Below are positions 1-64,000 of a DNA stretch of 64,000 nucleotides, one piece after another; position 1 is the stretch's first letter; each line of letters starts with the position of its first letter. The notes below the pieces were generated by a model. The model was given only the letters and a program-made list of their open reading frames with translations. It had not been told where the DNA came from and did no database searches. The stretch is from Dehalococcoidia bacterium (lineage in GTDB: Bacteria; Chloroflexota; Dehalococcoidia; Plut-88900), in assembly GCA_965249275.1 (NCBI GenBank), contig CBDFLQ010000006.1:608001-672000 (forward strand). The letters run 5' to 3'. The position numbers and the translations under genes are program-made.

Positions 1-118
1 CGATGAAAACCTCGGGAGAAGGCAGATCGTAGAAGTAGCTGGCGTCGGCCTCTCCGGCGAAAGGGTCACTTTCGAAAGGGATCATCCCTCCCAGGTCTGC
101 GAAAACTACCTTCTTCAT
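1..118 (-). CDS. 5' part of a gene running off the window edge (MKKVVFADLGGMIPFESDPF...); product not assignable
   Basis: ATG at 118-116 with AGGA upstream; frame open to the window edge. Confidence 0.5.
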   Translation of the reverse strand, partial: MKKVVFADLGGMIPFESDPFAGEADASYFYDLPSPEVFI

Positions 119-212
119 AGTGCAATTCCTTCCGGTGAATGGCTGGGCTGATGGGTACTGAGCTCCGCCATTGTAATACAGGGGAGACCGGCAACAAGGC
201 CGGAGCCTGGAG

Positions 213-1295
213 CTACCTGGTGATCTTGACGGTGCGTCGGTGTAGGGAGTATCCGCTCCGTGCCAGAAGCAGAATGGCTCCCAGCGCAATGACGCTAAGG
301 TAATTTATCGAGCGATCGAGCAGGGTGACCGAGAGGGCCTCTTCGGCTGAGAGGACGATGGCAAGCACGCTGGTCATACCGGCCTCGACCAGCCCCAGGC
401 CCCCGGGTGTTATCGGGAATGTAGTGATTATGGAAGAACCGAGCGCGACAAATACGACTATCGAGATGTTTACGTCCAGACCCAGCGAATATATGACCAA
501 GAGAAGACGCGCGGTTTCGAAACCCAAAACGGCGATGCTGAGAACTGTCAGCCGGGGCCAACGGCGGAAGCTCTTGATAGTGCCTTCCCGGAAGCTGTCA
601 TATCCACCTCTGAACTTGGCGGGCAATAATCGGGTTAGGCTCCGGCCGCTCACAACCATGGCAATCGGCACCCCTGCAAGGACGAGGGTCAAGACCACCC
701 CACCCAGCAAGATATAGGTGAGCACGGGGTTCCAATAGGAGCTGAGGAGGAATAATGCAGCGAAGCCGAGCAGTCCGAAAGTGACAACCGTGTCCAAAAT
801 CCGTTCGGCGAAGAGACTGCCCGCCACCAGGGCCAACCTCGCCTTGAGTCTGCTGGTCAGCTGGTAGCACCTGTATATGAAGCCCATCCTGAACACGGAA
901 ACAGAGTTCAGGAACCAGCCCAGGAACCCGATCTCCGAGAGTGTCAGAATCGAAATCTTGTCCTGGGCATTGATGTCCTCACATCCCGAATCTTCCAGAA
1001 GCACCCGCCATCTAATCGATCTAACGGGGAAGCTAAGGTAGTAAATGGCGAAAGCGGCCCCGTACAACACTGGATCGGTCCGCTTTATTTCCAACCACGT
1101 GCTATCGAGGTCCAGATCGAACTGGACCATCAGGAAATATAGGAGGGAGCCGGCGATTGCAATGGCAACTACATTGCGCACGCTTAGGAAGCGCCGGCGC
1201 AGAGAGGAGAAAGTGAGTGCGGTACGACCGCCACCCTCCTGGGAGGTCTCGTCGTCCCGTTTGGTGGAATCGTTTATGTGTTCCGGATCATTCAT
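213..1295 (-). CDS. Lysylphosphatidylglycerol synthase TM-domain / flippase-like membrane protein (UPF0104 family)
   Basis: Multi-TM; motifs RSIRWRVLL, ERILD, PITPGGLGLVE, LLDR; start moved to MNDPEH (1295), just after the rsmG stop. Confidence 0.8.
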   Translation of the reverse strand: MNDPEHINDSTKRDDETSQEGGGRTALTFSSLRRRFLSVRNVVAIAIAGSLLYFLMVQFDLDLDSTWLEIKRTDPVLYGAAFAIYYLSFPVRSIRWRVLLEDSGCEDINAQDKISILTLSEIGFLGWFLNSVSVFRMGFIYRCYQLTSRLKARLALVAGSLFAERILDTVVTFGLLGFAALFLLSSYWNPVLTYILLGGVVLTLVLAGVPIAMVVSGRSLTRLLPAKFRGGYDSFREGTIKSFRRWPRLTVLSIAVLGFETARLLLVIYSLGLDVNISIVVFVALGSSIITTFPITPGGLGLVEAGMTSVLAIVLSAEEALSVTLLDRSINYLSVIALGAILLLARSGYSLHRRTVKITR

Positions 1296-1296
1296 T

Positions 1297-2004
1297 TCAC
1301 AGCGGACGCTTTGCGGGGATACCCGACCTTCGGGGATACCTATCGGGGGTGGGGGCGGTCTTTTCGAACAATAGAAGGCGGCGGTTCTGGTCCAGGCCTT
1401 CCACACTCACCGGGACATCCTGCCGGAAGCTGCCCCCCAGCTCCGAGAGAGCACGTCGGAAATCACCGGGCTCATTCTTGTAGGAAGCGATCTTCTGAGC
1501 CACGACCTTACCCCCGACCCGACAGAAGGGAAGCGTGAACTCCAAGAGGGTAGAAAGGGGTGCCACAGCCCTGGAAACGACGAAATCAAAGGACTCTCTC
1601 AGGTCTTCTCGGCGGGCGAGTGTCTCGGCGCGGCCGCTGAGCACGGTTACGTCCTCCAAGCCCAGGTCCCGGGTCAGATGCTCCAGGAATCTTGTCTTCT
1701 TGCCGATCGAATCGAGGAGGAACAGGGAGATCGAATTACGGGCGATTTTTAGGGGCACGCCCGGAAATCCCGCCCCACTCCCCACATCCAGCAACCGCAA
1801 TGGACCCTCCGGCGGCAGCATCCTGATAACTGTGAGGGAGTCTACGAAATGCTTTAGCTGTATATCCTCTGCGCCGGTAATACTCGTCAGATTGGCCGTG
1901 AGGTTCCAGTCCCCGAGGCGCTCCAAATATAGGCCGAATAGGTCGATCTGGGCAGTTGTCAGGTCGAGACCCAAGGCTCGGGCCCCTTGTATCAGTTTGT
2001 CCAT
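1297..2004 (-). CDS. rsmG: 16S rRNA m7G527 methyltransferase RsmG (GidB)
   Basis: NLTSIT, HFVDSL, LLDVGSGAGFPGVPL, SRAVA, YPRRSGIPAKRPL. Confidence 0.95.
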   Translation of the reverse strand: MDKLIQGARALGLDLTTAQIDLFGLYLERLGDWNLTANLTSITGAEDIQLKHFVDSLTVIRMLPPEGPLRLLDVGSGAGFPGVPLKIARNSISLFLLDSIGKKTRFLEHLTRDLGLEDVTVLSGRAETLARREDLRESFDFVVSRAVAPLSTLLEFTLPFCRVGGKVVAQKIASYKNEPGDFRRALSELGGSFRQDVPVSVEGLDQNRRLLLFEKTAPTPDRYPRRSGIPAKRPL

Positions 2005-2224
2005 TTAGCCCCGAACCCGCAGTTTAGGAGCGCCGGTGCGGCCGGGATGTCCAGACCGATTATAGCACTGCGTACCTATTTATTGCCCACATCCTTCCCG
2101 AGATGCGACGGTTTTATTTGAGAGAAGGAAAGTCGGTTGCAATTTGCATAATCGCAAGGCGGTATGCAGGCTGACGTGAGTATTAGTGCATGATGTACTA
2201 CCATTGTGGAGGGGTAGGAAAAGC

Positions 2225-2872
2225 ATGGCCAACAGGCGGGACCAACCTTATATATGGATAACGTGGCTCACCAAGCTTCTGGTCGGGGAGAATTCCTGTG
2301 AGTGGGCGACCTGGTTCAGGGCCCACTACACAAACTTCCGCCGAGCGCCCGACGACTTCGACAGCGCAGGCTGGCAGATGAACCACACGGCCCTCCTGAA
2401 CAAAGTTCGCGACAGGCTCCAGACCGAGGGGCGCACGGTCTTCGTAGAGAAGCAGAACCGCTTCGTTCTCAGAGGAACCAGTGCCACCCTGGGAGGCAAG
2501 CCGGATTTGATCGCTCTTTCAGGGGACAAAGGCGTGATATACGACGTCAAGACCGGGCAGCCTTCAGCCTCGGACCACGTGCAGGTGATGACTTACATGT
2601 ACGCCGTGCCTCGGGCCCTGGGCCAGTACAGGAACATGGCCTTCGACGGCGTAGTGGCATACCGGGACTACGAGGTGACCATCCCTGCTTCGGCTATCGA
2701 TGAGCAGTTTATTGATAGGCTGGCCACGCTAATACGGAGGATCAGTCGGGCCCAACCCCTGGAAAAAACGCCCAGCGCCATGGAGTGCGGCTTCTGCCAG
2801 ATATCAAAAGAGGAATGCCCTGAACGTGTAGATAGTGAGCCGGAAGAGGGGTTAGTCACGACGGACTTTTGA
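2225..2872 (+). CDS. PD-(D/E)XK nuclease, Cas4/AddB-like, with probable 4Fe-4S staple
   Basis: GKPD...YDVKTG and QVMTYMY motifs; N-terminal Cys (NSCEW) plus C-terminal CxxC-x6-C (ECGFCQISKEECP); AGGA before ATG 2225. Confidence 0.8.
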   Translation: MANRRDQPYIWITWLTKLLVGENSCEWATWFRAHYTNFRRAPDDFDSAGWQMNHTALLNKVRDRLQTEGRTVFVEKQNRFVLRGTSATLGGKPDLIALSGDKGVIYDVKTGQPSASDHVQVMTYMYAVPRALGQYRNMAFDGVVAYRDYEVTIPASAIDEQFIDRLATLIRRISRAQPLEKTPSAMECGFCQISKEECPERVDSEPEEGLVTTDF

Positions 2873-2884
2873 GAGGGTTGGTAG

Positions 2885-3382
2885 CTACCCGCTAAGTTGA
2901 AGCGCCGCCCACACTAGTCCCAGTATCACTTCGATCCCGAAGACTCCCGCCATCCAGTCCGCCCCGTTGGACCGCTTGCCGGTCAGTGCTCTATTCTCGC
3001 CGATAGCCTTGCCGGCTTCCTCCAGGACTTCCCTTCTGAACTCCGCCGCCGGTGCGGAGAGAGATTCCTCGTTATAAAGTACACTGGGAAGGGTATATTG
3101 AACAAAACCCATCCGACGGGTGTATATCAGGAACGCTACCCCGAATGTGGCCAGGGCCAGGGCGCATGACGCGAGGGTTAGGGACAGGGGCGAGGTTGAT
3201 AGCGGTTCATCTTGACTCAGAGCCATCACCGCAATGGGAAATGCCACAGTCACGATAACAATAAGGGCGATCAGCCTGTCTATCCTCTTCTCTACAGAGG
3301 AAACCCTGCGCAAGGACCAGTCATAGGCAGGCACGATCATCTCGTAGGCGAGCTCTAGAGTTTCCTTGTCGGTGTCCTTCAT
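2885..3382 (-). CDS. Hypothetical 3-TM membrane protein
   Basis: Three hydrophobic segments; start uncertain (3406 or 3382). Confidence 0.65.
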   Translation of the reverse strand: MKDTDKETLELAYEMIVPAYDWSLRRVSSVEKRIDRLIALIVIVTVAFPIAVMALSQDEPLSTSPLSLTLASCALALATFGVAFLIYTRRMGFVQYTLPSVLYNEESLSAPAAEFRREVLEEAGKAIGENRALTGKRSNGADWMAGVFGIEVILGLVWAALQLSG

Positions 3383-3504
3383 CGCCTTTCCCCAGATGGT
3401 GCACATAGGAATTTCCTCCTGTAGAATACCATAGGCAGGAGTCGCAGGTATTCCGACTCATCACCACCCGGAATTTCGCAGTTCCCTCACGGCGGGGATT
3501 TCCC

Positions 3505-3533
3505 TTGACAGGTACAATGGGTGCTGGTAGACT
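3505..3533 (+). promoter_or_regulatory. sigma70-type promoter of the str/S10 operon
   Basis: TTGACA-17nt-TAGACT with TG at the extended -10 position, about 100 nt upstream of rpsL. Confidence 0.8.
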
Positions 3534-3631
3534 CGCCATTCGCGGCCACAGGACGTGGTTTGTCGTGTCTAAACAGTAAATTCACTACATGCAGGAACAG
3601 ATAGTAAAGCATAGCCGTTGAGCAAACGAAC

Positions 3632-4045
3632 ATGCCGACAGTCAATCAATTAATAAGGAAGGGCAGGTCCAGGGTCACCAAGAAGACCAAGGCCCCCGCT
3701 CTCCGCGTTTCCTACAACACACTGAAGAATAAGCAGGTACGAAACTCCAGCTCCCCGCAAAAGAGGGGAGTCTGTGTCCGGGTAAGAACCGTGACTCCCA
3801 AGAAGCCAAACTCGGCGCTGCGAAAGGTGGCGAGGGTCAGGCTGACCAACGGAATGGAAGTCACGGCCTACATCCCCGGCGAAGGACACAACCTCCAGGA
3901 GCACTCGGTAGTGCTTATAGAGGGAGGGAGAGTGAAGGACCTGCCCGGCGTAAGATATCACGTAATAAGGGGGTCGCTGGACGCATCCGGAGTAGCAAAT
4001 CGGCAGCAGGGCCGGAGTAAGTACGGAACTAAAAAAAGCCGTTAA
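3632..4045 (+). CDS. rpsL: 30S ribosomal protein S12
   Basis: [29 protein letters not shown]. Confidence 0.99.
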
Positions 4046-4220
4046 CCGGGCGACTAGCAGTCGGGGCCCCACCCCAGTGTTGTGTCGCCGAGGCGCGCAG
4101 CCTCGGTTGACCCTCTTCGACCAGATAGACACCCTACTCAGCTAAAGACTGAGTTCCGAACAATATTTTTTGACCGACGTTACACCTATGTCTTCAGAGA
4201 CACATCGATAGAGCGAGAAA

Positions 4221-4691
4221 ATGGCGAGACGAAGACGAGCCGAAAAAAGACGTGTGGACCCGGACCCCAAGTATCATAGCCTGATGCTGGCCCGGTTCAT
4301 CAACAAGACCATGCATTCCGGCAAGAAGAGTACGGCGCAGCGTATCGTATACTCCGCGCTGGATATCATCGAAGACACCGAGAAAAAGAGCGGAATGGAC
4401 GTGTTCGATCAGGCGATTCGAAACACCTCTCCCCTGCTGGAAGTGAAGCCCCGCCGAGTGGGTGGCGCCACGTACCAGGTGCCGCGAGAGGTCAGGTCCG
4501 ACCGCAGCCTCACAATGGCAATGCGCTGGCTTCTGACCGCCTCCCGGGCCAAGACGGGCCGACCCATGGCTCGAAGACTGGCTGAGGAACTTATGGACGC
4601 CTCCAAGGGTCAAGGGGTGGCAGCCAAGCGCCGGGAAGACCTGCACCGCATGGCAGAGGCCAACCGGGCCTTCGTACATTACCGCTGGTAG
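4221..4691 (+). CDS. rpsG: 30S ribosomal protein S7
   Basis: [21 protein letters not shown]. Confidence 0.99.
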
Positions 4692-4708
4692 AGATTAAAG
4701 ATAAAGAA

Positions 4709-6832
4709 ATGGCTCAGACGCAGACCATAAAACGAGGCGACCCCGAATCCATGCCCACTCCATCCCTGGAAATGGTCAGGAACATCGGGTTCATCGCTCA
4801 TATAGACGCAGGAAAGACCACCGTAACCGAAAGGGTGCTCTTCTTCACGGGCCGCATCTACAAGATGGGCGAGGTCCACGAAGGCACCGCCGTTATGGAC
4901 TGGATGGACCAGGAGCGGGAGCGAGGCATAACCATCACGGCAGCCGCCACCACCGCTTACTGGAAAGACTATCTGGTCAATATTATTGACACCCCCGGCC
5001 ACGTGGACTTCACAGCCGAGGTAGAGCGAAGCCTCCGGGTCCTGGACGGAGGCGTCGTTGTATTTGACGGAGTTGCGGGCGTCGAGCCCCAGTCGGAAAC
5101 AGTATGGCGGCAGGCCAACAAATACTCCGTGCCCCGGATCTGCTTCGTCAACAAGATGGACAGGGTCGGGGCCGACTTCTACCGCACAATCGATATGATT
5201 GTCGAGAGACTTCAAGGCAACCCCGTCCCGATCCAACTGCCGATGGGCAGTGAAGACGCCTTCGAGGGTGTCGTAGACCTGGTGGAAAACACCGCTTACG
5301 TATATCCCCAGGACGGGGAGGAGGGGCCCGTACGGGTCAATATCCCCGAGAAATACCAGGAATTGGCCGCCCGCTATCGGGACTCGCTTATAGAGCGGGT
5401 AGCCGAGACCGATGACGCGCTCATCGCCAAATATGTAGACGGCCGGGAGATTTTGGTCGAGGAGCTGAAGGCGGCCCTTCGCCAGGCCACTATTGACAAC
5501 AAACTGGTGCCCGTAATGTGCGGCGCCGCCCTGAAGAACAAGGGCATCCAGCTGATGCTGGACGCCGTTTTGGAATATCTGCCTTCACCGCTGGACGTGC
5601 CCCCAGTCGAGGTTACCTCGGCGAAGACGGGGGAAAAGTCCCTGCGGGAAACCTCCACAAAAGCCCCCTTTGCAGCCCTGGCTTTCAAGGTAGTGACAGA
5701 CCCCTATGTCGGGCGTTTGGTTTACTGCCGCATCTACTCCGGGACAGTGAAGAGCGGTTCCACGGTCTTCAACTCCAGCCGGTCAGGCCGGGAGCGGATA
5801 GGGCGCATATTGAAAATGCACGCCAACCACCGGGAGGAGGTCTCCGAGGCCACAGCAGGCGACATCGTCGCTGCCATCGGCCTCAAAAACACCTACACCG
5901 GCAACACGGTCTGTGACCTTCACGCCCCTATTCTCCTAGAGTCCATCACCTTCCCCGACCCGGTAATCTCCGTAGCCGTCGAGCCCCGGTCCAAGATGGA
6001 CCAGGATCGCTTGAACGATGCGTTGGTGAAGATGGCTGACGAAGACCCGACCCTTCGGATGAAGCACGACGACGAGACCGGCCAGACGATAATCCAGGGG
6101 ATGGGCGAGATGCATCTCGAGGTGACCGTCGAGCGGATCAGGCGGGAGCAGAGCGTAGACGTCAGGATGGGCAAGCCGCAGGTAGCCTACAGGGAGACCA
6201 TTACGGCTCCCGGCAAGGGCGTCGGGCGGCTTGTTAAGCAGACCGGTGGCCACGGACAGTTTGCTCACGTTGTGGTCAATTTGGAGCCCCTGGAAGCAGG
6301 CCAGGGGTTCCAGTTCGCAAACCAGATCCGGGGCGGGGACATACCCACCGAGTACATCCCATCCGTGCAGAAGGGGGCCAAAGAGGCCATGACATCCGGT
6401 GTCTTGGCTGGTTACCCCGTAGTGGATGTTAAGGTATCGCTAGTGGGCGGTAGCTTCCACCCCGTCGACTCCTCAGACATGGCCTTCCAAGTGGCAGGCG
6501 CCATGGCCATCAGGGATGGGATCCGAAGGTGCAAGCCCGCGATCCTTGAGCCGATTATGAAGCTGGAGCTCAACACCCCCGGTGATTTCCTCGGAGACAT
6601 TCTGGGTGACATCAACGGGCGCCGGGGCAACATCAGCGGCATCGTCGGGGTGGGCGGCACTCAAACCGTACAGGCCCTCGTTCCCCTGTCGGAATGCTTC
6701 GGTTACGCCACTCACATCCGTTCCCTGAGCCAGGGCAGAGCCATCCACTCCATGGAGTTCGCCCACTACGACAAGGCGCCGGAGAAGATAGCGGAGCAGG
6801 TCGCTACAAGGGGAAGGTACACCGGCCTCTAG
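4709..6832 (+). CDS. fusA: Elongation factor G
   Basis: [34 protein letters not shown]. Confidence 0.99.
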
Positions 6833-6847
6833 CCGGCGGAGAACAAT

Positions 6848-7156
6848 ATGGCAAAGCAGAAGATGCGCATTAGGCTTAACGCCTACGACCACAAGATCCT
6901 CGACCAGTCGGCGGAGCAGATAGTCGACGCCGCGGAGAGGACGGGCGCGGGCGTTGTGGGACCTATCCCCTTGCCTACAAAGATCAAAAAGTTCTGCGTT
7001 ACCCGTTCTTCCAACACCTTCAAGGATTCTCGGGAGCAGTTCGAGATCCGTACCCACAAGCGCATCATCGAGGTTCTTGACCCCACAAACAAAACGATTG
7101 ACGCCCTAACCCTTCTGAACCTGCCTGGCGGCGTCGAAATCGAGATCAAACTCTAG
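6848..7156 (+). CDS. rpsJ: 30S ribosomal protein S10
   Basis: [20 protein letters not shown]. Confidence 0.99.
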
Positions 7157-7174
7157 GCAGGCATTACTTATCTG

Positions 7175-7792
7175 ATGATTGATGGAATATTAGGAAAGAA
7201 GCTGGGCATGACCCAGCGTTTTAGTGAAGACGGCACTTTGCATGCGGTGACGGTCATTCAGGCCGGACCTTGCACAGTCGTCCAGGTCAAGACGTCCGAG
7301 AGGGATGGCTATCAGGCAGTCCAGATTGGATTTGACAAGGCGAAGCGTCTCAACAAGCCGGAGCAGGGCCACATGAAGAGCCTCGGTGAGTTCCGACACC
7401 TTCGCGAAGTCAGAAGTAAAGACTCGTCCGGTTTAGAGGAAGGCGCCACGATTGACGTGAGCATCTTCGAGGCCGGCGAGAAGGTGGACGTGATCGGCAA
7501 GTCCAAGGGTAAGGGTTTCGCCGGAGTTGTAAAGCGATACCACTTTGCCGGCGGCCCCAAGACCCACGGCCAGTCGGACCGGCACCGGGCCCCTGGCTCG
7601 GTGGGTGCAGGCACCACCCCGGGCCGCGTAACAAAAGGCTTCAAAATGGCCGGGCACATGGGCAACGAAAGGGTGACTTCCCAGAACCTAACGGTCATGG
7701 AGACGGACCCCGAGCGTAATCTTCTCTTGCTCAGTGGAGCCGTACCCGGGCCCCAGAACGGCCTGGTCCTCATAAAGAAGAGAACACGCTAG
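7175..7792 (+). CDS. rplC: 50S ribosomal protein L3
   Basis: GKKLGMTQ, KGKGFAG, MAGHMG. Confidence 0.99.
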   Translation: MIDGILGKKLGMTQRFSEDGTLHAVTVIQAGPCTVVQVKTSERDGYQAVQIGFDKAKRLNKPEQGHMKSLGEFRHLREVRSKDSSGLEEGATIDVSIFEAGEKVDVIGKSKGKGFAGVVKRYHFAGGPKTHGQSDRHRAPGSVGAGTTPGRVTKGFKMAGHMGNERVTSQNLTVMETDPERNLLLLSGAVPGPQNGLVLIKKRTR

Positions 7793-7809
7793 AATAGATT
7801 CCCAAATAT

Positions 7810-8592
7810 ATGAAAGCGCAACTGAAAAACAGCTCGGGAGAGGTATTGAGGGAAGTCGAAGTTAGCGACGGCCTCTTTGCTCTCCCGCTGACTAGAACGC
7901 TGAAAGGGCTGCTCCACCAGGCGGTGGTCCGGCAACGGGCCAACGGCAGGAAGGGCCGACCCTCGGTCAAGACTCGGTCCGAGGTGGCCGGAAGCACCCG
8001 CAAGCTGTTCCCCCAGAAGGGTACGGGACGGGCGCGCGCTGGAGGCATCCGCTCTCCGCTGCGGCGGGGTGGTGGAGTCGCATTCGGGCCTCAGCCAAGA
8101 AGCTACTCCCAGCGCATGCCCAAGAAGATGCGAAGACTCGCCATTCGGGGCGCTCTGTCTGCCAAGGTCGCAGACGGTCGCGTAGCGATAATCGAAAACC
8201 TTGGTTTCGAGCAACCCAGGACCAAGGATATGGTCCAGCTGCTGGCCTCCCTCAAGGCTAAGAAGTCGGTGCTGTTGGTCACTCCCGAGCCGAGAGAGGC
8301 GCTTATCAAGTCGGCGGGGAACCTGGAACGGGTCAAGACCCTTCCCGCCCGCTATCTGAACGTATATGACGTCCTGGCCCACGAGAACCTGATCATCGAG
8401 CTTGAAGCGGTCAGAACTGCCGAGGACCTCTGGGCCCCGGGTGGTCGGACCGTTGAAGAAGAACCAAAGGCCCCGGCCGTGCGAAAGCCCCGAACTCGGA
8501 AGCCTGTTGCCAAGGCCGAACCCGAAACTCCTGAACCGGAGTCGACTCCCGAGCCGGAGCCCACTCCCGAAACTGGAACTGAGGAATCGTAA
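7810..8592 (+). CDS. rplD: 50S ribosomal protein L4 with C-terminal basic-then-acidic extension
   Basis: QKGTGRARAG, GGGVAFGP; about 50-aa Pro/Glu tail. Confidence 0.98.
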   Translation: MKAQLKNSSGEVLREVEVSDGLFALPLTRTLKGLLHQAVVRQRANGRKGRPSVKTRSEVAGSTRKLFPQKGTGRARAGGIRSPLRRGGGVAFGPQPRSYSQRMPKKMRRLAIRGALSAKVADGRVAIIENLGFEQPRTKDMVQLLASLKAKKSVLLVTPEPREALIKSAGNLERVKTLPARYLNVYDVLAHENLIIELEAVRTAEDLWAPGGRTVEEEPKAPAVRKPRTRKPVAKAEPETPEPESTPEPEPTPETGTEES

Positions 8593-8595
8593 ACC

Positions 8596-8880
8596 GTGGA
8601 ACTGTTGCAGGTCCTGAAAAGACCAATAGTCACCGAGAAAAGCACCATCCTCCACGAAAGCGACAAGTACGCTTTCGAGGTGATGTCCACCTCCAACAAG
8701 GTGCAGATCAAGGCGGCGGTGGAAAAGGCTTTCGACGTGAAGGTCACCGCGGTCAACACTATAACGGTGCCCGGCAAGACGAAGTTCCGGGGTCGGAGAA
8801 AGATCCAGACCTCGCCCTGGAAGAAAGCAATCGTGACGCTGAGGCCCGGGGACAAGATCGAACTTTTCGAAGGAGTCTAG
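8596..8880 (+). CDS. rplW: 50S ribosomal protein L23
   Basis: PIVTEKS, WKKAIVTL. Confidence 0.98.
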   Translation: MELLQVLKRPIVTEKSTILHESDKYAFEVMSTSNKVQIKAAVEKAFDVKVTAVNTITVPGKTKFRGRRKIQTSPWKKAIVTLRPGDKIELFEGV

Positions 8881-8913
8881 CGAAGCTGATCCCTTTCGCC
8901 TAAGGAAACATAT

Positions 8914-9738
8914 ATGGCCCTGAAAGTATATAAACCAACATCTCCGGGACGGAGGAACGCCACCGGCTCCTCCTTCGAGGAGATCACCAGGAGCAAGCCC
9001 CACAAGGCCCTGCTGCTGCCACTGAAGAAGAAGGCGGGCCGCAACGTCCGCGGCAAGATCACCGTTCGGCACCGGGGCGGGGGCGCCAAGCGCAGGCTCC
9101 GGATTATCGATTTCAAGAGAGACAAGATCGGGGTACCGGGGACGGTCGCTTCCATAGAGTACGACCCCAACCGGACGGCCCGCATAGCCCTTATCCACTA
9201 TGCCGACGGCGACAAGCGGTACATTCTGGCCCCCTGGAACCTCCCGGTGGGACAGACTATAGTCTCCGGGCCCGAAGCCCCGATCAAAGTCGGGAATACA
9301 CTGCCCCTGAGGGTCATCCCCACCGGTACCACCATCCACAACATAGAGATGAAGCCCGGAAAGGGCGGACAGCTGGTGCGTGGAAGCGGTACGGCAGCCC
9401 AGCTGCTGGCCAAGGACGGCATCTACAGTCTGCTCAGACTGCCCTCGGGCGAGCTGCGCCGGGTGGAGAGCGAGTGCAAGGCTACCATCGGGCAGGTGGG
9501 CAACCCGGACCAGAAGAACATGAAGCTCGGCAAGGCAGGCCGTAACCGGTGGAGGGGCAAGAGGCCTTCGGTCAGAGGCTCGGCCATGAGCCCTCGAGAC
9601 CATCCGCACGGTGGCGGCGAGGGTCGGTCCCCGGTGGGAATGCCCGGACCCAAGACCCCGTGGGGCAAACCTGCACTGGGATACCGTACCAGAAGGAAAA
9701 AGAAGTCCACCAGCATGATCGTGAGGAGGCGGAAGTAG
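8914..9738 (+). CDS. rplB: 50S ribosomal protein L2
   Basis: [18 protein letters not shown]. Confidence 0.99.
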
Positions 9739-9739
9739 A

Positions 9740-10024
9740 ATGTCGAGATCGATCAAAAAAGGGCCGTTCATTGACGCCAAGCTGATGAAGAAGGTGGAAG
9801 CGGCGATGGGGTCCAATAAGAAGGTGATCATCAAGACCTGGTCCCGCGCCTCGGTCATCATCCCGGACATGGTAGGGCAGACAATAGCCGTGCACGACGG
9901 TCAGAGGCACATGCCGATCTTCGTGACGGAGAACATGGTCGGGCACAAGCTCGGGGAGTTCGCCCCAACCCGCCGATTCAGGGGTCACATGGGCCGCACG
10001 GAGCAGGCTACCCGAAGGATGTAG
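9740..10024 (+). CDS. rpsS: 30S ribosomal protein S19
   Basis: [20 protein letters not shown]. Confidence 0.99.
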
Positions 10025-10045
10025 GGACAGGAAAAGAGTAGAACA

Positions 10046-10390
10046 GTGGAAGTCAAGGCCCGAGTCAAAGGCATAAACGCATCACCCAAGAACCTGCGCA
10101 ACTTGATCGATACCGTGCGCGGTATGAGGGTGGAGGACGCCATTTCCCAACTCCGGTTCACGCCCATTCCCATGGCACGGATCGTGAGGAAGGTAGTGGA
10201 GTCGGCCGCGGCCAACGCTGAGAACAACTACGACATGGTCCGGGACGAGCTTCGCATAGTGAAGATAACGGCGGATGAAGGGGCCAGCTTGAAAAGGTTC
10301 AAGGCCAAGCCCCGCGGCAGAGCTGCACCTATAATCAAGCGCACCAGCCACTTGACAGTGGTGGTTGACCAGGACGACGGGGAGAATTAA
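10046..10390 (+). CDS. rplV: 50S ribosomal protein L22
   Basis: SAAANAENN, KRTSHLTVV. Confidence 0.98.
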   Translation: MEVKARVKGINASPKNLRNLIDTVRGMRVEDAISQLRFTPIPMARIVRKVVESAAANAENNYDMVRDELRIVKITADEGASLKRFKAKPRGRAAPIIKRTSHLTVVVDQDDGEN

Positions 10391-11194
10391 TTGGGACAGA
10401 AAACCCACCCTATAGGGTTTCGGCTAGGCATTATCCGGGACTGGGATGCTAAGTGGTTCGCCCGTAAGGGCGTGCAGTACCGTAAGCTGGTGGCTGAGGA
10501 TATGACGATCCGCAAGTCCATCCTCGGGAGTCACACAGACGCGGCCATCTCAAAAGTCGAGATCGAGAGGAACGCCAACGAGGTCATCGCCACAATCTAC
10601 ACGGCCAGGCCCGGAATCGTCATCGGACGAGGGGGCCAGAGGGTAGACGAGCTGCGCGGGTTGCTGGAGAAGAAGACCGGCCGCCGGGTGCGCTTGAACA
10701 TCCAGGAGATATCGCAGCCGGAGCAGGACGCCTTCCTCGTAGCCCGTAACATCGCCGACCAATTGGAGCGACGCGTGTCGTACAGGCGGGCCATTAGGCA
10801 AGCGGCGACTCGGTCCATGCAGACGGGAATCCAGGGCATCAAGATCATCTGCTCTGGCAGACTGGGCGGCGCCGAGATAGCCCGGAACGAAAAGCATAGA
10901 GACGGTCGGGTCCCGCTCCACACCCTCCGGGCCGACATCGACTACGGAATCGCCGAGGCGCTCACTACCATGGGTGTTGTAGGCGTCAAAGTATGGATAT
11001 ATAAAGGGGACATCCTACCCGAACCCAAGCAGTCCGAGGCCGAAAGAATGGAGCCCATCAGCGTAACCATCCCAAGCTCCAAGACGCCGGATGCAGAAGC
11101 CGAAGGTTCAGACGGACAGCCAATAATATTAGAGGAGAACTATGCTTCAACCGAAACGAGTGAAGTTTCGGAAAGCCCATCGGGGACACCGTAG
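10391..11194 (+). CDS. rpsC: 30S ribosomal protein S3 with acidic C-terminal tail overlapping rplP
   Basis: [33 protein letters not shown]; TTG start. Confidence 0.98.
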
Positions 11195-11558
11195 GGGCAC
11201 GGCCCACGCGGGAGCGGGGCTTTCTTTCGGGGAGTTCGGGCTCAAGGCCCAGTCCACTGCGTGGATTACGAACCGCCAGATAGAGGCAGCCCGGCGTGCC
11301 ATCACCCACCACGTCAAGCGTGGGGGGCAGATCTGGATACGCATCTTCCCCGATAAGCCGGTAACATCGAAGCCGCTGGAGACCCGCATGGGAAGCGGAA
11401 AAGGCAACGTGGACCACTGGGTTGCAGTGGTCAAACGGGGCCGGATGCTCTTCGAAATCGGCGGAGTGGAGAAGGAAACGGCCAAGGAGGCCATGAGAAG
11501 GGCATCCCACAAGCTGCCCGTCTCCACACGATTCGTGTCCCGAGACGAGCTTGTATAG
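11142..11558 (+). CDS. rplP: 50S ribosomal protein L16
   Basis: [18 protein letters not shown]. Confidence 0.99.
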
Positions 11559-11585
11559 AGGCGCAATCCAAGCGAGGTATCATAG

Positions 11586-11789
11586 TTGAAAGCGGATGAA
11601 ATAAGGAGCCTGTCGGCAGTGGACCTGGAGCGGGAGTTGGAAAACTCCTACCGGGAGACCTTCAATTTGAGGTTCCGCCGCGCCACAAACCAGCTCACCA
11701 ACCATAGAGAGATCAGACGCATTCGCAGAAAGATCGCACGACTGAAGACGATCATGCGGGAGCGGGAATTGGCTCAGGGAAATAGATGA
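11586..11789 (+). CDS. rpmC: 50S ribosomal protein L29
   Basis: FNLRF, IARLKT; operon position. Confidence 0.95.
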
Positions 11790-12091
11790 ATAAGTCCCGC
11801 AAAACCATTTTAGGCCAGGTCGTCAGCGACAAGATGGACAAGACCGTTGTCGTAGCGGTGGAGCGTTACCGCACCCACCGGCTGTATAAACGGCGCATCA
11901 GACGGATAACCAAGTTCAAGGCCCACGACTACAACAACTCCTGCAAGCTGGGCGATACCGTACGGATAGAGGAGACCAAGCCCCTGTCCCGAGAAAAGCG
12001 CTGGCGCGTGATCGAGGTCCTAGCCCGAATAGACATCGCCGATACCCAGCCGAACGAATTAGCCGGCATGACAGAAGGGGCCAAGAAATAA
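11786..12091 (+). CDS. rpsQ: 30S ribosomal protein S17
   Basis: [26 protein letters not shown]. Confidence 0.98.
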
Positions 12092-12459
12092 TGATACGCG
12101 TAGCTACCCGACTCCAGGTGGCCGACAACTCTGGGGCCAAGGTGATAGAGTGCATCAACGTGCCCGGCGGCACCGGCAAGCGCTACGCCACCATCGGCGA
12201 GATTATCATCGCCTCGGTGAAGCAGGCCGCGCCCGCCGCCCAGGTGAAGAAGGGCGATGTGGTCAAGGCGGTCATCGTGCGGGTGGCCAAGCCCTATCGC
12301 AGGACTGACGGCTCATACATCCGCTTTGACGAGAACGCCGGAGTCATATTGAGTGACACCTCCAATCCTCGGGGCACGCGGATCTTCGGGCCCGTGGCCC
12401 GGGAGCTGCGAGAGCGCAACTTCACCAAGATCGTATCCCTCGCTCCGGAGGTCCTCTAG
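12091..12459 (+). CDS. rplN: 50S ribosomal protein L14
   Basis: [20 protein letters not shown]. Confidence 0.99.
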
Positions 12460-12495
12460 CATCATCCCGACAAACGAGAACTTGAAGGTATTATT

Positions 12496-12825
12496 TTGAG
12501 AATCAGGAAGAACGATAAGGTCCTGGTCCTTGCCGGCAAAGACAAGGGCAAAACGGGAAGGATATTTCGGATTAGTCCCGCCGACGGGCTGGCTTGGGTG
12601 GAGAAAATCAACTCCACAAAGAAGGCCATGAGGCCCAAACCCAATGTCAGGCAGGCCGGACTGATAGATCTGGAACTCCCTATACAAATGTCCAACCTTA
12701 AGCTGGTCTGTCCCTCCTGCGACAAGCCGACCAAGGCCCTCGCCGACAAGTCCCAGCCCCAGAGCGCGGCGCCGGGACAAGGCTATCCCAGAGTTTGTAA
12801 ACTATGCCAAGCGACGATAGAGTAA
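12496..12825 (+). CDS. rplX: 50S ribosomal protein L24, with two CxxC pairs
   Basis: KOW motif [11 protein letters not shown]; CPSC and CKLC. Confidence 0.95.
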
Positions 12826-13430
12826 AACCGAAAAGAAAATCCAAGGCGAAGGCCAAAGAGGCGGCTCCGGCATCGAACGGGGTCCAACCTAGGCTCAAGG
12901 TCCGGTACCGGGAAGAGATCGTTCCGGCCTTGGTGCAGCACTTTAGCTATGCCAACGTGATGCAGGCGCCGAAGGTCGAAAAGATCGTCCTCAACATCGG
13001 GTTGGGGGAGGCGCTTTCGAACCCCCGAGCCGTGGAAGGCGCCACCCGAGACCTGGAGGCGATCACCGGGCAGCACCCCGTGACGACCCGGGCAAAGAAG
13101 TCGGTGGCGAACTTCCGGGTGAGGGACGGCATGATCATCGGGATCATGGTCACCCTCCGCGGAGGCAGGATGTACGAATTCCTGGACCGGCTCCTCAACG
13201 CCGCCCTACCCCGCATCAGGGACTTCCGAGGCGTGTCCACCACTGCCTTCGACGGCCGGGGCAACTACAGCCTCGGGTTTGGCGACCAGACACTATTCCC
13301 GGAAATAGATTATGACAAGATGGACCGGCAACGGGGCCTGCAGGTCACAATCGTGACCTCCGCCAAGACCGATGAAGAAGCCCGGCAACTATTGACCCAG
13401 TTAGGGATGCCCTTCGCGCGGCCGGCATAA
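12804..13430 (+). CDS. rplE: 50S ribosomal protein L5
   Basis: [29 protein letters not shown]; start uncertain because of an N-terminal extension. Confidence 0.97.
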
Positions 13431-13457
13431 GATAGCAACAGGAAGGAAACGAGTAGC

Positions 13458-13643
13458 GTGGCCCGAGCAGCCAAGGTAGCCAAATGGCAAAAGCCCCCCA
13501 AGTACCGAGCACAGTTCCGCAACCGGTGCAACCTCTGTGGACGACCCAGGGGATATATGAGGTATTTCGGCCTGTGCCGCATCTGCTTCAGGGAATTGGC
13601 CCTGCAGGGCAAGTTGCCCGGGGTCAGAAAGTCGAGTTGGTAG
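13458..13643 (+). CDS. rpsN: 30S ribosomal protein S14, zinc (type Z) form
   Basis: [10 protein letters not shown]...LCRICFRE, 61 aa. Confidence 0.97.
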
Positions 13644-13653
13644 AGCTGAAATT

Positions 13654-14055
13654 ATGGGAGTAGTAACGGACCCCATCGCCGATATGTTGACCCGGATAAG
13701 GAACGCCTTGGCCGTGGACCATTCCACAGTGTCGATGCCCGCATCGAAGACCAAGAGCGCCATTGCAGGCATCCTCAAGTCCGAAGGGTTCATAAGCGAT
13801 TTCGAAGTAGTTAAGAGCGAGCCCCAGGACACGCTGCGTCTCCTTCTGAGATACGAAGAAGAAGGCAAGCCCATGATCCGTGGCCTGAAGCGGCTTAGCA
13901 AGCCCGGCCTCCGAGTATATATAAGCAAGGATGAGATACCCAGGGTCTACGGCGGAGTCGGCATCACGGTCGTGTCCACCTCCAAGGGAATGATGACCGG
14001 GTCCCGGGCCTGGAGGCAAAAGGTCGGCGGCGAGCTCATGTTCCAGGTATGGTAA
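13654..14055 (+). CDS. rpsH: 30S ribosomal protein S8
   Basis: DPIADMLTRIRNA, SKPGLRVY. Confidence 0.99.
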   Translation: MGVVTDPIADMLTRIRNALAVDHSTVSMPASKTKSAIAGILKSEGFISDFEVVKSEPQDTLRLLLRYEEEGKPMIRGLKRLSKPGLRVYISKDEIPRVYGGVGITVVSTSKGMMTGSRAWRQKVGGELMFQVW

Positions 14056-14090
14056 GGGCGCTCAAATATATCAGTGAATAAGTAAAGATC

Positions 14091-14639
14091 ATGTCAAGAA
14101 TTGGAAAACAGCCTATCGCCATCCCTTCCGGTGTGGAAGTCGCAATGAAGGACAGCCACATCACCGTCACTGGACCCCGCGGCGAGCTTTATTACACCCA
14201 CAACTCCGATCTCACCGTGTCTCGGGACGACAGTGTCCTCACCGTGACCAGACCCACCGATCAGCGGGAGCACAGGTCTCTGCACGGGCTCACCCGAACG
14301 CTGATAGCCAACATGGTCCACGGAGTGAGCGAGGGGTTCACCAAGAGCCTGACCCTTGTGGGTGTTGGGTACAGAGCTCAGATGGACAGCGGAAAACTGG
14401 TGCTACAGGTGGGCTTTTCTCACCGGGTAGAGGTCTCCCCGCCCGAGGGTATAACCCTGAGCGTCGAGGGGAACGACAGGATAATCGTCAGTGGGATTGA
14501 CAAGCAGTCGGTCGGACAGGTAGCGGCCAAGATACGCCGCATTCGCCGCCCCGATCCCTACAAGGGCAAGGGCATCCGATACACGGGTGAATATATCCGG
14601 CTGAAGCCCGGTAAGCGGGCCGCCACAGGCGCAGGATAA
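14091..14639 (+). CDS. rplF: 50S ribosomal protein L6
   Basis: MSRIGKQPI, PDPYKGKGIRY. Confidence 0.99.
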   Translation: MSRIGKQPIAIPSGVEVAMKDSHITVTGPRGELYYTHNSDLTVSRDDSVLTVTRPTDQREHRSLHGLTRTLIANMVHGVSEGFTKSLTLVGVGYRAQMDSGKLVLQVGFSHRVEVSPPEGITLSVEGNDRIIVSGIDKQSVGQVAAKIRRIRRPDPYKGKGIRYTGEYIRLKPGKRAATGAG

Positions 14640-14642
14640 AAC

Positions 14643-15008
14643 ATGGCAAAGTTGGACCGAAGACAAGCAAGGTCACGCAGGCAGCGAAGGATCAGGAAAA
14701 ACTTGTCCGGCACCCCGGACAGGCCCCGACTTTCGATTTTTCGCAGCCTTAACCACATCTACGCGCAGGTCATAGACGACGACAAAGGAGTCACCATTGC
14801 GGCGGCGTCCAGCTTGGAGGAGTCGGTGTCCAAGGAGTCGGAAGGGAAGCGGAAGAAGGATGTTGCGGGGCTCGTTGGAGATCTCATAGCCTCCCGGGCC
14901 ACGGGCAAGGGCGTGAACACGGTGGTTTTCGACCGAGGTGGTTATCGCTACTTCGGCAGGGTGCAATCCCTCGCCGAAGGCGCCCGAAAAGGTGGGTTGA
15001 AGTTTTGA
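14643..15008 (+). CDS. rplR: 50S ribosomal protein L18
   Basis: [17 protein letters not shown]. Confidence 0.99.
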
Positions 15009-15535
15009 TGGGAAGAAACGACAGACGAGATAACAGACGAGACAGGGTCGACTCCCGTAACTCGGACTTGACCGAACGCGTCGTACACATCAACCGTGTT
15101 TCCAAAGTGGTAAAGGGCGGTAGAAGGTTCAGGTTCACTGCAATGGTAGTGGTCGGAGACGGCAACGGTCGCGCAGGTGTGGGCCTCGGCAAATCGGCAA
15201 GCGTCCCCGACGCAGTTCGGAAAGGCAACACCATAGCCACTAAGAGCATGGTCAAGGTACTGCTCAAGGACACCACCATCCCCCACGAAATCGTGAGCAA
15301 ATTCGGTGGCGCCAAGGTGGTGCTGCGGCCGGCGGGGCCCGGCACCGGGGTAATAGCCGGCGGCGGAGTCAGGGCCGTACTCGAGGCGGCGGGAGTCAAG
15401 GACGTGCTCACTAAGTCACTTGGAAGCAGCAATCCGATCAACACCTCCAAGGCTACGTTGCGCGGATTGCAGCAGCTTCGAGACCCGGCACAGGCCATAG
15501 CGGCCCGCAAGGGCCGACCGGCGGAGTCGGAGTAA
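15008..15535 (+). CDS. rpsE: 30S ribosomal protein S5
   Basis: [18 protein letters not shown]; ATG overlaps the rplR stop. Confidence 0.99.
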
Positions 15536-15545
15536 GGCAAATTCT

Positions 15546-15728
15546 GTGTCACGAATCAAAGTAACCCTTCGAAAAAGCAGTATCGGACATCCCCAGGACC
15601 AGAGGGGCACCCTCCGGGCCCTGGGACTTAAAAGGCTGCACCAGACCGTAGAGCACGAGGACAATCCGTCCTTGCGGGGCATGGTGCAGAAAGTCAATCA
15701 CCTGGTTGTAGTGGAAGAAATACAATGA
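15546..15728 (+). CDS. rpmD: 50S ribosomal protein L30
   Basis: TLRALGL, LRGMVQKVNHLV. Confidence 0.97.
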   Translation: MSRIKVTLRKSSIGHPQDQRGTLRALGLKRLHQTVEHEDNPSLRGMVQKVNHLVVVEEIQ

Positions 15729-16171
15729 GACTGAATGAGCTGTCGCCGTTACCCCGGTCCAAGAGAACGCGCCGGCGCGTTGGTCGGGGGTACGGCAGCA
15801 ACTATGGCCACACCTCGGGGCGTGGCAACAAAGGTCAGAAGTCCCGGTCGGGCGGAAGCATACGCCGCGGGTTCGAAGGCGGACAGCTTCCGCTGATCAG
15901 GCGCATGCCTTCCAAGAGGGGCTTCACAAATATATTTCGAAAAGAATATCTGCCCATAAACCTGTCCCAGCTGAATGCATTTGAAAATGGGACGGAGGTC
16001 ACTCCCGACCTCCTCTTGTCCCGCAGAATAGTCAGAGACCTGCGAAAACCCATAAAAGTCCTGGGCGAAGGGGAGTTGGACCGGGCCCTGAGTATCAAGG
16101 CGAACAAGTTCTCCATGTCCGCGGTATCCAAAATCGAAGCAGCTGGCGGGAGTGTGGAGATCCTAGGCTAG
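15725..16171 (+). CDS. rplO: 50S ribosomal protein L15
   Basis: RGNKGQKSRSG, GFEGGQLPL. Confidence 0.99.
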   Translation: MRLNELSPLPRSKRTRRRVGRGYGSNYGHTSGRGNKGQKSRSGGSIRRGFEGGQLPLIRRMPSKRGFTNIFRKEYLPINLSQLNAFENGTEVTPDLLLSRRIVRDLRKPIKVLGEGELDRALSIKANKFSMSAVSKIEAAGGSVEILG

Positions 16172-17515
16172 ATGCAGCAGACCCAAACCGTATCTTCAAG
16201 ACCCAAGCTGCTCCAGGCCATGATAGACGTGGCCGGGCAGCCGGATCTGCGCGGCAAGGTTCTGTTCATGCTGGCCATCCTGGTCATCTACCGGTTCGTG
16301 GCCCACGTCCCGGTTCCCGGTATCGACGTGGACAACCTCGCGAGGTTCTTCGACCCCTCGCAGGGAAACAATCTTTCCGGGATGCTGGATCTGTTCAGCG
16401 GCGGCGCCCTCCGAAACCTCAGCGTCGCCTCCATGGGTGTCTACCCGTACATCACCGCATCCATCGTCATGCAGCTTCTAATCCCTGTCGTCCCCCGGCT
16501 GCAACAGCTTTCCAGGGAGGGCGGCGAGGCAGGACGGCAGAGGCTGAACCAGATCACTCACTGGCTGACGGTACCCATGGCACTGGCCCAGAGCTTTGGT
16601 CAGTTGGTGCTGCTGGAGCGGGGCGGTGTGCTGGAGCAGGGAATCGGGTTCACAGGCGGCCAACTTGGCCCGACCATCGCCATGATGGCCTCGATGACTG
16701 CGGGTACCATGTTCTGCGTATGGCTCGGCGAGCTGATCACCGAGCGGGGCATCGGCAACGGTATATCGCTGATTATCTTCTCAGGAATAGTCTCCGGGCT
16801 GCCGACGCTGTTGGGCCAGGCGTTCCTGCAGAGGGGAAACGTCGGCGGGCTGGTGGTCTTCTTCGCCATCGCACTCATAACGGTCTACTGCATCGTCCTC
16901 TTCACCGAAGCTCAGCGCCGGATTCCGGTACAGTACGGACGGAGCGTCTTCCGAAGCGGTAGGATGTACCGGCAGGCAGGCGCGACGCACATTCCGTTGC
17001 GGGTCAACTCCGCAGGGATGATTCCGATTATCTTCGCGTTTTCGATAATGATTTTTCCGGGGCTGGTGGCCAGCTACTTCGTCGGCTCGAACACCGGCTG
17101 GCTGACCTCAGCCGCCCGTTTCGTCGCCAATGTATTCGACACCACCGGCCTGTTCTACTGGATTATGACCTTCTTCCTGGTAGTGGCCTTCGCCTTCTTC
17201 TATTCGATCATCGTGTTCCAGCAGCAGAACATCGCCGAGAACCTGCAGAGGCAGGGCGGATTCATACCCGGCATCCGGCCCGGCAAACCCACCAACGACC
17301 ACATAACCAGGGTCCTGCTCCGGATAACGTTGGGAGGTGCGATCTTCCTGGGTATAATCGCCATCATTCCCTACTTCTCCGGGGAGTTCACCGGGGTCAA
17401 GGGCCTACAGCTTACCGGTGTGGCCATGCTTATCGCCGTCGGCGTTGTGCTTGACACCATGAGACAACTCGAGGCCCAACTTCTGATGCGCCGCTACGAG
17501 GGATTCATCCGATGA
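16172..17515 (+). CDS. secY: Preprotein translocase subunit SecY
   Basis: PYITASI, GIGNGISL, FIPGIRPG. Confidence 0.99.
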   Translation: MQQTQTVSSRPKLLQAMIDVAGQPDLRGKVLFMLAILVIYRFVAHVPVPGIDVDNLARFFDPSQGNNLSGMLDLFSGGALRNLSVASMGVYPYITASIVMQLLIPVVPRLQQLSREGGEAGRQRLNQITHWLTVPMALAQSFGQLVLLERGGVLEQGIGFTGGQLGPTIAMMASMTAGTMFCVWLGELITERGIGNGISLIIFSGIVSGLPTLLGQAFLQRGNVGGLVVFFAIALITVYCIVLFTEAQRRIPVQYGRSVFRSGRMYRQAGATHIPLRVNSAGMIPIIFAFSIMIFPGLVASYFVGSNTGWLTSAARFVANVFDTTGLFYWIMTFFLVVAFAFFYSIIVFQQQNIAENLQRQGGFIPGIRPGKPTNDHITRVLLRITLGGAIFLGIIAIIPYFSGEFTGVKGLQLTGVAMLIAVGVVLDTMRQLEAQLLMRRYEGFIR

Positions 17516-18183
17516 TGTACGTGATACTTCTCGGAGGCCCCGGAGCGGGCAAGGGCACCCAGGCGGTTGGTCTTTCTTCCGCGTTAAGCGCAGCTCACGT
17601 CGCGTCGGGAGACCTGTTCCGCCGAGCGCTGGGAGAGGGCACGCCTCTCGGCCTTGAGGCCAAGTCCTACATGGACAAGGGCGAACTGGTACCCGACGAG
17701 TTGACCGTTCGGATGGTCCTCGAAAGGCTCCAGGAACCCGACTGTCAGAGAGGGGCCGTCCTGGACGGATTTCCCCGCACCCTGGCACAGGCCCAAGCGT
17801 TGGACACGGCCCTTGATACGCTGGGCAAGGGGATCGGGGCGGTGTTATATATCAAAGTCTCGGAAGAGGAGCTAATACGTCGGCTAAGTGGCAGATGGAT
17901 CTGCCGAGCCTGCCAGTCCCCATATCATGCGGTCAATTCCCCACCCAAGAGCGAGGGTGTCTGCGACCGCTGCGGAGGTGAGCTCTACCAGAGGGATGAC
18001 GACACCGAGGCCACATCTCGCAGACGGGTACAGGTCTACAAGGATCAGACCGCACCGCTCATCTCCTATTATCAGGGGCAAGGCTCGCTCATCGAGATCG
18101 ATGGAGAGCAGCCGATAGAACAGGTCGGGCAGCAAATGGCCGACTCCCTGAAAGTCCTTTCCGGGCGGGGGGCATCCCGATGA
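17512..18183 (+). CDS. adk: Adenylate kinase with Zn-type LID
   Basis: GGPGAGKGTQ, LDGFPRT, CRAC...CDRC. Confidence 0.98.
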   Translation: MMYVILLGGPGAGKGTQAVGLSSALSAAHVASGDLFRRALGEGTPLGLEAKSYMDKGELVPDELTVRMVLERLQEPDCQRGAVLDGFPRTLAQAQALDTALDTLGKGIGAVLYIKVSEEELIRRLSGRWICRACQSPYHAVNSPPKSEGVCDRCGGELYQRDDDTEATSRRRVQVYKDQTAPLISYYQGQGSLIEIDGEQPIEQVGQQMADSLKVLSGRGASR

Positions 18184-18977
18184 ACAAAACGTTTCTGGGA
18201 GGCTCCAGGGTCGTCATTCAGGAAGGTATGGAGATCAAGACTTCTCGGGAGCTTGAGCGGATGAAGCAGGCCGGCAAGGTGGTGGCCCACACGCTGAAAG
18301 CACTGCAAGCGGCAGTCGAGCCGGGCATCACCACAGCGGACCTGGACTTCGTTGCCCGGTCTGAGATTGCCCGGCACAGGGCCATACCGTCATTCGTCGG
18401 CTATCGGGGTTTCCCTGCAGCCGTCTGCGTATCCATCAACAATGAGATTGTCCACGGCATCCCCGGGGAGCGGGTCATCAATGAAGGAGACCTTGTCAGC
18501 GTTGACGTCGGCGCGATAGTTGATGGGTTCCACGGTGACGCCGCCGTTACCGTAGGAGCGGGAGAGATTACCGAGGAAGCTCAACGCCTCATCGATGCGA
18601 CCAGAGACTCCCTGGACTGTGGCATCGAGGCGGCGGTGATCGGTGCACGGATCGGGGACATCTCTTTTGCGGTGCAGAACCACGCCGAGGCCCTCGGTTT
18701 CTCGGTGGTCAGGGAGTACGTTGGGCACGGCATAGGGCGCAGAATGCACGAAGAGCCCTCGGTGCCGAACTATGGAAAGCCGGGGCGCGGGCTCCAGTTG
18801 AGAGAGGGAATGGCGCTGGCAATAGAGCCGATGCTCAATATAGGGGACTGGACCACGTCTCTGATGAATGACGGCTGGACTGTCGTCACACGAGATGGTA
18901 GCCTGTCTGCCCATTTCGAACACAGCATAGCGATTACGACCGAAGGCCCGATAGTAATGACCAGGTTGGACGACTAG
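18180..18977 (+). CDS. map: Methionine aminopeptidase type I
   Basis: VHGIPG, GHGIG..MHEEP, IEPM, AHFEH. Confidence 0.98.
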   Translation: MNKTFLGGSRVVIQEGMEIKTSRELERMKQAGKVVAHTLKALQAAVEPGITTADLDFVARSEIARHRAIPSFVGYRGFPAAVCVSINNEIVHGIPGERVINEGDLVSVDVGAIVDGFHGDAAVTVGAGEITEEAQRLIDATRDSLDCGIEAAVIGARIGDISFAVQNHAEALGFSVVREYVGHGIGRRMHEEPSVPNYGKPGRGLQLREGMALAIEPMLNIGDWTTSLMNDGWTVVTRDGSLSAHFEHSIAITTEGPIVMTRLDD

Positions 18978-19006
18978 CGATAGTGAAGGGACTGCAGGGA
19001 TAGACT

Positions 19007-19240
19007 ATGGCTGAAGAGCGGACCGTGCAGAAAGAGAAGATAGAGGTCGAGGGCCGGATCGTCGAGACTCTGCCCAACGGCATGTTCACCGTGGAGCTGG
19101 CCAACGGACACCAAGTGCTTGCCCACGTATCGGGCAAGATGCGCATTCATTTCATCAGGATCCTCCTCGGGGACCGGGTGCTTGTAGAGCTTTCGCCCTA
19201 CGACCTGAGTCGGGGACGGATCACCTATCGGTTCAAGTAG
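19007..19240 (+). CDS. infA: Translation initiation factor IF-1
   Basis: [21 protein letters not shown]. Confidence 0.99.
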
Positions 19241-19254
19241 GAGACGTAAGCGGG

Positions 19255-19368
19255 ATGAAAGTCAGGGCTTCGGTAAAGAAACTTTGCGACAAGTGCAAGA
19301 TTGTACGCCGTCACGGGACGCTGCGGGTAATCTGCGAGGTGCCGAAGCACAAGCAGAGGCAGGGATAG
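19255..19368 (+). CDS. rpmJ: 50S ribosomal protein L36 (not in ORF track)
   Basis: Manual translation [37 protein letters not shown]. Confidence 0.98.
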
Positions 19369-19410
19369 CCGTCTTAAGACGGCCTATATTGAGTTAATGC
19401 GGAGGATGTT

Positions 19411-19794
19411 ATGCCAAGAGTAGCAGGCGTGGATATCCCTAACGAAAAGAGATTCGATATTGCGTTGACCGCAATATACGGCGTGGGCCTGACCACCGCC
19501 GGGAAGGTTGCGGCGGCCGCACAGATAGACCCGGACTCCAAAGTCCGTGACCTCTCCGAGGACGATCTCAATCGCGTCAGAGAAGTCATCGACAAGGAAT
19601 ATCTGGTAGAGGGAGACCTTCGGCGCCAGATCCAGCAGAACATCCGCCGCCTGGTAGAGGTAAACACCTACCGCGGCATCAGGCACCGACGCGGGCTGCC
19701 GGTTCACGGACAGCGGACTAAGACCAACGCCAGGACCAAGAGAGGCGCTAGAAGAACGGTCGCAGGTCGCAGGCAAGTACGGGCCAAGAAATAG
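19411..19794 (+). CDS. rpsM: 30S ribosomal protein S13
   Basis: [23 protein letters not shown]. Confidence 0.99.
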
Positions 19795-19805
19795 CAGAGG
19801 TAAAA

Positions 19806-20195
19806 ATGGCGAAGCAGAAGGGAAGGTCCAGACGGAGAGAGAAGAAGTTCGTGCCCGTGGGCCGGGCTTACATCCAGTCTACCTTCAACAACACCAAGAT
19901 AACGCTCACCGACCCGAATGGGAACGTCATAGCCTGGGGCAGCTCCGGGACAATGGGGTTCAAGGGTTCCCGCAAAGGCACCGCCTTCGCCGCACAGAGG
20001 GCGGGGGACCAGGCGGCCCGAAAGGGTACCGACCAGGGACTGCGGGAGGTGGAGGTCTTCGTCAGGGGACCGGGGAGCGGCCGGGAAGCCGCTATCCGAT
20101 CCCTATCCGCGGCAGGCATCCATATAGTCAGTATCAGGGACGTCACGCCAATTCCCCACAATGGCTGCCGCCCCCCCAAGCGAAGGCGCATTTAG
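19806..20195 (+). CDS. rpsK: 30S ribosomal protein S11
   Basis: [20 protein letters not shown]. Confidence 0.99.
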
Positions 20196-20210
20196 CACGG
20201 AGGAGACCCC

Positions 20211-20837
20211 TTGGCTCGTTACACTGGTCCCGTTTGCAGACTGTGCAGAAGGCAGGGCGAAAAGCTCTTCCTAAAGGGTGATCGCTGCCTGACACCCAAG
20301 TGCGCCATCGAGCGCCGGATCGGGCCTCCAGGCCAGCGGGGCACCCGCAGGCGAAGAGTCTCGGAGAGAGGGTTGCAGCTCAGAGAGAAGCAGAAGGTGA
20401 AGCACACCTACGGCCTGGTCGAAAAGCAGCTTTTTCGCCACTTCAGCGCCGCCCGGGAACAGCCGGGGGTCACTGGTGATAACTTCCTCAAGATCCTGGA
20501 GAGCAGGCTCGACAACGTGGTGTTCAGGCTTGGATTTGCGAGCTCTCGGAACCAGGCCCGCCAAGTCGTCAGGCACGGCCACATCACGGTGAACGGCACG
20601 CCCACTAACATTCCTTCCTACCTGCTCAAAGTGAGCGACCAAATCGGGTGGACGGGCCGAGGCCGCAAGTCCGAGCACTTCAAGTTCATGGAGGCTGAGA
20701 TCCGTGGAAAGCCAATCCCTGAGTGGCTTAGCGTCGATCCCCAAGCCATGGCTGGCCGGGTCCTGACCATACCTACAAGAGAGCTAGTTGGCTCCCGGGT
20801 CGATGACCGGCTAATCATCGAATACTACTCACGGTAG
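20211..20837 (+). CDS. rpsD: 30S ribosomal protein S4 (Zn-binding form)
   Basis: CRLCRR..C..C, LESRLDNVVFR, IEYYSR. Confidence 0.99.
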   Translation: MARYTGPVCRLCRRQGEKLFLKGDRCLTPKCAIERRIGPPGQRGTRRRRVSERGLQLREKQKVKHTYGLVEKQLFRHFSAAREQPGVTGDNFLKILESRLDNVVFRLGFASSRNQARQVVRHGHITVNGTPTNIPSYLLKVSDQIGWTGRGRKSEHFKFMEAEIRGKPIPEWLSVDPQAMAGRVLTIPTRELVGSRVDDRLIIEYYSR

Positions 20838-20867
20838 AAGCCGTTCTATTTCGGAGAACCTGTCCAA

Positions 20868-21947
20868 ATGATGGATATATACAGCGAACCGTTCCAGGCC
20901 AGTGATGCCCTGGTCGGCATCGCCAACCCTGAAATTCAGATACTGGAAGACCAGGCGACCTACGGCCGGTTTAGCGTAGAGCCACTCGAAAGAGGTCTCG
21001 GGACCACCATCGGCAACTCAGTCCGAAGGGTGCTTCTCAGCTCCATAGAGAGCGCTGCAATTACCTGGGTGAAGATTCAGGGCATTCAGCACGAATACTC
21101 CACGATCACTCACGTCACGGAGGACGTCACCGAATTCCTGCTCAACGTCAAGGGAATACGGCTGAAGTCCAATTCAGACCAGCCCGGAAGGCTATTCCTT
21201 GACGTGGAAGGTGAGAGAGAAGTCATGGCGGGAGACATTAGCCCCGCGGCAGAGTACGAGGTCGCTAACTCCGACCTGCACCTCGCCACTATGGATTCCG
21301 AAGAGGCTGCCCTCTCAGTTGAATTCAACGTAGAGAGGGGTCGCGGCTACATGGCTGCCGCAAACATTGACGGCCTGCCCATCGGCGCCCTGCCCGTGGA
21401 CGCAATTTTCACCCCCGTTCGCAAGGTGAACTTCAAAGTAGAGCCCATCAGGATCGGCCCCTACATGGGCAAGGAACGTGTGGTCCTGGACACTTGGACC
21501 GACGGTACAATACGTCCGGTGCAGGCCCTGCAGGAAGCCGGGGATGCTCTGATAAATTACTTCTCCCTCTTCGCCAACCTGGGCAAGTCCCTCGCCTCCT
21601 CGGATGGGCGTTACCTCGACATACCGGCAGAACATTACGCTATGACCCTGGAGAGTCTTCAGCTTCCGGCCAGGATATTCAACTGCCTGGACAGGGAAGG
21701 CCTGAAAAATGTCGGGGAAGTGCTTGAGAAGGGCGAAGAAGAGCTGCTCCAGATCAGGAACTTCGGTGAGAAGTCACTGAGTGAACTGTACGAGGTGCTG
21801 ATGGACCACGGTGTGGATGTGGCATCCATACTGGCCCAGACCGCCCAGCCCTTTGTACCGCCGACTCCGGAGGTCCCGGAAGAGGCGGAGGAAGAGCCCT
21901 CTCTGGAAGAAGTGGACGTGCCGGCAACGGTCGAAGAAACCGAATAG
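20868..21947 (+). CDS. rpoA: RNA polymerase alpha subunit with acidic tail
   Basis: [30 protein letters not shown]. Confidence 0.98.
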
Positions 21948-21957
21948 AAACACCAAG

Positions 21958-22311
21958 ATGAGACACAGGAAATCGGGTCGCAAGTTAGGACGCAAGTCGG
22001 ACCACCGGAAAGCCCTGTACAGGAACCTGGTCACCGACCTGCTGCGCAACGAGCACCTATCAACAACCGAGGCAAAAGCCAAAGAGATCAAGGGCATCGC
22101 CGAGAAGATTATTACCCTCGGCAAGAGGGAAGACCTCCACGCCCGTCGTCAGGCCCTGTCCTACGTGGCCGACAAGAAAGTGGTATCCAAGGTCTTCGAT
22201 GAACTGGGCCCGCGGTTCTCGGAGAGGCCCGGCGGGTACACGCGGATGGTCAAGCTCGGGCCCAGGCTGGGCGACGCAGCGCCAATGGCGCGCCTCGAAC
22301 TGGTCGAGTGA
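21958..22311 (+). CDS. rplQ: 50S ribosomal protein L17
   Basis: [19 protein letters not shown]; start moved to 21958. Confidence 0.98.
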
Positions 22312-22324
22312 TTACAAACGGTCA

Positions 22325-23167
22325 ATGACACACGCGGAAGCAAACACAACCCAGAGCGGCGATCTCAGAAGGATCGCTTTGCAGCTGGAATATGACGGTA
22401 CTCGCTACCAGGGGTTCCAGTGGCAGCCTTACGCGCCTACCATCCAGTCCGCACTGGAACTCGCCATCGAGAAGACAACCGGCGAAAAGGTCCGGGTCTT
22501 GGGTGCGGGGCGGACCGACTCTGGAGTACACGCTCGGGGCCAGGTAGCCGCATTCCTTATCAGTTCGGTGCTCTCTGCCGAAACTCTGCTACACGCTCTC
22601 AACCATTACCTGGATGACGACATCTCAGTGCACCGGGCCGCCGAGGCGGACTTGGGATTCGATCCCCGGTATGACGCCGTGTCCCGACGCTATCACTACT
22701 CTATTTTGAACAGCCCAACACGCTCACCCCTGCAGCGAGGTCACACGTGCCACGTAAGAGGCAATCTGGACGTAAGCATGATGGATCGGGCAGCTGGGCA
22801 CTTGGTGGGCTCGCACGATTTCGCTTCCTTTTCCAGGGTCCCACAGGTACCTGGCGCCTCGACTACCCGCCAGATGACGGAGGTATCCGTCTCTAGGCAG
22901 GGTAAGTTGGTAATTCTGGAGATGGAGGGCAACGCCTTCCTTACCCATCAGGTTCGACGCACTGCCGGTGCGCTTGTAGAGGTGGGACTAGGCCGCATGA
23001 CCATTAAGGAATTCCGAGACCTGGTAGACAATCCGAAACCCGGGACCGCGGGCCCCACCCTGTCTCCCGCGGGTCTGTGCCTGGAAGCCGTTCGGTACCC
23101 GGCCCACGCTGACCCTTTCTTATCTGAAACTATGTTAAAGGCCGAATTCTCGGCCATGATTATCTAA
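22325..23167 (+). CDS. truA: tRNA pseudouridine(38-40) synthase
   Basis: YDGTRYQGFQ, AGRTDSGVHA, GSHDFASF; start moved to 22325. Confidence 0.97.
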   Translation: MTHAEANTTQSGDLRRIALQLEYDGTRYQGFQWQPYAPTIQSALELAIEKTTGEKVRVLGAGRTDSGVHARGQVAAFLISSVLSAETLLHALNHYLDDDISVHRAAEADLGFDPRYDAVSRRYHYSILNSPTRSPLQRGHTCHVRGNLDVSMMDRAAGHLVGSHDFASFSRVPQVPGASTTRQMTEVSVSRQGKLVILEMEGNAFLTHQVRRTAGALVEVGLGRMTIKEFRDLVDNPKPGTAGPTLSPAGLCLEAVRYPAHADPFLSETMLKAEFSAMII

Positions 23168-23188
23168 CAGCAAAGCGATACTGAGAAA

Positions 23189-23971
23189 ATGGCAACACTT
23201 ACGAAGAATATAACGGCGACGGCAACGGCAAACGACCTTCGGCCCCGATGGCACGTCCTGGACGCCCAGGGGCAAGTCCTGGGTCGGCTGTCCGTGCAGG
23301 TAGCCCACCTGCTAAAGGGCAAACACAAGCCCAACTACTCTCCCCACATGCTCACCGGCGATTTCGTGATAGTGATCAACGCCGGCAAGGTGCGGGTCAC
23401 GGGGCGCAAGGCCGAGCAAAAGGTCTACTACAGCCATTCCCAATACCCCGGCGGGCTCAAGGAAGTGCCCTACGAAAGTATGATGGCCAAGCACCCGACC
23501 CGGGTAGTGGAACACGCCGTGAAAGGCATGCTCCCCCACAACCGGCTGGGCCGACAGATGTTTAGACGTCTGAAGGTCTATGAGGGCGCCGAACATCCCC
23601 ACGAGTCCCAGGTGGCCGACAGCCTAAATGCCCTGGAGAAAGATCGCGAAGAGGGCGTCGTTTGGCTTGGACTGCCCAAACCGCAGTACAAGAAACGGAT
23701 TCGCAAGGCAAAGGAATCCTCCGAAGCTCCGGCCCCGGCCACCGAAGAAGCCCCGGCGGACGCCGTGACACCCGAGGAGCCGACCGCCGAGGCAGAACCT
23801 GTAACGAGCGACGCCGAGCCGGTCGTAGAGGCAGAGGACTCGGTGGAAGAAGCCGAGCCCGCTGCAGAGATGGCGGCCGAGGTAGTCGACTCTGAACCAG
23901 TCGCCGAGGTAGAGGCGGCAGAAGCCTCGGAGACCGAGCCCACAGAAGAAGATAAGGAGCGGGGCGCTTAG
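23189..23971 (+). CDS. rplM: 50S ribosomal protein L13 with long acidic C-terminal extension
   Basis: WHVLDA, LGRL, GKHKP, AVKGMLP; about 110 extra residues rich in E/A/P. Confidence 0.98.
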   Translation: MATLTKNITATATANDLRPRWHVLDAQGQVLGRLSVQVAHLLKGKHKPNYSPHMLTGDFVIVINAGKVRVTGRKAEQKVYYSHSQYPGGLKEVPYESMMAKHPTRVVEHAVKGMLPHNRLGRQMFRRLKVYEGAEHPHESQVADSLNALEKDREEGVVWLGLPKPQYKKRIRKAKESSEAPAPATEEAPADAVTPEEPTAEAEPVTSDAEPVVEAEDSVEEAEPAAEMAAEVVDSEPVAEVEAAEASETEPTEEDKERGA

Positions 23972-23987
23972 CCCCCGGGAGAGGCCG

Positions 23988-24383
23988 TTGACAGAGCAAA
24001 GATATTTTTACGCCATTGGCAAACGCAAAGAGGCCGTGGCCCGGATCAGGTTGTTCCCCGGCAACGGTGCAATAATCGTCAATGGCAAGCCCATGAACGA
24101 ATTGTTCACTCTCCGGACGCTCCAGCAGGTCATTCATGAGCCGTTCGCAACCACCGGCCTCACCAACAATTACAGCGTTTCGGTCAAGGTCGCCGGTGGT
24201 GGGATAGCGGGACAAGCCCATGCTATCAGGCACGGCATATCCCGCGCCCTCCTGGTCGCCAACGAAGAACTGAGGCCCGTGCTCCGCAAGGCCGGCCTCC
24301 TGACTCGGGACGCCCGCGTTAAGGAACGGAAAAAGTACGGCCTGAAGAGAGCCCGAAAGGCGCCTCAGTACACGAAGCGGTAA
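23988..24383 (+). CDS. rpsI: 30S ribosomal protein S9
   Basis: GGGIAGQA, LTRDARVKERKKYG. Confidence 0.99.
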   Translation: MTEQRYFYAIGKRKEAVARIRLFPGNGAIIVNGKPMNELFTLRTLQQVIHEPFATTGLTNNYSVSVKVAGGGIAGQAHAIRHGISRALLVANEELRPVLRKAGLLTRDARVKERKKYGLKRARKAPQYTKR

Positions 24384-24405
24384 CGAACAAAGAGCCCAAA
24401 GAAGA

Positions 24406-24443
24406 AGGACGGCCCGACGCATGCGTCGGGCCGTCCTCTTTTT
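24406..24443 (+). terminator. Intrinsic terminator ending the ribosomal superoperon, possibly bidirectional
   Basis: Perfect palindrome AGGACGGCCCGACGC-AT-GCGTCGGGCCGTCCT followed by CTTTTT, between convergent genes. Confidence 0.85.
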
Positions 24444-24485
24444 ATCAAGTGGAGCCGTTAGCGAGGATGAGTTCCTCGGGTAGGT

Positions 24486-24896
24486 TTAGCGGAAGTTGTT
24501 CTTGAGGGCCTCCAGGGCCGCAACGCAACAGGCGACGTCCTGTTCATTCGAAGCGCCTGCAGCGGCTATTCCACCCACGATCTCTCCGCCAATCTCGATG
24601 GGCATTTCTCCGTCAGCGGGGACTATCTTGCCCTGGGTAGAGATAACCATGCTCTGAAACCAGGGCCTGCCTACCATTGTCATTATCTTAGCTCCTTCCG
24701 CCCCGAACATGACCGCCGTATAGGCCATGTTTATCGCTTCGTCGGCGGACAGGGGCAGGGCGCCGTCCATCCTGGAGACAGTTAGGGTGTATCCCCCATT
24801 ATCTACTACGGCTACACTCACAGAGCAGCCTATTGCAACGGCCTTGGCCTTGGCGGCATCTGCCATCTTCTCGGCTACATCAAGGGATAGCGGCAT
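24486..24896 (-). CDS. GlcG/HbpS family heme-binding protein
   Basis: VAVVDNGG, RMDGA, PIEIGGEIVGGIAAAG. Confidence 0.85.
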   Translation of the reverse strand: MPLSLDVAEKMADAAKAKAVAIGCSVSVAVVDNGGYTLTVSRMDGALPLSADEAINMAYTAVMFGAEGAKIMTMVGRPWFQSMVISTQGKIVPADGEMPIEIGGEIVGGIAAAGASNEQDVACCVAALEALKNNFR

Positions 24897-24970
24897 ATAT
24901 CATCCCTCCTCTAAGTTTCCTGTAAGGATATCAGGACACGGGGCTGCTATGTTGTAGCGACTTGGTGTAT

Positions 24971-26164
24971 TTATCCTCGGGGCAGTCCCAGGCCTCTACG
25001 GGCAATGATCCCCCGCTGTATCTCCGAGGTTCCACCCGCTATGGTCTGCGATATCGAAAGCAAATAGTCCCTTTGGAACCGACCTTTGAACACTTCCCAC
25101 GCCGACCCGGGGCCCAGTTGACCGTGGAGGCCGAGCACCCACAATATGGTATTGGCAAGCTTCTGGGCGCTCTCGGTGAGGATTAACTTGCACATTGAGG
25201 CCTCGGCGTTGGGCACGAGGCCCTGGCCCTGCATCGAAGCCACCCGGTAGGCCATCCATCGCCCCACCTCAATGTTTATGGCCGCGTCTGCCAGCCTGTT
25301 CCTGACGGACTCATCCGCATTCAAGGCCGGCCTTCGAGACCCGGACCTGCCCAGGTGAGCGGCTATTTCGTCCAGGTGACGCCTCTGGATGGCGGCATCT
25401 CTTATGTGCGATCTTTCGAAATCCAGGGCCACGGCAACGTAGTACCAACCCATGTTCTCTTCCCCCACCAGGTTGGCCTTCGGCACGCGGACGTTTTCGA
25501 AGAATATCTCGTTGAAGTGATGAGAATTGGCCATATTCACGATTGGGTCGATAGTGACACCCGGCGTCCTTAGGTCCACCAGTACCAGGCTTATCCCCTT
25601 GTGCTTGGGCGCCGAGGGATCCGTGCGAACGGCGAGCCAGCACCAGTCCATCGCGTGGCCGCCGCTGTTCCACGTCTTTTGCCCATTGACCACGTAGTGG
25701 TCGCCATCAGAGAGGGCCTCCGTCTGCAGAGAGGCGAGGTCGGATCCCGAGTCAGGCTCGCTGTATCCCGTGCACCAGAACCTCTCCCCTGCGCCTATGT
25801 AGGGGATTTGCTCCTTCTTCTGCTCCTCGGTGCCGTAGATCATGAGCGTGGGCCCGACCCAACCTATCCCCCCGACTCCCATGTCCAGGGTGGCAGGAGG
25901 GACCATGTTGTAGGCCATCTCTTCCTGGTAGACGACCTGCTCCATCATCGGGCGGTCCTGGCCACCGTATTCCTTGGGCCAGGCCAGGGTCAACCAACCC
26001 TTGTTAGCCAGGGTCTTGGCCATGCGTCGGGTGAACTCCAGGCCTTCGCCCTCGTACTCGTCGCCTTCCTCCAGCCCCTCCCAGTCGTCGGGCAGTTCCT
26101 GTTTAAGGAAACCTCTTATCTGCTGGCGGAACGCCTCTTCTTTTTGCGTGAAGGCTAACTGCAT
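24971..26164 (-). CDS. Acyl-CoA dehydrogenase family protein
   Basis: WPKEYGG, GYSEPDSGSDLASL, NGQKTW, IAGGTSEIQR. Confidence 0.95.
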   Translation of the reverse strand: MQLAFTQKEEAFRQQIRGFLKQELPDDWEGLEEGDEYEGEGLEFTRRMAKTLANKGWLTLAWPKEYGGQDRPMMEQVVYQEEMAYNMVPPATLDMGVGGIGWVGPTLMIYGTEEQKKEQIPYIGAGERFWCTGYSEPDSGSDLASLQTEALSDGDHYVVNGQKTWNSGGHAMDWCWLAVRTDPSAPKHKGISLVLVDLRTPGVTIDPIVNMANSHHFNEIFFENVRVPKANLVGEENMGWYYVAVALDFERSHIRDAAIQRRHLDEIAAHLGRSGSRRPALNADESVRNRLADAAINIEVGRWMAYRVASMQGQGLVPNAEASMCKLILTESAQKLANTILWVLGLHGQLGPGSAWEVFKGRFQRDYLLSISQTIAGGTSEIQRGIIARRGLGLPRG

Positions 26165-26198
26165 GGCTCCTCCGTCCGGGTCTACACGGTGTTAACTG

Positions 26199-27254
26199 CT
26201 AGCTTTCCTCAATCATTGCTTTCAGGGCGTTAATGCGGGGGACGGGGGACGGGTCGGCCCCGTAAAGCAAGCCCAGGTAGTAACTAGCGTAGTCTCCCAA
26301 CACCGTCAGGCTCATTATTTGCGCCAAGACTGACTCTCCCTCCGCCTCGACAACACTCTGCCCGACCCCGCTCCTTCTCAGAAGCTCGACAATGCCGTCA
26401 TAGGTGGACTGGAGGCGCTCATCCACGGCATTAGCGCCCAAGAGGACAACGTGGGTCTGATCAGAGACATTGCCGGGCCTTTCCAGACCCTCAACCGCAT
26501 TGTGGCCCGCCTCCGGCAGTATTTCGTAGAATGCCCAAGACTTGCCGTTTTCGTTGAGTTGGGTCTTCCATCGCCGGGCTACGCAGCTGAATATATCACC
26601 GGCGTAGACCACAATCAAATTCTCCATCAACTGCCAGGCCAGCGTCTTGGCGAGGTTATCCTCTGTCGGGGTGGACTCTGAATACTGCTCCGAAAGCCGT
26701 TCGATCAGCTCAATGGTCTCCTCCACATCCGACTCAAGGTTTTCGACCAACTCAAGCCTGTTCATGCAGGACAGGAGTGTGAAGAGGCAATAGCCAAGCG
26801 CAGCGCGAGGCTCGGAAACTATGTCAATGGCGTAGACCGGTATCCCGTTCTCCGCTGCCGTCTCCTCCATTCGACCTCCCCCCGTCACGGCCACCTTACA
26901 CCCCGACAACCCAAGATCGAAGGCGGAGAGTGTCTCCTCGGTGTTGCCTGAGTAGCTTGACCCGATGACAAGGGTCTCATCGTCGAGCGGACTGGGATAC
27001 TCGAAGCCGCGAAACACCTCCACCGGAGGGCCGCCTGCCTGCAAGACTACCGTCTGAAGATAGTCGGCCGCTATGGCCGAACCACCCATGCCGAAATGCA
27101 CTACGCGGTCCACGTGTCTGTAGCTCTCTGGCATGTCCGGCACAGGTACGGTGTTCCATCCCTTGCGGCACTGCTCGGCCATCGTCCGTAACCGGATCCG
27201 CAGCCTTGATTGGTCAAGGACGTCGTAGATTCCGTGGTCGTCCAGGTCTATCAT
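26199..27254 (-). CDS. Bifunctional phosphoglucose/phosphomannose isomerase (SIS)
   Basis: GMGGSAI, SYSGNTEET, RRWKTQLNEN, PEAGHN. Confidence 0.92.
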   Translation of the reverse strand: MIDLDDHGIYDVLDQSRLRIRLRTMAEQCRKGWNTVPVPDMPESYRHVDRVVHFGMGGSAIAADYLQTVVLQAGGPPVEVFRGFEYPSPLDDETLVIGSSYSGNTEETLSAFDLGLSGCKVAVTGGGRMEETAAENGIPVYAIDIVSEPRAALGYCLFTLLSCMNRLELVENLESDVEETIELIERLSEQYSESTPTEDNLAKTLAWQLMENLIVVYAGDIFSCVARRWKTQLNENGKSWAFYEILPEAGHNAVEGLERPGNVSDQTHVVLLGANAVDERLQSTYDGIVELLRRSGVGQSVVEAEGESVLAQIMSLTVLGDYASYYLGLLYGADPSPVPRINALKAMIEES

Positions 27255-27256
27255 CG

Positions 27257-28684
27257 TTATGCGGAGGCCAGGGCTCGACCGGCGTTCAGAAGTCGGTCAA
27301 CGCCCTCCATGCTCCTGCTTTCGGCGTAGATTCTCATTAGGGGCTCGGTGCCCGAGAAACGGAACAGGAGCCAGCTCCCATCCTCGAACTCGAAGCGGGA
27401 CCCGTCCGTCCTGTCCAGCCGGGACACGGGCATTCCGGCTATGGAGTCGGGCTGTGCATTTGCTATCCGCTCCCTGGCCTGCTCTTTGGCAGCTCCCGAG
27501 ATAGGCGTGTCGACGCGGTCATAATGGTGCGGCCCGACAAGATCATAAAGGTCACCAATTAGCTGTGATACCGTCCTGCCGGTCTGGGCCAGGAGGTCCA
27601 GTATGTAGAGGGAGGCCAAGATCCCGTCCCGCTCCGGGACGTGGCCCCGGAAACCGAAACCCCCGCTTTCCTCTCCCCCGATAAGGGCGTCTTCCGCCAT
27701 CATCTTCGGCCCGATGTGCTTGAAGCCGACTGCGGTCTCGTGGACGGGTACGCCATACCGTTCTCCCAGCCGGTCTATCATCCTGGTTGTGGTGATGGAC
27801 TTGATCATCGGGCCCCTCTCCCCCCGCACTTCCAAAAGATAGTAGGCAAGCAGACCGAAAATCTGGAGAGGAGTGAGGATGTTCCCGTGCTCGTCGGCGA
27901 CGCCGACCCTGTCGGCATCCCCGTCGGTGGCGAGGCCCACGTCGGCGCCGGTCTTTCTGACCTGGACCTTCAGTTTGGCGAGGTTACGGGCTATAGGCTC
28001 CGGCTGCCCGAGCCCCGGGAACAGGGGGTTGCGGGTCCGGTGTATCTCACTCACCTTCGCAGAGCCCTCGTCAACAATTCGCTTTACGTAGCCGATGCCC
28101 GCCCCGTACATCGAATCCACGGCCACCCCCAGCCCCGACTCCCTGATCCTATCCAGATCGACCAGTGTTGCGACTTGGCGCTCGTATGCGGGCACCAGGT
28201 CCACTGTCTTGATGAGGCAATCAGCGTTCGTGTCTTCTGCGTTGGGCTTGGGCACACCGCCGCGCTCTTGAATATCGGCGATTATGGATTCCAGCGTAGC
28301 GGTTATCTCAGGAGTGGCGCTTCCCGCGTACTCAGGCTTGAACTTGAAGCCGTTCCATTCCGCGGGATTGTGGCTGGCCGTAATGACAACCGCCCCCGCC
28401 GCTCCCCTGTTCATGACTGCGTAGCTGGCGACGGGGGTCGGGACGGGAGAGATGCTGAGATAGGCTCGGATGCCGTTGGCCGCAAGGACTCCTGCCACGT
28501 CGTAGGCGAAGCGCTCGGAGAGGAAGCGGGTATCGTACCCGACCACCACCCCCCGCCCCCCGAGTCCCCTGCCCATAACGTATTCGGCAACGGCTTGCGC
28601 GCATATGCGGACATTGGAAAAGGTGAAGTCGTCGGCGATGAGGCCACGCCAACCGTCGGTCCCAAATTTAATCTCGCCCGGCAT
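27257..28684 (-). CDS. Phosphoglucomutase/phosphomannomutase
   Basis: FGTDGWRG, TASHNP, DGDADR, GGEESGG, RFSGTEP. Confidence 0.95.
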   Translation of the reverse strand: MPGEIKFGTDGWRGLIADDFTFSNVRICAQAVAEYVMGRGLGGRGVVVGYDTRFLSERFAYDVAGVLAANGIRAYLSISPVPTPVASYAVMNRGAAGAVVITASHNPAEWNGFKFKPEYAGSATPEITATLESIIADIQERGGVPKPNAEDTNADCLIKTVDLVPAYERQVATLVDLDRIRESGLGVAVDSMYGAGIGYVKRIVDEGSAKVSEIHRTRNPLFPGLGQPEPIARNLAKLKVQVRKTGADVGLATDGDADRVGVADEHGNILTPLQIFGLLAYYLLEVRGERGPMIKSITTTRMIDRLGERYGVPVHETAVGFKHIGPKMMAEDALIGGEESGGFGFRGHVPERDGILASLYILDLLAQTGRTVSQLIGDLYDLVGPHHYDRVDTPISGAAKEQARERIANAQPDSIAGMPVSRLDRTDGSRFEFEDGSWLLFRFSGTEPLMRIYAESRSMEGVDRLLNAGRALASA

Positions 28685-28739
28685 CTACCAGATTGTACCG
28701 CAGCAGGATGCTGCCGGACGATTCGAGGGGGTATGTCTG

Positions 28740-29981
28740 CTAACCGGCTTGTACCTGGCCCCGTGTCCCGGCATCGGTCATCAGAGCCTCGGCCTTGTCG
28801 GTGTGCTCCCAGGGCAGATCCAAGTCTAAACGCCCGAAGTGGCCGTAGGCGGCAGTGGGTCGGTAGATGGGACGCCGAAGGTCCAGCATCTCGATAATGG
28901 CCGCTGGCCTGAGATCGAAGTGCTTTTTGGTGAGATCCATGATCAAGTCATCGGGGACTTTGCCCGTGCCAAAGGTCTCGACGGCTACGGAAATGGGGTG
29001 GGCCACGCCAATGGCGTAGGAAAGTTGCACTTCCAGCCTGTCCGCGAGTCCCGCGGCTACCAGGTTCTTGGCAACGTAGCGGGCCGCATAGCTGGCGGAG
29101 CGGTCTACCTTGGTCGGGTCCTTGCCTGAGAAGGCGCCGCCACCGTGTCGGGCCACACCGCCATAGGTGTCGACGATAATCTTCCGTCCTGTGAGCCCCG
29201 CGTCCCCCATCGGGCCACCGACTACGAAGCGCCCCGTGGGATTCACATGGTATTTCGTATTAGCGTCCAGCAGGTCGGCCGGTATGACTTTCATAACGAC
29301 GTTTTCAATAAGGTCACTCTCAATTTGTGAGTGAGTTGCATTGGGGTCATGCTGGGAGCTGAGGACAACCGTGTCGACCCTTACCGGTACGCCATACCGA
29401 TATTCGACGGTCACCTGAGACTTTCCGTCGGGGCGGAGGTAGGGGAGGGTGCCATCCTTGCGGATTGCGGCCATTTGGCGGCAGAGCTTGTGCGCCAGGG
29501 AGATGGTCATGGGCATCAGCTCTGGGGTGTCGTTGCAGGCGAAGCCGATCATCATACCCTGGTCCCCGGCGCCGATGAGGTCGAAGTTGTGGCTCTCCTG
29601 GATCGGGAGCTCCTGCTCCTTGGCCTCCAGCGAGCGGTTGACGCCCAGGGCAATATCGCCGGACTGCTCCTTTATGGATACGATCACGCCACAGGTCTCG
29701 TAGTCGAAGCCGTACTTGGCCCGGGTGTAGCCCGCGTCACGAATCACGTCCCGGGCGATAGCGGGAATGTCAACATAGGAATTGGTGGTGATCTCTCCGG
29801 CGATCAGTACGAGGCCGGTGGTAGTTGCGGTCTCGCATGCCACGCGCCCCTGGGGGTCTTGGGCCAGGATCGCATCCAGGACTCCGTCGGAAATCTGGTC
29901 GCACAGCTTGTCGGGGTGGCCTTCGGTGACTGACTCCGAGGTGAGCATGTAGGACTCGGAAGTCATCAGGGTTGTGCTCAA
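28740..29981 (-). CDS. metK: S-adenosylmethionine synthetase
   Basis: [26 protein letters not shown]. Confidence 0.99.
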
Positions 29982-30027
29982 TATATTCTCCTTAGCTCTT
30001 TAATGTGATTGCGTGATCAGGAGACGA

Positions 30028-31293
30028 TCAAGTCCCCGACTCCCAACTGTTGGCGTACTTCACCTGTTCCTCGGTCAACTCGTCAATCTGGATGCCCATG
30101 GATAGGAGTTTAAGACGCCCGACCTGCTGGTCGATCTCCCGTGGCACGGGGTGGACTCCCGGCCCGAGGCTCCCAGCCGACTTGACCATGTATTCCGCGC
30201 AAAGGGCCTGGTTGGCAAAGCTCATGTCCATAACACTAGCCGGGTGTCCCTCTGCAGCGGCGAGGTTTATCAACCTGCCCTCGGCGAGAAGGTTGATCCG
30301 TCGGCCGTCGGCGAAGGTGTACTCCCGGACCACGCCTCTGATATCACGCTGACCTACGGACATCTCCTCAAGGGCTTCCACGTTTATCTCAACGTTGAAG
30401 TGGCCGCTGTTGGCAACCAGGGCTCCGTCCTTAATCACGGCCAAGTGGTGCGTGTCGATGGCCCGGTAGCCGCCCGTAACGGTTACGAAGATGTCCCCTA
30501 TCTTCGCCGCATCCATCATGGGCATGACTTGGTAGCCGTCCATCACGGCCTCCAAGGCCTTGATGGGGTCCACCTCCGCCACCACGACCCGGGACCCGAG
30601 TCCTCGGGCCCGGCTGGCTATTCCCCGGCCGCACCATCCGTAGCCGCATACAACCAGGGTCTTGCCGGCGAAAAGGACGTTGGTAGCCCGGATAATCCCG
30701 TCCAGGGTACTCTGGCCGGTGCCATAACGGTTGTCGAACATATGCTTGGTGTCGGCTTCGTTGACGCTGATGACGGGGTAGAGCAGCTTGCCGTCGGAGG
30801 CCATGCTCCTGAGGCGGATAACTCCGGTGGTAGTCTCCTCCATCCCGCCGACCATGCCATCTAACAATTCGGTCCTGTCACGGTGCACGGTTGCAACAAG
30901 GTCGGCGCCATCGTCGAGGGTCATGTGGGGTTTGAGGTCGAGGGCGGAATTTAGGTGGTTGTAATACAGGTCCTCGTCCTCACCCCGGACGGCGAAGACA
31001 GGTATGCCATGATTGACGACCAAAGAAGCAGCGACGTCGTCCTGCGTGCTCAGGGGGTTGCTGGCGCAAAGGGCGACCTGCGCTCCCCCCTCCTTGAGAG
31101 TCAGAATCAGGTTGGAGGTCTCCGTGGTGACGTGAAGACAGGCCGCAATCCGCATGCCTTCCAGGGGTTTCTCCTTGGAAAAGCGCTCCTGGATACTGCG
31201 CAGGACCGGCATCTCCCGGGCCGCCCAGTCCATGCGGTCCTGGCCCTCGACGGCGCGGCCCGCGTCTTTGATGTCAGATGCTATTGTTGCCAT
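30028..31293 (-). CDS. ahcY: Adenosylhomocysteinase
   Basis: [40 protein letters not shown]. Confidence 0.98.
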
Positions 31294-31395
31294 GGGGCGT
31301 TAAGGCTCTCTTTCTGAAGTTGCTGGAAGTAAGGTGCGGGAGTCGGGCGCAAAGGAGGCGCGCTAACGCCGAATGGCGAGGAGGAAGCGAGCCTC

Positions 31396-31743
31396 TTATT
31401 CGATCGGGTAACCGTCATCCGCCCAGGCTCCGGTCCCGCCTTCTATATTGTACAGATTCATATATTCGAAAGCGGCGGCCATCTCGCAAGCCAGGGCGCT
31501 GCGTACTCCCATGGCGCAAATGAATAGAAGTTTCTTGTCCTTGTCCAACTCGTCCATCCTGGTAAACAGGTCATCGACTGGAATAAGAGTTGCGCCGGGC
31601 ACATGCCCCGCGTCCCACTCGTCCTGGTTCCGCACGTCTATGAGTTGGACGTTGCCGTCAGCTAACATTTCACTGGCAGCTTTGGGGGTGATCCTGGTAA
31701 AGGGCTCGCCCTCTTCCTGCCAAACGTCTTGTCCCGAAGCCAT
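31396..31743 (-). CDS. Single-domain rhodanese
   Basis: LIDVR..EW..GHVPGA, active loop CAMGVRS. Confidence 0.9.
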   Translation of the reverse strand: MASGQDVWQEEGEPFTRITPKAASEMLADGNVQLIDVRNQDEWDAGHVPGATLIPVDDLFTRMDELDKDKKLLFICAMGVRSALACEMAAAFEYMNLYNIEGGTGAWADDGYPIE

Positions 31744-31853
31744 TTCGCCCTCCCGGCTTCAACTATCCGACCCCGCAATACCGGGGCCCGTGGTTCGATC
31801 TAACAGTTTAACGCCTGAGGGGTGCAAAGGCCAGAAACAGACACTCTTCGGAC

Positions 31854-32714
31854 TCACAAATACTTCCCTATCAAGGGCTCGAGGTCCGACTTCACCTGTT
31901 CGGGTATCGCTTCCCGGGCGGTTATGATTGCGTTTTGCAAGGCGCTGGGGCACACACACTGCTCCCGACCCGGCACGTCCGACATGAGCCGCCTGACTAT
32001 CTCTTGCCCAGCCGCCACATTCTTCAATAGGTTGGATACAACGAGTTCGACCGACACCGAGTCATGGTCCGGGTGCCAGGTGTCGAAGTCAGTGACGCAG
32101 GCGAGAGTTGCGTAGCATATCTCGGCCTCCCGGGCCAGCTTGGCTTCCGGCAGAGCGGTCATCCCGATAATCGACGCACCCCACGACCGGTACAGTTCAC
32201 TCTCCGCTCGCGTCGAGAAGAGAGGCCCTTCCATGACTATCAAGCTCCCACCCATGTGGGCCCGTGCCGCGGTCTCTTTAGCTACACCATAAAGCGCGCT
32301 GCTCAGGCTCGGACAGAAGGGGTTGGAGAAGGCCACGTGGGCCACTATCCCCCCACCGAAGAAGCTGTTAACACGGCTCTTGGTCCTGTCGATAATCTGG
32401 TCGGGGATCACCATGTCCAGGGGATGAAGTTCCTCTTTCAAACTCCCAACCGCGCTCACCGAGACGATATGGGTCACTCCCAGGGTCTTCAGTGCAAATA
32501 TGTTGGCTCGGGCCGGTATCTCCGTGGGGCTGATGCGGTGTCCCTTGCCGTGCCGAGGTAAAAACGCCACCGGACGCCCTTCCAGCGTCCCGACGGTTAT
32601 CGCATCGCTGGGATTGCCGAACGGAGTCTCGACGTTGACCTCTTCTCTATCGAGAAGGGCCTCCATATCGTAGAGCCCGCTGCCTCCGATGATCCCTATA
32701 GATGCTTCAGTCAT
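31854..32714 (-). CDS. mtnP: S-methyl-5'-thioadenosine phosphorylase
   Basis: IGIIGGSGLY, RHG..H, MEGPLFSTRAES, VTDFD. Confidence 0.95.
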   Translation of the reverse strand: MTEASIGIIGGSGLYDMEALLDREEVNVETPFGNPSDAITVGTLEGRPVAFLPRHGKGHRISPTEIPARANIFALKTLGVTHIVSVSAVGSLKEELHPLDMVIPDQIIDRTKSRVNSFFGGGIVAHVAFSNPFCPSLSSALYGVAKETAARAHMGGSLIVMEGPLFSTRAESELYRSWGASIIGMTALPEAKLAREAEICYATLACVTDFDTWHPDHDSVSVELVVSNLLKNVAAGQEIVRRLMSDVPGREQCVCPSALQNAIITAREAIPEQVKSDLEPLIGKYL

Positions 32715-32734
32715 ATTGAATTTCTATTGAATGC

Positions 32735-33769
32735 TCAGGCCCCGGTGCCCGAAAGCAGTTTCAGGGCCTCACTATAGGGCGCCCGAGCGATACCGTTCTC
32801 CGTGATGATAGCCGCCACGTAGCGCGAAGGCGTGACGTCGAAGGCCGGGTGGGCCGCTTTGACACCCTCGGGCGCCACCCAGATACCTGCGTATTCCAGC
32901 ACCTCCCTTGGGTCCCGCTCCTCGATAGGGATGTCGTCCCCGGTTGTGAGGCTCAGATCGAAAGTGCTTATCGGTGCTGCTACGTAAAACGGCACCGAGT
33001 TCTCCTTGGCGAGCACAGCTATGGAGTAAGTCCCAATCTTGTTAGCCACGTCGCCGTTGGCCGCGATCCTGTCCGCCCCGACCACCACGCAGTCAACGTC
33101 CCCCGACTTCAGGAAGTGCCCTGCCATCGAGTCGGTTATGAGCGTAACGTCTATCTCGTCCTGGGAAAGCTCCCATGCGGTGAGTCTTGCTCCCTGGAGG
33201 AAGGGCCGGGTCTCGGTGGCCAGCACCCGGACGGGAGTCCCGGATTCTATGGCGGAGCGGATGACCCCCAACGCGGTACCGTACCCCGCCGTGGCGAGGG
33301 CCCCGGCGTTGCAGTGGGTCATCACCATGCCCCCACCTTGAATCAATGCCGCCCCATGCGCCCCGATACGGCGGTTGATTGCCTCGTCTTCTCGGTGAAT
33401 TGTGATTGCCTCAGCGATAAGGGCGTCCTTGACGGCTTCCGGGCTGCACTGTCCGTCGAAGACTCTCTGCATCCGGTCTACGGCCCACCTGAGGTTTACT
33501 GCGGTGGGCCGGGAGGCGGCTATCTCATCACACACAGGGCCCAGGCGGGCTTTGAAATCAACCATGTCCTGCGAGTCTATGGCCCGGGCCCCGAGGGCCA
33601 CCCCGTAAGCAGCCGCCACCCCTATGGCCGGAGCGCCCCGGACACGCATCTCCTTTATGGCCCGCGCTACCTCACGGTAGTCGTCCAGTTCAAGGTAGAC
33701 CTCCTGACGCGGAAGCAGGGTCTGGTCGAGGAGTATGAGTTTGCCGTCTCGCCACTCGATGCTGTTCAT
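32735..33769 (-). CDS. mtnA: Methylthioribose-1-phosphate isomerase
   Basis: [39 protein letters not shown]. Confidence 0.96.
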
Positions 33770-33951
33770 GTCGGCTCTATGGTATTCACGTGTTTGTGGC
33801 TTCGGCCCGTGGCTCGGGTGCAGCCGGTAGATTATAGGTTAAGCAGGGCCTCAGTACCATTGCCGGGGGTCAGCCGACGGGCATTTGTTATAATCGGCTC
33901 CAGAGCCCCCTGACCTCGGGGGGGTTTCCATGAACAGACCGGGGAGATAGA

Positions 33952-35043
33952 GTGGAGAAGTTTGACCGTTTGGAAGAGATGGAGCAGCGGTTTCAGGAGA
34001 TCGAACAACTCCTGTCCGACCCCGAAATAGCCAGGAATCCCCAGCGAATCCAGTCCCTCTCTCGGGAGCGCGCATCCATCCAGGACATTGTAACGACCTA
34101 CCGGGAGTTCAAGGACGTGGGTCAGGAGCTTGATGAAAGCCGGTCTATGCTCGACGACAACCTGGACGAGGAGATGAAGTCCTTCGTCAAGGAAGAGATG
34201 GCTACGCTGGAACAGCGGCACGGTCGACTTTCTAGGGAGATCATTGAGGCCCTGGTCACGGGAGACCTGCGGGACAGCAAGGACGTGATCATGGAGATCA
34301 GGGCGGGCGCGGGAGGAGACGAAGCCGCACTCTTCGCCTCCGACCTCTATCGCATGTACGTCCGCTACGCCCAGACCCTTGGATTTCACAGTGAAGTCCT
34401 GAACACCAACGACATAGGAATCGGCGGCCTCAAGGAGGTCGTTTTCGGAATCAAGGGCAAGGGCGCATTTGGGAAGTTCAAATACGAAAGTGGCGTTCAC
34501 CGGGTCCAGCGTGTCCCCGTCACCGAGTCCTCAGGTCGCATCCACACCTCCACCGTAACCGTCGCCGTCATGTCCGAAATGGAAGAGGTGGATGTCACAA
34601 TCGACCCCGACGACCTGAAGATCGACATTTTCCATGCCGGGGGCCACGGGGGCCAGAACGTCAACAAGGTCGCCACTGCCGTCAGGATCACTCATCTCCC
34701 AAGCGGCCTTGTCGCGGTATGCCAGGATGAACGCTCTCAGCTCAAGAACAAGACCAAAGCCATGTCCGTCATCCGGGCCCGGCTCTACGACATCGAGCAC
34801 CGGAAACAGCAGGCAGAGGTAGCCGAGGCCCGCCGCTCCCAGGTCGGAACGGGTGACCGCTCCGAGAAAGTGCGCACCTATAACTTCCCCCAGGACCGCA
34901 TCACCGATCATCGCATCGGCCTTTCCCTTCACAATCTGCCCAGGGTCCTGGAAGGCGAGATGGGAGAGCTGGTACAGGCGTTGTCCGACAAAGAACGGGA
35001 AGAGAACCTGGTCAGGGCCGGGATAGGTTCCGGGGGCGCATAG
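33952..35043 (+). CDS. prfA: Peptide chain release factor 1
   Basis: PVT motif (RVPVTES), GGQ, RTYNFPQ. Confidence 0.97.
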   Translation: MEKFDRLEEMEQRFQEIEQLLSDPEIARNPQRIQSLSRERASIQDIVTTYREFKDVGQELDESRSMLDDNLDEEMKSFVKEEMATLEQRHGRLSREIIEALVTGDLRDSKDVIMEIRAGAGGDEAALFASDLYRMYVRYAQTLGFHSEVLNTNDIGIGGLKEVVFGIKGKGAFGKFKYESGVHRVQRVPVTESSGRIHTSTVTVAVMSEMEEVDVTIDPDDLKIDIFHAGGHGGQNVNKVATAVRITHLPSGLVAVCQDERSQLKNKTKAMSVIRARLYDIEHRKQQAEVAEARRSQVGTGDRSEKVRTYNFPQDRITDHRIGLSLHNLPRVLEGEMGELVQALSDKEREENLVRAGIGSGGA

Positions 35044-35044
35044 A

Positions 35045-35923
35045 GTGCGGGTCAGGGACGCCCTCAGGCAGGCTCGGGAGAAGCTGCGGGCGTCGGGGGT
35101 GGAGGATGCAGGATTCGAGGCGGAATATCTCTTGCGGTCAGCCCTCGGGTGCACCAGAGAAAGTCTCCTAATAGGCCTAGACTCCGACATCTCATCCTCA
35201 GACCAACTCCGCTTCGACTCGGTAATCGATCGGCGGGCTGCTGGCGAACCCTCGGCATATATCACAGACCATAAAGAGTTCTACGGACTCGACTTCAAGG
35301 TCGACTCCCGGGCCCTGATCCCCCGCCCCGAAACCGAGCTTCTTGTGGAGCTTGCCCTGGAATTCGCCGCCCGACATACAAGCCGGGGAGAGGGCCTCAA
35401 CATCGCCGACGTGGGAGTTGGGTGTGGGGCTATTACAATCGTGCTGGCAATAAATCTACCGAGGGCGAGGCTAGTGGCTACGGACATCTCACCGGCGGCG
35501 CTGAAACTTGCAAGCGAGAACATATCCAGGCATCGAGTCGAAGACCGTGTAACGCTGCTGGAGGGAGACCTGCTCCAACCCGTCTCCGGCCCAATCGACA
35601 TCCTGGTCTCAAACCCGCCCTACATTAAGTTGGGTGATTTCTCGAGTTTGGCGAGGGAAATACGGGACCACGAGCCCCCAGCAGCCCTGGACGGCGGAGA
35701 GCACGGCTTGGCCGTCATCGAGCGGCTAATCCATCAGGCTAAGGACAAGCTCAGGCCAGGCGGAGCCATGTTCGTAGAAATAGGCTGGGACCTGGGAGAA
35801 CGAGCCCTGGCCCGCTCCTTGGAACTCTGGCCAGAGTCCAAAGTTTCCATCACACCCGACCTCGCCGGCCTCGACAGAGTCCTAACCCTTCGTTCGCCCA
35901 TCGGCGTGGCGCAGCCCGCATAA
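35045..35923 (+). CDS. prmC: Release factor glutamine methyltransferase
   Basis: LIPRPETE, DVGVGCG, SNPPY; follows prfA. Confidence 0.96.
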   Translation: MRVRDALRQAREKLRASGVEDAGFEAEYLLRSALGCTRESLLIGLDSDISSSDQLRFDSVIDRRAAGEPSAYITDHKEFYGLDFKVDSRALIPRPETELLVELALEFAARHTSRGEGLNIADVGVGCGAITIVLAINLPRARLVATDISPAALKLASENISRHRVEDRVTLLEGDLLQPVSGPIDILVSNPPYIKLGDFSSLAREIRDHEPPAALDGGEHGLAVIERLIHQAKDKLRPGGAMFVEIGWDLGERALARSLELWPESKVSITPDLAGLDRVLTLRSPIGVAQPA

Positions 35924-35930
35924 GGAACAC

Positions 35931-36332
35931 ATGAACATCTTCTTCGATGTCGATGACACCCTTATCGCCTTCGACGGCAGCCTGCGGCCCCACGTCTACG
36001 AGGTCTTCCAAAAACTCCTGGACGATGGGCACGACATCTACATATGGTCGGGGGTAGGTCTGCGGTGGGAAATCATCGAACGGCACAAGCTGCGCCCCTA
36101 CATCCAGGACTGCTTCGTCAAGCCCACCGCTAACTACCGGAAAGCCCTGGAGATTCTCGGAATTCCCGTCCACCCCGACTTCTGCGTCGACGACCACCCG
36201 GAGCTGATCAAATCTCTCGGTGGGGAGGCCGTCAAGCCCTACTATTGGGCCGACACAAGAGACAAAGAGATGCTCCGTATTTACGATGCCATCACCGAGT
36301 TTGCGAAGGCCGACGGAAACGCAGCGCCTTGA
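35931..36332 (+). CDS. Small cap-less HAD-superfamily protein
   Basis: FFDVDDTL (DxDxT), WSG, K, CVDD. Confidence 0.7.
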   Translation: MNIFFDVDDTLIAFDGSLRPHVYEVFQKLLDDGHDIYIWSGVGLRWEIIERHKLRPYIQDCFVKPTANYRKALEILGIPVHPDFCVDDHPELIKSLGGEAVKPYYWADTRDKEMLRIYDAITEFAKADGNAAP

Positions 36333-36379
36333 CCCAAAAGCCATTCGCGTAATGTCCGGCCTTATACCATCCAGCCATG

Positions 36380-36408
36380 CCGTCATTCCTGCGGAGGCAG
36401 GAATCCAG
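36380..36408. repeat. CGTC-type REP-like palindrome
   Basis: CCGTCATTCCTGC-GGAG-GCAGGAATCCAG; related copies at 52630, 54778 and 55004. Confidence 0.75.
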
Positions 36409-36449
36409 AAGGAACTGCTCCATAAACCGAGTACAGGGAGGCCCGAGAA

Positions 36450-37589
36450 ATGCCAAGGATCATAGACGCGGACAGCCACACCGTTGAGCCCCCTGACCTG
36501 TGGGTCAAAAACCTTGAACCCGAGTACAGGCATCGCGCAATGCGCATCGCCGTCGATGAGGATGGCCTGGAATACCTGGAGATCGACGGCAAGAAGCCAA
36601 AGGGCTACCTGATCTCGGGCGGGATGTTCGGAAGGCCGAGCGGCATCGGCAAGGACGTAAAGGACCTGCTGACTCCCGGAAAGATCACTTACCAAGAAGG
36701 TCTCGAGCCCGGCGCGGTTGATCCCATAGAACGCCTTAAAGTGCTGGACTCGGAAGGGATAGAGGCAACGGTGCTATACCCGACAATGGGCCTCGCCTGG
36801 GAAGCCGAATGCCCCGACTACAAGCTGGCCGCGGCCTACTGCCGGGTCTACAACGATTGGATACTGGACTTCTGCCGCCCCAACCCCGACAGGCTCATTC
36901 CCATCTCCCATGTCTCGGTATCCGACGCGGAGGAAGGCGCCAGGGAGCTTGAAAGGACCGCCAAGCTCGGAGCCCGCGGGGTCTTCCTTAGCGGCTACCC
37001 CATCAATGGCATTTCCTACGGAGACCCGCGCCACGATCGATTCTGGAGCCTGGCACAAGAGTCCGATCTCCCGGTCTCCCTTCATATCGCTGCCACCCCT
37101 CGGCAAGTCTTCGACAACCTGTACACCGGCGGCGTCCCCGAAAACACCTGGTGGAACTTCCTCACCCTGGCCAACGACACATTCATCGGCTTCGCCAGCC
37201 TTTTCAAGGGCGCTGTCTTTGATCGATTCCCGGATATCAAGGTAATCATCCTGGAGACAGGCGCAGGGTTCATGCCCTACTGGCTTGACCGGATGGACGA
37301 GTTCTACGAAAAGTTCGGGTTCGCCACGGGAATGCAGATGAAGCCCAGCGACTACTTCTACAAACAATGCTGGATATCCCTTGAGCCCGACGACGAAATG
37401 GCCGTCGCCACCATCAACACCCTCGGCGCGGACAGGTTCATCTGGGGCGCAGACTACCCGCACTCGGACGGGCTTTACGGCGCCGTGGACGTCCTGAAGA
37501 ACAACATCAGCCCCCTGTCGGAAGCCGACCAGTCCAAGGTGCTGGGGGAGAACGCCATAGACCTTTACAACATAGGTCCTGTCTCGTGA
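36450..37589 (+). CDS. Amidohydrolase_2 family metal-dependent hydrolase/decarboxylase
   Basis: IDADSH, LYPT, SLH, LETG, GADYPH. Confidence 0.92.
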   Translation: MPRIIDADSHTVEPPDLWVKNLEPEYRHRAMRIAVDEDGLEYLEIDGKKPKGYLISGGMFGRPSGIGKDVKDLLTPGKITYQEGLEPGAVDPIERLKVLDSEGIEATVLYPTMGLAWEAECPDYKLAAAYCRVYNDWILDFCRPNPDRLIPISHVSVSDAEEGARELERTAKLGARGVFLSGYPINGISYGDPRHDRFWSLAQESDLPVSLHIAATPRQVFDNLYTGGVPENTWWNFLTLANDTFIGFASLFKGAVFDRFPDIKVIILETGAGFMPYWLDRMDEFYEKFGFATGMQMKPSDYFYKQCWISLEPDDEMAVATINTLGADRFIWGADYPHSDGLYGAVDVLKNNISPLSEADQSKVLGENAIDLYNIGPVS

Positions 37590-37602
37590 GTGGGGAGGAT
37601 TT

Positions 37603-38937
37603 ATGGAATTCGCAATAGTCCTCGGCGTGATCCTGGGTGTGGCCGTCGGGGTAGTGATGGGCGCTATCGGCGTACAGCTAAAGACGGGCAACGCCAGGTC
37701 CAGGTTGGAGTCGGAGGCCGCTCTGGTCAGGCAGCGTCTGGAAATTGCCGAGCGGGACAATGAGGGACTGAGGGCGCGAGAGTCGGGGTTGCAGGAGGAG
37801 GTTACCGCTCGAAGCCTTGAAGCAGGTACCCTCCGAGCCCAGCTCGAAGCCACCAACAAGCGTTTCGAAGAGCAGATGAACCTCGAAGCGATCATGGCTG
37901 ACAAGTTCAAGGCGCTCTCCGCAGAAGCGATCTCCGACAACAGTGACAAGTTCCTCAAGGATGCCAACGAAAAGATAGGGACACTGGTCAAACCCCTTTC
38001 TGAAGAGCTGAAGCGTATCGAGACCGACCGCGCCAAGTCTCAAGGTAGCCTCACACAACAAATCGAGACTTTAGCCCAGAACAATAAAGCCCTGGAACAG
38101 GAGGCCCGAAACCTGTCCACCGCACTCAAGAGGCCCGAGGTGCGCGGCGCATGGGGCGAGATTCAACTAAGGCGAGTAGTCGAACTCGCCGGCATGACGG
38201 ACTACTGCGACTTCGAGGAACAGGTGTCGATACCCGCGCTTAACGGCGGTCAAGACCGCCCCGACATGGTCGTCCGAATGCCCAACAATCGCACTATTGT
38301 CATCGACGCCAAGACCCCCATGAACGCCTACCTCAGCGCCACCGAGTCCGAAACCGAGGATGAAAGAGAAAAGGCCCTTGTAAAGCACTCTGGACAGGTC
38401 AAGGAACGAGCCAAGAACCTGTCTCAAAAAAAGTACTGGCAAGCCTTCGATAGGTCGCCCGACTTCGTGGTCATGTTCCTTCCCGGCGAATTCCTGCTGC
38501 AACCTGCCTTGGAAAGAGAGCCGGACCTGATGGATTGGGCCATGCAGAACAAGGTGGTCATAGCTACCCCCAACACCCTGATGGCGCTGTTAAAGACCGT
38601 AGAGATGGGCTGGCGGGAAGTGCGTTTAGCCAGGGACGCGGAGGAGGTGGGCAAGCTGGGGAGGCAGATCCACGAAAGGCTCCAGACCTGGGCCGATCAC
38701 ATGGTAAAGATGGGCAATTCTCTGAATCAGACCGTCAGGCACTTCAACAGCGGGGTCGGGTCCCTGGAATCGAGGGTTCTCACCTCGGCCCGCAGATTCA
38801 AGGAACTGGGCGTCGCGTCGAGTCAGGAAATTCCCGAAATCCCGACCATAGACACCCAGGTAAGGGAATTAAACAGCATTCCGTCCCAATCGGGATTACC
38901 CAGCCTAACCGCAGGCCGGGAAGACGATCAAGACTAA
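37603..38937 (+). CDS. rmuC: DNA recombination protein RmuC
   Basis: N-terminal TM plus coiled coil; RGAWGEIQL, RPD, IDAKTP, FVVMFLPGE. Confidence 0.93.
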   Translation: MEFAIVLGVILGVAVGVVMGAIGVQLKTGNARSRLESEAALVRQRLEIAERDNEGLRARESGLQEEVTARSLEAGTLRAQLEATNKRFEEQMNLEAIMADKFKALSAEAISDNSDKFLKDANEKIGTLVKPLSEELKRIETDRAKSQGSLTQQIETLAQNNKALEQEARNLSTALKRPEVRGAWGEIQLRRVVELAGMTDYCDFEEQVSIPALNGGQDRPDMVVRMPNNRTIVIDAKTPMNAYLSATESETEDEREKALVKHSGQVKERAKNLSQKKYWQAFDRSPDFVVMFLPGEFLLQPALEREPDLMDWAMQNKVVIATPNTLMALLKTVEMGWREVRLARDAEEVGKLGRQIHERLQTWADHMVKMGNSLNQTVRHFNSGVGSLESRVLTSARRFKELGVASSQEIPEIPTIDTQVRELNSIPSQSGLPSLTAGREDDQD

Positions 38938-39006
38938 TCCCCACCCCTATGGTGTAAACTAGCCGTCAACAGACCCCTCCAAGCCATCTATGAGAGGTAA
39001 TTCGAC

Positions 39007-39822
39007 ATGACCGGTATATGGCCTGGCCCTACTCAGTGCACCGTCAACCTCGGCTTCGACATCGATGCCCAGAGCAACTGGATCGGCAGAGACCCGGCTT
39101 TGCGGGACAGGCCGGTAATGATGACCGCCGCCGACTACGGCCCGAAAGTCGGCGTGCCGAGGATACTCAACCTGATGGATGAATACGGGCTCAAGGCTTC
39201 TTTCTTCATCCCCGGTTTCACTGCCGAGCAGTACCCCGACCTCGTGAAGGAGATCCTGGCCAGGGGCCACGAGGTGGCGGGCCACGGCTACATGCACCGC
39301 CGGCCTGCAGAGCTAACACTGGAAGGGGAGATAGAAGACCTGGACCGGGGCCTCGAGGCACTGGAAAAGGCCGCAGGGCAAAAGATCACCGGCTACCGGG
39401 TCCCGGGCGGTGACGCCAGCAACCGCACAATGTCTCTCCTCGCAGAGCGGGGCATCATCTACGACTCCAGCCTGATGGACGACGACGCCCCTTATATGAT
39501 CGAGACGACAAACGGCAACGTTCTTCAGATCCCCTTCCACTGGCTCCTCGACGACTTTCCCTACTACGCCTATGCTCCCGCGGTGGGCATGCGGGGCCCG
39601 GGCTGCAGTCCCGCCTCGGTGGCCCGGACATGGATCGCCGAGTTCGACGGCCTCTACCAGGAGGGCCGCTGCATGATTCTGGTCATGCACCCGCAGGTCA
39701 CAGGCCACCCCGGTCATCTGGCGGGCCTGGAAACTACCATCAAGCACATGCTTACCAAGCCCAACGTCGCCATCACCACCGCCGGTGATATCGCCGAGCA
39801 GTGGCTGGCTAAGAACTCGTAG
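39007..39822 (+). CDS. Polysaccharide deacetylase family (PuuE/HpPgdA-like), copy 1
   Basis: FDID, YGPKVGVPRIL, HEVAGHGYMH, YDSSLMDDD, MHPQ. Confidence 0.9.
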   Translation: MTGIWPGPTQCTVNLGFDIDAQSNWIGRDPALRDRPVMMTAADYGPKVGVPRILNLMDEYGLKASFFIPGFTAEQYPDLVKEILARGHEVAGHGYMHRRPAELTLEGEIEDLDRGLEALEKAAGQKITGYRVPGGDASNRTMSLLAERGIIYDSSLMDDDAPYMIETTNGNVLQIPFHWLLDDFPYYAYAPAVGMRGPGCSPASVARTWIAEFDGLYQEGRCMILVMHPQVTGHPGHLAGLETTIKHMLTKPNVAITTAGDIAEQWLAKNS

Positions 39823-40641
39823 ATGGCCGGTCTCTGGAAAGACGGAGTCCAATGCGCGGTCAACATCGGCTTCGACGTTGATGGCGTCAGCTCGTGGCTG
39901 GGGCGCGACGGTGATTTCGCCAACAGGCCGGTCGCCATGACAATGGGCGAATACGGGCCCAAGGTCGGCGTGCCCAGGATTCTGGACCTGTTGGAAGAAT
40001 ACGGAATTAAAGGCAGCTTCTTCGTCCCGGGCCACACCGCCGAGAACCACCCGAACATCGTCCCGGACCTCCTTGAACGCGGCCACGAGGTCGCCCACCA
40101 CGGTTACATCCACGAACGACCCGCCGCCTTGGACGAATCCGAGGAGCGGCGAGCAATTGAGACAGGCCTCGAGATTCTTGAGCGGCAGGCAGGCTTCCGA
40201 ATAAGAGGCTACCGCTCGCCGTCATGGGATATCAGCTTAAAAACTCTCGGTCTCTTGGTGGAATACGGCTTCTCATACGATTCCAGCCTCATGGACGACG
40301 ACGCCCCTTACGTTCACGATGTGGACGGGTCTCGGTTGGTGGAGCTTCCCGTGCAATGGCACCTGGACGACTTCCCTTACTGGGGTTACGCCCCCGCCGC
40401 CGGAGTCCGAGGACCGCTCTCCAGCCCGGAGGCCGTGACCCGCACCTGGACCGCAGATTTCGACACCCTCTACCGGGAGGGCAGGTGCTACATTCTGACC
40501 CTTCACCCCCAAGTCTCGGGGCACCCGAGCAGATTGTCGTGCCTGGAGCGTACCATTCAGCACATTATGTCCCACCCCAAGGTCGCATTCATGCGCTGCG
40601 ACGAAATCGCCCAGCATTGGATCGAGCGGGGCCTTTCCTAG
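39823..40641 (+). CDS. Polysaccharide deacetylase family, copy 2
   Basis: FDVD, HEVAHHGYIH, GYRSPSW, LHPQ. Confidence 0.9.
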   Translation: MAGLWKDGVQCAVNIGFDVDGVSSWLGRDGDFANRPVAMTMGEYGPKVGVPRILDLLEEYGIKGSFFVPGHTAENHPNIVPDLLERGHEVAHHGYIHERPAALDESEERRAIETGLEILERQAGFRIRGYRSPSWDISLKTLGLLVEYGFSYDSSLMDDDAPYVHDVDGSRLVELPVQWHLDDFPYWGYAPAAGVRGPLSSPEAVTRTWTADFDTLYREGRCYILTLHPQVSGHPSRLSCLERTIQHIMSHPKVAFMRCDEIAQHWIERGLS

Positions 40642-40671
40642 ACCCGATCCCCAAGCATCAGGAGGAACACC

Positions 40672-41481
40672 ATGGCAGGCATATGGCCCGGAGACACCCA
40701 GTGCGTAGTAACCCTGGGATTCGACATCGACGGCGTCAGTTCGTGGATTGGCAGAAACCCCGACTTCGCCAACAGGCCCGGCCTGCTTTCCATGGCCGAG
40801 TATGGGCCCAAGCGAGGCGTGCCTCGCATCCTGAAATTGCTGGACGACTACGATATCAAGGCCACTTTCTACATCCCAGGCTACGTCGCCGAGAACTATG
40901 AGGACATGGTGAGGGATATCGTGAAGCGGGGCCACGAGGTCGGGCACCACGGCTACATGCACGAGGCACTGGGGACCATGCCGCTGGACCAGGAAACCGA
41001 AATCCTCGAAAGGGGCATGGCAATCCTCGAACGGATTACCGGCATGAAGACCCTCGGGTATAGGGCCCCGTTCTTCGACACCAGCCTGGACACCATACGT
41101 CTGCTGGCCGAGCACGGCTTCGCCTACGACACAAGCATGCACGACAGCGACGTCCCCTATATCCACGAAGTCAGCGGGAAGAAGCTGGTGGAAGTCCCGG
41201 TCAAGTGGGTGCTGGACGACTACGGGTACTTCGCATTCGTGCCCCAGGCGGGTATGAGATCGGCGATGCAGGACCCCCAGAGCGTCTACGAGACCTATGC
41301 CGCTGAGTTCGACGGCGCCTACAAGTACGGCAACGTGATGACCATGACGCTGCACCCCCAGGCCAGCGGAAGGCCCGCGCGGCTCACGTCGGTAGAGCGG
41401 CTGATACAGTACGCCAAGTCCCACCCGAACGTGGAGTTCTGGCGAGGCATAGATATCGCAGAGTACTGGCTAGGGCGGTAA
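40672..41481 (+). CDS. Polysaccharide deacetylase family, copy 3
   Basis: FDID, HEVGHHGYMH, GYRAP, LHPQ. Confidence 0.9.
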   Translation: MAGIWPGDTQCVVTLGFDIDGVSSWIGRNPDFANRPGLLSMAEYGPKRGVPRILKLLDDYDIKATFYIPGYVAENYEDMVRDIVKRGHEVGHHGYMHEALGTMPLDQETEILERGMAILERITGMKTLGYRAPFFDTSLDTIRLLAEHGFAYDTSMHDSDVPYIHEVSGKKLVEVPVKWVLDDYGYFAFVPQAGMRSAMQDPQSVYETYAAEFDGAYKYGNVMTMTLHPQASGRPARLTSVERLIQYAKSHPNVEFWRGIDIAEYWLGR

Positions 41482-41533
41482 ACAAGAGTCTTAGGGATCA
41501 GGGGCAGAATTAGATTATCCCCCCTCCTTTTCT

Positions 41534-42034
41534 CTAACTCCGTCTACTTCGCCTGGATGTTTCGCGATTGTCGTCCCTTGCAAAGTCGATGTCGGCCTGT
41601 GAGGGAATTCGAAAAGAGAATTTCGTATCGCCTTCTGGGTGTGTAATCGCAAAATCTCCAAGCCCTATGATGTCCATTCCGATAAGCACATCGTAGCCTC
41701 TCAAGTTGCCTAAAATTACGCGAAGGCCTTGAAACTCCACCTCGCTGGGCAGCTTAACGTTGACGGCATAGGACGGCACATCCTCCGCAGATCCCTGTAC
41801 GTGGTTGACCTTGCGCGTACCGATACTCCGTAGCACGCAAGCTTCGACCACTCTCTGAGAGATGACGCTGCCAGTGGCTCCTGTGTCCCACAGGGCGGTA
41901 AACTGAAACATCTGAGGTTGGGGGCCACTATCTCCCGGACTCCAGGAGTCGGAGAGCATACAGACGGTTCTGAGCGACCGCGCCCGGTTTGGGGTAACGG
42001 TCGTAAAGCTGAACGAATGTACTTGGCGAGCTAT
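41534..42034 (-). CDS. Retropepsin-like (clan AA) aspartic protease; start is ATG 41959 or ATA 42034
   Basis: ALWDTGATGS and VLIGMDII motifs; frame open for 25 further codons up to the upstream gene's stop. Confidence 0.8.
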   Translation of the reverse strand: MARQVHSFSFTTVTPNRARSLRTVCMLSDSWSPGDSGPQPQMFQFTALWDTGATGSVISQRVVEACVLRSIGTRKVNHVQGSAEDVPSYAVNVKLPSEVEFQGLRVILGNLRGYDVLIGMDIIGLGDFAITHPEGDTKFSFRIPSQADIDFARDDNRETSRRSRRS

Positions 42035-42291
42035 GGAGGAAACCCCGGTGAGTGAATGGTTACGGTGTAGTCGTCTTCACCTTCACTGACCCTTTGGACC
42101 ATGAAAGTGCCGGGTTCGTGCTCTTTCCTGGTCTCCATGATTGCATCTAGCTCGGTGTCATATGTTCCGAGGACTTCGTGGTTCTTTAGTACGATGACCT
42201 TGCCGTCATACTTCTTCACGAAGTCGTCTTGGTTGTCTAGGTAATAGCGGAATTCGTTATTGACAGTTTCGATGTCCTTGGTGAGTGCCAT
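42031..42291 (-). CDS. Small DUF5678-like protein
   Basis: YYLDNQDDFVKKYDGKVIVLKNHEVLG pattern; GGAGG before ATG; paired with the aspartic protease. Confidence 0.7.
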   Translation of the reverse strand: MALTKDIETVNNEFRYYLDNQDDFVKKYDGKVIVLKNHEVLGTYDTELDAIMETRKEHEPGTFMVQRVSEGEDDYTVTIHSPGFPP

Positions 42292-42379
42292 GATATCGGC
42301 CTCCTGTTTGAATGGAGTATTGCACGCGGAAAAGTAAGATGCAAAGAATATGCTATATATTATAGCTCGTAACTATCAT

Positions 42380-43159
42380 TCAAGTCCCCGCCGACACATC
42401 CACTATCTGCCCAGTCATCCCGCTCGAGTCCTCGGAGGCGAAGAACACGGCGCACTGCGCCACCTCCTCGGGTGTGACCATACGGCGTAGCGACGCCCGG
42501 CTCTCCAGCCGGGCCCGCACCTCATCGTAAGTACGCTCCGAGCTTCCGACGAAGGCGTTAATCACCCTCTCTATCCGGTCTCCCTCCGTGGCGCCGGGAC
42601 AGATGCAGTTGACCCGTATATTGTCGGGCCCGACCTCTTGGGCCAAAGTCAGAGTGAACCCGTGCATTCCCCACTTGGAGGTAACGTAAGAGCTCCGCTT
42701 GGGGGTCACCCTCTTACCCGCCATCGAAGAAATGTTGATGATGTTCCCCGACTTCCGGGGCCGCATATCTTTCAAGGCCTCTCGGCTGCAGAGCATCGTA
42801 CCCGTTATGTTAACTGCAAGAACCTGGTTCCAGTCTGCCAGGTCCATGTTGGAAACGTCCAGAAACTGCCCCGGAATCCCCGAGTTATTCACCAGCACGT
42901 CTATCCTCCCGAACTTGGCGATGGTCTTGTTCACCATCGCAATGACCTGGTCCTCGTCGGCGATGTCCACGGTGATGGGCAAGCATTGTCGCCCCAAGCC
43001 CCTTATCTTTGCCGCCACCCGTTCCAGGTTGGCAGTGTTCCGGGAGGCTATCGCCACGTCGGCGCCCTCCCGAGCGAAGGCCAAGGCTATCGACTCCCCG
43101 ATCCCCACACCTCCGCCCGTAACCAGGGCCTTTTTGTTTTCTAATCTTTGTCCTGCCAT
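42380..43159 (-). CDS. Short-chain dehydrogenase/reductase
   Basis: TGGGVGIG, NNSG, YVTSK, RVNCICPG. Confidence 0.95.
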   Translation of the reverse strand: MAGQRLENKKALVTGGGVGIGESIALAFAREGADVAIASRNTANLERVAAKIRGLGRQCLPITVDIADEDQVIAMVNKTIAKFGRIDVLVNNSGIPGQFLDVSNMDLADWNQVLAVNITGTMLCSREALKDMRPRKSGNIINISSMAGKRVTPKRSSYVTSKWGMHGFTLTLAQEVGPDNIRVNCICPGATEGDRIERVINAFVGSSERTYDEVRARLESRASLRRMVTPEEVAQCAVFFASEDSSGMTGQIVDVSAGT

Positions 43160-43164
43160 AGTCC

Positions 43165-44307
43165 TTACCTGACCGTCTTGCTGCTTCGTAATATTGCGAT
43201 TTCCTCGCCTGAGTAACCGACCTCGCCCAGCACCTCTTCCGTATGCTGCCCCAGGCCCGGGGCAGCCTTCTCCGACACACCGGGAGTTTTCGAGAAGATC
43301 GCGGGAGCGCCCCGCAGGGTTATGGGTCCCAGGTCCGGAGAGTCGTAGTCCACACTTAGGCCATTCCTCTTCATTTGCGGGTCGTCGTAGAGGTCAGAGA
43401 CCTGCTGCACTAGGGAGCATGGGACTCGTTCCTTCTCCAGCCTCGAAATCCACTCGTCCGATGGAGCGGAGGCGAAGGTCTGGGCCAAAGACTCGGATTG
43501 CGCCTCGTAGGCAGAAGCCCCGTTTTCCATAACCCTTGCCTTGTCGCCAAGAGCCCTGCTCAGCCGCCCCCACTCCTCCCCCGACCTCACACCCAAAAAG
43601 ATCCACCCATCGGAGGTCTTGTAGAGCCGATAACCGGGGCTTTCCCCAACATAGTCCGCCTCCCGGGCCCCGTTCGCGCCGCTCCTAACTACCACGTACC
43701 TCCCCGACTGCGTTGCCATGCAGGCCCGCAGCAGCGAAGTTTCGACCTTCCGGCCTTTCCCAGTCCGCACTCGTGCCAACAGTCCCAGGGAAACTCCGTA
43801 AGCCCCCAGGCACGCTGCCCCGTAGTCGGAAATCGCCAACACAAGGAAAACTGGCGGCCTGGACGTCCCTCCCTGGAAAGCCATAGCCCCACTCCGAGCC
43901 TGGAGCAAGGGGTCAAAGCCCGGTTTGCTCCTGTACGGCCCTTCCTGCCCATAGGCCGACACCGAACAGTACACGAGGCGGGGGTTTATCTTGCTGAGCG
44001 TCTCATAGTCCGCCCCTAACCTCCGTGCGACTCCCGGCCGGTAGTTCTCCACCACCACGTCCGCCTCTTCGACTAGCCGATAGAGCGCCCCCCGCCCCTC
44101 CTCTGTTTTGAGGTCGACACATATGCTCCTCTTGCCCCGATTCCAGTCCTGGAATGTCGGCCCGAGGCTGCGAAAAGGGTCGCCGGAGAGCGATTCAACC
44201 TTGATTACGCTGGCCCCGAAGTCAGCCAGGAGTCCGGGGCACAGCGCGCCCGCTATGTAGCTGGACAGGTCTACCACCTTGACGTTGGAAAACGGGGAGG
44301 TCAGCAA
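43165..44307 (-). CDS. CoA-transferase family III (CaiB/BaiF), subunit 2
   Basis: VVDLS..IAG, NRGKRSI, ENYRPG, APGLGQHT; probable TTG start at 44307 overlapping the upstream stop. Confidence 0.92.
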   Translation of the reverse strand: MLTSPFSNVKVVDLSSYIAGALCPGLLADFGASVIKVESLSGDPFRSLGPTFQDWNRGKRSICVDLKTEEGRGALYRLVEEADVVVENYRPGVARRLGADYETLSKINPRLVYCSVSAYGQEGPYRSKPGFDPLLQARSGAMAFQGGTSRPPVFLVLAISDYGAACLGAYGVSLGLLARVRTGKGRKVETSLLRACMATQSGRYVVVRSGANGAREADYVGESPGYRLYKTSDGWIFLGVRSGEEWGRLSRALGDKARVMENGASAYEAQSESLAQTFASAPSDEWISRLEKERVPCSLVQQVSDLYDDPQMKRNGLSVDYDSPDLGPITLRGAPAIFSKTPGVSEKAAPGLGQHTEEVLGEVGYSGEEIAILRSSKTVR

Positions 44308-45473
44308 ATCAACGCCCCCGATTTCACCAGCTTGGCACACTCCGCCTCGTCATATCCCAGTCCCGACAGCACATCCATCCCGTGCTCCCCGAGCCCCGGC
44401 GCCGGAGCGGGCACAGAGCCGTTCAACCCGGAAACCGTCACCGGCGGCCCAAGCTGGGTCATGACGCCGAGCATCGGGTCGTCAATCTGGACTAGGATGT
44501 TGTCGGAGAGGACCTGTGGATCGACCAGGAAGTCGTCACGAGAGTCGGCGGGGGCTGCAGGGACGTCGTGCTCATCGAAATACTGCACCCAGTATGCCTG
44601 CGGTTCCTTGCTGATCTTATCTCCAATGGTCTTCTTGACCGCCTCATGGTCTTCCGGCGTAAATGACCACGGTGCGTCCCGGAACCGAGGGTTGACCGTG
44701 AACTCTTCCATGTCCAGGGCAATGCAGAGCTTGCCCCAGAAAGTATCGTTGCCACAGGCGATGAAGATCCACTTGCCATCGCTGCACGGGTAGAGGCGGT
44801 AGGCGGGCTTCACACCAAGAGGGTCTCGCTCCGGCCCTTCAGGGTCCCCGAGGCCCGGGCCCCGGATGAAGCCACTGCCTTGCATAGTGACTGAGCCGTT
44901 GAGAAGAGGGACCTCCACCTTCTGCCCGATACCCTCGGTCTCCCGCACGTAAAGTGCCGAAGTTATTGCGTAGGCCGCAAGGAAGGCCGACCCACAGCTC
45001 GGGCCGGGCACGGTGCTGAATTCCGGCATGCCAGCAGGACCATTCTGGTTGCCCATAAGGGCTGAATAGGCAGCAACAACGCCGTCGTTGGCCGGTTTAT
45101 CGGCGAGAGGACCCTCCTCGCCAAAGGGAGGAATTGCGCAGTAGACGAGAAGCGGGTTCAGATAACTCAGCGATTCGTAGTCCACTCCGCGCTCACGAGC
45201 CTCGCGGGGCAGATAGTCTTCCACAACCACGTCCGCCGATTTAACAATTGCCTCGAATACGCCCCGGGCCCCTTCCACCGAGAAGTTGAGGCCCACGCTC
45301 CGCTTGCCACGGTTCCAGTGATGGAATGGCGCGTCGCCTCTCCAGTCAGGGGCGTCTGGAGTCTCCACCTTGATCACCGAGGCCCCCATATCTCCCAGCA
45401 GCATACAGGCGTAGGCCCCAGCCATGTCTCGGGAGAGGTCTACAACGGTGTAGCCGGAAAGGACGGATTCCAT
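44301..45473 (-). CDS. CoA-transferase family III (CaiB/BaiF), subunit 1
   Basis: VVDLS, GASVIKVE, NRGKRS, APGLGEH; start moved to MESVL (45473). Confidence 0.92.
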   Translation of the reverse strand: MESVLSGYTVVDLSRDMAGAYACMLLGDMGASVIKVETPDAPDWRGDAPFHHWNRGKRSVGLNFSVEGARGVFEAIVKSADVVVEDYLPREARERGVDYESLSYLNPLLVYCAIPPFGEEGPLADKPANDGVVAAYSALMGNQNGPAGMPEFSTVPGPSCGSAFLAAYAITSALYVRETEGIGQKVEVPLLNGSVTMQGSGFIRGPGLGDPEGPERDPLGVKPAYRLYPCSDGKWIFIACGNDTFWGKLCIALDMEEFTVNPRFRDAPWSFTPEDHEAVKKTIGDKISKEPQAYWVQYFDEHDVPAAPADSRDDFLVDPQVLSDNILVQIDDPMLGVMTQLGPPVTVSGLNGSVPAPAPGLGEHGMDVLSGLGYDEAECAKLVKSGALIC

Positions 45474-45630
45474 ATTCAGGATGCCTCGGGGGGAGTGAGC
45501 AGAGCTAGTTGTTTCAATAGGAATTGCCGCACGAAAAACCGGAAGCATTGTGCCATTGCATTTCTCGGAGTGTCAACGCGAGACAGTAGAAGAGCCAGGG
45601 TGAGTATAATGCCCCCCAGGAGGACCCCCC

Positions 45631-46440
45631 GTGCCCGAGATTCCCGACCTCGACAACATCGTCGCATTCCTCAACGGCAAAATCCCCGGCGTGAGGATCG
45701 ACTCAGTGGTGCCCCGCATCCCCATCGTCATCCGGTTCCCCACGTCCGATGACCTTGCCAAGAGGCTTGCAGGGCAGACCCTGTCCGGCGTCAGCCGTAG
45801 GGGCAAGTTCCTGCTTTTCAAGACGGAGTCGGGAGACACGCTGGCCGTAAACCCCATGCTCACAGGCCGCTTTCAGTACGTCGAGCCCGAAACGAAAACC
45901 CACGCCAAGACCTGTTTCACACTGAAGCTCGGCGATGGGATGGACCTCCGCTACCACGATATGCGGGTCATGGGAAAGGTCTACTGCGTCGGGCCGGGTG
46001 AGGAATCTATAATCCCCAATTTTGAGCGCATGGGCCCCGACGCCCTTGATCCCGACCTCACTCTCGAAGTCTTCAAAACCCGGCTCCGCCGTTTCACCGG
46101 CCAGATAAAGCGCATCCTGGTCACCGATACCTTCCTTGCCGGAATCGGCAACGCCTACTCTGATGAAATCCTCTTCGATGCGGGCATCTACCCCTTCCGG
46201 CGCAGGACCACCCTTAGTGACGAGGAAGTCGAGAACCTGTACAACAGTATGCACTCGGTGCTCGCAGAGGCCACGAGGGTTGTTGGCGAGAGTATGGACG
46301 GGCGGATTGATCTGAAGATTAGGGACTTCCTGAAGATTCACCGCAAGGGTGGTCAGGACTGCCCCAACTGCGGAGGCAGGATCGGCGAGGTTAAGGCCAA
46401 TCAGCGGATGACCAACTTCTGCCGCACCTGCCAGAAGTAG
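45631..46440 (+). CDS. Fpg/Nei family DNA glycosylase
   Basis: N-terminal PE, RRGK, GIGNAYSDEIL (H2TH), C-terminal Zn finger CPNC..CRTCQ. Confidence 0.93.
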   Translation: MPEIPDLDNIVAFLNGKIPGVRIDSVVPRIPIVIRFPTSDDLAKRLAGQTLSGVSRRGKFLLFKTESGDTLAVNPMLTGRFQYVEPETKTHAKTCFTLKLGDGMDLRYHDMRVMGKVYCVGPGEESIIPNFERMGPDALDPDLTLEVFKTRLRRFTGQIKRILVTDTFLAGIGNAYSDEILFDAGIYPFRRRTTLSDEEVENLYNSMHSVLAEATRVVGESMDGRIDLKIRDFLKIHRKGGQDCPNCGGRIGEVKANQRMTNFCRTCQK

Positions 46441-46453
46441 CCGCGGGATTGGG

Positions 46454-47404
46454 TCAGAGGCCCAGGGCCTGTTCTGCGTAGGCCCCCAGCATCCCCTCCT
46501 TCTCCTCGTTGGAGAGCAATGGCAGGGCCATGACCTGCTCGATAGTACGGTCCAGGTCGTACCAGGGGAAGTCGGATCCCATTAGCACACGGGATGCGCC
46601 GATGTCCCGGATGAGTTGGGCGAACTCGTCTTCACTTGGAGCGTTGGTGGCCCCGCCGACCCACTCGATGATCTCGCAGCAGTCGAAATAGGCATTGGGA
46701 TAGGCCTCGGCAAGCTCCCGAGCCTGGCCCCAGGTCCCTCCCCCCATGTGGGCTATGACGACCTTGAGGTCGGGGAACGCTGCAAGCATGGATGCAAACG
46801 CTCGGGGCTCGGCATACCCCGCACCCAGTTTGTCCGGCCCCGAGTGGGCCACAATCGGCATCCCCATCTCCTGGCAGCCGCTGTAGGCGGGCCACATCCG
46901 CTCATCGCTCATGTTGAATCCCTGCGCGGGCCCGTGCAGCTTCACGCCCCGTGCCCCGTGCTCCTCGACCATCTCCCGCAGATGGGATGCACCCTCTTCC
47001 CCAGGCATTGCTATGGCGTCCAGTGCGATGTAAGGGAACAGGTTATCGTGGTCCCTGATCCGCTCGCACGCGCCGATGTTGAACTCCCTAAGATCGTCGG
47101 CATACCCTGCCTCAACCCCCCTGATCGCGGCTTCCCGCTCCGATGCCGACATCCTACCCGGCATCTTGGCGACGGCTCGTTCCATCACGCCCCTGGTCGA
47201 GAACAGGTTAACGACGACTGCCTTGTGGACACCCGCAGCCTCCATCGCCTCCAGGGTGTCGGCCAGATCACCGTCGTATTCGCTGAACTTGACCCCGGGC
47301 TTCTCGCCATATTCCCAGATGCCGTAGTCCCCTTTTTCAAAAGCGCCAATGGCCTTGGTTTCGTAAAGGTGAAGGTGAGCATCTATCTTGAGAACGTCTG
47401 CCAT
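46454..47404 (-). CDS. Amidohydrolase_2 family protein
   Basis: IDAHLH, GVKLH, AHSG, AHMGG, GSDFPW; start moved to 47404. Confidence 0.9.
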   Translation of the reverse strand: MADVLKIDAHLHLYETKAIGAFEKGDYGIWEYGEKPGVKFSEYDGDLADTLEAMEAAGVHKAVVVNLFSTRGVMERAVAKMPGRMSASEREAAIRGVEAGYADDLREFNIGACERIRDHDNLFPYIALDAIAMPGEEGASHLREMVEEHGARGVKLHGPAQGFNMSDERMWPAYSGCQEMGMPIVAHSGPDKLGAGYAEPRAFASMLAAFPDLKVVIAHMGGGTWGQARELAEAYPNAYFDCCEIIEWVGGATNAPSEDEFAQLIRDIGASRVLMGSDFPWYDLDRTIEQVMALPLLSNEEKEGMLGAYAEQALGL

Positions 47405-47684
47405 ATCTTGCGTCTCCTCTTCGAATGTTAGGCAACCTCTGAAGTAGCCATCGCACGCCCCTAACCATGTCATCCCGATGCCCCGCGATGAATCTAAGGC
47501 GCTTGCCCTTAGCCTTGTCCCCTATCGCCTCCCACAAAACACTCCTATTTCCGTCATCCCACCCCTGCGAGTCCCATCCACGGACTTGTTCAGACTGTTC
47601 TTAGCTATCCCTGTGAGTGAAGTCCGTTCCCCACGGTGCAACGCACCCGCCTCCCCGACAAGCCGACCCTTGCCACCCCCTGGG

Positions 47685-48146
47685 CTACTCAGCTTTCCAA
47701 ACCTGATGATGCATTTGATCATCTCGGAGTTTGGTGAATGCCACGCTTTCAATGGAAATCGCGAAGCAGTGGAACTCAGGCTCTTCAGGCCGGAACCCGA
47801 TCGCCGCAAATACAGCATTACCGAACCGACGCCGCTCATCGAGATCAGTGATGTCCACTGCGTGCCCATATACCTTGAACTCTCCTTCACTGCCCTTGCG
47901 GTCGACAACCGTGCTGTGTACCACACAACGCGGGTCGCGCAGCAAGTCCAGTGCTTTGCGCGATTTCCACATCATGCCCAGATACAGGTTTCCATCGACG
48001 ATGAACGGTTCCACGGGCGAAATGCGCGGCCAGCCATCCCGCCGGAGCGTCCCGACCAATGCCAGGCCCGTCCGAGCAAGCTGCGCCTCACCCAGCGCCG
48101 CCAGCTCCGGCTCCCGCTCGGCGAACTGCCCCCAAGTTACCGCCAT
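47685..48146 (-). CDS. Pyridoxamine 5'-phosphate oxidase-like split-barrel protein (possibly F420/flavin-binding)
   Basis: GTLRRDGWPRISPVE, KALDLLRDPR. Confidence 0.85.
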   Translation of the reverse strand: MAVTWGQFAEREPELAALGEAQLARTGLALVGTLRRDGWPRISPVEPFIVDGNLYLGMMWKSRKALDLLRDPRCVVHSTVVDRKGSEGEFKVYGHAVDITDLDERRRFGNAVFAAIGFRPEEPEFHCFAISIESVAFTKLRDDQMHHQVWKAE

Positions 48147-48306
48147 TGACCTCTCATCTTCATTGCTTCTCTATAACGGAATACTACAGACGCACGTGCC
48201 CTGCAGCAAACACAACCCCGCCTCCACCTGCTCCCGAGACTCTGGATATGCTATGGTGTCGCGGCAATCGAATCACACCGGCAATAACGATGAAGGGGGT
48301 CCTGCA

Positions 48307-49080
48307 TTGGCATCATCCATAGACCTGAGCGGACAGATTGCGATAGTAACCGGCGGTTCGAGGGGCATTGGAGGAGCAATAGCCTTAGGGCTCGCACGGT
48401 CTGGGGCCGACGTAACCATCGCCGACCTCCCCCAACGTCGAGAGGACAGCTCCAAGACCCTCGCCCGCATCGAAGAGGCAGGCGGCGGCGGCCAGGCCCT
48501 TGACGTGGATGTCACCGACCCCGACCAAATCCGAAATGCAGTCTCCCAGACCGTTGCTGAAAAAGGCCGCCTGGACATTATGGTCAACAACGCCGGGATC
48601 ACAATTCGCGGCTCTGCCCTGGACCTCACCCCCGAGCAGTGGGACCGCCTCCACAATGTCAACCTCAGGGGAGTGTTCTTCGGTTGCCAGGCCGCCGCCC
48701 GAGAGATGATGAAGACGGGAGGGGGCAGGATCGTCAACACCGCCTCGGAGCTCGCCTTTGTCGTTCCCAGGAGCCATATCTCGGCCACTTACATTGCGAG
48801 CAAGCACGGGGTGGTCGGCCTGACCAAGTCCCTGGCCGTGGAATGGGCACAGCAAGGGATCCGCGTCAACGCCATCTCCCCAGGCCCGACCAACACTGAC
48901 ATGATGGCCTCAACAGTCAACGACCCCGAACGCCTCGCCGTTACGGTAGCCGAGATTCCCATCGGCAGAATGGTCGAACCCCAGGACCTCGTCGGCGCTG
49001 TCCTATTCTTGGCCAGCGACCTTTCAGCCATGGTCACAGGTCATGTCATCCTCGTGGACGGAGGCCGAATACTGGTCTAA
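48307..49080 (+). CDS. Short-chain dehydrogenase/reductase
   Basis: TGGSRGIG, NNAG, YIASK, RVNAISPG; TTG start at 48307. Confidence 0.93.
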   Translation: MASSIDLSGQIAIVTGGSRGIGGAIALGLARSGADVTIADLPQRREDSSKTLARIEEAGGGGQALDVDVTDPDQIRNAVSQTVAEKGRLDIMVNNAGITIRGSALDLTPEQWDRLHNVNLRGVFFGCQAAAREMMKTGGGRIVNTASELAFVVPRSHISATYIASKHGVVGLTKSLAVEWAQQGIRVNAISPGPTNTDMMASTVNDPERLAVTVAEIPIGRMVEPQDLVGAVLFLASDLSAMVTGHVILVDGGRILV

Positions 49081-49094
49081 TGCCGCGGGGCATT

Positions 49095-49163
49095 CCGCTC
49101 GCCCTGTCGTAGATCCGCCGAGGCGGGAGCGGAGTCGAAGGGTCTCAAGAACGGAATTGGGGT
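49095..49163. repeat. REP-like unit (CCGCTCGCCCT..GAGC..TCGAAGGG TCTCAAGAACGGAAT) carrying a 21-nt insert
   Basis: Matches units at 52677, 52731 and 54825. Confidence 0.8.
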
Positions 49164-49229
49164 AGGGAGGCGTCCCGTCCCCTCTCCATTGACGAAACCT
49201 TTGCATAACCTATGTTGGAGGGGTCGGGG

Positions 49230-49262
49230 CCGCTCGTGCTGAGGCTCTCGAAGTATGAGCGG
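49230..49262. repeat. Related REP-like palindrome
   Basis: CCGCTCGTGCTGAGGCTCTCGAAGTATGAGCGG. Confidence 0.55.
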
Positions 49263-49402
49263 AGGTGGAAGTCGTGTCATCAGGATAGAACAACACGTGC
49301 AAGCCGCCGTTACTCAAAGGTCGCTTGACGGAAGAGGGCTGGGTCGAAGATTCGCTGAGGAGACTGAGGGTGATCCGGCTTCGGCGCACATTTAAGCAAA
49401 GA

Positions 49403-50938
49403 TCACTCAGCTACTATCGGCTGAGCCACAATCCACAGGCTGACCACCGTGTAGCCGACCATCAACACCACCATCGGGTACTGGCTTCTTATCGCCGCCC
49501 GTGAGCCCATCTTCCTCATCGATATTACGTGGGCCACGTACACCGCAATCACGTGTCCGATGACTATCGCCCCTACCCCCACAAACCACACCAGCCGAGC
49601 GCTGACTACGGATATCTGCACCTGCCAGTCCGCTGTGCCGAACAGGTCCCAGCCCCACCCGAATGGGTCCGAAATCTCCTTGACGATTAGCTGTCCCTGG
49701 ATAGCGAGAAACGAGAAGAAGTGGGCCACGTTATAGGCCAGCGCTATGGGTATAAGCGATGGTATGTACGCCCGAGCCGTCTCGCCCGTCGATCCCCCCT
49801 CCCCCGACGCCAGGTTGGAAATTCGGCAGGTCAACAGGTAGGCGCCCATGAAAACAAGGGGCGCTGCGACCAGGACAAGAGTGGTGTTCAAGTCATTGCG
49901 GTAGAACTGGACGCCGGTCAGGAAGTACTCCTTGACGCTTTGCCAGGCCTCGGTCTCCTTAAACCCGTCCAGGGTCACGGTGGACAGCGCCAGGACTATG
50001 AATAATACCTCTGAGGTTCGAACGGCCAGGGGGTATGCGAGCCCGGCGCCCGGGGGCCGAAGGTTCAACTCCCGAGCCCCTTTTGCCCTCTCGAAACAGT
50101 CGTAGCAGTTAACGCATTCCTCGCCCGACTCTTCACAGGTAAGCCCGCACTGGGCGCACCCCTGGGGGTCCGTGGCACATACCTCGGTCACGGCAAACTT
50201 GGAGAGGAAGCGGTAGAGAACGGCAAAGGCCTCGCCGTACTGAAGCCAGGTGTGCTTGCCGAACAGGAACATCCCGCCGAGAGTAACGACGGTGTAGAAG
50301 ACAATCATTATCCCGATATGGGTCGGGGCGCCGGCGTGAACGTACACGTTTTCGATCCATGCAAAGCCGAAGAATAGGACGATTGCCGGCGTGACCCCGA
50401 GCTCTTCCGGATACCGGAACCCGAGCCCCAACCTCCGGCCACCCGTGAGCCTCGCGTAGAGGGTCGCTGCCCACTCAAATACGACCTGCCAGGGATTGAG
50501 CAGCGCCCACAGGTTCCCTACAAGCGAGAACACGTAGCCCAACCCCACCCACCACCCCACCCAGATGAACGCCACCGAGAAATTCAGTATCGAGGCAGGG
50601 TTCCCCCAGAAGGCCGTCGCTATCAACAGTCCCAGCGTCGCGACGGAAATCAACCGCAGGAGGGTCAACGTCAGTACGTTCTCCAGCACGGCCCGGAAGC
50701 CCAGCAGTCGATAGAGGTTGAAACGGGCCACGCCCCGCGCGCCTGGCCTGCCCCGAAGGAACATCCCTACGACAACGAATGAGACCAGCACCGTGGCCCC
50801 GGCCCCGTACAGGTAGAGCCACAGGGGCACCGGAAGATCGTACCGCTCCCCAAACCCGTGGGCGTAGGCAAGGCCAGGCTGAAACAATACGAGGGCCGCG
50901 AAGAACAACCCGCCTAGCAACAGGACTCGCGCCATCAA
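49403..50938 (-). CDS. Polytopic membrane protein (resembles proteins labelled fenitrothion hydrolase-like) with a Cys-rich loop
   Basis: Signal peptide AYA|HGFGERYDLP, about 10 TMs, SLIPIALAYNVAH, SDPFGWGWDLFGTA, GHVIAVYVAH. Confidence 0.75.
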   Translation of the reverse strand: MMARVLLLGGLFFAALVLFQPGLAYAHGFGERYDLPVPLWLYLYGAGATVLVSFVVVGMFLRGRPGARGVARFNLYRLLGFRAVLENVLTLTLLRLISVATLGLLIATAFWGNPASILNFSVAFIWVGWWVGLGYVFSLVGNLWALLNPWQVVFEWAATLYARLTGGRRLGLGFRYPEELGVTPAIVLFFGFAWIENVYVHAGAPTHIGIMIVFYTVVTLGGMFLFGKHTWLQYGEAFAVLYRFLSKFAVTEVCATDPQGCAQCGLTCEESGEECVNCYDCFERAKGARELNLRPPGAGLAYPLAVRTSEVLFIVLALSTVTLDGFKETEAWQSVKEYFLTGVQFYRNDLNTTLVLVAAPLVFMGAYLLTCRISNLASGEGGSTGETARAYIPSLIPIALAYNVAHFFSFLAIQGQLIVKEISDPFGWGWDLFGTADWQVQISVVSARLVWFVGVGAIVIGHVIAVYVAHVISMRKMGSRAAIRSQYPMVVLMVGYTVVSLWIVAQPIVAE

Positions 50939-50980
50939 GTTGCGCCCTCTACGTCATTGGCAGAGATAAGGACCTCAACT

Positions 50981-51757
50981 CTACCTCGGCAGGACTTCCA
51001 GGAATCCAATTACGGTCTCTTCAGGAGCGGCCACAGTACCCTCGCCACCGCTATCGTCCATGCTGTCGTCATCCGACTCCCCACTCAAGGTCACCGTGGT
51101 CATGGCAACAGTGCTGTAGTAGCAATGCTCAGTGTCCGACAGTCTGACCATAATGTCGTGCTCACCCGCAGACTCCACCGATACCTTTGCCCCAGGTACC
51201 AGGTACATTCCTCGAAACTCTCCATCAACGTAGAGATGCCAGTGACCCTCGGCTACTTCCCTTTCGGTATCGGTCAAGGTCAACTCGAAGTTCTCCAAGA
51301 CAACCCCGACTTCGATTTCGCCCACATCGCTCCCCGGCTCCGCTTTCACCTGTACGGTCGGGGGTTCGGCGCCCTCGGGCAGGGGGACAACGTCGGCACA
51401 ACCCGAGAGATCAGTTGCGTCATGCGAATGCCCGCCGGCCGAGCCGGGATGCATCGCCATCGCAAACCGACCCTCCAGGTTGGCGACAAACTCCATCCTG
51501 GTGACCCCTTCCTGGCCTAGTTCGTCCTCGAGGTCATACCCGTGAAGATGAAGTGTCCCGGCTTCATCTGAGGTGATAAAGAGGACAACGGTGTCGCCAT
51601 TCTTGACCCTGAACACCGTCGCCTCCTGTTCCAGTACCCTGTCCCTGATATCGAGGTTGAACTCCACCGTCTCGGGCGCCGACCCCGAGCAGGCTGCTAT
51701 TAACAGCAACCCTACGGCGGCTAGCCCCACGACCAGAAAGCTCACGCTTCTAAACAT
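50981..51757 (-). CDS. Lipoprotein with a cupredoxin-like fold and an inserted His-rich domain
   Basis: Lipobox LIAAC; GDTV..ITSD...HLHGYD; GHWHLYVDG. Confidence 0.7.
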   Translation of the reverse strand: MFRSVSFLVVGLAAVGLLLIAACSGSAPETVEFNLDIRDRVLEQEATVFRVKNGDTVVLFITSDEAGTLHLHGYDLEDELGQEGVTRMEFVANLEGRFAMAMHPGSAGGHSHDATDLSGCADVVPLPEGAEPPTVQVKAEPGSDVGEIEVGVVLENFELTLTDTEREVAEGHWHLYVDGEFRGMYLVPGAKVSVESAGEHDIMVRLSDTEHCYYSTVAMTTVTLSGESDDDSMDDSGGEGTVAAPEETVIGFLEVLPR

Positions 51758-52383
51758 CAGTTCTTATCCTGCTCCAGAGTGTCAGTGTCAATAACGTCTG
51801 ACCCGCCGTTTTGTTGCGCTTTCTTCCTGCGCCGGTCCCAGCGTCTCCACGCTTCCAGCATGGCCAACAGCAATGGAAAAGCCAGTACTACTATGAGTAT
51901 TGCAAAAATCTTGCTGGCTGGGCCCCGGACCTCGAGAGGAAAACTCGCCTCGGCGGTACCGAGGGGCCCGTCGATGGAAAGTCCCAAGATCCAAAGGCCT
52001 TCCGCGTCCATGTCGACGTTTACGTCGTACAGATCGGGGTTTACGGTAGACCTGTTGATGCTGAAGGAGTTTGGCTCCAGTCCCGATTCTTCAGGTGGAG
52101 TAACAGAGAGCGCAAGCGCCGCTCCGGTGATGATTTCTCGAGTAGCTGGGTCAGAGATGCTGAAGGTGAAGTGGACCAGGCCCGCTGTGGGGTTGCCGGG
52201 GGTGGAGGTCACAACGACCTGATACCCCTCGACCTGCTCTTCGAAGATGGTACTGGCATCGACACCCCCATTCGCCAAGGCCCGAGGAGCGACAACCACC
52301 ATCAGCGCGCCGAAGATGACCAGGATGCCGATGAATAGGGGCGCAGCTCTAGGACTCACACGAAGATGGGAAGGGAAGAACAA
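51757..52383 (-). CDS. Exported Ig-like (YtkA/FixH-like) protein with a C-terminal TM anchor
   Basis: Signal ALA|NGG, LYDVNVDMDAEGLWILGLSIDGPLG, C-terminal TM plus basic tail. Confidence 0.65.
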   Translation of the reverse strand: MFFPSHLRVSPRAAPLFIGILVIFGALMVVVAPRALANGGVDASTIFEEQVEGYQVVVTSTPGNPTAGLVHFTFSISDPATREIITGAALALSVTPPEESGLEPNSFSINRSTVNPDLYDVNVDMDAEGLWILGLSIDGPLGTAEASFPLEVRGPASKIFAILIVVLAFPLLLAMLEAWRRWDRRRKKAQQNGGSDVIDTDTLEQDKN

Positions 52384-52395
52384 ACCAGGTACCGG

Positions 52396-52560
52396 TTATC
52401 CGTCGCTCAAGCCCGATACAATTGTGATCTCTTCAAGGGCCTTGCGGCAGTCGGGGCAGCGGCGTGTCTTGTACATCCGGATCGTAGCGTCGATGTCCAT
52501 GTATTCCTTGTCCCGCGGGACCTTGCTCCAGATCACGTCGCAGGAATTGCAGATCAACAC
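52396..52560 (-). CDS. 54-aa Zn-ribbon-like microprotein (not in ORF track)
   Basis: Manual translation (V/M)LICNSCDVIWSKVPRDKEYMDIDATIRMYKTRRCPDCRKALEEITIVSGLSDG*; two CxxC; stop 12 nt before the next gene. Confidence 0.6.
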   Translation of the reverse strand: MLICNSCDVIWSKVPRDKEYMDIDATIRMYKTRRCPDCRKALEEITIVSGLSDG

Positions 52561-52629
52561 GTTGGCATTCGCTGAATATTAGCCTCCCTAGTCGGCCCCG
52601 CGTAACAACTAATTTTATCACACCCCTTT

Positions 52630-52821
52630 CCGTCATCCTCGAGTCCGATTTGGGATCCATCTCAGCGGGCGGGGGGCCGTTCGCCCTGAGCGTAGTCGAA
52701 GGGTCTCAAGAACGGAATGGGGCGGGGATTCCGCTCGCCCTATCGAAGATGCGCCGTGGCGTGAGCGCGCTGTAAGTCCGCCGAGGCGGATCGAAGGGTC
52801 TCAAGACCGGAATGGGGCGGG
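52630..52821. repeat. Cluster of REP-like elements: one CGTC hairpin plus two tandem CCCT..GAGC..TCGAAGGG units
   Basis: Direct repeat TCGAAGGGTCTCAAGA(A/C)CGGAATGGGGCGGG at 52696 and 52791. Confidence 0.8.
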
Positions 52822-52840
52822 CCTCCCCCCGACGCGCGAA

Positions 52841-52871
52841 ACACGGGCCCGAGCTAAGCTCGGGCCCGTGT
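52841..52871 (-). terminator. Hairpin downstream of the vWA gene
   Basis: ACACGGGCCCGAGCT-A-AGCTCGGGCCCGTGT; short U tract on the minus strand. Confidence 0.6.
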
Positions 52872-52896
52872 CCCAAACTTTGTGCCGAAAGTGCCT

Positions 52897-54693
52897 CTAA
52901 GGACTGTACCCCGAACCCCCGGAGCCGCCCTCATAGCTGGGCAGCGTATTCACAAGGTAGGCCAGCACGTAGTCGAAATCGTTGTACGAGTCCAAGTAGG
53001 ACAGACCCGACCTGAAAGACTCCAACCGACTCTTTAGCGCCCTCAAATCACTGCCTATTAGCGATGCCCCTTCTGCCTCCACGTACGGCAGGCTGCCGTA
53101 GCTATCGGAGGCCAGGGCCACTATCGACCCGAACCGCAGCAAGTCGTCACCCGAGTCGTCAAATCGGATGTCGTTGTAACCCCGAATCTCCGCGTCCTGC
53201 TGCCTCGTTTCCCCGCTGATGGGAGTGACCCACCTGACATGCACGTCTCCCAGCCTGATGGGCTGTCCACTCGGGGCTCCGGCCCTGTGAGTCAGCCGTA
53301 TTTCGTAGAAGACGGTTGTCGCAGTGCCGGATGGAATCTCCGCAAACTCCTTCCGGTTCTCCTCGAAGGCCTGGTCGGGGGCTATCCGATTCTCGTACCC
53401 GACAAGCCGCCACGAATCAACCGACGCAGGGTCCCACTCCACCTGGGCTCGAGTCTGGTCGGCAAAGGGAGTCGAGATTGTGGTCCAGTTATCCCGGCTG
53501 AACGTGGCCCGGGCCTGGCTTGCATCATCCAGATACCTGTACCATCCGTTGCCATACTGCGCCAGCTGCTCCAGCAGGTAGTCGTTGTAGTTCTCGATAC
53601 CCACCCCGATAGTGATAAGCCGCAGCGGATTGTTGCTTTGCCGGTCGTCCGCCGTCCGCAGGATTGCAAAGGGGTCCGTCGCATCCACGTTGGCAACGCC
53701 GTCCGACATCAGGATCACGTAGTTGTAGGAGTCGGGGCGGTCATACCGCATCCGGTCGGCGATGCGTACGCCCAGGTTAAGTCCGGCCTGCACGTTGGTG
53801 CTGTTGTTGGGCCGAAGATTCCCTATGGAATTGGAGACCGCTCGGTCATCTGGCCTCCGGCTTTCAACCGTGTACCGGCCGATGATGTCATCCGAAAATT
53901 GGACGACGGATATGCGATCATTACTCCCAAGGCTATTTCTTATCGAGTCCGCCGCCGCCCGAGCTATTTCCACCCGGTTCCCACTCGACATTGACCCCGA
54001 GGCATCCAGCACCAGTGTTACGTTGAGGGGCCTGTTATCATCCCTCACGTCCGGGGCCTGGAACGTTATCCGGGCCAGGTGCATCTCGCTCTGCAGCGGG
54101 TGCTCCACCAGCGCCGAGGAGATTGCAAAGCTGTTGTTGTCTCTCGGCCGCGCGTACTGGTAGTTGAAAGCGTTGACCCATTCTTCCGCTCTCACTGAGT
54201 CCGGGTCGACCTGGTATCCTTCCCTCGCCCAGTTCAGAGCAAGCTGGAACGACGTGCGGTCGGTGTCCAGGCTGAACGTGGAAGTTCTGTCCCGAGATGT
54301 CGCAACCAACGGGCTGCGCCGGTAGTCCTGGAAAGTTGTCGCCGCAGGCACGGCGGTCGGGAACGGCGCTTCTGCACTGTCTGCGCCTGAACGGGCCCAT
54401 GCAAACGGGGTTGGTTCCGGCATCGCCGTCGCCCCTACAGAATAGGATGAAGAGCTATCTTGACCGGAGTCGGCGCTTTCGGCCATCGCTGTCGGCTCTG
54501 GCATCGCCATCGCCGGCACCGCAGTTGATGTGGCCCTCACCTCGTACGAATCCGAGTCGGGCGTATAGGAAGTACTATCTTGTCGCTCCCTCATCGCCCC
54601 GGGCGTTGCCGTCGCACCTTCTGCACAAGCGAACCCCACTATCGCCACCACCATTGTCAAAATCAGGGCCATTGCTAAATGTCTAAACAGCAT
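52897..54693 (-). CDS. vWA-domain lipoprotein (YfbK-like)
   Basis: Lipobox-like GFAC, low-complexity linker, STFSLDTD, VRAEEWVNAF, MIDAS DASGS, MSDGVAN, LVGYENR. Confidence 0.88.
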   Translation of the reverse strand: MLFRHLAMALILTMVVAIVGFACAEGATATPGAMRERQDSTSYTPDSDSYEVRATSTAVPAMAMPEPTAMAESADSGQDSSSSYSVGATAMPEPTPFAWARSGADSAEAPFPTAVPAATTFQDYRRSPLVATSRDRTSTFSLDTDRTSFQLALNWAREGYQVDPDSVRAEEWVNAFNYQYARPRDNNSFAISSALVEHPLQSEMHLARITFQAPDVRDDNRPLNVTLVLDASGSMSSGNRVEIARAAADSIRNSLGSNDRISVVQFSDDIIGRYTVESRRPDDRAVSNSIGNLRPNNSTNVQAGLNLGVRIADRMRYDRPDSYNYVILMSDGVANVDATDPFAILRTADDRQSNNPLRLITIGVGIENYNDYLLEQLAQYGNGWYRYLDDASQARATFSRDNWTTISTPFADQTRAQVEWDPASVDSWRLVGYENRIAPDQAFEENRKEFAEIPSGTATTVFYEIRLTHRAGAPSGQPIRLGDVHVRWVTPISGETRQQDAEIRGYNDIRFDDSGDDLLRFGSIVALASDSYGSLPYVEAEGASLIGSDLRALKSRLESFRSGLSYLDSYNDFDYVLAYLVNTLPSYEGGSGGSGYSP

Positions 54694-54777
54694 TTCTCGG
54701 ACCTCCTTCTGGTCGTGTATAGACTGTTAGACGTTTAGCCCTTGTCTTTTGTTCCCTTCCGCTCCCACCTCTCCATC

Positions 54778-55155
54778 CATCATTCTCGTGCCCCGACACG
54801 GGAATCCACTCCCCAGGCGCGGGGCCGCTCACCCTGAGCGACGAGTCGAAGGGTCGAGCGAGGGGTGGCCCACCTTTGCCAATCCGTCGCCTGTGCCACC
54901 CCACCCACCCCCTACCCCTCCCGATGCCCCGCGAGGGATCTAAAGCGCCCGCCTGCACAACACAGATGCCTATCCGACCATCCTTGTCCCTCTTCCACCC
55001 CCTTCATTCCCGACTCCGATCGGGAATCCATCCCCCTCCCCCCAGTACTGAATTAGAGGCCCACGTGCGTGCTCTGCACGCACGTGGGCCTCTATTCTTA
55101 TCTCCCCCTCTCCCTTAATGGCCCTAAGGGAGAGGGGGATCAAGGGGGTGAGGGT
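54778..55155. repeat. Mosaic of different REP-like palindromes
   Basis: TCATTC..GGAATCCA hairpins (54778, 55004); CCCTGAGC..TCGAAGGG unit (54825); 19-bp perfect IR (55054-55094); CCCTCTCCC..GGGAGAGGG + GGGGTGAGGG element (55103-55155). Confidence 0.75.
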
Positions 55156-55203
55156 TCCCCTGTGGGGCTGGGGCGGTGTCCCCCCAAGTGTGACACGACC
55201 CCC

Positions 55204-55233
55204 TTGACCCGATATGAACATTAGTGCTATTCT
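55204..55233 (+). promoter_or_regulatory. sigma70-like promoter with a LexA-box-like site in the spacer
   Basis: TTGACC-18nt-TATTCT with extended TG; GAAC-ATTA-GTGC at 55216-55227. Confidence 0.5.
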
Positions 55234-55419
55234 CCCCACCGTTCGAACACCACCCTAACTATCTCAAGGAGGAACCAAAAACCCAGGGAAGCCCACCCGA
55301 CCCACCCGAGGACTCAACGTCCCAGCCCATCCCAAAGGGCGGCCCACGCGCCGCCCCACGGCTCAAGCGAAAGCCGCCATCTCCTCATCCATAGGTCCCG
55401 GCCCACCCTTCCCCAACCC

Positions 55420-55895
55420 TGGCGATGGAAGACGCCTTGGATTCGTAAAACTGAAGACTCCACCACCTCTTACCAGGTGGTCGAGAGCAGGTCTCCTCTC
55501 TTGTGAGTGAGGAGGTCTGAAAAGACCCGACGCCACCGTGCGAAGCGGGCAGGGCGCTCATTAAGTGCCCACGCGGAGGGGCCGGACCGAGCCGAGAAGT
55601 CCTCGGTGTCCCCCGTGTCTAAGTCGTTTCCGCCGTCGCTCCCGGCTCCCGGACGCTTCGGCAATGTTTGAATTACTACTCCTGTGGGGCCTACAGCTGG
55701 ACCCGGCCCCCTTAGGCTGCTCTAAAGCAGTACAGCCAACCCACGTGTAGGAGCCGTGTCGGACCGCCCGCCCCGGTCGAGTCCATGCAGCAGTCGAGCA
55801 AATGGGGCAGCGGCAGGTGCGTCCCCACCCCGGGACGCCCGAATCCCCGCTGTATCGCAACAGGGGCACCTTCCAAAGAGCGTCTTCCATCGCCA
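55420..55895 (+). ncRNA. Candidate large structured RNA (alternatively a MITE); family not recognised
   Basis: Perfect 16-bp terminal IR, at least 7 internal hairpins with + strand G-U pairs, C(UUCG)G loop, no credible ORF. Confidence 0.55.
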
Positions 55896-55954
55896 ACCCA
55901 CCAACCAAAAAACCCAAAGCAGTCCCAACCCCCCACAACTGAATCCCCCACCCC

Positions 55955-55963
55955 TGCTATAAT
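55955..55963 (+). promoter_or_regulatory. Extended -10 promoter of the amidohydrolase operon
   Basis: TGCTATAAT 30 nt upstream of ATG 55993, with a GGAGG RBS. Confidence 0.6.
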
Positions 55964-55992
55964 CGGCTCATCCCCTCCCCCGGAGGCCACAC

Positions 55993-57078
55993 ATGAGACC
56001 GCCATTTCAGGTCATAGACTCCGACGGCCACATCAACGAGCCCGAAGAGATCATCGCTACCTACTTGCCGCCTCCCTACGACGCCTATCTCCACGCCTGG
56101 AAGCCCAATGCAGAGGGCGCCATCCACTACAACAACACCTTGGTGCCCAAGCAGCCCGGCATGGACCCCACCATGGGCGGCACCCTGGGCACGAACGGCC
56201 CTGCAGGTTTCCCCTTCCCATCCGACTGGCTTGCAATCATGGACGAGGCCGGAGTTGAGAAGACCTACCTCTATCCCACCGCCTTCCTTCCCTACTCCAT
56301 GATGGTCGACCCCGAATACACCGTCGCCGTGACCCGGGCCTACAACTCCTTCATCCACGATCACTGGCTGCAGGTCAACGACAGGTTCGGCGCGGTCGCC
56401 GTCATGCCCCTGCTGGACGCCGAGGAGTCCGCCAAAGAGCTGCGAAGGTCGGTGACAGAGCTCGGTTTTGCGGGGGCATTCACACCCGCCGTGGGCTACG
56501 GACTTATCGGCAGGAAGCAGAACCACCCCTTCTTCGCCGAGGCCCAGGACCTCGACACCACCGTCGCCATCCACGGCGGCCACGCTACGGCCGAATACAT
56601 CCCCTACACCCGGTTCATCCAGCGCCACGCCGTAGGATTCCCGGTTTCGCAGATCATCCAGATGACCAGCCTCGCCCTGGAGGGAATCTTCGAGCTATTC
56701 CCCACCCTCCGCGTCGCCTTTCTTGAAGCCGGATGCACATGGGTGCCCTACATGCTCGACCGGCTCGACGAGGAATGGGAGCTCCGCGGCAAGGTCGAGG
56801 CCCCCAACTGCAAGCGCGCTCCCAGCGAGTACCTACGCGGCAACAACGTATTCGTCCACCTTGAACCCGACGAGAAACTCCTCCCTCAGACCATCGACAT
56901 CCTCGGCGACGACGCCCTGGTCTACGCCTCCGACTGGCCTCACTGGGACAACGACTTCCCCAACAGCATCGACCACATCTGGGGTAGGGAAGACATCACA
57001 GAAGGTCAGAAACGGGCCATCCTCAGGGACAATCCCCTCGCCATGTACGGCATCAGTGACTCGGAAGGAGGCGTTTAA
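55993..57078 (+). CDS. Amidohydrolase_2 family protein
   Basis: IDSDGH, LYPT, AIHG, LEAG, ASDWPH. Confidence 0.92.
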   Translation: MRPPFQVIDSDGHINEPEEIIATYLPPPYDAYLHAWKPNAEGAIHYNNTLVPKQPGMDPTMGGTLGTNGPAGFPFPSDWLAIMDEAGVEKTYLYPTAFLPYSMMVDPEYTVAVTRAYNSFIHDHWLQVNDRFGAVAVMPLLDAEESAKELRRSVTELGFAGAFTPAVGYGLIGRKQNHPFFAEAQDLDTTVAIHGGHATAEYIPYTRFIQRHAVGFPVSQIIQMTSLALEGIFELFPTLRVAFLEAGCTWVPYMLDRLDEEWELRGKVEAPNCKRAPSEYLRGNNVFVHLEPDEKLLPQTIDILGDDALVYASDWPHWDNDFPNSIDHIWGREDITEGQKRAILRDNPLAMYGISDSEGGV

Positions 57079-57512
57079 TGCCTCGATTCCCCTCTCTGGA
57101 ATGGTTCGAGGAAGTCCGCCAGGTCTTCAACAGCGACGACGCCTTTCAGACCGCCGGCGGCGGCTCCTGCGACGCCATCGTCGGGCTCAAGATAGAGAAT
57201 GAAATCTACGTCATCGTCTTCGAAGGTTTCGAGTGTAGCTCTGTCAGTCTGGCGGGAGAGGACGATCTCTACGAGGCCGACTTCTACCTCGAAATGACCA
57301 GCGACGAGTGGTCGGAAATGATCCTGAATATCTCCGAACATGGCTCAGCAGACCTGGACCATTCCCTAAACAGCCTGGACCTCAACAAGTCCCCCGACAG
57401 CCTCGCCCACTCTCTGAACGAAGACGGGTACCGCCTGGACTTCTTCTTCCGCTACAACCAGACCTTCCAGTACTTCTTCGACGCCTCCTCCCGCGTCGAC
57501 ACGCAGTTCTAG
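57078..57512 (+). CDS. Acidic hypothetical protein, possibly SCP2-like fold
   Basis: FPSLEWF N-terminus, ADFYLEM...W; TAATG coupling to the amidohydrolase. Confidence 0.65.
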   Translation: MPRFPSLEWFEEVRQVFNSDDAFQTAGGGSCDAIVGLKIENEIYVIVFEGFECSSVSLAGEDDLYEADFYLEMTSDEWSEMILNISEHGSADLDHSLNSLDLNKSPDSLAHSLNEDGYRLDFFFRYNQTFQYFFDASSRVDTQF

Positions 57513-57616
57513 TTCTTCCGCCAACCGTCCACCTGTCCGGCCCCGGAGACAGTATTCTTGCCTCTTAGCTGTCGCCTCGCTAAACTGTGCCTCACAGAAC
57601 CTGTGAGGCTGTGACC

Positions 57617-57898
57617 ATGAAAAACATCACCCTATCCATCGATGAACACACCCATCGGCAGGCGCGTATAAGAGCTGCGGAGTTGGGCACTTCGGTGTCC
57701 GCTCTGGTCAGAAGCTACCTCCAGTCACTGATAGCCCAGCCCATTGAAAAACCCGTAGCCAATGGACAGGACACAGAGACTCCCCTTGAGCGTCAACAGC
57801 GTCTCAAAGACTTCTTCGAGGGATTCGACGCCAGAGGCAGAGGAGTATCCGAGATTCTCCCTCGCGAAGCCATCTACGACCGCAATGCGCTTCGTTGA
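57617..57898 (+). CDS. RHH-type (CopG/DUF6364-like) antitoxin, copy 1 (orphan)
   Basis: MKNITLSIDE..RQARIRAAELGTSVSALVRSYL; C-terminal REAIYDR. Confidence 0.85.
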   Translation: MKNITLSIDEHTHRQARIRAAELGTSVSALVRSYLQSLIAQPIEKPVANGQDTETPLERQQRLKDFFEGFDARGRGVSEILPREAIYDRNALR

Positions 57899-57917
57899 TA
57901 CCAACCAGAAACTGTGA
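57885..57917 (+). pseudogene. Stub of a PIN toxin gene (MRFVDTN then QKL*)
   Basis: First 7 codons encode the same residues as the start of the toxin at 58202, then the sequence jumps to the repeat start. Confidence 0.75.
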
Positions 57918-57927
57918 GGCTGTGACC

Positions 57928-58215
57928 ATGAAAAACATCACCCTATCCATCGATGAACACACCCATCGCCAAGCTCGTATAAGAGCTGCGGAGCTGGGCA
58001 CTTCAGTGTCGGCGCTCGTCAGAAGCTACCTCCAGTCACTGATAGCCGAGCCCGTGGAGGAGAAGGTGACTGAAGAGGAGTCGGAGACGCCCATCGAACG
58101 TCGGCGCAGACTCCTGAAAGGGGCAGTTGACTCTATTACCGCAAACGGAGGGGGATTGCGCATGTCAGAGAATCTCCCCCGAGATGCCCTCTATGACCGC
58201 AATGCGTTTCGTTGA
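57928..58215 (+). CDS. RHH-type antitoxin, copy 2 (cognate to the PIN toxin)
   Basis: Same N-terminal 39 aa as copy 1; overlaps the toxin start. Confidence 0.85.
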   Translation: MKNITLSIDEHTHRQARIRAAELGTSVSALVRSYLQSLIAEPVEEKVTEEESETPIERRRRLLKGAVDSITANGGGLRMSENLPRDALYDRNAFR

Positions 58216-58615
58216 TACCAACGTCCTGCTCTACGCCGCTTGTGCTCTATCCGAGGAGGCTAACAAGCGCCATCGCGCCATCGACCTCCTAAAGGAAGGT
58301 GACTTAGCGTTGTCCGTACAGGTAATTCAGGAGTTCTACTACCAGTCAACTCGGGTGAGTCGTCAGGCACACATAACTCACGAACAAGCCATAAATTTCA
58401 TTGGGAGCATGGACACCTTTCCGGTACAGCCCATTAATCTCGACATCTTCCATGCAGCAGTGTCGATCTCCCAACGCTTCCAGTTGTCATACTGGGACGG
58501 TGCAATCCTCGCCGCCGCCCGAGCCCTCCGCTGTGACGCCGTCTACTCTGAAGATATGAGCTCAGAGCAGGACTACGACGGCCTCCGAGTCATAAACCCG
58601 TTCACCGCCCCATAA
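58202..58615 (+). CDS. PIN-domain (VapC-like) toxin
   Basis: FVDTNVLLY, QVIQEF, LSYWD, YSEDM, INPF. Confidence 0.92.
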   Translation: MRFVDTNVLLYAACALSEEANKRHRAIDLLKEGDLALSVQVIQEFYYQSTRVSRQAHITHEQAINFIGSMDTFPVQPINLDIFHAAVSISQRFQLSYWDGAILAAARALRCDAVYSEDMSSEQDYDGLRVINPFTAP

Positions 58616-58622
58616 CCCTCCC

Positions 58623-58652
58623 TTGACCCCACCCCCCACCCCACCCTAAACT
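58623..58652 (+). promoter_or_regulatory. sigma70-like promoter with a C-tract spacer
   Basis: TTGACC-18nt-TAAACT, 41 nt upstream of ATG 58694 (GGAGG RBS). Confidence 0.55.
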
Positions 58653-58693
58653 CCCCCAAAATCAAGCGTCCCTATCCTTCCGGAGGCACACCC

Positions 58694-60022
58694 ATGTCCA
58701 CTAACGAGTCCAGAAAATACGTCATAATCGGCGCGGGAATTCACGGTCTCAGCACCGCGTGGCACCTGGCAATGGACCTCAAGAGCCGTGGCCAAGGCTC
58801 CGGCAGGGACATACTGGTCCTCGAAAAGAGCCATGTCGGAGCGGGGGCTACAGGCGTAGCCTGCGGCAACGTCCGAAACTTCTACATGACCGAGGCCCTG
58901 CACCCCATCCTCAAGCACAGCGTCGACGTCTGGATGCACGACCCAATCAACTTCGGGTTTCAGCAGGTGGGATACGTCTCCTGCGGCGAGGCCAACCAGA
59001 CCCCCGACTTCGAGAAGATGCACAAGTCTCACAATTCGGTGGACTACACTTCCAACCTGTACGTCGGCAAGGAGGCCCGAGACTTCCTCACGTCCATCTG
59101 GCCCGACTTCAAGACCGATGGCATAGACGTGGCCCTGGACGAACGTCTTAGCGGTTACGTCGGCACCCGAAACGTTCTCCGCGGTCTGGTGGAGAAATGT
59201 GAGCAACACGGGGTCGAGATTCGCACGGGCGTCGAGGTCACGGGCTACGACACCCGGGCAGGTAGCGTCAAGGCAGTAACCACAAACCAGGGCGAAATCG
59301 ACTGCGACGCGGTCATCTGGGCCCTCGGCGCCTGGACTCCCAAGCACTGGGCCATGCTCGGCAAGCCCTCCCACATCGACTGCTCCTACTCGGACGGCTC
59401 CATAATCAACAAGGACATGTGGACCTTCTGGAGACTCCGGGAAGGCGAGGTCTACTTCGACGAACCCTACGTAACTCCGGAGGGCAAGAATCCCCCCATC
59501 CTCCACATCGAGAAGATGAGCACCCCCGTCTACGACGAGAGCACTGGCGAGATGCTCCGGGACTACCTGTACGTATACTTCAAGAACGCCAACGAACGGA
59601 TGGAGAGCCCCGGCCTCCAGGGCGGCATCACACCCGTCAAGATTGGCCCCGACGCCGTTGTAGACCCCTACGGCCACTCCAACGAGCTCTACCAGGCCGA
59701 GCCCGAGTTCGCCGACTACTTCTGCGCCGCAATGGGCGCCACAATGTCCCGTTTCGAAGGCATCAGGTCGTCCTTCAAGCAACGGCCCAACGGCGGCATC
59801 GGCGCTTTCACGCCCGACAACCTGCCCGTCCTCGACTGGGTGGCCCCCAACGTCTACATGATCGAAGACAGCAACCACGGCTTCAAGATGATCGGGATAG
59901 GTAAGCTGGTATCCAAGCTCCTGATGGGTGAGGATGTCCCGGACCTGAAACCCTTCGCCTTCAGCCGCTACGCCGAGGGCAAGACCTTCGGCAGCAACAA
60001 CAGCCATTCGCCGTGGGTGTAG
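58694..60022 (+). CDS. FAD-dependent oxidoreductase, DAO/sarcosine-oxidase-beta family (MgdA-like)
   Basis: IIGAGIHGLSTAWHLA, GATGVACGNVRN, FTPD, DSNHGFKMIG, HSPWV. Confidence 0.85.
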   Translation: MSTNESRKYVIIGAGIHGLSTAWHLAMDLKSRGQGSGRDILVLEKSHVGAGATGVACGNVRNFYMTEALHPILKHSVDVWMHDPINFGFQQVGYVSCGEANQTPDFEKMHKSHNSVDYTSNLYVGKEARDFLTSIWPDFKTDGIDVALDERLSGYVGTRNVLRGLVEKCEQHGVEIRTGVEVTGYDTRAGSVKAVTTNQGEIDCDAVIWALGAWTPKHWAMLGKPSHIDCSYSDGSIINKDMWTFWRLREGEVYFDEPYVTPEGKNPPILHIEKMSTPVYDESTGEMLRDYLYVYFKNANERMESPGLQGGITPVKIGPDAVVDPYGHSNELYQAEPEFADYFCAAMGATMSRFEGIRSSFKQRPNGGIGAFTPDNLPVLDWVAPNVYMIEDSNHGFKMIGIGKLVSKLLMGEDVPDLKPFAFSRYAEGKTFGSNNSHSPWV

Positions 60023-60963
60023 ACGGTCTACAGGCCCGATTGGACTCGGGACCCGTCCTGATATTGGACGGCGCAGTCGGCACTGAGCTCGAAAAAATGG
60101 GTGTGCCCATGCACGGGCAAGTCTGGTGTGCCTCTGCGCTGGACACCCATCCCGGCATCGTCCGCCAACTCCATGAGGACTACATCAACGCTGGCGCCGA
60201 CATCATAACGTCCAACTCCTACGCGTCCTCGCCTCACAATCTGGAGTCCGCGGGCCTCGGGGACCGGGCCGTAGAACTGAATGCCCTGTCCATCAAGCTG
60301 GTCAGGGATGCAATCGCCAACACCGCTCCCGGCAGGCCCATATGGGTTGCCGGTTCCATGTCCAGCTTCGGGGTATACGCCTTCAGCCGGAGGGGACGCA
60401 GCCTTTTGCCGTTCCCCGTGCTTGAAGAGAGCTACCGACTTCAGGCCCACGCTTTGGCAGATGCCGGCGCTGACTTCCTCCTCCTCGAAATGATTCGAGA
60501 GGCGGAACACGGCTCAGCACTCCTGAGAGCGGCCCTTGAGACCGGGCTCCCGGTGTGGGTCGGGCTCAGTTGCAGCCTTACCCCTGAGGGTGAAGTCCAC
60601 ATGCTCTCGGAGGTTGAGCCAACTGCACCCTCAGAGCTCGACTTCCTGGAAACCCTCGACGAGGTGATGTCAGTCGGCGGTTCCCTGCTGGCCGTAATGC
60701 ACAGCGATGTGCCCTGCATCAGCCCCGCGCTGAGGGCTGCGCGCTCAAGTTGGAAAGGCCCCCTCGCCGCCTACGCCAACTCCGGCACCTATTTCATGGC
60801 ATCCGGTTCCGACTTCGGGAAGGTCGTTCCCCCGGATACCTACCTGCAGCATGTGCAAGAGTGGGTAGACCTCGGCGCCCGAGTCGTAGGGGGCTGCTGC
60901 GGTGTGGGTAGGGAGCACATCCGCCTAATCAGCGAGGCTTTCGGCAGCGCATCGGTGAAATAG
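60013..60963 (+). CDS. Homocysteine S-methyltransferase family protein
   Basis: LDGAVGTEL, YINAGAD, AYANSG, VGGCCG. Confidence 0.9.
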   Translation: MGVDGLQARLDSGPVLILDGAVGTELEKMGVPMHGQVWCASALDTHPGIVRQLHEDYINAGADIITSNSYASSPHNLESAGLGDRAVELNALSIKLVRDAIANTAPGRPIWVAGSMSSFGVYAFSRRGRSLLPFPVLEESYRLQAHALADAGADFLLLEMIREAEHGSALLRAALETGLPVWVGLSCSLTPEGEVHMLSEVEPTAPSELDFLETLDEVMSVGGSLLAVMHSDVPCISPALRAARSSWKGPLAAYANSGTYFMASGSDFGKVVPPDTYLQHVQEWVDLGARVVGGCCGVGREHIRLISEAFGSASVK

Positions 60964-61157
60964 TCAAAATCGCGGCGACTCCACGAAGCGCAACTCCGTG
61001 CGCCGCGGGTAGTTTCCCAGGTGAAGTGGTTGTTTGTACAATTGCTGTTCCGAATGATCTGTCATACTGATAGCAAGACAGCCGTTTTATTGCGGTAGTT
61101 GTGATTCCAAGGCCTGCCGTTACCCGCTGTTAGGCAGGAATGTTTGGGGGGTGAGCA

Positions 61158-61850
61158 ATGATAGCAAACACACTAGAACCAAAATCTTGCCCTACTTTTG
61201 ACGGCATTTACGATATCCCTGAGGCGGCAAGATACCTAAAGGCCGCTACGCACGGAGACTCGATTTACCCGGTGAGTCCTGCCAAATTGATACGGTGGAT
61301 TCGACGCGGGCTTGCATCTCTAGAACTTGTCGATTTGTCTGGGCTTGAGCTGCTAATTGCTTTTGAGGACTTAGTCTCCATGCGTGTCATCGCTGCACTT
61401 AGAGCTGCGAGTGTTAGCTGGCCAGAAATATACAAGACTGAGAACTGGCTGCGCGCCGAGACTGGTGTACAGCGACCATTTGCTACTGAACTAATATGGA
61501 CTGGTCAAGGGCAGGTTTTCACCGAATGGACCGGCCGCTTGCTTTCCGCAAGTCGGCATGGTCAGTTAGCACTTGAATTACTGCGTAAATACCTAATCCC
61601 AGTGCATGGCCTAATCTTCGATGACTCATCCTTGGTTGCTACTTCTTGGGAGCCCGTATCAGGTGTAATACTTGAACCTAGAGTGCAATTCGGCACCCCG
61701 TGTATCAAAGGCACTCGCATCCCCACACGTACTATCTCCGGCATGGTAGAGGCAGGCGACACGGTCAGATGGATCACTGCCGCATATGACCTTTCATCGA
61801 ACGAGGTGCAGGCAGCTTGTGATTGGGAATCTCGAATCCGATCCGTATAG
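61158..61850 (+). CDS. HTH + DUF433 antitoxin-like protein (VapB45-like)
   Basis: YDIPEAARYL N-terminal HTH; PRVQFGTPCIKGTRIP. Confidence 0.85.
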   Translation: MIANTLEPKSCPTFDGIYDIPEAARYLKAATHGDSIYPVSPAKLIRWIRRGLASLELVDLSGLELLIAFEDLVSMRVIAALRAASVSWPEIYKTENWLRAETGVQRPFATELIWTGQGQVFTEWTGRLLSASRHGQLALELLRKYLIPVHGLIFDDSSLVATSWEPVSGVILEPRVQFGTPCIKGTRIPTRTISGMVEAGDTVRWITAAYDLSSNEVQAACDWESRIRSV

Positions 61851-62247
61851 CCAACGATTTCTGCTAGATGAGTCTTTAGTGCCTGTCGTAGCAAGAGCGC
61901 TTGAACTTGTAGGATATGCATTCGTTGACGCTGCCAGCGCCATGGGACGTAAGGGTGCCACCGACCCCGAAATTATCAAGTGGTGCAGAGACTACAATGC
62001 CGTTTGGGTCCATACCGATGATCGTGCCAAGAAACAACACAAAGTCTTATTGGAAACCAATGCCATAAGGACCCTGTGGGTCTACAGAAGCGGCGGTAAA
62101 ATGAGTGGCAAAGAACAATTACGCATTTTGTCGTTTGTTCTACCCAAACTTATAAGGAACTTTCAGGCTCGCCCCACGGATCGACACTACAGGGCAAACT
62201 CTGCCAATGAACAGGCCAAGATAAGCTTACGTCCGTTCCAGCTTTAG
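61819..62247 (+). CDS. VapC45/DUF5615-like PIN toxin
   Basis: FLLDESL, GATDPEII.W, VHTDD; start uncertain. Confidence 0.75.
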   Translation: MIGNLESDPYSQRFLLDESLVPVVARALELVGYAFVDAASAMGRKGATDPEIIKWCRDYNAVWVHTDDRAKKQHKVLLETNAIRTLWVYRSGGKMSGKEQLRILSFVLPKLIRNFQARPTDRHYRANSANEQAKISLRPFQL

Positions 62248-62305
62248 CACTCAGCAAGCTTGGTTTTAGTCTTTTCAAGAACATCTGCATGACCGCAGTG
62301 CCCCC

Positions 62306-63118
62306 CTATCCCACCCCCCAGTCGATCCCATTACGCAGAATCTGCACGTACTCCTCGACATCCCAGCTGGCCCTGAACGCAGCTGGCATCGACGCCGGGT
62401 CCTCGACAGTTTCGTCGAAGGCGTGGTTGGTCTGGCTGGCAGGAGAGTGGCAGTGTCCCAGCGCAACGTAGGCCACTCCGCCCTTGCCTATGTCCCTTGT
62501 ATATCCCATGACCCGGGTCTTCCCGTCGGCCTGAAGTGACGTATCTTCGTCGTAGACAAACCCGTAGCCAGAGTGGTCCGGTCCCAACTCCGCCGACAGA
62601 ATCACGTCGGTCTCATTCGGGTGCTGCACCTCGATCATGTACGGTTCGTCGATTGTCATGAAGGAAGAGGGGAGCCCGCGTGTCAAAGGGTTGTCCGCCC
62701 CCGACACGTCCACGCGGAATCTCCGCGTCTGCGGGTGGCTGATGAAAAAGCTGCCGAGAGTGTCGTGGTGCTCGGTTTTGACCATGCGCCTTCGGGTCTC
62801 TCCCTCCACGCGCTTAGCCTTGCCTCCGCTGGTCCCGTGCAACCCGACCCACCGGCCCCCGTCCTCCATCCACCGCCGCACCAACTGGTTCTGATCACCG
62901 TCCAGGTGGGGCCCGGCAGTATAGGTGAGCATTAAGGCAGTGCCCGGGAGCCAGCGATGGATGTCGGTAAAGTCGTTGCCGACCGTAGCCTGCACACCCC
63001 TCTCTTCCAGCAACTCCAGGAGCCGGATACGGGCATAGTCCATGTCGTGTCCCGCCAACGCCCCAACCGGATAGCCCCCGGTAATCATGTGCACACGGCC
63101 CGGCTGAACTTCTCTCAT
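62306..63118 (-). CDS. ThuA-like (class I GAT-like) domain protein
   Basis: HDMDYAR, GGRWVGLHGT, DEPY, GKGGVAYVALGH. Confidence 0.8.
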   Translation of the reverse strand: MREVQPGRVHMITGGYPVGALAGHDMDYARIRLLELLEERGVQATVGNDFTDIHRWLPGTALMLTYTAGPHLDGDQNQLVRRWMEDGGRWVGLHGTSGGKAKRVEGETRRRMVKTEHHDTLGSFFISHPQTRRFRVDVSGADNPLTRGLPSSFMTIDEPYMIEVQHPNETDVILSAELGPDHSGYGFVYDEDTSLQADGKTRVMGYTRDIGKGGVAYVALGHCHSPASQTNHAFDETVEDPASMPAAFRASWDVEEYVQILRNGIDWGVG

Positions 63119-63164
63119 TTCTCGCTCCTTACACACTCACTTCTCTACTATGGATACCGTTCAC

Positions 63165-63420
63165 TTAGTCGGCCTTATTCACGTCCGCAAGCTCTAAATT
63201 CGACTGTTTAAGAAGGTTGGCAATGGCAACTCGAAGATACGCTTCCATCCGGATGCCCCGACGCCTGTGTGCCAGTTCCTGGAACAGCTCTGTCAGCAAC
63301 TCTTCATCGGTACGAGGTATGCCGTCCGACATGACCCATTGAATAAGGGACATCAACTGCCCCTGAGTGTACTCGGTCACAGTCAGGCCTTGCCGTACCG
63401 GGGGCCTCGGCCCCCGAGGA
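63165..63420 (-). pseudogene. Probable orphan C-terminal fragment of a large helicase-type protein
   Basis: PRGPRPPVRQGLTVTEYT..LIQWVMSDG..RTDEELL..RRRG; the frame upstream of GTG 63380 is open but has no ATG. Confidence 0.45.
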
Positions 63421-63546
63421 ACGCCCTGTTTGATTGCTGGATCAGGTTGTTCGGGACTAGCTGAAGTTGCGATGATGAAACCCCGGTCCTGAGCGTGTCT
63501 TCTGTTACTTTGGGTCAGATATCCAGATGCCCACGCCCTCTTACCC

Positions 63547-64000
63547 CTAGTCTTCCAGCGTCGTGATGTCTCCGGGGTCGAGGCCCAACTCCCGTGCCTT
63601 GAGCAGCCGACGCATGATCTTGCCCGACCGCGTCTTAGGCAGCACGGGCGTGAAGTCGATCTCCGTCGGAACGGCTATCGGGCCCAGTTCCTTACGCACG
63701 TGGAGCTTCAACGCCTTAACCATTTCATCCGATCCCGACTCCCCCGCCCTCAGCGTCACGAACCCCTTGATCTGCTCGCCCTTTATCTCATCCGGCTTCC
63801 CGATTACCGCCGCCTCAGCCACCGCCGGGTGCGATACCAGCGCACTCTCCACCTCCGCAGAACCTATCCGGTGTCCGGCCACGTTCAGTACGTCGTCGGC
63901 CCGCCCGACCACCATGTAATAGTTCTCCGCGTCCCGCAGTGCCACGTCTCCCGAGAAGTAGACGCCGGGGATGGTGTTCCAGTCCTTGTCGTATCGTGAC
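63547..64000 (-). CDS. acs: Acetyl-CoA synthetase, 3' part (truncated by the window)
   Basis: [40 protein letters not shown]. Confidence 0.92.

Follow-up and report, generated by a model that had tools for sequence, protein, structure and literature searches.

The window, i.e., the whole 64,000-nt stretch of Dehalococcoidia DNA that was analyzed, contains a 476-nt non-coding stretch closed by 16-nt arms (55420-55435 and 55880-55895) that are exact complements, and by an inward extension in which TTGGA at 55437-55441 faces TCCAA at 55872-55876, as an earlier note on this DNA had described. Copies of the element are distinguished by indels of 1, 2 and 46 nt, from which we conclude that it is non-coding. 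In agreement with the same note, the element is balanced in composition (G 0.30, C 0.33), whereas the leader before it is rich in C (C 0.46, G 0.19) and the trailer behind it in C and A (A 0.43, C 0.45, G 0.06). The element does not stand alone, but forms part of a repeated unit of promoter, leader, RNA and tail that extends from about 55186 to 55944. The next gene downstream matches Pfam Amidohydro_2 (E 1.7e-33); its own promoter and start lie outside the unit and are kept throughout the nine genomes of the genus, in those with a unit upstream as well as in those without one. The features of the locus are collected in Table 1.

Table 1. Features of the repeated unit and of the adjoining gene start (positions in the window).
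Feature	Position	Strand	Remark
Conserved block directly 5' of the -35, AAGTGTGACACGACCCCC	55186-55203	+	sharp 5' boundary of the unit
Sigma-70-like promoter: TTGACC, 18-nt spacer, TG-extended TATTCT	55204-55233	+	-35/-10 kept across copies
C-rich leader	55240-55419	+	54 BLAST copies in the genome, 73-100% identity
Leader motif AAGGAGGAAC	55266-55275	+	conserved
Leader motif GAGGACTCAACGTCC	55308-55322	+	conserved
Leader hairpin GGGCGGC/GCCGCCC	55337-55356	+	conserved
Leader motif GCCGCCATCTCCTC	55373-55386	+	conserved
Terminal helix P1 5' strand (55420-55435) and extension P1b TTGGA (55437-55441)	55420-55442	+	
5' domain: four subfamily-specific hairpins (55462-81, 55488-519, 55552-70, 55571-618)	55459-55618	+	MFE, alifold
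Conserved core	55630-55792	+	matched by covariance models R1 and R2
Core motif CGGCAAT	within 55630-55792	+	
Helix Pa	55632-35 with 55659-62	+	
Pseudoknot GGCTCC/GGAGCC (Pa loop)	55644-49 with 55750-55	+	
Proposed long-range helix P2, CTCCTGT/ACAGGGG	55679-55685 with 55860-55866	+	alifold helix 12
Helix Pb GGGGCC/GGCCCC	55686-91 with 55705-10	+	loop carries CTGGAC (55697-702)
Hairpin Pc CTGC/GCAG	55717-20 with 55727-30	+	
Core motif ACAGCCAACCC	55732-42	+	
Hairpin Pd	55756-88	+	
3' domain hairpin GCAGCGG...GCGTCCC/GGGACGC...CCGCTGT	55807-55853	+	MFE; alifold helices 17, 18
3' strands of P2 (55860-66), P1b TCCAA (55872-76) and P1 (55880-95)	55860-55895	+	
CA-rich trailer with tail motif ACAACTGAAT (55935-55944)	55896-55944	+	3' boundary of the unit
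Promoter/start of the amidohydrolase gene: TGCTATAAT (55955-63), GGAGG (55982-86), ATG (55993)	55955-55995	+	outside the unit

Folded as RNA, the + strand of the element reached -220.2 kcal/mol, as compared with -184.1 +/- 6.6 kcal/mol for 100 shuffled sequences, none of which equalled it (z -5.44); the - strand, for which the earlier note had proposed the same check, gave z -3.60. The internal stems listed in that note (those of the 5' domain and the 55807-53 hairpin) are present in the sequence and were found in MFE or alifold structures. The C(UUCG)G loop that it placed at 55656-61 is not a tetraloop; CGGC at 55659-55662 is the 3' strand of a helix whose partner is GCCG at 55632-55635. The closing helix is about 22 bp long in total. 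Its outer 12 bp, xGGCGATGGAAG, are unchanged in approximately 53 copies, and its inner part varies by group, e.g., GACGC/GCGTC versus GGTCC/GGACC. Duplex energies of the inner arms came to -16.6 kcal/mol with their own partner and -13.8 kcal/mol with that of another subfamily, the own partner being better in 80 of 115 comparisons, a weak contrast because all arms are GC-rich.

G-U/U-G cells outnumbered A-C/C-A cells by 77 to 4 and by 79 to 14, in keeping with the earlier claim that G-U pairs favour an RNA read from the + strand. The upstream + strand promoter that had also been claimed proved to be the sole promoter-like site within 54650-56050. Both the G-U asymmetry and this predicted promoter point to the + strand as the RNA strand, and its stronger folding z score agrees with them. 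Assembled metatranscriptome contigs from four runs in three studies cover 55304-55910, including one of 226 nt over 55622-55800 at a word depth of 238 and one of 458 nt over 55639-55910. The element is thus apparently transcribed, the contigs themselves carrying neither strand nor ends. Word depth amounted to about 90-820 over the element and 2-7 over the neighbouring gene, figures that measure expression poorly because they are summed over relatives and copies. A gap in cover at 55176-55303 in two of the data sets, together with recurrent contig ends at 55413/55414, was considered as a sign of RNA ends and rejected, because contigs break where repeats diverge. One of the RNA runs with covering contigs is labelled 'sponge metagenome'; small word shares in eight RNA runs were not taken as evidence of habitat.

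A search of the 2.9-Mb genome for copies, as the earlier note had advised, returned 54 BLAST copies of the 5' module, 53 of which are followed by a complementary 3' arm 360-557 nt downstream. These approximately 53 dispersed units fall by clustering into 11 subfamilies, with 82-99% identity within and 36-68% between them. Each follows the same plan, in which a sigma-70-like promoter precedes about 190 nt of C-rich leader, a folded interior of 360-550 nt closed by the terminal helix, and a CA-rich tail ending in CCCACAAYYGAAKA. In some copies the leader hairpin is swapped for other complementary pairs, e.g., GAGCGGT/ACCGCTC or GGCTCTGC/GCAGTGCC. An exact repeat pair at C5:710288/716485 that might have been taken for a 6.2-kb element is in reality two opposed units of 448 and 409 nt.

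The boundaries of the unit are sharp. In another subfamily, all 13 of the copies that were aligned become similar abruptly at AAAAGTGACACGAACCCCTTGAC, and the number of copies in the BLAST cover steps up at 55180, from about 17 to 34-54. On the 3' side, the tail motif A[AC][CT][TC]GAA[TG] lies within 120 nt in 44 of 51 copies (median +38 nt), against a background expectation of 1.4 copies, and homology to orthologous loci without this unit picks up again at about 55946-55953. Direct repeats ending in ACTGAAT (55033-55053 and 55924-55944) were considered as attachment-like sites bracketing the unit, but are not general across units: of 51 units, 4 have a tail-type motif at a distance of 230-700 nt before the 5' arm, as compared with 5.1 expected, by a search pattern that misses GTACTGAAT, the window's own upstream repeat copy.

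The leader was found in all nine genomes of the genus and in none of 52 genomes outside it. Together the nine are put at about 500 units. No similar sequence was detected in plasmid and phage collections, and, among the genomes searched, none outside the genus gave a convincing match. The sole R1 match there (G020, 20 bits) lies inside a 405-aa ORF without CTGGAC and CAGCCAAC, and was put down to chance. Among the genomes searched, the family is therefore restricted to one genus.

Turnover of the units was evident at orthologous sites. At one and the same intergenic site, the unit belongs to a different subfamily in each of G000/G003, G002/G005, G001 and G004, four in all, and is missing in G006-G008; the empty sites whose existence the earlier note had asked about are thus found in congeners. 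Moreover, the G002 unit aligns over a single stretch of 960 nt to a different locus in G000, and its flank is orthologous at 95.7%. Entire units, each about 0.9 kb long, thus come and go and replace one another at orthologous loci, in the manner of a mobile element.

Behaviour of this kind leads back to the alternative raised in the earlier note, a plain MITE, whose terminal repeat would be bound by a transposase and whose internal hairpins would have no significance of their own. Many dispersed copies and empty sites, two of the signs by which a MITE was to be recognized, are indeed present, and high identity within subfamilies, an invariant terminal inverted repeat (here of 12 bp) with TG..CA-type ends and presence/absence polymorphism are seen in mobile DNA elements too. 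The third sign, target-site duplication, is missing: identical flanks of k = 2-6 were found in 5, 1, 1, 0 and 1 of 51 copies, none above shuffled values. The ACCC that had been noticed beside both arms is there, but as a duplication signal it does not exceed chance, identical 4-nt flanks occurring in one of 51 copies against a shuffled mean of 1.95. Nor does similarity stop at the inverted repeat; conservation goes on for about 235 nt on its upstream side and about 50 nt on its downstream side, in one fixed orientation, and it is the whole unit rather than the repeat-bounded part that is exchanged. No longer or transposase-bearing element with the same ends was detected in this genome or in the plasmid and phage collections, and all 56 terminal-repeat matches with up to 2 mismatches in the genome lie in units or are isolated. 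Given also that the internal helices and the pseudoknot covary (see below), we consider a plain MITE improbable.

A placement analysis showed that 51 of the 53 units are intergenic and that 30 of these lie in divergent regions near gene starts, a distribution compatible with a role in cis as well. A same-strand gene comes next downstream of 41 of the 53 units, at a median distance of 188 nt by crude gene calls. A binomial test of this orientation (41/53, p 8e-5) was rejected, because divergent and convergent regions give an outcome that is independent of how the unit is oriented; the 41/53 figure mostly reflects the 30 units in divergent regions. Tandem regions are the only ones in which orientation informs, and there 11 units were co-oriented and 6 were not, again by crude gene calls, so that no clear bias is apparent. 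Between them, the 41 downstream ORFs match 68 Pfam families. Amidohydro_2 is the most frequent (6 of the 41 ORFs), and tRNA synthetases, LGT, arginase and a sulfate permease are among the rest. Such functional diversity argues against a sensor for one ligand, and no riboswitch-type association with one pathway was found among the 41 ORFs.

The placement might be explained if the unit were a mobile promoter/leader cassette that altered the expression or mRNA stability of the downstream gene in cis, the RNA having no role of its own. In the window no terminator-like site follows the element, and units appear and vanish upstream of a gene that keeps its own promoter. That conserved promoter, however, also counts against such a cassette, as do the lack of a clear bias in tandem regions and the word depths of the element's contigs, which are tens of times those of the downstream gene (with depths summed over relatives and copies). 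Furthermore, a pseudoknotted, covarying fold of 400-500 nt with loop motifs far exceeds the needs of a stabilizing leader. We therefore regard a purely cis-acting cassette as unlikely, although it deserves to be kept in view.

The fold itself was addressed by covariance modelling of a 170-position core of the interior. Model R1, built from 12 sequences of another subfamily only, matched the element at 55630-55792 over the full length of the model (25 bits, E 1e-5); its full-length matches comprise the element and three further subfamilies, with 46 matches in 752 kb. Model R2 scored 103.6 bits on the element core and regained seven held-out full-length members at E<=3e-10. The cross-subfamily alignment to R1 has 43 distinct rows and, with the pseudoknot counted, 39 pairs. 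In it, the paired share of cells was 92.6%, as compared with 74.9% in shuffles; 28 of the 39 pairs were changed on both sides, against 18.4 +/- 1.5; and 229 cells carried double changes, against 76. None of 500 shuffles reached the observed value in any of the three measures, and controls with slid partners paired in 35-46% of cells. These measures are inflated, since the rows were aligned to the structure of the model and come from related sequences; a covariation check of the sort proposed in the earlier note nevertheless yields a conserved structure with compensatory changes. In two copies, for instance, the pseudoknot GGCTCC/GGAGCC reads GGTTCC/GGAACC.

In the subfamily to which the element belongs, pairing holds in 96.6% of 972 cells, with four compensating pairs against 1.7 in shuffles (7/500). 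The arm at 55571-618 exists in two sequence versions, in which pairing is kept despite multiple substitutions and a compensating 1-nt indel; the pair 155-199 in this arm is CG in four sequences and GC in three. RNAalifold on an unfitted MAFFT alignment of four subfamilies (33 sequences) gave only eight consensus pairs, none of them with a compensatory change. Because the helix arms of different subfamilies do not line up, covariance models were used in place of plain alignment. Pairings equivalent to P2, judged by eye, are seen in three other subfamilies, i.e., CTCCT/AGGGAG, ACG-CCTGC/GCAG-CGT and GGCTG/CAGCT.

By clustering, 29 of the 53 units, in four subfamilies, share one core fold consisting of Pa, Pb, Pc, Pd, the pseudoknot and the single-stranded motifs. 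R1 and R2 fail to detect the interiors of the other 24, so the statement of one fold holds for part of the family only. The frame holds at least three interior classes, of which the two models detect one. It is possible, and we put it forward tentatively, that the frame of promoter, C-rich leader, 12-bp helix and CA tail serves as a genus-wide expression-and-processing cassette for several unrelated structured RNAs.

Searches for known families were negative. There were no Rfam matches at the gathering score in the 64-kb window, none within 55420-55895 at E<=10, and none at E<=0.1 in nine loci (62 kb) with other subfamilies. No Rfam model of RNase P, tmRNA, SRP, group I/II introns, HEARO, OLE, GOLLD, ROOL or riboswitches matched, which bears out the earlier impression that hallmarks of RNase P, tmRNA, SRP, introns and common riboswitches are lacking. 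A literature search, with subscription journals and supplements outside its scope, found no relevant prior description of such a family.

A long helix joining the 5' and 3' ends, a large pseudoknotted fold and many copies in subfamilies would also suit a selfish element mediated by RNA, either retro-mobile or self-splicing/circularizing, e.g., a degenerate group II-like or permuted intron. There is precedent in nature for permuted group II introns, which are reported to produce RNA circles (PMC8637638). Against such an origin, no group I/II Rfam model matched even at E<=10, and the reverse transcriptase domain RVT_1 is absent from the element's own genome (87% complete) and present in only three of the nine genus genomes, as compared with nine of nine for the family. 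The TnpB-type zinc-ribbon PF07282 is likewise absent from the genome. Finally, the promoter is conserved with the unit although it lies 5' of the presumed RNA start, so that an RNA copy would not carry it. We consider this explanation highly improbable.

Taken together, the data lead us to favour, with a probability of roughly 0.6, the reading in which a self-contained RNA gene, one of a new, genus-specific, multi-copy family, has this element as its structured body. The earlier proposal of a novel large multi-domain + strand RNA is supported by covariation, G-U pairing, the promoter, the contigs and the lack of Rfam matches; its picture of a lone 476-nt object gives way to one of approximately 53 copies. 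As a working model for this RNA gene, the unit would be transcribed from its own promoter. The invariant terminal helix may be where the transcript is cut, in the manner of RNase III, and/or bound by protein; the element RNA is probably processed there, and leader and tail would thereby be separated from a stable RNA of about 0.4-0.5 kb. The freed RNA might then work in trans, either in a ribonucleoprotein or as a catalyst, and not as a one-gene sensor. Spread of the unit would probably proceed by recombination between the repeated flanking modules and not by cut-and-paste transposition.

Large, intricately folded bacterial RNAs without an assigned role are seldom found, and new biology has followed from every new class of them. 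The present family is unusual in having about 50 copies per genome, each with a promoter, in placing different interiors within one frame, and in the exchange of units among sister species. If the RNAs are functional, they occupy an estimated 1.4% or so of the genome, as calculated from 53 units, a unit length of about 750 nt and a genome size of 2.9 Mb, and they may form a large share of the transcriptome in an uncultured Dehalococcoidia lineage. Should the frame indeed be a cassette for unrelated RNAs, modules of about 0.9 kb shuffled between intergenic sites would constitute a previously undescribed RNA-gene cassette system, its RNAs being abundant products of a likely sponge-associated bacterium and possibly catalytic or part of RNA-protein particles. 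If selfish, the units would represent a new way of DNA spread without transposase-type hallmarks. In addition, their many natural variants make an unusually rich data set for solving an RNA structure.

Several known systems invite comparison. The HEARO RNA (IscB omega-RNA, RF02033) is a large, structured, pseudoknotted bacterial RNA that is tied to mobile DNA and reaches up to dozens of copies per genome. The family described here is likewise large, structured and pseudoknotted with dozens of copies, but it has no Rfam match, no adjacent IscB or TnpB-type gene and no PF07282 domain in the genome, and its units bear their own promoter, leader and tail. The pneumococcal BOX, neisserial Correia, enterobacterial ERIC/IRU and REP/BIME repeats are dispersed, transcribed intergenic modules with terminal complementarity, sometimes with promoters or RNase III sites, and with conserved end modules around a variable middle. 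By these general descriptions our units resemble them in being dispersed, intergenic, terminally complementary and modular. Those repeats, however, measure about 35-300 nt and are mostly simple hairpins, whereas the unit reported here spans about 750-900 nt with a multi-helix, pseudoknotted, covarying interior of 400-500 nt; Correia elements also make target-site duplications, which our units lack.

With OLE, GOLLD, ROOL and raiA, as these have been described, the family shares a length of several hundred nt, an intricate fold and conserved unpaired motifs, some of those RNAs being highly expressed. Assembly into homo-oligomers is a property of other RNAs of this ornate type. OLE, GOLLD, ROOL and raiA occur in single or few copies per genome and are phylogenetically broad, in contrast to the approximately 50 copies in one genus only among the genomes searched here, and none of their Rfam models match. 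In rRNA precursors, the sequences on either side of a structured RNA come together as a long conserved helix, about two turns in length, which RNase III cuts; the terminal helix similarly brackets a structured RNA, a likeness that may extend to mechanism by analogy but involves no sequence relation. Finally, the Breaker-lab intergenic pipeline recognizes a 'Mobile/repeat sequence candidate' class, whose members have several copies per genome, are predicted to be selfish and are reported to occur often with transposase, integrase, nuclease or helicase genes (PMC11109978). The element would be sorted into this class, from whose typical gene neighbours it differs in that the 41 genes scanned downstream of units of its family are ordinary metabolic and housekeeping genes.

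The element lies in a 1.3-kb gap separating two genes. Its 16-nt ends were exact complements with a TTGGA/TCCAA extension, its base composition was balanced whereas the sequence outside was C- or CA-rich, and the sole promoter-like site in 54650-56050 lay upstream on the + strand, in agreement with an earlier note made from the sequence. The stems listed there were likewise all present, although the supposed UUCG tetraloop turned out to be one strand of a helix. Of the checks suggested in that note, those run here included folding against shuffles on both strands, Rfam, and searches for homologs, covariation and empty sites. The + strand RNA folded at -220.2 kcal/mol, compared with -184.1 ± 6.6 for shuffled sequences (z -5.44), and the - strand gave a z of -3.60. 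Rfam returned no family at gathering score in the whole window and no match at E ≤ 10 within the element.

Table. Positions of the element and associated features in the window
Feature	Position	Strand	Remark
Minus-strand gene	end at 54693	-	one side of the element's gap
C-rich repeat module	54760-54950		~30-64 genomic copies at BLAST sensitivity
Hairpin module	55027-55165		~22-37 genomic copies
Perfect palindrome 1	55054-55094		19 bp
Perfect palindrome 2	55103-55139		15 bp
Unit	~55186 to 55944	+	promoter to tail
Promoter-like site	55204-55233	+
Element	55420-55895	+	476 nt
Contig, 226 nt	55622-55800		word depth 238, 6 other letters
Full-model R1 match	55630-55792		25 bits, E 1e-5
Contig, 458 nt	55639-55910		depth 8.9
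Contig, 1279 nt	ends 55910		depth 27
Promoter of amidohydrolase gene	55955-63		TGCTATAAT
Amidohydro_2 gene	start at 55993	+	other side of the element's gap
Tandem small ORFs and following ORF	57587-58615		103, 106 and 162 aa

A whole-genome search with the element identified one further full-length copy (82% identity) and many places matching the ends alone. By BLAST of the whole intergenic region, the upstream region plus 5' arm (55180-55445) occurred ~54 times in the genome and the interior twice; the 3' arm with ~50 nt occurred ~20 times at BLAST sensitivity. All but one of the 54 5'-module copies had a complementary 3' arm 360-557 nt downstream, giving 53 units, two of which were left out of later alignments. 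The outer 12 bp of the terminal helix (xGGCGATGGAAG/CTTCCATCGCCx) were invariant among units, while the inner part varied by group with complementarity kept (GACGC/GCGTC vs GGTCC/GGACC). Clustering yielded 11 subfamilies, with 82-99% identity within and 36-68% between them; that of the element has two members in its own genome. The novel structured RNA of the earlier note is supported, not as the single object envisaged but as one member of a dispersed family.

The 5' boundary was taken from 13 copies of another subfamily, aligned together with their long flanks. Similarity set in abruptly at AAAAGTGACACGAACCCCTTGAC, directly upstream of a conserved -35 and TG-extended -10, and extended past the promoter through a leader that is rich in C and has conserved motifs as well as a hairpin; in some copies this hairpin was swapped for other complementary sequences. 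Downstream of the 3' arm, a CA-rich stretch ended in CCCACAAYYGAAKA; this tail motif was present in 44/51 copies (median +38 nt; chance expectation 1.4). Together, onset and tail set the limits of the window's unit. Many copies have a GTAC-N4-6-GTAC palindrome between -35 and -10, e.g., TTGTACACATGTAC (contig C7:460844-461095 of G000, one of the nine genomes of the genus, G000-G008), which could be an operator; the window's promoter spacer has no such palindrome.

For the element's own subfamily (eight sequences, five genomes), RNAalifold predicted 127 pairs, in which 96.6% of cells pair, compared with 38-48% for slid partners. Four pairs had changed on both sides, against 1.7 ± 0.8 after shuffling (7/500), which is only suggestive of a fold because these sequences are closely related and themselves supplied the structure. 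By eye, four subfamilies had a core in common, comprising helix Pa with GCUCC in its loop, the motif CGGC(A/G)AAC, helix Pb with CUGGA(C/U) in its loop, hairpin Pc, ACAGCCAACCC, GGAGCC and hairpin Pd. The sequence of every core helix differed from subfamily to subfamily. GCUCC of the Pa loop is able to form a pseudoknot with GGAGCC, the variants being GGUUCC with GGAACC in two copies and CACUCC with GGAGUG in one.

Aligned with plain MAFFT, the four subfamilies were out of structural register, with only 8 RNAalifold pairs, and we therefore built a covariance model, R1 (170 positions, 33 pairs specified by us), using 12 cores that all came from a single other subfamily. In 752 kb of loci plus the window, R1 gave 46 matches at E ≤ 1, among them the element and members of three other subfamilies, all of these oriented as their units are. 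The R1-derived alignment contained 43 distinct rows and, with the pseudoknot added, 39 pairs; it is fitted to the model, is made up of related rows and probably includes a few false matches among the weak ones. Standard pairs made up 92.6% of cells vs 74.9% in shuffled alignments, both sides had changed in 28 pairs vs 18.4 ± 1.5 and in 229 cells vs 76 (0/500 shuffles in each case), and the covariation score was 0.319 vs 0.111. Slid partners were 35-46% paired, with 8-15 pairs showing double changes. This is a stronger test of a folded RNA than that within the element's subfamily.

From 39 matches we then built model R2, which gave the window 103.6 bits and found seven full-length members kept out of its construction (E ≤ 3e-10). 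It missed the remaining interior classes, namely the cluster-4 type and the entire GGTCC-arm group. By clustering, the core was common to 29 of the 53 units and absent from 24. The latter, on G000 contigs C5, C6 and C7 and at loci L053-L128 (GGTCC/GGACC inner arms; cluster-4 type), keep the promoter, leader, invariant outer helix and tail around interiors undetected by either model; one frame thus holds at least two or three interior classes. In one undetected class, a Pb-like hairpin has CUGGAU in its loop.

Among paired cells, G-U/U-G outnumbered A-C/C-A by 77 to 4 across subfamilies and by 79 to 14 within the element's own subfamily, counts biased by derivation of the structures on the + strand. 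This excess, anticipated in the earlier note, agrees with the promoter and the better + z-score. Indels of 1, 2 and 46 nt separate copies, which is incompatible with a conserved reading frame. Words of the stretch were present, in small shares, in eight metatranscriptome runs (three studies), and contigs of four runs, aligned at ≥88% likeness and carrying neither strand nor ends, span 55304-55910. Word depth, which adds up contigs, copies and relatives and so cannot rank genes, was ~90-820 (run X1) and 9-166 (run X3) on the element and 2-7 on the downstream gene. DNA carry-over is an unlikely source, given that each genome has the interior just twice. The coverage is consistent with an abundant RNA, although it is not proof.

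A unit bearing its own promoter and leader might instead be a cis-acting cassette for the adjoining gene, which we consider unlikely. The amidohydrolase gene retains its own promoter in 9/9 genomes of the genus, with a unit upstream or not. As for genomic context, crude gene calls based on codon usage put 51 of the 53 units between genes; 30 are in divergent, 5 in convergent and 17 in tandem regions (11 co-oriented with the genes, 6 opposed), and one is at a contig end without an upstream gene. The divergent excess and the tandem split indicate that promoter-side gaps are favored and that orientation is not clearly constrained. The 41 co-oriented downstream ORFs match 68 Pfam families, among which no shared theme emerged.

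Turnover of the units resembles that of mobile DNA. In G000 and G003 the amidohydrolase locus has the element's own subfamily, in G002 and G005 a cluster-4 unit (interior 95% identical to a G000 copy elsewhere), in G001 a cluster-2 unit and in G004 a cluster-8 unit further upstream, while G006-G008 have no unit within 1.5 kb; a second locus behaves in the same way. The G002 unit aligned to the other G000 locus as one 960-nt piece, within a flank orthologous at 95.7%, so that what is exchanged is the entire unit together with some repeat modules upstream of it, not the segment enclosed by the inverted-repeat arms. Despite the inverted-repeat ends and the unit-less sites, the earlier note's alternative of a plain MITE is thus very unlikely, neither target-site duplications at the units nor any longer element with the same ends having been found in the genome. 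Mobility as an RNA-mediated selfish element is more improbable still: the reverse transcriptase domain RVT_1 is absent from the element's genome and present in only 3/9 genus genomes, and the TnpB-type zinc-ribbon domain (PF07282) is absent. The simplest mechanism of exchange would be recombination between flanking modules, many of which the units share.

Other modules were also noted. The window's C-rich module adjoins the start of the minus-strand gene. In the hairpin module, the first hairpin comes after a tail-like CCCCCCAGTACTGAAT, as though this hairpin closed off a degenerate unit before it, and together with the T-rich tail it is scored as a terminator on the + strand; weak Rfam matches at 55100-55142 (flavivirus SL6, miRNAs) were rejected as mere reflections of the palindrome. 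The gap at the unit-less loci L044-L046 (G006-G008) holds another conserved C-rich module (...GACCGGCGGGTC...CCCCGCATCGCCCGGGGCCGCCCC...CCCTGACCC...), likewise ending CCCAAAACTGAATA; such tail-type ends may be common to several module families in the genus. The element's sister copy (L002:1501-2027; G000 C7:509339-509865) has a 46-nt insertion in the Pc loop (columns 313-358 of alignment A5) resembling a small GGAAC-ATCCGCCTCTGGAGGA repeat found after many unit tails, a nested mini-repeat tolerated by the fold. Unit C5:488010-488553 has an insertion of ~133 nt. Further downstream in the window, the N-terminal halves of the tandem small ORFs are nearly identical (...MKNITLSIDEHTHRQARIRAAELGTSVSALVRSYLQSLIA...), and a 162-aa ORF follows whose start, FVDTNVLLYA..., looks PIN-like; the set could be a VapC-type toxin preceded by its antitoxin in duplicate.

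The 5' module was present in 9/9 genomes of the genus and in 0/52 others of a class sample in which three further genera from the family were represented. When 185,579 species genomes were scanned for the exact pattern, at least 79 stretches were obtained, which among the matches listed were all on six chromosomes titled 'MAG: Dehalococcoidia bacterium'. Under stricter filters, R1 matches in the 151 class genomes searched were confined to the genus, apart from one of 20 bits, rejected as falling inside an ORF, and R2 found none at E ≤ 0.001 in 150 further genomes of the phylum. Plasmid and phage collections contained nothing similar.

Family, fold, strand and turnover rest on computed results. 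We favor, at a probability of roughly 0.6, a self-contained RNA gene whose product would act in trans, the invariant long terminal helix being a putative processing or protein-binding site. Rfam gave zero matches at E ≤ 0.1 at nine loci with other subfamilies, and no description of such a family came up in Rfam 15 or in the full-text literature, subscription journals and supplementary files aside. The data support the element as belonging to a family of large pseudoknotted RNAs that is dispersed, specific to one genus and equipped with promoters.
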